Positions 1 through 35,425 of a stretch of 35,425 nucleotides of DNA are shown here, piece by piece. The notes under the pieces were generated by a model. The model saw nothing but the letters and a program-made list of their open reading frames with translations. It had not been told where the DNA came from and did no database searches. Within the stretch, counting starts at the first letter, position 1, and each line of letters starts with the position of its first letter. Location: the NCBI GenBank assembly GCA_018260615.1, contig JAGWDQ010000098.1:1-35425 (forward strand). Direction: 5' to 3'. A program made the translations under genes and the position numbers. This DNA comes from Candidatus Altarchaeum sp. (lineage in GTDB: Archaea; Altiarchaeota; Altiarchaeia; Altiarchaeales; Altiarchaeaceae).

Positions 1-120
1 AATCAGAAAAATTTAGTAATTTAAGGGCGGATGTTCTTAATTCGCAACCACTCTAAAAAATCATCTGATTTTGGGCAAATTCATAATCTGTTAAATTTAA
101 TTTCTCAAAAGTAATTCATA

Positions 121-194
121 ATTGTGATGAGATTAGCATTTGCTGATTGACCTGTGCTGATAAATACATGATGAAAATCCTATCTCTGATAAAT
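121..194 (+). ncRNA. Candidate C/D box sRNA (2'-O-methylation guide)
   Basis: Intergenic. C box GTGATGA 124-130, 12-nt guide, D' CTGA 143-146, C' ATGATGA 168-174, 11-nt guide, D CTGA 186-189. Box order and guide lengths are canonical; the D'-C' linker (21 nt) is long. Confidence 0.6.
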
Positions 195-214
195 TTAAAA
201 TTTAAATAAATTGT

Positions 215-730
215 TTGAAAGTGACTGAAAGGAAAATTATGCTCGCCGTAATCGGAAGGGACGGAGAAATTGATGATAATGTTAGGAAAATTTGCTACAA
301 CATCGGAAGAGACATAGCAAAGGCAGATTGTATTTTGATTTGCGGCGGAATGAATGGAGTTATGGAAGGGGCATGCCGGGGAGCGGTTGAAAATAACGGA
401 TTAACTATCGGAATACTTCCGACCGGAAATAAAGAAGATGCAAACGAATATGTTCAAATTTCCATAGCAACAGGCATCGGCTTTGCAAGGAATGCTATTA
501 TAACTTCCGCTGCCGATGGAATCATAGCAATAAACGGCAGACACGGGACATTATCAGAAATCGGATATGCGCTGGGCTATAACAAGCCGGTTGTTCTCGT
601 TGAAGGAAGTAAAGGCGTGTGCGATGATGTTGATTTTTCAAAGGCAAAATTTGAAAATTTATATAAAGCAGATGCAGAGGATGCGGTAAATTTAGTCATA
701 AATTTGATTGAGAATCGGATTGTTAAATAA
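215..730 (+). CDS. LOG/TIGR00725-family Rossmann-fold nucleotide-binding protein
   Basis: LAVIG, ICGGMNGVMEGACRGA, TIGILP, TGIGFARN and GTLSEIGYA motifs. Start may be TTG 215 or ATG 239. Confidence 0.85.
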   Translation: MKVTERKIMLAVIGRDGEIDDNVRKICYNIGRDIAKADCILICGGMNGVMEGACRGAVENNGLTIGILPTGNKEDANEYVQISIATGIGFARNAIITSAADGIIAINGRHGTLSEIGYALGYNKPVVLVEGSKGVCDDVDFSKAKFENLYKADAEDAVNLVINLIENRIVK

Positions 731-790
731 TAATTTTTGTATTCATTCAGAATGGAAACTTTACAAACATTTAAGGGTAAGGAAAAATTT

Positions 791-1024
791 ATGTCAGTAA
801 AAGAACATCTTGTGAAGGAACTCGGAACACTTGAGGAGAAACAATTATACGAAATAGAAGAGTATATAACTTTCTTGAAGTTCCGTTCACGGTTTGTATT
901 GCCTAAATTTAATGAAAAACGAATTGCTCAACTTTATGTGGAATTTGCCAAAGAATATCAGGATCTTGCAGAAGAAGGAATTGCAGATTACACAAATAGT
1001 TTAACAAAGGAGGATGAACAATAA
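791..1024 (+). CDS. Small acidic antitoxin-like protein (DUF2281-like N-terminus), no adjacent toxin
   Basis: 77 aa from ATG 791. N-terminal 'L..L.EKQLYEIEEYITFLK' and acidic tail 'LAEEGIADY'. Family assignment is from recall only. Confidence 0.45.
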   Translation: MSVKEHLVKELGTLEEKQLYEIEEYITFLKFRSRFVLPKFNEKRIAQLYVEFAKEYQDLAEEGIADYTNSLTKEDEQ

Positions 1025-2530
1025 TTTTAATTTTAAACATGATAAATAAACTCCTGATTTTCATGGGATTGTGCATCTTTTTTATTTTTACGATTGGCGA
1101 GAATAGTATAACATCTGACGAAGTAAGAACAGTCGGCACAAGTTCCGAAATTAATGTTTCCGTCAAAATTTCTAACAATTACGCTGATTTAAGTAATTTG
1201 GAAAATTTAAATTTAAAATTTTACCTGAACAACAAAACCGGAACACCTCACAGAATTTTTGGCAGAGAAACAAAAATTGAAGGTCTTAAAGAAACCTGCT
1301 TAAAACAAATAAAGGAAGAAAAAATAAAAGAGGAAAATATTCTGAAAATCACTGATAATTTTATTTCAGCTCACGAAAAATTTTTAAAAGTCAATCCTGC
1401 TGATTTAAAATTAGAAAAATTTGACTCTGACGGCGAAAACTATTATATGACTTATCAGCAGTACTATGACGGGATTCCTGTTTATCGCGGTGTTGTCGGT
1501 TTAACTATTGACAAGTACGGGAGAATTTTAGTTATGGGAAGTGATTTTCAGCAGGGAATTAGTATTTCCACAATACCAGAAATTTCAAAAGGAGATGCTA
1601 TAAGAATAGCAAAGGAGGACATAAATTTTAATGACAATGAATATAAGATTAAAGAAATTTCCCTTATGATTATTCAAAAAGAGGATGCAGGATATACTTT
1701 AGCGTGGAATGTTTTTGTTCTTACAGAATCACCGTTAGGCGACTGGATATTTTTTATTGATGCATTTTCCGGCAAAATAATCAAAAAACACAATAACATA
1801 AAGTTTGGGAGTGTCAATGGAACAGTTAGCGGGATGATTTATCCAAAAAGATATGATGATGTCCGGCAGGAGAAAAATTTTAGTTATGAAATCATCAAAA
1901 TAAATATGACCTCGGACAGTTCGGCATTTTACTCGGGAACTGGTACGGAAGGAAATTTTTATGATGCGAATATGACAACTCTGTTTCCAATAAACCTTTC
2001 TAATGCTACTCATGCAAATTTAACATTTCTCATTCAATACGATATTGAACCGGGCTGGGACTTCGTTTATGTTGAAATTTCAAACGATTCCGGAAATTCA
2101 TGGAAACAACTAAAGAGCAGATATATGAGTTCATACGCGCACCCGCAGGTTTATGCACGGGGATGGATAAATAACTCGGTTGCATACACTGGAAATAGTT
2201 ATGTTATGCTTGAAGAAAATATAAATATTTCCAATTATACCGGCGGAGAAATACTTTTAAGATTCAGATATACCTGCGACAAGTATGAATTTAAGGAGGG
2301 CTTTTATGTGGATAACATTTCAGTCATAACTGACTCGGGAGTTGTATTTTTTGATGACGCTGAAAATAGCAATGGAAAGTGGAATCTGTCAAAATTTAAA
2401 GTAGTTAATAAGTCCTTTAGTACTATGTATGCCATCACAGATAAAAACGGATATTATGAAATTACGGGAATAGAAAACAATACGAATATTCATTCCGAAT
2501 TAATGGGTTTATATGTGGATGTAGATAATG

Positions 2531-2733
2531 GGTGCTGACCCACTAAAATTGGGATAATTAATGTTTGTCTATAAACTCACAATTTTTGTCATTTACGAAT
2601 GAAATGAGTAAATATCCGAACGGAGTGAGGTTAAAAACATAATAATTTACCTTGCTTGAAAAATATAATTTTTAAGCAGATTTTTAAAAAATCTCTCACA
2701 AAATAATTATCCCAATTTAAAGGGATGAGTACC
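2531..2733. mobile_element. 203-bp MITE, ~30-bp imperfect TIRs, 8-bp TSD AGATAATG
   Basis: Left end GGTGCTGACCCACTAAAATTGGGATAATTA; reverse complement of right end GGTACTCATCCCTTTAAATTGGGATAATTA. AGATAATG at 2523-2530 and 2734-2741. Excision restores the reading frame. Confidence 0.93.
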
Positions 2734-3691
2734 AGATAATGATAAACAACACGAGAGTGCATATAATTTTTTATGGAACGGAAATGGAACATATAACTGG
2801 AACTGGTTCCATCATGATACTTCTTACGGACAGCAAGAACAAAATGTATATTATCATGTAAATAAAATTCACGATTATTTCTCCGGATTTAATTTTTCTG
2901 AACTGGATTATCCGTTAAAGGCAGTTGTAGAAGCTAATGGTGTTGGATGTAATGCTTATTATTCTTCCGGCAGGGACAGAATAGCGTTTAGCGAGCCCCG
3001 GCAAAACTGCGAAAGTCCTGCGCTGGGAAGTGACACAATATATCATGAATATGCTCACGCAGTAGTAGATCATATCTACGACCTTGGAGAAAGTGGCGAT
3101 ATTATGGAAGATGCGATGCACGAAGCGTTTGCAGATTATTTTGCGTGCACTATCAATAATGATTCCATAGTTGCAGACGGATGGTCATTTGCGAGGAATC
3201 TTAATAATACCCGAAAGTATCCGGAAAACTGGAATAAATTTAACCCTCATATTTCCGGCTTGATTCTTGGAGGAGCATTATGGGATGTTCGCAAAAAATT
3301 AAACAAGACAATCGCGGACTCATTAATTTTTAAGGCGATACGAATTACACCTCACGCTTATAACTTTTCGGAATTTCTGGATAATCTGCTCATAGCCGAT
3401 GATAATAACAGTAACATAGAAGATGGAACTCCTCACAGAAAAATTATATGCAACATGTTTTCCAGACACGAAATTTATTCGGAAGCAGGACTTTGTGAGA
3501 ATGAATTAATAAATTGTGATGGTGATGACGATGGGTTTGACGCAACAGGCGAAACAAGTGAAGGAATATGTGACGGATATGATTGTAATGATAGCGATGC
3601 AAACATAAATCCAAACGCTATGGATATTCCAAACAATGGAATTGATGAAAATTGTAATGGTTATGACAACAGAACATATTATGGAGATTTT

Positions 3692-3877
3692 GATAATGAT
3701 GGTTATGGAAATGCAACAAATAATGTAACGCAAGATACACCTCCGGCAGGATGGCCAACAGGATGGATTACAAATGCAGGCAAAGCAGTTGATTGTGATG
3801 ATAGTAATGCAATTATAAATCCGGATACTGTGTGGTTTTATGATGCAGATAATGATGGTTATGGAAATGCAACAAAT
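3692..3877 (+). repeat. Exact 30-bp intragenic direct repeat (encodes DNDGYGNATN)
   Basis: GATAATGATGGTTATGGAAATGCAACAAAT at 3692-3721 and 3848-3877. Confidence 0.9.
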
Positions 3878-4164
3878 TATATAATAAGTTGTGATAAACC
3901 ATCCGAAAATTATGTGCTTTATGATTTAGGTCTGGATTGTGATGATAATAATGATAGCATAACTGATGAGTGCTGCACAAAATTTGATTTTGATAATAAT
4001 ACAGCAATTGATATTTTTGATGTAGTAGCAGCACTTGAATATTTAAGCGAAGGGAAGCAAATTTATAACACTATTTGTTCCGAGGCAAATGGTAACGGAA
4101 GAATTGACTTAATTGATATGTTTGCTTTAATTGATAAGATTGTTACGGGAGTATAGAGTATGAG

Positions 4165-4815
4165 TTAATCAAAAATATCCAGTGACAAAATTTCACCCAA
4201 ATCGTAAATTACTTTATCAGCCATACTTAAATCCTGATTTTCATTAATTCCGTTTCTAAATCCGATACAAAACATATTTGCACTTTTTGCAGAAACAACC
4301 CCGTTTTTTGAATCCTCTATGACGATGCAGTTTTCCGGATTTAAATTTAAAATTTTGGCCGAATGTAAATATATTGCCGGAGATGGTTTTCCTTTGCCAT
4401 TAAGTTCGTCTGCACTTAAAATAACATCAAATTTGTTTCTTATTTTAAATCTTTTAAGCATCATTTCTATCCATGAATACGGAGATGAAGAAACCAGCGC
4501 AATTTTTAAATTTTTCTCTCTCAAATTGTCTGCCACATTGAGGAAATTTTGTGTAAGCTCACATTTATTTTCATAGACATCTTTTGCTATTTCGTCGTAT
4601 TGTTTCAGAAATAAATTTTGAGCAATTTTTAAGCCGTATTGCTCTTTTAATACCTTGTAAATATCACTTGCACTTCTTCCGGTAATATTTGCCTGACCCT
4701 CTTCTGTCCATTTTCCAACTAAAGATAAAAACCAGTTCTTTTCCAAAACCGGAAAGTATCGCTCACTGTCTACAATTACCCCATCCATGTCAAAGATTAC
4801 CGCTTTTATTTTCAT
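4165..4815 (-). CDS. HAD-superfamily phosphatase (beta-PGM/CbbY-like)
   Basis: IFDMDGV, LVSSS, KPSP and IEDSKNG motifs. Likely true start is ATG 4815 rather than 4890. Confidence 0.9.
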   Translation of the reverse strand: MKIKAVIFDMDGVIVDSERYFPVLEKNWFLSLVGKWTEEGQANITGRSASDIYKVLKEQYGLKIAQNLFLKQYDEIAKDVYENKCELTQNFLNVADNLREKNLKIALVSSSPYSWIEMMLKRFKIRNKFDVILSADELNGKGKPSPAIYLHSAKILNLNPENCIVIEDSKNGVVSAKSANMFCIGFRNGINENQDLSMADKVIYDLGEILSLDIFD

Positions 4816-4819
4816 TTTC

Positions 4820-4924
4820 TTAATAGTCCGGTATTTGTATTCCGGTATCAGTTTCCCTTTCCCAGAGGTTCCACTTGCCCAAAATTTCAATTATCTCCTG
4901 TTTTTCAAAATTTGTAACATCCAT
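4820..4924 (-). pseudogene. 34-codon 5' remnant of an AAA_14/DUF4143-type ATPase
   Basis: MDVTNFEKQEIIEILGKWNLWERETDTGIQIPDY* resembles the 'EILxxWNxW...TGI.R..Y' N-terminus of archaeal AAA_14 ATPases (recall). Confidence 0.5.
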
Positions 4925-5004
4925 ATTATAAAAATTTAAGTTTTTATCATTTTGAAATGATATTTTAGAAATTTAGAATCTAAATAATTATAAACCATTT
5001 TAAA

Positions 5005-5076
5005 AGCCCCAGAAGGGAATTGAACCCTCGACCTACTACTTACGAGGCAGTCGCTCTACCACTGAGCTACTGAGGC
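5005..5076 (-). tRNA. tRNA-Thr(CGT)
   Basis: Cloverleaf: GCCTCAG acceptor stem, ACTGC-CT-CGT-AA-GTAGT anticodon arm, TTCAATT T-loop. No intron, no encoded CCA. Confidence 0.95.
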
Positions 5077-5159
5077 AAAATAAAAATTTTCAAACTGTTA
5101 TTAAAATTAGGAAATTTAAGATAAATTTTAAATGAAATCTTAATTTAAATGTTTATAAA

Positions 5160-6872
5160 ATGCTCTCCGAAATTAAAACCAAAATTTTATCGGAACTAAA
5201 AAAATTTGACGAAGGTGCATCAGTTGAATTTTCAGAACACTGCGACTTTGCTTCAACAATCGCATTTCGTTTGGCAAAAAAAGAAAAGAGAAATCCGGCA
5301 CTAATTGCAGAAGAAATCGCAGCTCAAATTTCCAAAAATTTATCAAATGCTGTTAAAGTTAAAGCACTTAACGGTTATTTAAATTTCTACTTGACAAATA
5401 AATTTTATGCCGAAAATTTACCGAAAATTCCTGATTTTAAATTTAACAGGCGGGATGAAAAAATCATTTTAGAGCATACATCTGTAAATCCGTCAGGTCC
5501 CATTCACATCGGAAGAATAAGAAATGCAATAATCGGCGATTGTATAGGCAGGACTTTAAAATTTTGCAATTATGAAACCGAAACACATTACTATGTGAAT
5601 GATATGGGAAAACAGATTGCAATAATTGCGCTGGCACGACAGAAAAATTTAAAGAAGGACATGGCCGAATTTGCCGACTTGTCCGACTTCATCAAAAATT
5701 TTGTCCGGAATGACTATGAAATTTTGCCATATTATATTGCGGGAAATGAGCACTATGAAACCGATGAGGACTTCAAAATTCGGGCTGATGAAATAATAAG
5801 AAAGGCAGAATCCGGAGACAAAGATGCAATAAATTTAATGAAAGAAACCGCAAAATTTTGCCTTGAAGGACAAAGACAGGCACTGGAAAATTTAGATATT
5901 AAATTTGACAAATTTGACTACGAAAGCGAATTTGTGGAAAACGGGAAAGTGAATGAAGTCATAAACCATCTATGCCCCGACAGGAAAGACAATGAGCCGG
6001 CAGAAATATCTTTGGAGGAATACGGAATTAAAAGAGAAAAGGGAAAAATCATAATTGCGAGAAGCAACGGAACATCTGTATATCTAGCGAGGGATATTGC
6101 TTATCATCTGCATAAGATAGGGCTAATAAACAAAACTGGAAATAATGGAAAAATTTTAAATGTGCTCGGCGAAGACCATAAACAGGAATTTTTAGAGTTA
6201 AAAACAATTCTGGAGAAAAAATTTGATGTTGATGCGGGTATAACGCTCAATGCAGTATTTTTTTCATTTGTCCATTTTGAGGGCAGGAAATTTTCAACGA
6301 GGAAGGGAAACATTATTACGATAGACGAATTAATAAGCGATGCAATAGAAAAAGCAAAAGGCATGATGCTTGAAAAAAACTTTGCAACAGAAGGTTACAG
6401 AGATATTGGAATTGGTGCCGTAAAATATGCGCTCCTTAAAATAGACCCGCAAAAGCAGATAAATTTTAAATTAGAGGATGCGTTAAATTTTGAAGGCGAG
6501 ACGGCATGCTACATCCAGTACGCTTATGCGAGGATATGCCGGCTAATTGAAAAGAGCAATATAAGTGAGGAAGAAATAAGGAAATTTGATGTCTCATACC
6601 AAAATGTAGATGATGTGGAGTTAAATTTAGCGGGAAATTTAATTAAATTTTACGACATTGCTGAAAAAACATGTAATGAATTCAGGCCGAATTTGCTCGC
6701 ATCTTATATTTACAATTTAGCAACATTGTTCAGCAAATTTTATGACAAATGTCCCGTGCTGAATGCAGAGGAAGATGTTAAGAAGCGAAGATTGCTGCTG
6801 GTTGTTTTAGTGAAATTTGTTTTAAGGAACGGATTGGATTTACTCGGGATTAAAGTGATTGAGAGGATGTAA
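5160..6872 (+). CDS. argS: Arginyl-tRNA synthetase
   Basis: EHTSVNPSGPIHIGRIRNA (HIGH motif), KFSTRKG (KMSK-like), YIQYAYAR and a DALR-type C-terminal domain. Confidence 0.97.
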   Translation: MLSEIKTKILSELKKFDEGASVEFSEHCDFASTIAFRLAKKEKRNPALIAEEIAAQISKNLSNAVKVKALNGYLNFYLTNKFYAENLPKIPDFKFNRRDEKIILEHTSVNPSGPIHIGRIRNAIIGDCIGRTLKFCNYETETHYYVNDMGKQIAIIALARQKNLKKDMAEFADLSDFIKNFVRNDYEILPYYIAGNEHYETDEDFKIRADEIIRKAESGDKDAINLMKETAKFCLEGQRQALENLDIKFDKFDYESEFVENGKVNEVINHLCPDRKDNEPAEISLEEYGIKREKGKIIIARSNGTSVYLARDIAYHLHKIGLINKTGNNGKILNVLGEDHKQEFLELKTILEKKFDVDAGITLNAVFFSFVHFEGRKFSTRKGNIITIDELISDAIEKAKGMMLEKNFATEGYRDIGIGAVKYALLKIDPQKQINFKLEDALNFEGETACYIQYAYARICRLIEKSNISEEEIRKFDVSYQNVDDVELNLAGNLIKFYDIAEKTCNEFRPNLLASYIYNLATLFSKFYDKCPVLNAEEDVKKRRLLLVVLVKFVLRNGLDLLGIKVIERM

Positions 6873-6984
6873 ATTAATACATTTTAATTGTTCGTCTTTG
6901 TACTCCCGAATAGTTACGAACAATATTAAAATTTAATTTGCTATATCTCTAATTTATAATTATATTTGAATTTAAAACGAAAAA

Positions 6985-7221
6985 ATGGCAATAAGTATAT
7001 GTAATGAGGGGATGGTTGAAATACCAGTAATGTACCGGAAAAAGTATGGGCTATATGACAATTCAGAAGTTATCATAGAAGATGACATCTTACATAAGGG
7101 AATATTATTGAGGCCTATTATGAAAAATTTAGAGGATTTCACTTCAAAACTTTCCGCAGACGAAGACAAAATTTTATCAAAAAAGACAGAAATAGTAGTT
7201 AAGAATATTATGAATAAATAA
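6985..7221 (+). CDS. AbrB/MazE/SpoVT-family antitoxin (VapB-like)
   Basis: 'GMVEIP..YRKKYGL...SEVII....GILLRPI'. Its stop overlaps the start of the PIN gene. Confidence 0.8.
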   Translation: MAISICNEGMVEIPVMYRKKYGLYDNSEVIIEDDILHKGILLRPIMKNLEDFTSKLSADEDKILSKKTEIVVKNIMNK

Positions 7222-7755
7222 TGGCTGTTCTAATAGACACAACAGGAATCTGGGGATTATACTTCTCCAATTCAAAGTATCACGAATTTATGAAAAATTT
7301 GCATTCAACAACTGAACTTATTGTGCCAAAAATAACTTTTGTTGAATTGATATATTCGGTCTATACTGCAGAAGGTATCAATGAGATGCAGAAACTTGGA
7401 AAGTTCCTTGATGTGTTGAAGACGGCAGAAAATATTACAATTCTCGAGGAAACATTGGATGATGTCACTTCGGCGTTAAATTTCTACGTTCTGCATGAAG
7501 ATATCTTTATTACTGAAAAAGGAAACATGAGTTTATTTGATGCCATATTGGCAAGCATCTGGAAACGAACGGGACTTGTTTTTTATCGTACAGGAAAGTT
7601 CGTTTTATTATCCTCACACGGAGACACCGAGACACAAAGAGGAAATACACTCTGTGACTTTGTGACTTTGTGTGAGCATTTTTTATACAAGAGATCATTC
7701 ACTCGGGAAATTTGGGGACAGGTATAATCTAAAATATAAAATTATTGAAGTTTAA
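7221..7755 (+). pseudogene. vapC: VapC PIN toxin frameshifted by a 100-bp insertion
   Basis: LIDTT..E..SLFDAIL motifs. Removing 7587-7686 gives ...GLVFYTRDHSLGKFGDRYNLKYKIIEV* (144 aa, stop 7753-7755) and restores the PIN TxD motif. Confidence 0.88.
7587..7678. mobile_element. 92-bp TIR-less hairpin element bounded by TTTTTTAT direct repeats
   Basis: TTTTTTAT at 7579-7586 and 7679-7686. Internal hairpin CTCACAC(7613-7619)-GGAGACAC-CGAGACAC...GTGACTTT-GTGACTTT-GTGTGAG(7670-7676). First 23 nt are identical to 33340-33362. Confidence 0.88.
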
Positions 7756-7780
7756 TATATTATATCTCAAAATTTTTAAA

Positions 7781-9199
7781 ATGATTAATACTATAAATTT
7801 AAAGAATTTTAAACTCCACAAAGACACAACGATTGATTTCGGGAAGATTAATGTATTTATAGGGCCGAATAACAGCGGGAAGTCAAGTGTTATACATGCG
7901 ATGGAGTTGCTTGCGAAAATTTCTACTTTTGGTGCAAATCCTCCGCCGGTTTCACAGAATCCATTTTACATTGATGTCGCAGAATTTGGCGACATTGTCA
8001 GCAAGGGAGAATATTTTTTAGAAATTGGAATTGAAGGTGAGGTTCCTTTGAGTGCTATTCTTTCACCATCCGAAAGTGAAACCGCAAAGAAATTTATAGC
8101 AAGTGAAAATATAAAGATTACGATAAAATACTGCTTAGAAAAAGACAAAGTTTTTATCAAAGATTACAAATTAAAATTGAAATTTTTAGGTGTAGATGTA
8201 GAAGAAATACCTGAGGAAATACCAATAAACGTAGATGAAAGTGACTACATTACCTCATATGAAATCCATTTTTTACCTTTACCTCCAGGCGGTACAAAGG
8301 AAATTATTACGGAGGAAATTATTATTGAAGATAAAACAAGAATTATGATAAGTAGTTTTGAGGGTATTTTGGTTGAAGGAAAAATAAAAAAAGAGAATAA
8401 AAGAGTTCTTGTAACGGTAGTAAAAGGCGATACCACCGACATACTTTTTTCTATTCTTAAAAAAATTATTGAGGATTCTCCACAAAAATTAATAGATTCA
8501 TTTCATTTTGTTTATCCTATTAGGGGATTTGAATGGCAGGCATATGACATAGAGCAAACCAGAAAATCTTCAAATTTAAATCTTGATAATATTTCTCTTG
8601 AAGGAAGAGCAAAGAGTATTCCAAATGCATTTCACTATGATGCAAATCTTAAAAATGAAATATATGAAGCAATGAAGGATGTTATTGATGTGAAATTTTT
8701 TACTGAGCCATTAAGTCGGGAAAAAGTAAAATTACTTTCAGAAATTTCAAAAAAACGGAATATTCCGTTCTTATTTGAAGGTCTCGGCTCACATCAAATG
8801 TTATTTATGTTTCTTCCAATCGCTCTCGCAAAGCAAGGTGATACAATTTGCATTGAAGAACCGGAAAACCATTTGCATCCAAAGGCACAATACGAATTGG
8901 CAAAATTATTTGTGAATATTGTAAAGAAAGAGGAAAAACAACTTGTTATAACAACGCATTCGGAGCATATCATTTACGGATTCCTGAATTCTGTTGCTAA
9001 TGGCAAATTAAAAAAGAATGAATTAAGGATATATTATTTTAAAGAACCTGTTGAAACAATACCGGATGTTAAAGAAGCAAGGGTTGAAAAATTGAATATT
9101 AATGAATTCGGACAGGTTGAAGGAGGGCTTCCCGGATTTTTTGAAACGAAAAGAAAAGAATTATCAGAATTTTTAAATCCGCCAGATAAAAATAAGTAA
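7781..9199 (+). CDS. ABC-type ATPase (AAA_15/AAA_21) with DUF3696-like C-terminus
   Basis: GPNNSGKS Walker A, IEEPENHLHP Walker B/D-loop, TTHSEH H-loop, and C-terminal 'LNINEFGQVEGGLPGFF'. ATG 7781 preferred as start. Confidence 0.88.
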   Translation: MINTINLKNFKLHKDTTIDFGKINVFIGPNNSGKSSVIHAMELLAKISTFGANPPPVSQNPFYIDVAEFGDIVSKGEYFLEIGIEGEVPLSAILSPSESETAKKFIASENIKITIKYCLEKDKVFIKDYKLKLKFLGVDVEEIPEEIPINVDESDYITSYEIHFLPLPPGGTKEIITEEIIIEDKTRIMISSFEGILVEGKIKKENKRVLVTVVKGDTTDILFSILKKIIEDSPQKLIDSFHFVYPIRGFEWQAYDIEQTRKSSNLNLDNISLEGRAKSIPNAFHYDANLKNEIYEAMKDVIDVKFFTEPLSREKVKLLSEISKKRNIPFLFEGLGSHQMLFMFLPIALAKQGDTICIEEPENHLHPKAQYELAKLFVNIVKKEEKQLVITTHSEHIIYGFLNSVANGKLKKNELRIYYFKEPVETIPDVKEARVEKLNINEFGQVEGGLPGFFETKRKELSEFLNPPDKNK

Positions 9200-9200
9200 A

Positions 9201-9767
9201 ATGGGAGAAAAATTGGTTCTTGATGAAAACATCTTCTATAAAGCGATCAACATCAATGAAAACAAACATAATGAATGTTATAAGTTAGTTGAAATAATTT
9301 ATGAGACGAAACATAAACTTGTTTGTGATCAAAATCTTAAGAAGAGATATGGAGAAAGAATAGAAAATATTTCCCGGAAGGACACAGATGAAAAAGCAAT
9401 GGACAATATCCAAATGATGCTTCGCACGAGCGGAAAAGAGGGATATGTGATAATGATAAATGAAGGATACAAAAGGAGATTAGAAAAGATGCATAAGGAA
9501 TTGCTTAAGCAAATGAAGGGAAGCTTTGACGCTTATTTTAAACAAAATGCTAAAAGTAATAAAGAAGATTTAGAAATAGCAAAGATTGTAGCCATATCTA
9601 TGGCTTATGCTCTGATAACAGAGGATTCAGAATTTTACAAGTGGATAAAAGATTTTTTGAATTCATATTTTGATAACTATGAAAAATTAGAAAAAATAAA
9701 TACTTTGAAATCTGATAAAGCATTAGAAGATAAAAAGATAAATCCTAAAAACCAAAATTTAAATTAA
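9201..9767 (+). CDS. Divergent PIN-like protein coupled to the ATPase
   Basis: LVLDENI, KEDLEI and LITED match the spacing of PIN acidic motifs. Starts 1 nt after the ATPase stop. Confidence 0.55.
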   Translation: MGEKLVLDENIFYKAININENKHNECYKLVEIIYETKHKLVCDQNLKKRYGERIENISRKDTDEKAMDNIQMMLRTSGKEGYVIMINEGYKRRLEKMHKELLKQMKGSFDAYFKQNAKSNKEDLEIAKIVAISMAYALITEDSEFYKWIKDFLNSYFDNYEKLEKINTLKSDKALEDKKINPKNQNLN

Positions 9768-9793
9768 TATTTAAATTCATCCCAATACACAAT

Positions 9794-10981
9794 ATGAAGC
9801 TCGCAATCATCGGTGATGTCCATTTAGGAAAAGCCCAGAAAGGACTGTCTGAAAGAGAAGACGACATATACGACTTATTTTTAAGAATTTCTGAACGGCT
9901 GATAAACGAAAAAGTAGGCATTGTCTGTTTTTTGGGGGACTTATTTGATTCCTCACATCCCCCTGTTAAGGCAATTTCTGTTGCTCTCAATGTATTTGAA
10001 AATTTTGCAAAGAACAACATAAAAGTCATATTAATTGCCGGAAATCACGATATTCCTTCAATAAAAACGAGGATGTGTCCTGTAGAGATTACAAAAACGA
10101 ATGAATGTATTATTGAAATTTCCACAAAAAATCCGGTATTTAAATTTAATGAACATAACCTTAATGTCTATATTTGTGGTGTTGAATATCATCCGCCGGA
10201 GAAGAGGCAATCACTAATTAAAGCACTGGAGAATATTTCATCATCCCTCTCGCTAAAGACCAATTCCGAAAAAAATTTAAATATCCTGCTTTTACATCAG
10301 GGTCTAAAAGAATTTTCCCCCGCAGAGGAAGAAATTTCACTTACGGAAATCCCGAATGTCTTTGATTTTATTTTTGTCGGACATCTTCATTTGAGAATGG
10401 AAAAGTCGCATGGAAAGACACATATAATTTTGCCCGGTTCCATAGAAATAGGAAGTGTCAGCGAGGTAGTTAAACAAATGCATAACGAAGCAAGTGTTAT
10501 TCTGATAAATACGGAAACCGAAATGTATGAGAAAGTTAAAATTTCATTATCCAGAAAATTTATACATAAAAAATTTCCTTCTTCTGCAATTGCTCACGAA
10601 TTGAAAAATTTAACGGCCGAATTAGAAAAAAGTGTTGTTGACGGAAAATTACCCTGGGTTTATCTGGAAATAGAAGACGATGCAAAAATAGGCAATTCGT
10701 TAATAAATGAAAAAATAGCAAGAGCAACAGAAGGAAATGCGTTGTTTGTTCAAAAAGAGATCAGTTCCGAAGAAATGAACGAAAGAGAAACAAATACCGA
10801 AATTTCGTTTAAGGATGTCAATATCAGGGACATAATAAAGAGTTATTTTCCCAAATATAATGACGAGGTTTATGAATTGTATGAAAAAAGAAAAGACATA
10901 AGCGGTGCGAAAGAAGTTATGAATAAAATTTACGCTCAATTTAAAGATAATTATATCAGGCAAAAATTACCTGAAATGTGA
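9794..10981 (+). CDS. mre11: Mre11/SbcD-family DNA repair nuclease
   Basis: GDVHLG, GDLFDS, AGNHD and GHLH metallophosphoesterase motifs. Confidence 0.85.
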   Translation: MKLAIIGDVHLGKAQKGLSEREDDIYDLFLRISERLINEKVGIVCFLGDLFDSSHPPVKAISVALNVFENFAKNNIKVILIAGNHDIPSIKTRMCPVEITKTNECIIEISTKNPVFKFNEHNLNVYICGVEYHPPEKRQSLIKALENISSSLSLKTNSEKNLNILLLHQGLKEFSPAEEEISLTEIPNVFDFIFVGHLHLRMEKSHGKTHIILPGSIEIGSVSEVVKQMHNEASVILINTETEMYEKVKISLSRKFIHKKFPSSAIAHELKNLTAELEKSVVDGKLPWVYLEIEDDAKIGNSLINEKIARATEGNALFVQKEISSEEMNERETNTEISFKDVNIRDIIKSYFPKYNDEVYELYEKRKDISGAKEVMNKIYAQFKDNYIRQKLPEM

Positions 10982-11076
10982 CAATTATTATAAAAAAATA
11001 TAATGTTAAAATTTTAATATATAAAATAAATTTTAATATAAAAAACAAATACCATAAATAAAGTAAAAATTTTAAA

Positions 11077-11229
11077 ATGTCAAGCAGAAAAACATCATCG
11101 GTAAAGCGAATTTTGAATGAACGAAGCAATTCCAGAAAAAGAGCACCTGTATGGGTATTTTTAAAAACAAAGAAAGTAAGATATAGTCCGCAGTCACATA
11201 AAAACTGGAAGAATTCGGGTATATTTTAA
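11077..11229 (+). CDS. rpl39e: 50S ribosomal protein L39e (missed by the ORF track)
   Basis: MSSRKTSSVKRILNERSNSRKRAPVWVFLKTKKVRYSPQSHKNWKNSGIF*, 50 aa, with the P-V-W-V-x-x-K-T...W signature. Confidence 0.88.
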   Translation: MSSRKTSSVKRILNERSNSRKRAPVWVFLKTKKVRYSPQSHKNWKNSGIF

Positions 11230-11266
11230 TTTAAAATTTTTAATTTTGTCTTTGTAAATTTTTAAA

Positions 11267-11656
11267 ATGAGCAGCGAGATAGATTATGAGGAAGCAAAAA
11301 ATCTAAAAATTAACAGATATGTTATGATAGATAACGAAGCATGCAAAGTCATAGCAAGTGACCATTCAAAGCCGGGAAAACACGGAGAAGCAAAATACAG
11401 GATTGAAGGAATTGGTATATTTGATGACAGAAGAAGGTCTTTTATTATACCTGCAAGTCATAAGGTTGAAGTACCTATTGTTGATAAAAATACCGCACAG
11501 GTTTTGAATGCTACTAAAGATACCCTTCAGTTAATGGATATGAAGACCTTTGAGGTTTTTGAGGTTCCAAAGCCAACGGATATGGATATACAGTCAAACA
11601 CTGAAATTTCATATATTAGCGCTGTTGGAAAAAGAAAAATAGTCCCGAAGCAATGA
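11267..11656 (+). CDS. eif5a: Translation factor aIF5A
   Basis: SKPGKHGEAK hypusine loop. Confidence 0.96.
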   Translation: MSSEIDYEEAKNLKINRYVMIDNEACKVIASDHSKPGKHGEAKYRIEGIGIFDDRRRSFIIPASHKVEVPIVDKNTAQVLNATKDTLQLMDMKTFEVFEVPKPTDMDIQSNTEISYISAVGKRKIVPKQ

Positions 11657-11710
11657 TATTCCGGGAGATATGTCGGGATAAATTTTTGTTTTATTTTTTA
11701 TTTTTTTGTG
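11657..11710 (+). terminator. Hairpin plus T-rich tract after eif5a
   Basis: TATTCCG (11657-11663) pairs with CGGGATA (11674-11680), followed by T-runs. Confidence 0.5.
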
Positions 11711-11756
11711 TGTTGTAAAAATTTAGTTCTTTTTGTGAAATTTAATAAACAACAAT

Positions 11757-12296
11757 ATGGATGCCAGGAAACAGGTAATTGTTATAGGGGTCTGCGGAAG
11801 TGTCGCTGCCGTTGAAGATGTGAAGTTAATAAGAGAGTTGAGGAGACAAAATTTTGATGTGTATGTAGTGATGAGTGAAAATGCAAAGAATATTGTAGGA
11901 AAGGATGCGTTGGAATGGGCAAGCGAACACAAAGTTACAGATAAAATTTCCGGTTCTGTTGAGCATGTTTATTTTTGCGGCGTGCAGGGGATTGCCGACC
12001 TTTTATTAATTTGTCCGTGTACGGCAAATACTCTTTCAAAAATAGCGTGCGGAATAGATGACACTTCCGTAACGACATTCGCAACAACTGCACTTGGAAG
12101 TAAAAAGAAAATTATTATCGTTCCTGCTATGCATATAAGTATGTATCATAATCCTTTTGTTGCAGAGAATGTTGAAAATTTAAAGAAGCAGGGAATAAAA
12201 TTTGTTGAAAAATTTGAAGGAAACAAGGTTAAATTTCCGGATATTGATGAGATTGTCAGGGTTGTTAAGGAAGAAATTTCAAAATTTAAGGATTAA
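11757..12296 (+). CDS. coaC: Stand-alone phosphopantothenoylcysteine decarboxylase (HFCD flavoprotein)
   Basis: GVCGSVAA, PCTANTLSKIACGIDD and PAMH motifs. No CoaB domain is fused. Confidence 0.8.
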   Translation: MDARKQVIVIGVCGSVAAVEDVKLIRELRRQNFDVYVVMSENAKNIVGKDALEWASEHKVTDKISGSVEHVYFCGVQGIADLLLICPCTANTLSKIACGIDDTSVTTFATTALGSKKKIIIVPAMHISMYHNPFVAENVENLKKQGIKFVEKFEGNKVKFPDIDEIVRVVKEEISKFKD

Positions 12297-12298
12297 AA

Positions 12299-12369
12299 TG
12301 CGCTCGCCGGGATTCGGACCCGGGTTTTCGGCTTGGAAGGCCGAAGTCCTACCACTAGACTACAAGCGC
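12299..12369 (-). tRNA. tRNA-Gly(TCC)
   Basis: GCGCTTG/CGAGCGC acceptor stem, TCGGC-CT-TCC-AA-GCCGA anticodon arm. T-loop reads TCCGAAT. Confidence 0.93.
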
Positions 12370-12472
12370 AAAGTTATAATTTTTGTAAATTATTTCTGTA
12401 AATAATTACACTTTATAATAAAAATTTAAATTTGAAATATATATTTTTGCCTGTCATCTAACAACATATAAA

Positions 12473-13084
12473 ATGAATGAAGAATTTAAACATACTTTTG
12501 CGGAATTTATATCAAAGATAACAATGGCGCCATTATTGGCAATACCAGCATTTTTCATCTTAAATTTTGTTTTTCTGCACGGATTAGACACAAATTTTGC
12601 CGGAATAGAATTTATATGCCTTCTTTTCGGAACTATTTTACCCATTGCATCCATGATAATAGCCGTTGAATTAAAGAAGCGAAAGAATGAAAACACAGAA
12701 TACGATTTGCCTAATAAAGAAGACAGAGTCATTCCTTACATACTTGCCATAATTTCCTACTTAACGGGAACAATTATTTTGTATTTCTTTAATGCACCTT
12801 TGCTCACTATCGGACTGATGTTTTGCTATTTTTCCAATACAGTGATTGCTTTTTTAATAAATTTTTTCTGGAAAATAAGCGCACATGCAATTGGTGTTAC
12901 GGGACCAGCAACTGCATTAGTATTTGCCTTCGGATATATTGGTTTTATTTATGCTTTAATTCTTCCCTTTGTTATGTGGAGCAGAATATATTTAAAAAAA
13001 CATACTGTGCTTCAGGTCATAACCGGAGCATTACTCGGATTTGTATTAACTGCGGTTCAGTTATGGATATTGTTTGGTGCATAA
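12473..13084 (+). CDS. PAP2-like integral membrane protein
   Basis: Multiple TM helices; KISAHAIG and SRIYLKKHT..QVITG motifs. Confidence 0.75.
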   Translation: MNEEFKHTFAEFISKITMAPLLAIPAFFILNFVFLHGLDTNFAGIEFICLLFGTILPIASMIIAVELKKRKNENTEYDLPNKEDRVIPYILAIISYLTGTIILYFFNAPLLTIGLMFCYFSNTVIAFLINFFWKISAHAIGVTGPATALVFAFGYIGFIYALILPFVMWSRIYLKKHTVLQVITGALLGFVLTAVQLWILFGA

Positions 13085-13149
13085 CACATTAATAAATTAT
13101 TGAAAACCTAATTCCTATTTGAGTTTATATCTAAATTTCAATTTTTAAA

Positions 13150-13650
13150 ATGGAAATACAAAATTTTTATAAATTGTTGGCACCAAGACCCGTTGTATTG
13201 ATTTCAACGATTGACGGCAATGGAAATTCAGATGCGGCACCTTATAGTTTTATAATGCCCGTATCTCAAAATCCGCCTTTAATTGGTTTCTCATCGGTGA
13301 ACACAAGGAAAACACTGAAAAACATTCGCGAAACAAAGGAATTTGTTGTAAATATTCCAACCGAAGAAATTTTGCCGGATTTATGGAAATGCGCCCAATA
13401 TTCCGGAAATGAAAGAAACGATAAAATTTCTTATGCAAATTTAACCGCCGAAAAGTCCGGGAAGGTTAATGTTCCGAGAATAAAGGAATGTATGGCATGG
13501 ATTGAATGCAGGTTTTTCTTTGAAAAGGAATTTAATGACAGGGTTCTGGTTGTCGGAGAAGTTGTTGAATGTGAAGGCAAGGAAGGAATTTGTCCGCTGC
13601 ATATCGGCGGGAATAAATTTGGCATAAGTTCCCGACGTTTAACTGTTTAA
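13150..13650 (+). CDS. Flavin reductase family protein (DIM6/NTAB)
   Basis: PRPVVLIST, AAPYSF, TLKNIRETKEFVVN and IECR motifs. Confidence 0.9.
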   Translation: MEIQNFYKLLAPRPVVLISTIDGNGNSDAAPYSFIMPVSQNPPLIGFSSVNTRKTLKNIRETKEFVVNIPTEEILPDLWKCAQYSGNERNDKISYANLTAEKSGKVNVPRIKECMAWIECRFFFEKEFNDRVLVVGEVVECEGKEGICPLHIGGNKFGISSRRLTV

Positions 13651-13651
13651 A

Positions 13652-15109
13652 ATGGACTTTTACCTAATGCTAGGCATTTTTGTATTTTCTGTATTGTTTT
13701 TTGTCGGAACTGCATTTTTGATGAGGAGAAATTGTCAGAGATATTTGGGAATAATCTTTCTGATAAGGACAAAATACGGAATTAAATTTATTGAGAAAGC
13801 AAGTAAACTACCGGGATGGAAATTTATTGCCGACTTTGCGATTGTGGCATCACTATCCGGAATTGGCGCACTTTACTTATCCTCACAGGGCAGGGCAAAA
13901 AATTTATCCGTTATTTTCTTAATCTTCGGACTGTTTGCCTGTTTTATAAATTTTCATACAATTGAACTTTTTATTGCGGGCTTACTATTTGTTTTGTTAG
14001 TCGCGGCAATCATAAGAAAATTTCCAAATCATTATCTAATATTTGTTGTTTTTTCAGTCCTCATATTTACAATAGCATCTAAGGGCTATCTGATTATTTT
14101 TCCTCACGCACAGATGGAAATTTTGACAACCCTTCCCATGTCAATATTAATAAGCATATTCGGACTGCCTGCCTTTATAATAGGGGCACTGACAACTCAT
14201 GCGTTCGAAATAATATTTGCAGGTTCTGAAATTCCCGGCGTATCGCCGATGCTTCCGAGTATCAAAGACGGAGAGATCGGACTCGGATTTTTGGGCTATG
14301 AAGGTATTTTCATTCCGATATGGTATGGAATAATCGCATTGATTATCCTTTTAACCTCGCACGAAATTTCTCACGGAATATTAAGTTATGTCCACAAAAT
14401 AAATTTAAAATCAACGGGCTTATTAACATTCGGAATAATTCCGATCGGTGCGTTTGTTGAGCCGGATGAAGAAGGTCTGAAGAAATGTGAGGGCTATAAA
14501 AGAATGCAGATTTATGTAATGGGTTCTTTTGCAAATTTCGTCGTGGCAATGACTGGCGTGCTGCTCCTTACTCTGCTCGTTTCTGCTGCATACAGTCCTG
14601 ATAACGGAATGCTTGTCGGAAGTGTTATGAATAATAGTCCGGCTTATTATGCCAATTTAAGTGAAGGAACAACAATATACAAAATAGATAATGAAAATCC
14701 ATGGAAACAACTGCAAAATTTATCGCAAAATAAAACTCTGAATCTTGAAACAAATAAGGGAAACCGGACGCTTACAACAACACAGCACCCGAACATTGAA
14801 GGAAGGGGCTATATCGGAATTACTTACTCAGTACCAATAAATAAAGGTCTGCAAAATTTTGAAAATTTTATTCGTATTTTGACCGAACTTCTCGGATGGA
14901 TAATTTTATTAAATTTTCTTGTTGGAATTACAAATTTAATGCCGATATCTCCTTTTGACGGGGGAAAGATGATTGAAGAAGTTATTGCTTCACTTAATTT
15001 AAATGAGGAAATTGTGAGACACATAATATTGGCAATAATAGGAATTGTGTTATTTTTGCTAATAATTAACGCTTCGCCAATTTTAAAGATAATTTCGGAG
15101 ATATTTTAA
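13652..15109 (+). CDS. Site-2 protease (M50) with PDZ-like insert
   Basis: HEISH, GAFVEPD and NLMPISPFDGG motifs; many TM segments. Confidence 0.92.
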   Translation: MDFYLMLGIFVFSVLFFVGTAFLMRRNCQRYLGIIFLIRTKYGIKFIEKASKLPGWKFIADFAIVASLSGIGALYLSSQGRAKNLSVIFLIFGLFACFINFHTIELFIAGLLFVLLVAAIIRKFPNHYLIFVVFSVLIFTIASKGYLIIFPHAQMEILTTLPMSILISIFGLPAFIIGALTTHAFEIIFAGSEIPGVSPMLPSIKDGEIGLGFLGYEGIFIPIWYGIIALIILLTSHEISHGILSYVHKINLKSTGLLTFGIIPIGAFVEPDEEGLKKCEGYKRMQIYVMGSFANFVVAMTGVLLLTLLVSAAYSPDNGMLVGSVMNNSPAYYANLSEGTTIYKIDNENPWKQLQNLSQNKTLNLETNKGNRTLTTTQHPNIEGRGYIGITYSVPINKGLQNFENFIRILTELLGWIILLNFLVGITNLMPISPFDGGKMIEEVIASLNLNEEIVRHIILAIIGIVLFLLIINASPILKIISEIF

Positions 15110-15130
15110 TTATTTTAATAAATTTTCAAA

Positions 15131-15670
15131 ATGAAAACAAAAATAATTGCGGGAATATTTGTATTAGTGGTCTTGGCCATATTGCTAATCGCAGGACCTT
15201 ATCTGTTTTCGCAAATTCAGGAAAAAGAGGCATTTAAAAATGTTGAGATTGACTTTGAAGGTCTTGAAATAAAAAACATTGACATGCAGCAAGTGACTTT
15301 AAATTTAAATTTAAGGTGCTACAATCCAAATAAAATTCCCGCCGTTCTTGACGGAGCGGACTATGAAATTTATTTACAGGGAATTTATATTGGTAATGGC
15401 TCTCTTAACGAACGACTAACAATTCCCCCGAATGAAACAAAAATAGCAAGGAGCGAAGTAAATGTCAGGTATGAAAATTTAAACCGGTTGTTAAATATTT
15501 CGGATGAGATAGTTAAAAGTGACGGGAAAGTTGACATAATGATAAAAGGTAATGCGTATGTTGAGTTCATCGGAAAGATTAATTTTCCGTTTAAAGTAGA
15601 AAAGGAAATAAATTTAAGTGCAGATGTTGTTGAAAAAATAAAGGGGTTGAAAAATTTTAAAATATTCTGA
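15131..15670 (+). CDS. LEA_2/WHy-domain membrane-anchored protein
   Basis: N-terminal TM, then 'LNLRCYNPN.IP..L....YEIY..G..IGNG'. Confidence 0.8.
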   Translation: MKTKIIAGIFVLVVLAILLIAGPYLFSQIQEKEAFKNVEIDFEGLEIKNIDMQQVTLNLNLRCYNPNKIPAVLDGADYEIYLQGIYIGNGSLNERLTIPPNETKIARSEVNVRYENLNRLLNISDEIVKSDGKVDIMIKGNAYVEFIGKINFPFKVEKEINLSADVVEKIKGLKNFKIF

Positions 15671-15847
15671 TTCAAATTTCCAAAGTTATTTTTATATATA
15701 ACCCAAATTCACCGGGTAAATGAACATTTTCACTTGTGATTTTGAATGATATTGGAGAGTTTAAAGTGTCTAAATTTACCTTAAAACTTTTTGAAATAAA
15801 TTTAATTTAAGGTGTGAAGTTTAGTATAAATTATTGCTTATAAACTC

Positions 15848-16942
15848 CTATACTGAATTTTCCAGCAATTTTATCTTGCTTTTTAATGTCAGATATTTTA
15901 CTTCTTTAATTAATGATAATTTAACATCCATACTTTTTTCTTTTGCAGCAAGATAAAGTGCAGCCGCAGCAAATCCCGCCGGCGATCTTCCGCTCAAAAC
16001 ACCGTTTTTGGCAACTGATTTTAAAATTTCTCCGGCTTTTGCTTCAACCTCCGGAGGAAGATTCCACCTGTCTGCAAATTTACTTAGATAATCCCCGGGA
16101 ACACTTCTTATGCAGCTATTTATATTTACCTTATTTTGACTTTTTTGCCCGGGCACAATATTTACTTTGTCAGAATACATTTCTTCAGTTACGGGTTGCA
16201 TATCTTTTATATATCTCCATGCTAATTGTCTTGTAACATCCGCTGCTTTACATATATCAAGAAACTGAAACGGAATTTTATGTACCTTGCACAATACATA
16301 TATCACCGCTGCTGCCATGCCCTGAAAATTTTTCCCTTTTGTAAGGTGTTTTTCCATTGCGTTTTTATAAATATGTGCACATTCATCCTTCATGTATTCT
16401 ATGTTGTTCCCGACATTAAGGGTACTTAAAACCCTGTCAACCTTTGATAATACAAGAACAAAATTTCTGTCTTTTGTATTTACTAATTTAGTCCTGTTTT
16501 GGAGTTTATTTATTCGTGACTGTTTAATTTTTGTTCGCACAGGTATAGGCGTACCATAAATATCGGTATGTCCGACTCCCACCCTTGTTGAAAGTCCTTT
16601 ATCCCATAGTGATTCCTTTGTTGAACCGTTGGCTCTTTGAACCCCCGATACATCATTGTCAAATGTTCTCCACTCGTTTTCAGATGAAATAATCTGTTCT
16701 TCTAATATCATGCCGCATTTATCACATCTTATTTCACCGTGTTTTTTGTCGGTAACAAAATATGACTTGCAGTTCGGACAAACATACTTATTTAGATATC
16801 TTTCTTCGTCTTTTTTTTCCTCTGCTGCCGGTTTGTCTGTTTTTAGCGATTGAGCCCACAATTCTTCTAACTTCTCCGATTCATCATTATTTTTTTGTAT
16901 AGGTACTTTTTTTTCTATCCTTTTTTTATCTGCTCCTTCCAT
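15848..16942 (-). CDS. tfb: Transcription initiation factor IIB
   Basis: CPNC..CDKCG zinc ribbon, EWRTF B-reader, and cyclin repeats (GRSPAGFAAAALYLAA). Confidence 0.92.
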   Translation of the reverse strand: MEGADKKRIEKKVPIQKNNDESEKLEELWAQSLKTDKPAAEEKKDEERYLNKYVCPNCKSYFVTDKKHGEIRCDKCGMILEEQIISSENEWRTFDNDVSGVQRANGSTKESLWDKGLSTRVGVGHTDIYGTPIPVRTKIKQSRINKLQNRTKLVNTKDRNFVLVLSKVDRVLSTLNVGNNIEYMKDECAHIYKNAMEKHLTKGKNFQGMAAAVIYVLCKVHKIPFQFLDICKAADVTRQLAWRYIKDMQPVTEEMYSDKVNIVPGQKSQNKVNINSCIRSVPGDYLSKFADRWNLPPEVEAKAGEILKSVAKNGVLSGRSPAGFAAAALYLAAKEKSMDVKLSLIKEVKYLTLKSKIKLLENSV

Positions 16943-17312
16943 ATTGTCTGCTTTTATCCCTTTCTTTATATGATGGCTGATTAGACCATTTCTGTTGTTT
17001 TTTTCTGTTCCTGTTTTGTTTTAAAATTTCAACATCTTCTCCAACAATAGATGAAGTAATCCCTTTATCCCGTATATCTGCTACAAGAAAGAAATCACTC
17101 ACTCTTCCGATTATGGTGGAAATTTTTCCGACACTTTTATCGTTGTATAAAATTTCATAATTCAGAAGTTTATTCGGATTAAAAGCCCCATACTTGTTCG
17201 TATATAATTCGCCTTTTGAATTCATTCCACCCATTATTCCTTCGGTATCTGTTCGAACATCTGCCTTTATTACAACAGAATTCTGCACAACACTTAAGAT
17301 CTTTCCTTTCAT
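16926..17312 (-). CDS. Gar1/Naf1-like H/ACA RNP component
   Basis: 'VGKISTIIGRVSDFFLV' resembles the Gar1 core; gar1-tfb adjacency is common in archaea. Confidence 0.55.
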   Translation of the reverse strand: MKGKILSVVQNSVVIKADVRTDTEGIMGGMNSKGELYTNKYGAFNPNKLLNYEILYNDKSVGKISTIIGRVSDFFLVADIRDKGITSSIVGEDVEILKQNRNRKKQQKWSNQPSYKERDKSRQYGRSR

Positions 17313-17402
17313 TTTGAATAAATTTTATGTAAATTCATTTATTAATATGATTTCATTCCTAAATTTATACATTTTATTTTATTAAATTAAATTAAATTAC
17401 AA

Positions 17403-19580
17403 ATGGCAACACGGCGCAGTGAAAATTTAAAGTTATTAACAGGGTACCTTATAATATGGACATTAATATTTGCATTGCTCTTTGTATCCATCGGTGTATT
17501 TTTTACAGCAGCATCTGCCGATGTGATTATTGGAAATGTAAATTTAACTCATACCAAAGATATTTCTCTGTCTGCGGACTTTAAAAATAATGATAGCAAT
17601 GTTATTGCATTCTCGTATAATGTCCTGTTTGATGAAAGAGAAATTTTAAGCGACAAATCCGAATTAGAGAAAAATGAGACAAAAACAGTAAATTTTATGC
17701 TTCCGGTTGAAACAAAAAAATCATTGTACGACTGCAAAAGGCATAATCTGACATTCTTTATATGGCTTGGCGGACAAAAAAGGACTTACACCGAAGAAAT
17801 CATAATGCAAGGCGGGACATTTAACATTGAAATTTCTCCGGATGGAAAAAAGTGTTTTAGCGATACGATTGAAATGCTGATTAAAGATGAAGGCGGAAAC
17901 ATAGTAAAAAATGCAGGTATAATTATCGTTAAAGATGAGACCGAAGTTAAAAGAGATAATACGAATATGGACGGCATTTTTAAATTTTCTCCTTCTGCTT
18001 ATGGTGTGGGCGAATATACAATTACGATCAGGGAGCATGATAAAATTTCCGCTCAATTTTACTGCGATAAAGCGATGAAATTTCCCGTTAAAGGAAGAAT
18101 GGAAATCATGCACCTTCCGCAATATGCAAAAATTTCGGCTCAAGTAGAGCTATATATAAAGATGGATGAAATTTCAATAACATCCGGGTGGGGCGGCAAA
18201 AAAGTTATGGAATTTTATAATGTTGAAATTTTTAACAAAGATACAAACCAACGCAACATACTTTCTTTTTCGTCAAAAGAACTGGTTTTCCCTTTAAATT
18301 TTACCTCGCCCGGACATTATACAATTACCGCATCCCGCGGAGATGACTACTGGACTGACTCAAAGGATATTGAAATAGTTGATAAACCTGTACTTAACAT
18401 TGATATTCAAAAAAATGTTAGAGTCGGGGATGTTGTCACCGGAAAAATTTTTGCAGATGATGTGATTTATATTGATTCACTACATATTGAAATTAAATAC
18501 CCTGATGGCTCAATCACCATGCCTGCAACAAAAGACTGTAAATTTTCCTTTACTCCGCCGGTGTCCGGCGAGTATGAAATAACCGTTGAAGATGCGGAAC
18601 ACAAACAAAATATTGTGAAAATTTTTGCACTTGATGAAATGTTTCTTGAAATTTTACCCGATGAGAAAAATTTAAAGGTCGGGGATACCGTCCGATTTCG
18701 CATAAAGGACTCAAAAAATACCACTCTGAATGCAGAAATTTATGTAAATAACGAAATAGCCGCTCCATATTACAAAATAAAAAATTTAATGAACAATATA
18801 TCCGTAAAGAAGGACTGTTTTATTCCCGTAAATAAAGAAATTATAGTTAGCGGAAATAACAAAATAAATATAGATAAAAATGTGCTTACTTACGGTGAAA
18901 TCCAGACGATTTATTTAACAACCGAACCCAAAACAGAGCTCAATATCAAAATTATTAACAAAAACAATAGTGAAAAAATAGAAAAATCCGGAAATTTTGT
19001 TGAATTCATACCTGCTGTCGGAGAGTATTTTGTTGAATGCAGTAAAGAAGGATATTTAACTGCAAACGGGACATTTACAGTTATGCCTGCACAGATGAAT
19101 GTAATAATTGACTATACGGAGGGAGAGATTATAGTAAAGATATTTTCAAAGGCAACCTATCTGCCAGTTCAAAATGCGAAATTTAATGTTTTGCTGCCAA
19201 GCGGGAAAAATTTAACATTGCTTACAGATGAAAAGGGAACGGCAAAATTTAAACCGACTGAATTTGGAAATCATAGTTTTATAATAGAAAAGGAAAATTT
19301 CTTATCCTATACAAGTTCTAAGAATATTTATACAATTGAGCCGGCAATTGCAGCCGCTGTTTTTATAATTTTGCTGATTGCGGCATTCATAGTATACAAA
19401 TATGTTGCATACCGGAGATTTATTGGAAAAGGAGTTAAATCCGGCGGACAACCAGCGGGAGAAACAGGAAAAGGAAAGGGAAAGGAAGGAGAAGAAGGAC
19501 TCGTGATAAGCACGGGTGAATTGAAAGAAGAGACAAACATGATGGGAATAGATGAATCGCCGTTGAGTAAAATCAGGTAA
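17403..19580 (+). CDS. Large membrane-anchored surface protein with repeated beta-sandwich segments
   Basis: N-terminal hydrophobic segment, recurrent 'G.Y.IT' motifs, and a C-terminal TM helix with a charged tail. Confidence 0.7.
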   Translation: MATRRSENLKLLTGYLIIWTLIFALLFVSIGVFFTAASADVIIGNVNLTHTKDISLSADFKNNDSNVIAFSYNVLFDEREILSDKSELEKNETKTVNFMLPVETKKSLYDCKRHNLTFFIWLGGQKRTYTEEIIMQGGTFNIEISPDGKKCFSDTIEMLIKDEGGNIVKNAGIIIVKDETEVKRDNTNMDGIFKFSPSAYGVGEYTITIREHDKISAQFYCDKAMKFPVKGRMEIMHLPQYAKISAQVELYIKMDEISITSGWGGKKVMEFYNVEIFNKDTNQRNILSFSSKELVFPLNFTSPGHYTITASRGDDYWTDSKDIEIVDKPVLNIDIQKNVRVGDVVTGKIFADDVIYIDSLHIEIKYPDGSITMPATKDCKFSFTPPVSGEYEITVEDAEHKQNIVKIFALDEMFLEILPDEKNLKVGDTVRFRIKDSKNTTLNAEIYVNNEIAAPYYKIKNLMNNISVKKDCFIPVNKEIIVSGNNKINIDKNVLTYGEIQTIYLTTEPKTELNIKIINKNNSEKIEKSGNFVEFIPAVGEYFVECSKEGYLTANGTFTVMPAQMNVIIDYTEGEIIVKIFSKATYLPVQNAKFNVLLPSGKNLTLLTDEKGTAKFKPTEFGNHSFIIEKENFLSYTSSKNIYTIEPAIAAAVFIILLIAAFIVYKYVAYRRFIGKGVKSGGQPAGETGKGKGKEGEEGLVISTGELKEETNMMGIDESPLSKIR

Positions 19581-19783
19581 AATCAATAAATCAGGAAGCG
19601 TTGGAGAAGAAAAGCATATAGTTTTTCTCATATCCGATTAAAATATAAATCTAAACATACTTTGCAGGTAAATTGAATTTTTTATAGCTACCTTCGGTTT
19701 AAAATACATATTTTTCTTTCTCTTTCAAAGTTCAAAAACACGAAGAAAAACATTTACTTGTGAAGTTGGAACATATCAACAGT

Positions 19784-19799
19784 AAAAAAAAAAAAAAAA
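19784..19799 (-). terminator. T16 tract downstream of the CBS genes
   Basis: 16 consecutive A on the + strand, ~50 nt past the stop at 19852. Confidence 0.45.
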
Positions 19800-19851
19800 T
19801 TTTTGTTCTTTAATTTACACTTGTCAAACTTTGTTGTGCAAATATCTATCT

Positions 19852-20229
19852 TTATGCAATTGTCTTGAATATGTCAGAGTTGCTTAAGACCCCTACAATC
19901 TTCTTTCCGTCAAACACAGGTGCTCTTCTAATTCCTGTCTTTGAAAACAATCTCGCACAATATTTAACACTCAATCCGGGAGAGACGGTAATCAACGGCT
20001 TTGTCATAATTTCGTGCACTTTTACTGCTTTTGGGTCTTTTCCCTGAGCAACGAGCTTGCTTACAACATCCTTTCTTGTCACAATTCCGAAAGCATCATC
20101 TACATTTCTTGAATTTACTATCAATGCAGACACCTTTTTTGCAAACATTGTATTCACTGCTTCCCCAACTGTTGCATTTCCATCTATATACACAATGTCC
20201 TTTGCCATTACATCCCCTGCCTTAACCAC
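19852..20229 (-). CDS. CBS-pair protein, copy 1
   Basis: Tandem CBS motifs. The homologous ATG (20245) is out of frame via an A10 run; a GTG start at 20229 is available. Confidence 0.85.
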   Translation of the reverse strand: MVKAGDVMAKDIVYIDGNATVGEAVNTMFAKKVSALIVNSRNVDDAFGIVTRKDVVSKLVAQGKDPKAVKVHEIMTKPLITVSPGLSVKYCARLFSKTGIRRAPVFDGKKIVGVLSNSDIFKTIA

Positions 20230-20316
20230 CTTTTTTTTTTACCATTTTGGTTTTTTAAATTTTTTTATATTTTATGTTTATCTTGATTTATGGCGATTTG
20301 TTATTTTTTCTTACTT

Positions 20317-20709
20317 TTACAACAATGTTTTCAACAATCCCGTATTATTAATCATTCCGACAATCTTCTTTCCGTCAAACACAGGTGCTCTTCTGATTCC
20401 TGTCTTTGAAAACAATCTCGCACAATATTTAACACTCAATCCGGGAGAGACGGTAATCAACGGCTTTGTCATAATTTCGTGCACTTTTACTGTTTTTGGG
20501 TCTTTTCCCTGAACAACGAGCTTGCTTACAACATCCTTTCTTGTCACAATTCCGAAAGCATCATCTGTATTTCTCGCATTTACTATCAAACTAAAGATCT
20601 TTTTACTGTTCATCATTTTTACCGCTTCTTCAACTGTTGCACTTCCATCTATATACACGATGTCCTTTGCCATTACATCCCCTGCCTTAACCACCTTTTT
20701 TTCTACCAT
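20317..20709 (-). CDS. CBS-pair protein, copy 2 (mosaic)
   Basis: First ~22 codons resemble copy 1; the remainder nearly matches copy 3. Confidence 0.9.
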   Translation of the reverse strand: MVEKKVVKAGDVMAKDIVYIDGSATVEEAVKMMNSKKIFSLIVNARNTDDAFGIVTRKDVVSKLVVQGKDPKTVKVHEIMTKPLITVSPGLSVKYCARLFSKTGIRRAPVFDGKKIVGMINNTGLLKTLL

Positions 20710-20780
20710 TTTGGTTTTTTAAATTTTTTTATATTTTATGTTTATCTTGATTTATGGCGATTTGTTATTTTTTCTTACTT

Positions 20781-21173
20781 TTACAACAATGTTTTCAACA
20801 ATCCCGTATTATTAATCATTCCGACAATCTTCTTTCCGTCAAACACAGGTGCTCTTCTGATTCCTGTCTTTGAAAACAATCTCGCACAATATTTAACACT
20901 CAATCCGGGAGAGACGGTAATCAACGGCTTTGTCATAATTTCGTGCACTTTTACTGTTTTTGGGTCTTTTCCCTGAACAACGAGCTTGCTTACAACATCC
21001 TTTCTTGTCACAATTCCGAAAGCATCATCTGTATTTCTCGCATTTACTATCAAACTAAAGACCTTTTTACTGTTCATCATTTTTACCGCTTCTTCAACGG
21101 TTGCACTTCCATCTACATATATTATGTCCTTTGTCATCACATCCCCTGCCTTAACAACTTTTTTTGCTGTCAT
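20781..21173 (-). CDS. CBS-pair protein, copy 3
   Basis: Tandem CBS motifs. Confidence 0.9.
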   Translation of the reverse strand: MTAKKVVKAGDVMTKDIIYVDGSATVEEAVKMMNSKKVFSLIVNARNTDDAFGIVTRKDVVSKLVVQGKDPKTVKVHEIMTKPLITVSPGLSVKYCARLFSKTGIRRAPVFDGKKIVGMINNTGLLKTLL

Positions 21174-21225
21174 TTTGCTTTTAAATTTTGTTTGTTAAAT
21201 TTTTATAAATTTTTAGTTCTTTTTC

Positions 21226-21774
21226 TTAAAGAATTTTTGCTAAATTTTTTGCCGCTTCTTCCAGGCCATTATCGTGATTTTGTATTATTTTTATTGTTGC
21301 TCCTGTAAGTACACCATAAGCCATTGCTATTGCCCTGTTCATTTCCTGATGTTCTTTTATGCCTTCAATATCCTCGGCGTCTCTTTTTCGGGATATATCT
21401 TTTGCCCTTCTTCTTGAAATTTCTTCCGGTGATGCCTCAAGAATTACAATGGTATTCGGCATAATTTCTTTCAAAACCCATTCCGGAAGGCCTGGCAAAT
21501 ATCCATTGGGTGTCAAAATAGAAGCATGTGTATCTATAATAACATTTTCCATTTTTCCGATTTTTTTGGCGGCGTTTTTCTGGATTTCTTTTTGGATTTT
21601 CGGGTCAAGTTTTCTCATTTCGTCTCTATCTTTAACCAAGCCCTTGCTTTTTGCTTCATCAAACATCACATTTCCGTAATTAACATGCGTGTATTTTTTT
21701 TCTGATTCTGCAATTCCTTTTTCCAAAACTGTCGTTTTCCCTGTCCCCGGAATTCCGGTAACTACAATTTTCAT
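21226..21774 (-). CDS. adkA: Archaeal adenylate kinase
   Basis: VVTGIPGTGKTT and IIDTHA...GYLPGLP motifs. Confidence 0.95.
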   Translation of the reverse strand: MKIVVTGIPGTGKTTVLEKGIAESEKKYTHVNYGNVMFDEAKSKGLVKDRDEMRKLDPKIQKEIQKNAAKKIGKMENVIIDTHASILTPNGYLPGLPEWVLKEIMPNTIVILEASPEEISRRRAKDISRKRDAEDIEGIKEHQEMNRAIAMAYGVLTGATIKIIQNHDNGLEEAAKNLAKIL

Positions 21775-21969
21775 CTTAAATTTTTTAAATTATATCTTTA
21801 AATTTTGTTTAAATGTTTAAATTTTCGCCAATCTTTTATATTTTATTTTGATTTATTATTAACAAAAAGAATTATGTTTTGGGGATTAAGTATTTAAAAT
21901 AATAAATAAAAGTAGTATATATTTATAATATGTGAAATATGCAAAAAGTTATTATCAAAAAGTTAATTC

Positions 21970-22051
21970 ATTTTTCACAATGGATTGTTTAAATCGCACT
22001 AAGTAGTATGGAAAGATTCAAATACAAAACAAAAATTTTTCACAATGGATT
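21970..22051 (+). repeat. 17-bp direct repeat spanning the nnr start codon
   Basis: ATTTTTCACAATGGATT at 21970-21986 and 22035-22051, 48 bp apart. Confidence 0.8.
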
Positions 22052-23436
22052 TAGAAAAAGAAACAAAACGGACTGATTTAAATGCAAAATTTTTTGGAAT
22101 TGATACATTGCTTTTAATGGAAAATGCGGGAAAATGTGTTGCAGAGGAATGCAAAAATTTTGACAAAATTTTAATATTCTGCGGAACAGGAAATAACGGC
22201 GGAGATGGTTTGTGTGCTGCAAGACATTTGCTCGCCGAAGGAAAGGAAATTCTGATTCAGTCATTAAAAGGAAACAGAACTTATGAAAATCAGAAAAATT
22301 TTGACATTTTGAAAAATTTTGCTGATATAAAGGTAATAAGAGATAGCAGTGAAATTGAAAAACTGAAAGAAGAAATTTTAAAATTTAACCCTGATGTTAT
22401 AGTTGATGCACTGATTGGTGTCGGAAGTAAAGGAAAATTAAGGGAACCAACAAAAAGTTTGATAAATTTGGCAAACGAATTACATTGTTATAAAATTGCC
22501 GTTGATATTCCTACGGGAGACGATGAAATAAAATTTAACGCAGATAAAGTTATTTCTTTTGAAATCGGAAAAACAAACGACGCAATAATTAAGAGCATAG
22601 GAATTCCAAAAAAAATTGAACGGATGTGCGGTGTCGGGGACTTTTTAACTGCATTAAAGGAGTATAAAGGCGATGAACATAAAGGATATTTCGGAAAAAC
22701 ATTGGTTATCGGAGGAAGCAGGGATTATATCGGGGCTCCGTATTTAACTGCAAAGGCATCGCAAAAATTTAATGATTTGACTTATATCGCAACCCCGAAA
22801 TTTGTTCAGAGACGAATTTTTGACCCGACTTTGATATTTTTGCCGTGTGAAGATGAAGAGTATTTGCAAAATTTAGTGGCTGATTATGCGAAATTTGACT
22901 GCATAGCAATTGGAAACGGAATTTCATTAAAAGCAAGCAAGGAATTAATAAGCAATGTTGTTGAAAAATCAAAGAAGGTTGTTATTGATGCAGAGGCATT
23001 AAAGTTAATAAATCCGGAAATTTTAAATAAGCATTGTATCATAACTCCGCATCTGGGAGAATTTAAGGCATTATTCGGCGTTGATTTGTATAACGAAAAC
23101 ACAGAAAACAAAGCAAAGGTTGTGCAAAATTTTGCGGAAAAGTATAATACGACAATCGTGCTTAAAGGAAAGACAGATATTGTTGCAATTCATGAAAGGA
23201 CTAAATTTAATGAAAAGGACTGCATACGATTAACTGTCGGAGGAACGGGTGATGTGCTTGCGGGAATTATTGCGGGAATTTACGCTCAAAATGATGAGCC
23301 ATTTGAAAGTGTGTGTGCGGGAACATTTCTGAACGGACTGGCAGGGGAAATTTTATTCAAAAAGAATGAAAATTTTGATGCAATACAATTGGTTGATGCA
23401 ATTCCGGAGGCAATAAAATTTTGCTTAAATTTTTAA
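22045..23436 (+). CDS. nnr: Bifunctional NAD(P)HX epimerase/dehydratase
   Basis: LMENAG, GNNGGDG, HKGYFGK, TPHLGEF and GGTGDVLAG motifs. Confidence 0.95.
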   Translation: MDLEKETKRTDLNAKFFGIDTLLLMENAGKCVAEECKNFDKILIFCGTGNNGGDGLCAARHLLAEGKEILIQSLKGNRTYENQKNFDILKNFADIKVIRDSSEIEKLKEEILKFNPDVIVDALIGVGSKGKLREPTKSLINLANELHCYKIAVDIPTGDDEIKFNADKVISFEIGKTNDAIIKSIGIPKKIERMCGVGDFLTALKEYKGDEHKGYFGKTLVIGGSRDYIGAPYLTAKASQKFNDLTYIATPKFVQRRIFDPTLIFLPCEDEEYLQNLVADYAKFDCIAIGNGISLKASKELISNVVEKSKKVVIDAEALKLINPEILNKHCIITPHLGEFKALFGVDLYNENTENKAKVVQNFAEKYNTTIVLKGKTDIVAIHERTKFNEKDCIRLTVGGTGDVLAGIIAGIYAQNDEPFESVCAGTFLNGLAGEILFKKNENFDAIQLVDAIPEAIKFCLNF

Positions 23437-23549
23437 ACTTAATATTGGTTAATTTTAATTTATATCAAATTATTTAATAATAAAATGAAAGGAGACAGAA
23501 TATAATTTAATATGTATGAAATGGGGGACAACCCAAGTGGAATGCAAAA

Positions 23550-24710
23550 ATGAAAATTGATAAATATAAAGCATTTATTGCTCATAGTTTTGATGAAAAA
23601 GACCAGGAAATTGTGGATTGGATTACCTATAAATTAAAGAAACATTTTGAGATTGTAACCGGCGCCAAACCGGAAGCAAAAATATTAACCGAGAAAATTT
23701 TTCCAAGAATAGATAAATGTAATGTTTTTTGTGGTATTCTTACAAAAAGGTATCCCAATGATAAAAATGAATGGGTGACATCTCCCTGGATATATAATGA
23801 GACAGGTTATGCTCTTCTTAATAAGAAAAAGATTTTAGTATTTCTCGAAGAAGGGGTAAAAGATTTAGGAATAGTTTCAAAAGATTATGAATATGTTCCT
23901 TTTAATAGGGAAAAAATAAAAAGAAAAGATGGGATTAAACAATTGAAGAAAAAAATTGAAGATTACGCAAATAGTTTGTATAAAGAAACAAAGATACAAC
24001 CAATTCATGAGGTGATAGAGACAACGGCTAGAATTTCAATTTATAACGATGGACACATAATAGAAGACATTGAAGCAACACTCAATACATTGTCAGATAA
24101 TTTTAAAAACAGATTACAGGATCTTTGGCTTGATGACTGCGCTGGTAAAGATATAAATTTAACACCGTTAAGAAAAAAATTAAAAAATTTGGATTTAGGT
24201 TTCGCGAGCAAAAAGAGATTTTTCGAACAGACATTCTATGCGAGAGTATTGGAGCCAAAATCCATTTATATATCCAATGTTGAGGCGATAGATAAAAATA
24301 CAACGGATGATGAAATATCTTTTAATTTAATTTTTAAGTCCTTAGATGGAAAGCAGATACCTGCTAACACAAGAATAAAGTATGCGTGGGGATGGAGTTG
24401 TCCTAATGCATTTCCGTTCAGGAAAGAACAACTGAATAACGGATCGCTTAAAAAGAATGTTGAGTATGCATCTTATACACTGGAAACCACTTGCGAATAT
24501 AATCTTACGATTATCATAAATTTTGAAAAGGGATATAAAATAGGAGAATATCCATTTATAGAAGTGTGTAATCAGGATGGGCAGATGATTCAAAGAAAAG
24601 AGTGTTCTGATTCTGATATTGAAGAAAAATTGTATTACACTACTTGTTATTTTAAGATGGGAAAAGTACAACCAAATCATAAATTTATAGTCAAGTGGAA
24701 ACCGTATTAA
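23550..24710 (+). CDS. TIR/nucleoside-deoxyribosyltransferase-like domain fused to an unrecognised beta-rich domain
   Basis: FIAHSF...CNVFCGILT...SPWIYNETGYA (catalytic-type Glu)...LVFLE. The ~240-aa C-terminal domain is unassigned. Confidence 0.7.
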   Translation: MKIDKYKAFIAHSFDEKDQEIVDWITYKLKKHFEIVTGAKPEAKILTEKIFPRIDKCNVFCGILTKRYPNDKNEWVTSPWIYNETGYALLNKKKILVFLEEGVKDLGIVSKDYEYVPFNREKIKRKDGIKQLKKKIEDYANSLYKETKIQPIHEVIETTARISIYNDGHIIEDIEATLNTLSDNFKNRLQDLWLDDCAGKDINLTPLRKKLKNLDLGFASKKRFFEQTFYARVLEPKSIYISNVEAIDKNTTDDEISFNLIFKSLDGKQIPANTRIKYAWGWSCPNAFPFRKEQLNNGSLKKNVEYASYTLETTCEYNLTIIINFEKGYKIGEYPFIEVCNQDGQMIQRKECSDSDIEEKLYYTTCYFKMGKVQPNHKFIVKWKPY

Positions 24711-24725
24711 TCAAAAATTAAGATT

Positions 24726-26162
24726 ATGGACATATATGATGTAATAATTATAGGTGCAGGTCCCGCAGGAATGTTTGCCGCTTATGAATTGTGCAAAAGT
24801 AAAACCAATTTGAAAATTTTAATCATTGACAAGGGAAAGTCAGTTGAAAAAAGAAGATGTCCGATGAAAGAAACCGGAAAATGCACGAATTGCGAAACCT
24901 GTGATATTATGTGCGGTGTCGGAGGTGCTGGAACATTTTCCGACGGTTTGTTAAATTTAAGACCTGATATAGGCGGAAATTTGGAGGAATTCACAAAAGA
25001 CAAAAATACTGCATGGGAACTTGTAAACTATGTTGATGAAATTTATCTTAAATTCGGAGCACCAAAAGAAAAGTTAGGGACCGATAAAGAAAAGATTGAC
25101 GAATTAAAGAAAAAATCAGCAAGTGTCGGAGTAAATTTTGTTGACATTCAGCAGAGACATATGGGCAGTGACGGAGCAACTAAGGTTATAAAAAATTTTG
25201 CGGATGAGCTGAAAAACAAGAGTGTTGAAATTTTAACAGAGGAAGAAGTGCAGGACTTGCTCGTTGAAGACAATATCTGTAAAGGTGTTATATTAAGCAA
25301 CAACAGAAAAATTTTTTCTGACTTTACAATTTTATGTCCCGGAAGGATAGGTGTCGGATTTACTTCCAAGGTAATAAATAAACATAAAATTTCTGCCAAA
25401 TACGGAGCAATTGACATCGGGGTCAGGGTTGAGGTGCCGGCAATTATTATGGATGATATTATAAGCATCAACAGAGACCCGAAATTTCAGTTATGGACAC
25501 AGCAATACGGGGACTTTGTCAGGACATTTTGCACAAATCATCACGGCTTTGTCGTTAAGGAGAATTATAAAAATTTTGTATGTGTCAATGGACATTCCTT
25601 ACTAAATGAAAAATCAGAAAACACAAATTTTGCCTTTCTCGTCCGCATAAATTTAACGGAGCCGCTGGAAAATACAACGCTTTACGGGGAATTATGTGCT
25701 CATACGGCAACCCTGCTCGGAGGAGGAAAGCCGTTAATTCAGCGACTTGGTGATTTAAGAAGGGGAAGAAGGTCAACACCGGAACGATTAAAGAGAAGTT
25801 TTGTTGAGCCGACACTTAAAGATGTTACGCCGAGTAATTTAGCAATGGCTCTCTCGCACAGAATTCTTGCAGATATTTTGGAGGGACTGGAAAAGCTGAA
25901 TGCTGTCATTCCGGGTGTGGCAAGTGATTCAACATTGCTTTATGCTCCTGAAATTAAATTTTATGCGATGCGGGTTGAGATTGACAAATTTATCACCTCA
26001 CTTCGTTCGGAGATGCTTAAATCCTCTGCGGATTTAAACATGCAGACATCTGTTAAAAATTTATTCGCAGCGGGAGACGGGGCGGGATTAAGCAGGGATA
26101 TAATTAATGCATCGGCAACGGGGGTGCTTGCGGGAAGAGGGATATTAAATTTTTTAAAATGA
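24726..26162 (+). CDS. NAD(P)/FAD-dependent oxidoreductase (COG2509-like)
   Basis: GAGPAG, GVGGAGTFSDG, VRTFCTN, YAPEIKFY and FAAGDGAG motifs. Confidence 0.9.
   Translation: MDIYDVIIIGAGPAGMFAAYELCKSKTNLKILIIDKGKSVEKRRCPMKETGKCTNCETCDIMCGVGGAGTFSDGLLNLRPDIGGNLEEFTKDKNTAWELVNYVDEIYLKFGAPKEKLGTDKEKIDELKKKSASVGVNFVDIQQRHMGSDGATKVIKNFADELKNKSVEILTEEEVQDLLVEDNICKGVILSNNRKIFSDFTILCPGRIGVGFTSKVINKHKISAKYGAIDIGVRVEVPAIIMDDIISINRDPKFQLWTQQYGDFVRTFCTNHHGFVVKENYKNFVCVNGHSLLNEKSENTNFAFLVRINLTEPLENTTLYGELCAHTATLLGGGKPLIQRLGDLRRGRRSTPERLKRSFVEPTLKDVTPSNLAMALSHRILADILEGLEKLNAVIPGVASDSTLLYAPEIKFYAMRVEIDKFITSLRSEMLKSSADLNMQTSVKNLFAAGDGAGLSRDIINASATGVLAGRGILNFLK
25989..26036 (+). repeat. REP-like palindromic element within the coding frame (also at 27227-27274)
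   Basis: CCTCACTTCGTTCGG followed by hairpin ATGCTTAAATCC-TCTGC-GGATTTAAACAT. Aligns with the reverse complement of 33506-33552 (same TCTGC loop). Encodes FITSLRSEMLKSSADL. Confidence 0.65.
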
Positions 26163-26259
26163 TAAGGTGGAGAAAATTTTGTAAGTAGAATAAAACATTT
26201 AAATTATGTAAATTTTAATTTAATAAACCACATAATCATTTAATTAAATAATCCTGAAA

Positions 26260-26493
26260 ATGGGAAAAATACATGAAGAAATACCAAAGAGGCACTGGGA
26301 TGACGCAAAATGGTCACGAAAGCATGCGACAGAGTTGTGGGAAAAATATCCTGAAATGTGGATAGCAATTGTTAATAAAAAGGTTGTAGCTTTTGGTAAA
26401 AATTTAAGTAAAGTAGAAGACCTTGCACAAAAAAAAACAAGAGCAAAATATCCTGTTATAGAATTTGTAGATGGTGGCAGTTGCATATATTAA
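26260..26493 (+). CDS. DUF5678-like small protein
   Basis: 'KYPEMWIAIVNKKVVAFGKNL..V...A......P.I..V' pattern. Confidence 0.7.
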   Translation: MGKIHEEIPKRHWDDAKWSRKHATELWEKYPEMWIAIVNKKVVAFGKNLSKVEDLAQKKTRAKYPVIEFVDGGSCIY

Positions 26494-26689
26494 AATGAAT
26501 GGTATGTGTATATCTATATAAAATCGTTATATTGTAGTCATATTATAGATTTATCCGATTATCAAATTGATTTTCGTCCAAAAACAAAAATCAACGGATA
26601 TTGACAGGATTTGCCAAAATCTGCACCCGCGATGCATAACTCAATATCGCTGCGACATAGCGAATCCCTGATATAAACAAATACATAGA

Positions 26690-27136
26690 ATGATTAAGTT
26701 GTATTTTAAGACAATAAAGGACAAGAAACTAAACGAAAAATTTAAAGACATTGAGATTTTGAGAATCGTGTGTGGCGTCTTATTTAAAACCGCAGATGGC
26801 AGAAGTAAGAAATACGATGATGCCATAATTGATACGGGTGCCTTTATCTCGTTAATTCCGTATTCAATATGGAAAAATGTCGAACATAAAGAATTTGTAA
26901 AACACAACGTGAAGGGAATCATATCAAAAAAAGAATGCTCACTTGATGTTATAATCGGGAAAATCAAAATCAGATTAATAGACGAGAAAAATGAGACGCG
27001 CGAAATAGAAATACATTCCTATCTTGCAATGACTGATGAAGTTCCATTAATCATCGGACTGAAAGATATATTAACAAGATTTAAGGTTTGCTTTGATTAT
27101 GGTGAGGATGAAGCATGGATTGAAGAGAAAAAATAA
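26690..27136 (+). CDS. Single-domain retropepsin-like (clan AA) aspartic protease
   Basis: AIIDTGAFISLIP and PLIIGLKDIL motifs. Confidence 0.8.
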   Translation: MIKLYFKTIKDKKLNEKFKDIEILRIVCGVLFKTADGRSKKYDDAIIDTGAFISLIPYSIWKNVEHKEFVKHNVKGIISKKECSLDVIIGKIKIRLIDEKNETREIEIHSYLAMTDEVPLIIGLKDILTRFKVCFDYGEDEAWIEEKK

Positions 27137-27143
27137 ATACAAA

Positions 27144-27403
27144 TCATTCCGGGTGTGGCAAGTGATTCAACATTGCTTTATGCTCCTGAAATTAAATTTT
27201 ATGCGATGCGGGTTGAGATTGACAAATTTATCACCTCACTTCGTTCGGAGATGCTTAAATCCTCTGCGGATTTAAACATGCAGACATCTGTTAAAAATTT
27301 ATTCGCAGCGGGAGACGGGGCGGGATTAAGCAGAGATATAATTAATGAATCGGCAACGGGAGTGCTCGCGGGAAGAGGGATATTAAATTTATTGAGCATT
27401 TAA
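27144..27403 (+). pseudogene. Orphan 3' fragment of the oxidoreductase
   Basis: Second copy of the duplicated segment; ends ILNLLSI* rather than ILNFLK*. Confidence 0.9.
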
Positions 27404-27443
27404 GAACAAATTTCTAATTCTTTAGACATTTATTCTAATCTAA

Positions 27444-29270
27444 ATGAAACTCTTTGAAATTTCTTACGAGGTCTGCAACAAGGTCGGCGGAATTTATACA
27501 GTATTAAAGACAAAAGCACCCTACATTGTAGAACATTACGGAAGGGAAAATTACACAATGCTCGGATTCTATAATCCGAAACTTGCAATAGCAGAATTTA
27601 ACGAAAAAGAGCCAAATCCCGAATTAAGCAAAATTTTCGCCGAACTAAAAAGCAGAGGAATTGAATGTCATTACGGAGAATGGCTGATAAACGGTTATCC
27701 GCAGGTAATTTTGCTTGATATAAAAAATTTCTGGAAAGAAAAGGACAAAGTAAAGGAATTGCTCTGGAAATTTTATAATGTTGATTCCCTGTTTTCTTCT
27801 TATGAATTTGACGAGCCATTATTGTGGAGTTATGCATGCGGAATGCTGATAGAAAAAATATATAAAATTTTTCCAAATGAAGATAAATTTATTGCTCATT
27901 TTCACGAATGGCTTTCGGGAGCGGGACTGCTTTATTTAAAAATGCAAAATTTACTGATTGCGACTGTCTTTACCACACATGCAACAATCACAGGAAGAAC
28001 ACTTGCAAACATGGGAATTGACTTATATGATAAAATTTATGAAGGACTGTCAAAAGGTCAGACATTTCCTGTTGAAGATAGCAGAAATTTTGGAATTGCA
28101 GATAAACATACAATAGAAATCGCAAGTGCCACTAATGCGGATGTATTTTCAACTGTAAGCGAGGTAACAGGTAAAGAAGCAGAGTATTTTCTGCACAAAA
28201 AGCCGGATATCATTCTTCCGAACGGAATTGACATTGAGCCGGGCATAACCATAGATGAAATTACAATAAGGCGAAGGGAGAACAGAAAGTTCATGAGAAG
28301 TTTCCTTAATGCCTATTTTTTGAGATATTATAACATTGATACGAACAGAATACGAACTCTTTTTATTTCAGGCAGATACGAATTCAGGAACAAAGGGATT
28401 GATATATTTATTAAGGCGTTAGGAAATTTAAACCGAAAACTTAAGGAAGCAAAAGAGAAGAACGAGCGGTTAAATTTTGATGCGGTTATTGCATTTTTCT
28501 TCATTCCGTCGGATGTTAAAGGTGAAAATTTAAGGGTTATGAGAAATGTGATGATTTATGAAAATATTGAAGGTCTGGTGGATAATGAAATTTTTAACAT
28601 ACGAAACAAAATAATCGCGAATATAGTAAGCGGAAAGATAAACAAAATACCGAATGAAAGTAATGAGTGCGGTAAATTTTTTTCATACGAATTTATAAAC
28701 GCCTGCAGAGATGTATTTGCCCATTTTGATGAATTAAGGGGACAAAATCCTCCGATAAGTGCGTTTGATTTAAGGTCTGAAACCGATGCAATTTTGAAGT
28801 CATTAAAGGCAGATGGCCTGGAAAATAAAGAGGAAGATGTAGTTAAAGTCATAAATTATCCCGTTTATCTTTCACCGAGAGATATGTTTATAAATCTTGA
28901 TTACTATACAGCAATTTCTGCCTTTGATATGGGAATTTTTCCATCGTATTACGAACCGTGGGGATATACTCCGCTTGAAGCGGCAAAATACGGGGTAATT
29001 ACGATAACAACTGATTTGGCCGGTTTTGGAAATTTTATAGAAAAGAAAGACGGAGGAGGAATATATGTTATTCAGAGAACGGGCAAAGATGATGAATATG
29101 TTGTTGAAAATTTAACAAAGAAAATTTTGGAAATTTTAAATTTCTCAGACGATGAACGGGTGAAGGCGAGGATGAGGGCGAGAGAATTGGCAACATTTTG
29201 TGACTGGAAAATTCTGGTAAATAATTATTTTGAGGCACACAGAATGGCGATGGAAAAGATGAAAAAATGA
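27444..29270 (+). CDS. GT3-family glycogen synthase
   Basis: FEISYEVCNKVGGIYTV, HFHEWLSG, GRYEFRNKG and PSYYEPWGYTPLE motifs. Confidence 0.92.
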   Translation: MKLFEISYEVCNKVGGIYTVLKTKAPYIVEHYGRENYTMLGFYNPKLAIAEFNEKEPNPELSKIFAELKSRGIECHYGEWLINGYPQVILLDIKNFWKEKDKVKELLWKFYNVDSLFSSYEFDEPLLWSYACGMLIEKIYKIFPNEDKFIAHFHEWLSGAGLLYLKMQNLLIATVFTTHATITGRTLANMGIDLYDKIYEGLSKGQTFPVEDSRNFGIADKHTIEIASATNADVFSTVSEVTGKEAEYFLHKKPDIILPNGIDIEPGITIDEITIRRRENRKFMRSFLNAYFLRYYNIDTNRIRTLFISGRYEFRNKGIDIFIKALGNLNRKLKEAKEKNERLNFDAVIAFFFIPSDVKGENLRVMRNVMIYENIEGLVDNEIFNIRNKIIANIVSGKINKIPNESNECGKFFSYEFINACRDVFAHFDELRGQNPPISAFDLRSETDAILKSLKADGLENKEEDVVKVINYPVYLSPRDMFINLDYYTAISAFDMGIFPSYYEPWGYTPLEAAKYGVITITTDLAGFGNFIEKKDGGGIYVIQRTGKDDEYVVENLTKKILEILNFSDDERVKARMRARELATFCDWKILVNNYFEAHRMAMEKMKK

Positions 29271-29342
29271 AAGCAAGAGAATAAAATCAAAGACAAAAGA
29301 AGAAAAAAATGTGTTAATGTATCGCGATATCATTGAATCTGA

Positions 29343-29513
29343 TTAAACCGCCCCTACCTGCCTCGCGAGTTTTTCACAGTATGCAAAGTATTTCTTTCTT
29401 TCTATATATTCTTTATCTGTTGGCTTCAGGGACTCTATCCTGTCCATTTCTTCTATAAACCTTACTGCATCATCTCCCGTTATTTTTGTCCCCAGTTTAA
29501 TTGGTCTTGCCAT
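29343..29513 (-). CDS. 56-aa antitoxin-like protein (missed by the ORF track)
   Basis: MARPIKLGTKITGDDAVRFIEEMDRIESLKPTDKEYIERKKYFAYCEKLARQVGAV*. The 'MARPIK....L.G.DA.RF' pattern is recalled from small partners of GNAT toxins. Confidence 0.6.
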   Translation of the reverse strand: MARPIKLGTKITGDDAVRFIEEMDRIESLKPTDKEYIERKKYFAYCEKLARQVGAV

Positions 29514-29528
29514 TTTTAAATTTATTTA

Positions 29529-29556
29529 AAAATATCCGAACAATAGTGAGGTTATT
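29529..29556 (+). repeat. Partial REP-like copy
   Basis: AAAATATCCGAACAATAGTGAGGTTATT; 25/28 identical to the AAAATATCCGAGCAACAGCGAGGTTATT consensus from the 33.5-kb copies. Confidence 0.8.
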
Positions 29557-29592
29557 TTGAAATTTGAATATCTGTTTGAATAATTACATAAT

Positions 29593-29787
29593 AATTAACT
29601 TGACTTTGTCATATTTCAAAACATCATCTAAAAATTTAAAATTTTTAAAGCCGAAAATTGCCGAAATACGAATTTAAAATTTTTATTTTTAAGCAATAAA
29701 AAAATCACACAGATTTTTTTAGATTGAAAACTCAATGTTTTCAGTATAAAGCATTTAAAATTTTAATCTGACAAAGTCAAGTTAATT
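29593..29787. mobile_element. ~190-bp MITE with 19-bp perfect inverted repeats
   Basis: AATTAACTTGACTTTGTCA at 29593-29611 and TGACAAAGTCAAGTTAATT at 29769-29787. Non-coding AT-rich core. TSD is ambiguous (TA, TTAA or AATT). Confidence 0.8.
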
Positions 29788-29842
29788 TTAATTCTTTAAA
29801 TAATTTTAATTTTAAATTTTTTGTAAGTAAAATTTCAGACAA

Positions 29843-31732
29843 TTATTTTTCCATCAGATTTATCAATTCACTCCTCAAAATTTCCATCCCGTTCTGCGTT
29901 AAAATTGATTCAGGATGAAACTGGAATCCGACAAAATTTCTTCCGCGCAGTACGTGTATCTCGTTTGTTTGTTTATCATAACTTATTTTTACTCCGTCCA
30001 ATTCTCTTTCATACCTTCCGGCGAAAGTATTGTAAAACCCGACAATTTCCTTTTTGCCAAATAAGTCAATTGTTTCCTGCACTCCCTGAAATGGCTTTTC
30101 CTTTCGGACAACCTTTATTCCGAGCGACTTGCAGATAAACTGATGCCCCAGGCACACACCAATAAATTTTTTACCCGATTTAATAAATTTCCTGGTAATG
30201 TCTGCAATAATATTCATTTTTTCATTTTCCATATCATTAGGATTTCCCGGACCCGGGCCAATTATTGTTATGTCACTCCAATCATCATCAAAATCGTATT
30301 TGTCGTATCTGATGATATTTACTTTTGCTCCGATCTTTGATAATATGTGTTTTAACATATAACAAAAATCATCTTCATTATCAATAATTGTGATACATTT
30401 GCCCTTTATTTGCCCGCTCATATTAGCTTCACCTTCCTGACTGAAAAACCAGAATTTGGATAATTTTTGATTCCTTTGTTGTAACCTCTCAAGCACTTCA
30501 TCGTCTTCTCCAACATAAGGTAAAATTTTTAAAGGTGTGCTTTTTGCATGGCTTTGAACACCATCCATGACCTCTTTGATTTTTGCTTTTGTCTCGGCAA
30601 CCTCTTCCGACGGAACAGAATCCCTTACGAAAGTTGAACCAACCCTTGTTAAAATCTCTCCATGCTCATCAATTTCCACAGTTCTTATCAAAATAGGACT
30701 ATCCAAAAATTCCATGCCTTCTTCATTCCTTCCTATAAGAACTATCGGGCTTCCGTAATATCTCCTGTCTTCCCCTTCGTATTTATAAATCACCCTGCAG
30801 GCACTTTCAAGAGGACTTCCCGTAACAGTTGCAGCATGCATTGAGTCCCTTAAAATTTCAATTATATCTTGAGCGCTTTTGCCGCTTAATAAATATTCTG
30901 TATGAATAACTGTTGACATCTCTTTTAACAAAGGACCTATTATCATTCCGCCTTGAGCGCAAATCTTTGCCATCATTTTTAATTCCTCATCTAATACCAT
31001 GAATAACTCATTAATCTCTTTCTTATCCGAAAGAAAATTTAGAAAGTCATTTTTAACTTTCCTTAAATTTATTTTCTCTCCCGATTCTTTTCTGAATGTT
31101 CCGCTGATTGGAAGCATTTTTACTCTGCCATCCTTTACGGAAATATGTGTTTCCGGACTTGCACCGATCAGAAATCTGTCGCCATTGTAAAATATAAAAT
31201 TCCAGTGACTATCGGATTTATTCATCAGAATATTTTTATAAATACTTAATGCCTTATTGACTGACATATTTTTAATTTTGGCAGTTCCCTTTCTTGGGAT
31301 AACAAAATTAGCACCTTCTCCATTACCAATCTCATCTTTTATAACACTTTCTATTATCCTTTCGTATTCCTCATCGGAATAATTATATTTCCATTCCTTT
31401 TCTAATTCAATTTTTTCAGCGGGGAGAAATTTATAGAGTTCTTCTAATGATACATTTAATTGTCTTTCAATGTCAATACATAAAATTTTTGCTCCATCGT
31501 CGTGTGCCTTAAAATTTCTCTCTTTTATCTGTGAGAAAGGAATCGCACTAATCGTGTCAAATATTTCGTTCTTTACAATTCCTTTTTTTCTCGGAATATC
31601 ATCAAGGTTATCTAATTCTGTTGCTTTTCCTTCAAATACCAATGCATCTATATCCCCCTTTCTTTTGATTATGGCAAACGGTTCTTTGCCTTTGGATAAT
31701 CTTTCCAGTAAGTCATTTAAATTTGTTTCCAT
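29843..31732 (-). CDS. Fused TrpE/G-type chorismate aminase, PhzE-like (ADIC/anthranilate synthase)
   Basis: GEGANFVIPR, GASPE.H, PISGTFR, KEINELFMVLDEELKMM; GATase motifs GPGPG, GVCLGHQ, FHPESILT. Confidence 0.88.
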   Translation of the reverse strand: METNLNDLLERLSKGKEPFAIIKRKGDIDALVFEGKATELDNLDDIPRKKGIVKNEIFDTISAIPFSQIKERNFKAHDDGAKILCIDIERQLNVSLEELYKFLPAEKIELEKEWKYNYSDEEYERIIESVIKDEIGNGEGANFVIPRKGTAKIKNMSVNKALSIYKNILMNKSDSHWNFIFYNGDRFLIGASPETHISVKDGRVKMLPISGTFRKESGEKINLRKVKNDFLNFLSDKKEINELFMVLDEELKMMAKICAQGGMIIGPLLKEMSTVIHTEYLLSGKSAQDIIEILRDSMHAATVTGSPLESACRVIYKYEGEDRRYYGSPIVLIGRNEEGMEFLDSPILIRTVEIDEHGEILTRVGSTFVRDSVPSEEVAETKAKIKEVMDGVQSHAKSTPLKILPYVGEDDEVLERLQQRNQKLSKFWFFSQEGEANMSGQIKGKCITIIDNEDDFCYMLKHILSKIGAKVNIIRYDKYDFDDDWSDITIIGPGPGNPNDMENEKMNIIADITRKFIKSGKKFIGVCLGHQFICKSLGIKVVRKEKPFQGVQETIDLFGKKEIVGFYNTFAGRYERELDGVKISYDKQTNEIHVLRGRNFVGFQFHPESILTQNGMEILRSELINLMEK

Positions 31733-31790
31733 TGTTTGATAGCATAAATTTTAAAATTCAATTACAATTAGTATTCTAAAATATTAATTT

Positions 31791-32402
31791 TTAAGCATCT
31801 CCATGTGATTCTCCTAAAACAATCCCGCTCGCAATTATATGTGCAAGTCGTATCGGTTCCGGAATTAACCCGCGTGTTGTTGAAATTTTAACAATTGCCT
31901 TCGCATCGCTTAAATTTATCCCGCATTTTTGAATGTATAAATATCCTTTTCTTCCGTCAACACTCTTAACTTTGACCTTTTTCGGCTTTCCCGCACTTTC
32001 AATCAGTTTCCATCTTTCTTCAAAATCTGCGAAATTTTTTAACGCATTTCTTATTCTTTCAAAATCTGGAAATTTCCTGACAACTACAATTACGGGAATA
32101 TGCGTATCCTTAAAAATTTGTTTAATATTGGCAATGTTAAATCCGGCATAAGTGATCCCGTCAAGCATTATTATTCGCAAGTCCTTGTGTCTCGTCTTTT
32201 TCAGCATGTCAATTATTGTCTGTGTTATATCTTTTCCGTCAACCTCTGCTTCTCTCTTCATAATCCCGTCCATAAATGAGCCACCCCTGAACATCACTCC
32301 GATAATGATTGCTTTCTTGTCTTTTCTGAAATCAAATGGTCCGTCATCTATTCCGAGAATTCTGATTTCTTTCTTTATTTTCCTGAATTTTACATTATCC
32401 AT
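31791..32402 (-). CDS. DUF99/UPF0215 endonuclease V-like protein
   Basis: RILGIDDGPF, MLDGITYAGFN and IPEPIRLAHIIASG motifs. Confidence 0.9.
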   Translation of the reverse strand: MDNVKFRKIKKEIRILGIDDGPFDFRKDKKAIIIGVMFRGGSFMDGIMKREAEVDGKDITQTIIDMLKKTRHKDLRIIMLDGITYAGFNIANIKQIFKDTHIPVIVVVRKFPDFERIRNALKNFADFEERWKLIESAGKPKKVKVKSVDGRKGYLYIQKCGINLSDAKAIVKISTTRGLIPEPIRLAHIIASGIVLGESHGDA

Positions 32403-32490
32403 ATAAATTTTAAATATATTTATAAAACATAATTATTTATGATATATAAATTTAACAAAAAAGAATATAAAATTTAAATATTAATTTAAA

Positions 32491-33270
32491 ATGCCATTGC
32501 CAATTGATGAATATTCAAAAAAAATTTCCGTATTTGGAAAAGGAACAAAAACAAAACTGCTGGTCGTAAATATACTGAAAGACGGTGAAAAGTCGTATTC
32601 TGAAATTCAGAAAAATTTTCCCAGAACATCAAAATCAACCCTTTACAAATATTTAAGTGAATTATATAAAGGCGGAATAATCAAAAAACGGGTTGAACGG
32701 ACAGACGGAAGAAGGCCGCTTGCTTTTTATAATTTAAATTTTCTTGCAATAAATTTATCTCCCTCGGGAATCCGGGATGTTATTGATGGCAAAAATAATG
32801 AAAACAGCGAAATTTTTGCGAAAGTAAATATATCCGTAAAGGGAAAAGGCATTACCCTGAAATTTTCCCAGAGCAGATTGCTCAATGACCTGCTTTCCGC
32901 AGGTATAAAAATAGAGGATGCGGTTGATGTATTAAAAGAACTAAAATCGGGACTATATGAAGGTATTACGACAACCGAAATAAAGGATATGGTCTGCGAA
33001 ATTTTAGAAAACGATGACAAAAAACTTGCCAATATATTTGCCGTGTATATTGATGATAAATTAAAGGTCAATTGCGACAATGACATTGAAATTTGGACAG
33101 AGGATGAAATTTCTCATAAGTTAAAGGATTACCGAAAAATGACTGAATTTACCGGCGATGAATTAAAATTTTTATCTCACAAAATAGTCAGAGACATAAA
33201 GAAACTGACATTGCTTCCGACAAAATCACTTGTTGAGGAACATATAAAATTTATTGCGGAAAGTTTCTAA
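32491..33270 (+). CDS. ArsR-like winged-HTH regulator with ATP-cone-like domain(s)
   Basis: wHTH 'GEKSYSEIQKNFPRTSKSTLYKYLSELYKGGII' followed by 'FSQSRLLNDLLSAG...GITTTEIKDMVCEIL'. Confidence 0.65.
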   Translation: MPLPIDEYSKKISVFGKGTKTKLLVVNILKDGEKSYSEIQKNFPRTSKSTLYKYLSELYKGGIIKKRVERTDGRRPLAFYNLNFLAINLSPSGIRDVIDGKNNENSEIFAKVNISVKGKGITLKFSQSRLLNDLLSAGIKIEDAVDVLKELKSGLYEGITTTEIKDMVCEILENDDKKLANIFAVYIDDKLKVNCDNDIEIWTEDEISHKLKDYRKMTEFTGDELKFLSHKIVRDIKKLTLLPTKSLVEEHIKFIAESF

Positions 33271-33339
33271 AATTTTTCCGTTTTTCCGGAACATCTAAAA
33301 GAAAATATATAAATTTATCAGCAGGTAACAATTTTTTAT

Positions 33340-33586
33340 CGTACAGGAAAGTTCGTTTTATTGTTCTCTAACCTCGCTGTTGCTCGGATATTTTCAAAAA
33401 CTCCGCGTTTTGAAAATCGCACCAAGACACGGAGACACAAAGGGCGATGTTGCTCTGTGACTTTGTGGCTTTTTCAAAACCCAAAGGTTTTGAAAATATC
33501 CGAGCATTTTCAAATCGCAGAGATTTGAAAATATCCGAGCAACAGCGAGGTGAACAGCGAGGTTATTGTGTGAGTATTATTCTGAT
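33340..33586. mobile_element. Second copy of the TIR-less hairpin element carrying nested REP-like insertions
   Basis: TTTTTTAT at 33332-33339 and 33587-33594. Same 23-nt leader and octamer hairpin as the 7.6-kb copy. Inserts at 33370-33419 and 33473-33567. Confidence 0.8.
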
Positions 33587-33612
33587 TTTTTTATCAAAAA
33601 ATATTTTGTTTT

Positions 33613-34149
33613 TTATTCTAATTCGTCTTCCCGATTTATTACCCTCCTCATTTCTTTATCTTTACGTTGTTTTTTTCTCTTATCTAAAAATCCGTATGCG
33701 GTTCCGGATTTTCCGTGATTAATGAGCATCAATATTGCCTCTTTTACATCTTCAACATCCTCATAATCACCAATTATGCCTATGCCCTCCTTTCCCACGC
33801 ACACATAACACTCTGAAATTTTTTCTATGGTATCCAGAACACTCCTGTTTGTTCCTATGATCCTCCCCCTGACGGGTAGAAATTTTTTTTCAGACAGAGG
33901 AATGAATTCATAAGTGTAATCCTTATAATCCTTTGTCAATAATAATGCCTTTTCCGGACTAAATCCCAAACTTATTGCATCAACTACATTTTCTGCAAGC
34001 ATTTCATAATAAGGTGAACCGGAAATAGTTACATCTGTTCCCGTGACTAAAATTTTTGTATGTGTTTTTTCCTCTGTTTTCTTTTTTATTTCTCCGTCTT
34101 TTCCTATCAGCACACCAATTCGGTCTTCTGCTATCTTTGTGTATTGCAT
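33613..34149 (-). CDS. Dim2/PNO1-like KH-domain pre-rRNA processing protein
   Basis: IGVLIGKDGEIK, AISLGFSPEKA and RGRIIG motifs. Confidence 0.88.
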   Translation of the reverse strand: MQYTKIAEDRIGVLIGKDGEIKKKTEEKTHTKILVTGTDVTISGSPYYEMLAENVVDAISLGFSPEKALLLTKDYKDYTYEFIPLSEKKFLPVRGRIIGTNRSVLDTIEKISECYVCVGKEGIGIIGDYEDVEDVKEAILMLINHGKSGTAYGFLDKRKKQRKDKEMRRVINREDELE

Positions 34150-34294
34150 TTTTATCTTAATTTTAATGAATTATAAATTACTATTTTAACAAATTATAAA
34201 TTTCCTTAAAAATCAGTAAACCTTAAAAAATTTTATATCATCAAAACAAAATTTAATACCTATTTTAAAATAAACCGTATAAAAATTATCAAAA

Positions 34295-35260
34295 ATGAAA
34301 TTTAAAGCAACAGCAATAGCCCACCCGAATATTGCATTTGTTAAATATTGGGGAAAGAAGGATGAGGACTTGAGAATTCCGCTCAATAACAGCATATCAA
34401 TGAATCTGGGAAATTTATGGACAAAAACAACAGTTGAATTCAATGATTTTGATGACGATATTGTCATAATTAACAAAGAGGTTGCAGAAGGAACAGCAAA
34501 GGAAAGAGTAGTTAAACATCTGGATAAATTTAGAAATTTAGCAAGCAATGTCTTAAAGGCAAAAGTTGTAAGTGAAAACAATTTTCCGATGTCTAGCGGG
34601 ATTGCATCATCGGCGTCAGGATTTGCCGCATTAACAATGGCAAGTGCATCCGCCTTAAATTTAAATTTGAGTGAAAAGGAATTGAGCATACTGGCACGAC
34701 TGGGAAGCGGTTCGGCGTGCAGGTCTATTCCCGACGGATTCACAGAATGGCTGATGGGAACCTCTAATGACGACTCTTATGCTGTCTCACTTGCTCCTGC
34801 AGAACATTTTGAAATTTATGACTTAGTAGTTATCATTAGGAATGAAAGAAAAGAAATTTCCTCAACGAAAGGGATGCAAAAATTTAATCCTTATTTTTAT
34901 GCACGGCTTGCCGAAGTTAGTGAAAATTTAAATTTTGTAAGAAAAGGTATAATTGAAAAAAATTTGAAAATGCTTGGAACTTATGCTGAAAAGGATTGTA
35001 TATCTATGCACACCGTGATGATGAATTCGGGATTGTTTTACTGGGAGCCGGAGACATTGAAAATTATTAAGGAAGTATGGAATTTGCGAAAGAACGGAAC
35101 AGAATGTTATTTGACTATTGATGCAGGCCCGAATGTTCATGTTTTATGTTTGCCTGAAAATAAAGAAAAAATTAAGGGGAAATTTAGCGAATTAAATTTT
35201 GAAATTTTGGAGTCAAAACCGGGAGGGAAAGCACGAGTTATTGGAGAAAGTTTATTTTAA
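34295..35260 (+). CDS. mvaD: (Di)phosphomevalonate decarboxylase family protein
   Basis: HPNIAFVKYWGK, GIASSASGFAA, RLGSGSACRS and DAGPNVH motifs. Confidence 0.88.
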   Translation: MKFKATAIAHPNIAFVKYWGKKDEDLRIPLNNSISMNLGNLWTKTTVEFNDFDDDIVIINKEVAEGTAKERVVKHLDKFRNLASNVLKAKVVSENNFPMSSGIASSASGFAALTMASASALNLNLSEKELSILARLGSGSACRSIPDGFTEWLMGTSNDDSYAVSLAPAEHFEIYDLVVIIRNERKEISSTKGMQKFNPYFYARLAEVSENLNFVRKGIIEKNLKMLGTYAEKDCISMHTVMMNSGLFYWEPETLKIIKEVWNLRKNGTECYLTIDAGPNVHVLCLPENKEKIKGKFSELNFEILESKPGGKARVIGESLF

Positions 35261-35261
35261 A

Positions 35262-35274
35262 TAGGACTTACGCA
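35262..35274. mobile_element. Possible isolated IS/MITE terminus
   Basis: TAGGACTTACGCA resembles recalled IS/MITE ends. No partner copy in the window. Confidence 0.3.
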
Positions 35275-35425
35275 AGGTAGACACGAATCCTCGGGTTTTT
35301 AAGTTCGTTTACCAGATAATTATGCAAAAGGCCTTCTTTAAGATGGTAAATTGTCTCTTTAACTTTATATCCCATTAGCACGAAAAAAAAATAAAAAAAT
35401 GAGGGTCACCCCTATTTGTTTGTCC

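Follow-up and report, generated by a model that had tools for sequence, protein, structure and literature searches.

Introduction

Prokaryotic MITEs and small mobile repeats are small, non-coding, multi-copy DNA segments that lie mostly in intergenic regions, carry a short direct target repeat, nest in one another, and depend on functions supplied in trans; MITEs, PATEs, and SMRs have reportedly been found in Haloquadratum. Members of the IS110 family, such as IS492 and IS621, lack terminal inverted repeats and insert sequence- and orientation-specifically between short identical flanks. The repeat of IS492 is the 5-bp CTTGT, and IS621 uses a bridge RNA. The PATEs of the IS200/IS605 family and the REP/REPIN-RAYT systems are hairpin-based, orientation-specific, and free of terminal inverted repeats; they have a short target beside one end, make no target duplication, and need a Y1 transposase. 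Rolling-circle insertion, as in Helitrons, duplicates no target bases. In a 2024 census (NAR, PMC11602168), Ca. Altiarchaeum hamiconexum showed the highest cMITE density among archaea, 146 per Mb; the census relies on inverted repeats, and the element family presented here is not described there.

We analyzed a stretch of archaeal DNA of 35,425 nt (hereafter the window), in which the inserts at 7586-7678 and 33339-33586 are copies of a gene-less mobile DNA element present in about 130 copies in the groundwater archaeon Candidatus Altiarchaeum. The element is like MITEs and small mobile repeats in its size, lack of coding capacity, copy number, mostly intergenic location, nesting, dependence on trans-acting functions, and short target-site duplication. 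Unlike MITEs, it has neither terminal inverted repeats nor a parent IS with the same ends in the assembly, its target is a non-palindromic heptamer used in one orientation, and its inverted repeat is internal, touching the 3' end only. It shares with the IS110 family the absence of terminal inverted repeats, the sequence- and orientation-specific insertion, and the short identical flanks, but it contains no DEDD gene or bridge-RNA region, and its repeat of 7 nt covaries on both sides in four copies. The resemblance to PATEs and REP-RAYT elements extends to the hairpin, the fixed orientation, the missing terminal inverted repeats, and the short target beside one end, whereas the element duplicates its target and a Y1 gene was not found. 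Like Helitrons and Helentrons, the L-type copies described below start with TC, end with CTGA (CTRR), have their hairpin 11 nt from the 3' end, and are flanked by A and T; in contrast to them, the target bases are duplicated here, and the S-type ends are not CTRR. A literature search found no description of an element with these properties, and no described family was found to match a system with a 7-bp target, a fixed orientation, and no inverted ends, which agrees with the original prediction of a candidate undescribed family.

Element family and its distribution

Two insertions in the window begin with the same 23 nt, as originally predicted. The word CGTACAGGAAAGTTCGTTTTATT has exactly two matches, at 7587-7609 and 33340-33362, both on the plus strand, where the chance expectation is 0. 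The assembly to which the window belongs (G000) comprises 2.23 Mb in 148 contigs and is 87% complete. Allowing up to three mismatches, 107 heads of the element were identified in it (57 forward and 50 reverse), many of them at contig ends.

Outside this assembly, the head was rare. Three congeneric genomes contained 0, 3, and 1 copies, which were degenerate, and no copies were retrieved from 37 other genomes of the class; the 3' hairpin arm had the same distribution across genomes as the head. A search of viral contigs gave no match, and the sole match among 185,579 species genomes was in the congener Ca. Altarchaeum sp. CG2_30_32_3053 (G003). Metagenome matches were limited to three contigs of a distant Altiarchaeales lineage, each with a solo head only, at 97-100% identity to G000 copies over 31-33 nt; the coding DNA of these contigs is about 72% identical to that of G000. 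Their solo 24-nt heads lie behind TTTTTTA at L074:5529, L075:5153, and L076:2266, 25 nt 5' of an acylphosphatase-like gene. Within G000, solo heads were observed on contigs C42, C53, C67, C90, and C110, and the solo head of G003 is apparently at the same kind of locus (L079 compared with C110:986).

Structure of the element and its subfamilies

A complete element consists, from 5' to 3', of a 24-nt head, a linker of 3-9 nt, an imperfect hairpin, and a short tail. The length ranges from 84 to 811 nt (median 143), and this range is wide owing to further small hairpin modules nested within the loop and the arms. The head, TCGTACAGGAAAGTTCGTTTTATT (TCGTAC...TTTTATT), includes a small CGTAC/GTTCG stem-loop. 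Each hairpin arm comprises three 8-nt units, CACNNAGA facing GTGRCTTT, with a mismatch every 8 nt. The tail is CA in the S-type (as in copy 1) and TATTCTTCTGAT in the L-type (as in copy 2). The element has no ORF of its own. No inverted repeat was detected between the terminal 24 nt of the two ends (shuffle p = 0.34 and 0.89), which upholds the predicted absence of terminal inverted repeats; the sole inverted repeat is the internal hairpin, which abuts the 3' end and starts 26 nt inside the 5' end.

Copy 1 is a minimal S-type element of 93 nt (T plus 92 nt) at 7586-7678 on the plus strand, and it is missing from three otherwise 93-99% identical contigs. Its 24-nt head occupies 7586-7609 (one of the 107 counted above), with the 5-bp stem-loop at 7587-7602 in the MFE fold, and its imperfect hairpin occupies 7613-7676, as defined by the fold and by pair counts over 32 distinct copies. 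The element interrupts a vapC gene (7221-7755, plus strand) at codon 122, and the PIN domain was recognized by a Pfam match in the N-terminal part, spanning profile positions 2-105 of 120. The left target repeat TTTTTTA, inside vapC, is at 7579-7585 and the right 7-bp repeat at 7679-7685. The former was assigned from the single TTTTTTAT found here in the contigs L059, L060, and L061, which have the empty site, and from genome-wide flank statistics; the latter was assigned from the sequence, the empty-site comparison, and the flank statistics.

Copy 2 (33339-33586, plus strand) is an L-type element of 248 nt with the tail GTGTGAGTATTATTCTGAT; the window sequence places TTTTTTA on its left at 33332-33338 and on its right at 33587-33593. 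Both of its hairpin arms are enlarged by nested small hairpin modules, seen as the inverted-repeat pairs I1, I2, and I5. Within 33369-33565, each module nested in one arm has its perfect reverse complement in the other (28 and 13 nt, 100%), whereas pairing between the older octamer arms is only about 80%. This could reflect either the splitting of a palindromic module or the copying of one arm from its partner.

Ten 92-nt S-type copies in G000 had a mean mutual identity of 94%. The same hairpin was also found behind two further heads, in about 25 extra copies: the B-type (about 22 copies), with the head ...TATAAAGTATAAGTTTTTCATT, and the C-type (about five copies), with the head TGTAATTGTTTAGATAATTAAAATGTAATTC. 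The B-type head is a diverged homologue of the A-type head; its terminal bases differ, yet it also lies directly 3' of TTTTTTA.

The octamer-repeat hairpin of copy 1 folds as predicted (z = -3.0). The accompanying proposal, that G.T wobbles point to single-stranded DNA or RNA, fared less well, as the two strands fold about equally: the folding energies of the plus and minus strands were -12.8 and -12.3 kcal/mol as DNA, and -28.8 and -30.6 kcal/mol as RNA. Over 32 distinct copies, G.T was frequent on the plus strand at stem positions 8, 9, 17, and 18, where A.C was absent; C.T mismatches were about as frequent as G.T at the same variable arm dinucleotides, and thus pairing is not being conserved. 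The arm variants mark subfamilies rather than independent events, the copies being related by descent. The wobbles therefore argue only weakly for a single-stranded or RNA intermediate. No Rfam family matched the element; the best match had an E value of 0.15 and scored far below its gathering threshold.

Target site, flanking repeat, and orientation

The octamer TTTTTTAT is located at 7579-7586, 7679-7686, 33332-33339, and 33587-33594, directly on either side of both copies. It is not rare, with 24 copies in the window compared with 24 expected in DNA of 33% GC, and is thus informative only through its position adjoining the element. Across the genome, it lies directly 5' of 82 of the 107 heads, most of the others having one-mismatch variants, while the reverse complement of the target was never found before any of the 107. 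Insertion is strongly site-specific, as had been proposed, and the octamer does stand at all four borders in the window, but the repeated unit is one base shorter. CGTAC is preceded by T in 103 of 107 copies, whereas the base after the right TTTTTTA varies (A in 43, T in 30, and C in three of the 76 complete copies), and an A follows the heptamer at the empty site on contig C105. Thus, the element begins with this T, and the 7-bp TTTTTTA is what is repeated; an octamer was seen on both sides in the window because the base after the target happened to be T.

Identical heptamers flank 47 of the 76 complete S- and L-type copies, and 16 others differ by one mismatch, some of these being changes in the length of the T-run. 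Variant flanks on one side only are about as numerous as later mutation predicts, given a head divergence of about 1-3%. Four copies are flanked on either side by a matching variant heptamer (TTTTTCA, TTATTTA, and TTTTTAA in the A-type, and TTTTTGA in the B-type). These do not support the original reading as it stood, with an invariant octamer and a fixed recombination core, and partly supply the varied flanking duplications that were said to count against it. Duplicated variant heptamers are what a genuine target-site duplication would leave where one target is strongly preferred, although core recombination that depends on homology could generate them as well. The reconstructed target logo is aaa-TTTTTTA-(a/t), followed by T-rich sequence, with little else conserved, and tandem copies have one TTTTTTA in common.

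The sequence TTTTTTATTTTTTA follows five of the 76 tails compared with 17 of the 3831 TTTTTTA sites of the genome, an excess of about 15-fold. It could be a footprint, of excision or of a tandem copy since lost, or could reflect target choice favoring long T-rich stretches. The tails concerned are on contigs C13, C27, C92, and C101 (twice). One B-type copy (C79:43583-43830) has a 13-nt direct repeat, TTTTCCATTTTTA, instead of 7 nt, and is the only clear length outlier seen.

Empty sites and mobility

With the first 122 residues encoded by the interrupted vapC as the query, intact homologues of 143 aa were retrieved. Three independent metagenomic contigs with the empty site (L059, L060, and L061; from Logan, JGI, and ENA) read ...GGACTTGTTTTTTATACAAGAG... 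at this position, and the window is longer by exactly 100 nt. Deletion of 7587-7686 from the window yields a predicted PIN protein of 144 aa ending in ...FYTRDHSLGKFGDRYNLKYKIIEV with a TRD motif, the last 22 residues of which are identical to those of the natural protein P0002, whereas deletion of only 92 nt breaks the frame. The claim that excision restores vapC is thus borne out by the C-terminus left after removal of 100 nt and by all three contigs. A second empty site, for an L-type copy, was found in a paralogous segment on contig C105. At both places, the heptamer is present once in the empty site and twice in the filled site. The element is mobile, and its insertion in vapC is polymorphic among closely related strains.

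The corresponding comparison for copy 2 was not clean, as the 'empty' site of the congener G001 lacks a further 21 and 22 nt beside the element. These extra stretches, CAGCAGGTAACAA and CAAAAAATATTTTGTTTTTTAT (window 33319-33339 and 33594-33615; compared with L039, G001:C59), have ...TTTAT bounding both sides, and are explained either by a small insertion of older date or by loss from G001. The vapC genes at L060:1501-2019 and L061:81-599 lack the element and carry a different, in-frame insertion of 84 nt after codon 19 (TATAGTAAATTT...GAATTCACTA), which yields the 172-aa P0002. This insertion resembles another small mobile insert, possibly TA-flanked.

Search for a mobilizing enzyme

The mobilizer was predicted to reside outside the window, and none is in the window. 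In the 87%-complete assembly, a profile search for Y1_Tnp (PF01797) gave no match at E <= 0.01, with control genomes positive, and RVT_1 gave no match. Of the genes proposed as neighbors of the element (Y1/RAYT, IS110, or RT), the assembly yielded only an IS110, whose ends are unrelated to those of the element. The candidates encoded in the assembly comprised one IS110-family gene, split over the end of contig C64 and the start of C73, six TnpB elements with perfect inverted ends, six matches to DDE_Tnp_1, two matches to rve, and one tyrosine recombinase gene.

The boundaries of the resident IS110 were defined by alignment with many copies and with LE+RE derivatives in congeners. Its ends are AATTAGACTGC.../...TTATTATACGA, its core is the 4-nt AATT, and its target is the palindromic repeat GGCCATTGGTTT|AATT. 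As the ends, core, and target all differ from those of the element, it was rejected as the mobilizer, and with it the suggested IS110-like route through this gene. A head-like stretch in its right end, TTTATCGGAGTTCGTTT, is inside the IS and is not conserved in the G003 copies. The IS110 loci are C64:7160-7632 and C73:1-1650 in G000 (L058 and L057) and L109 and L111-L130 in G003. Derivatives of about 560 nt that retain LE and RE without the transposase are abundant in Ca. Altarchaeum sp. CG2_30_32_3053 (20-37 matches) and nearly absent from G000.

The six TnpB insertion sequences have the inverted ends GAGTGATTTCGCTTT and AT-rich duplications of 7-8 bp, unrelated to the element, and the DDE_Tnp_1 elements with assembled ends have inverted repeats unrelated to its ends. 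Several DDE_Tnp_1 and rve genes are located on contigs of 1-2 kb with unassembled ends, which leaves them as possible mobilizers, although nothing connects them to the element. At C115:24933-27105 in G000, a 2.2-kb DDE_Tnp_1 IS with the inverted ends CCCATATTTCCGACT is inserted within a head of the element, with a 6-bp duplication, GTACAG. No coding element with the ends of the present family was found in the assembly. The solo heads on C53, C110, C67, C90, and C42 were considered as the start of an autonomous partner and rejected, as they are followed by ordinary genes or an R-M system and no transposase. No multi-copy ORF or gene family was enriched beside the elements.

Mechanism of insertion

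Mobility, target, orientation, repeat length, copy number, and the absence of terminal inverted repeats are established by the results above. We infer the kind of enzyme and a staggered cut, and consider it roughly an even bet that a non-autonomous, orientation- and sequence-specific element is moved in trans by staggered 7-bp cuts and fill-in. An enzyme supplied in trans would cut the two target strands 7 bp apart at TTTTTTA, and gap filling at the staggered cuts would create a true target-site duplication of TTTTTTA; recognition of the ends would be asymmetric, with the head stem-loop perhaps read at one end and the hairpin at the opposite one. Staggered cuts directly account for the variant heptamers on both sides, and they may explain the excess of TTTTTTATTTTTTA beside tails, read as footprints. 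This reading is weakened by the non-palindromic target, the single orientation, and the non-inverted ends, which are atypical for DDE transposases, and by the fact that no DDE_Tnp_1, rve, TnpB, or IS110 element has these ends, where assembled. The 13-nt repeat of one B-type copy, and copy 2 differing from G001 beyond the element, weaken it further. Matching variant flanks are no proof of a staggered cut, because recombination that depends on core identity can yield the same.

Such recombination would be conservative and site-specific, a circle with one TTTTTTA recombining with a chromosomal TTTTTTA through a 7-nt core, so that the flanks would be the two parental cores; we regard this as possible, at somewhat under one chance in three. 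Such a circle would have a junction reading GTGTGAGCA-TTTTTTA-TCGTACAGG. IS492 and other IS110-family elements recombine via short cores, and a tyrosine recombinase can act with a 7-bp overlap. The absence of terminal inverted repeats, the strict orientation and target, the one core common to tandem copies, the clean empty sites, and a flanking repeat that is exactly the specific motif all suit this route, an IS110-family gene and a tyrosine recombinase gene are present in the genome, and a requirement for core identity would allow variant cores on either side, as with the site-affinity mutants of lambda. It is opposed by the different ends (AATTAGACTGC/TTATTATACGA), 4-nt AATT core, and different palindromic target of the resident IS110, by the lack of inverted symmetry around the core of the kind that the binding arms of a tyrosine recombinase would give, by a target hardly conserved beyond the heptamer, and by the enrichment of TTTTTTATTTTTTA beside tails; a core of 7 nt is also unusually long for IS110-type elements. 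A comparably uncertain possibility is an undescribed integration system that reads the folded hairpin and the 24-nt head, inserts at the asymmetric TTTTTTA in a single orientation, and leaves a 7-bp repeat; its enzyme could be an unrecognized one, possibly a host or virus protein common to the Altiarchaeales. We know of no catalogued transposase family that combines these properties.

The duplication of target bases at the empty sites conflicts with HUH transposition, rolling-circle insertion, and integron-type exchange alike. A single-strand HUH mechanism of the IS200/IS605 PATE or REP/RAYT kind, as raised in the original prediction, would make the 5' TTTTTTA the target and the 3' TTTTTTA the right cleavage site of the element, in keeping with the fixed orientation, the short target 5' of one end, the hairpin near the 3' end, the missing terminal inverted repeats, and the stem positions 8, 9, 17, and 18, where G.T occurs on the plus strand without A.C. 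We consider it improbable, because no Y1_Tnp gene was found in the 87%-complete assembly (control genomes positive) and the target duplication is real; in addition, the variant heptamers covary on both sides, both strands fold about equally well, C.T is as common as G.T, and there is one hairpin rather than one per end. A Helitron-like rolling circle was rejected, since empty sites have one T-run and filled sites two. SINE-like retroposition of an antisense transcript ending in ...CCUGUACGA and an A-rich tail, primed on a nicked T-run, appears very unlikely. The target does resemble the TTTT/AA sites of target-primed reverse transcription, a conserved stem-loop would lie at the 3' end of the RNA, the opposite end varies among the S, L, and B forms, and there are 'solo heads', but RVT_1 had no match in the assembly, the solo heads lack a second TTTTTTA, and the copies show neither a graded series of 5' truncations nor a variable A-tail. 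We would give just as little weight to a reading of the hairpin as a folded recombination site of the integron (attC) type, or as a repeated unit acting as a terminator or small RNA, instead of a transposon. Its regular mismatches, the T-runs 3' of it, and the many copies just after stop codons invite that comparison, yet head and hairpin insert as one unit into coding sequence, the RYYYAAC/GTTRRRY core is absent (the arms are CTCACAC.../...GTGTGAG), the copies are dispersed in both orientations rather than arrayed with one ORF each, no Rfam family matches, and a simple terminator scan was empty.

Genomic placement

Of the 3831 TTTTTTA sites in G000, 65% are coding, and despite this, only about six of 84 elements are inside ORFs; the scarcity points to selection. 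Past the tail, the next gene is convergent in 52 of 73 cases, compared with 665:544 for all intergenic sites (p = 0.007), and the TAA stop codon of the convergent gene is often within the heptamer. Many copies are located just after stop codons, and two tRNA genes have an element directly 3', in their T-run. On contig C17 (4217-4673), an antisense element separates tRNA-Pro from tRNA-Thr in a Leu-Pro-Thr tRNA cluster. It is 19 nt upstream of the latter gene, in an orientation that places no T-run on the tRNA strand.

A role as a terminator was rejected, as the simple terminator scan returned no site and the element is co-oriented with the upstream gene in only 39 of 78 cases. A promoter function of the head was unsupported: the tRNA promoters here are GAAAAA-TTTAAA-like and the head is unlike them, and the distance from a solo head to the ATG varies (20, 25, and 45 nt).

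Implications

As nested hairpin repeats, the copies add a new case to an already known class of selfish DNA. The present analysis contributes the exact 7-bp target and its use in one orientation, together with the empty sites, and it excludes the routes through the resident IS110, TnpB, and Y1. The family demonstrates that a MITE-like element can be strictly target- and orientation-specific without inverted ends, which points to an integration enzyme yet to be matched with the element. If what moves the element is a recombinase that recognizes an asymmetric site of 7 nt, it would be of interest as a tool, although this is speculative. The polymorphic insertion is a clean population marker. Copies are found at stop codons, at T-run terminators, and at the 3' ends of tRNAs, and many contig ends mark places where the element breaks the assembly. 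With about 130 copies, it shapes the genome of a widespread subsurface primary producer, in which genes such as vapC are disrupted.
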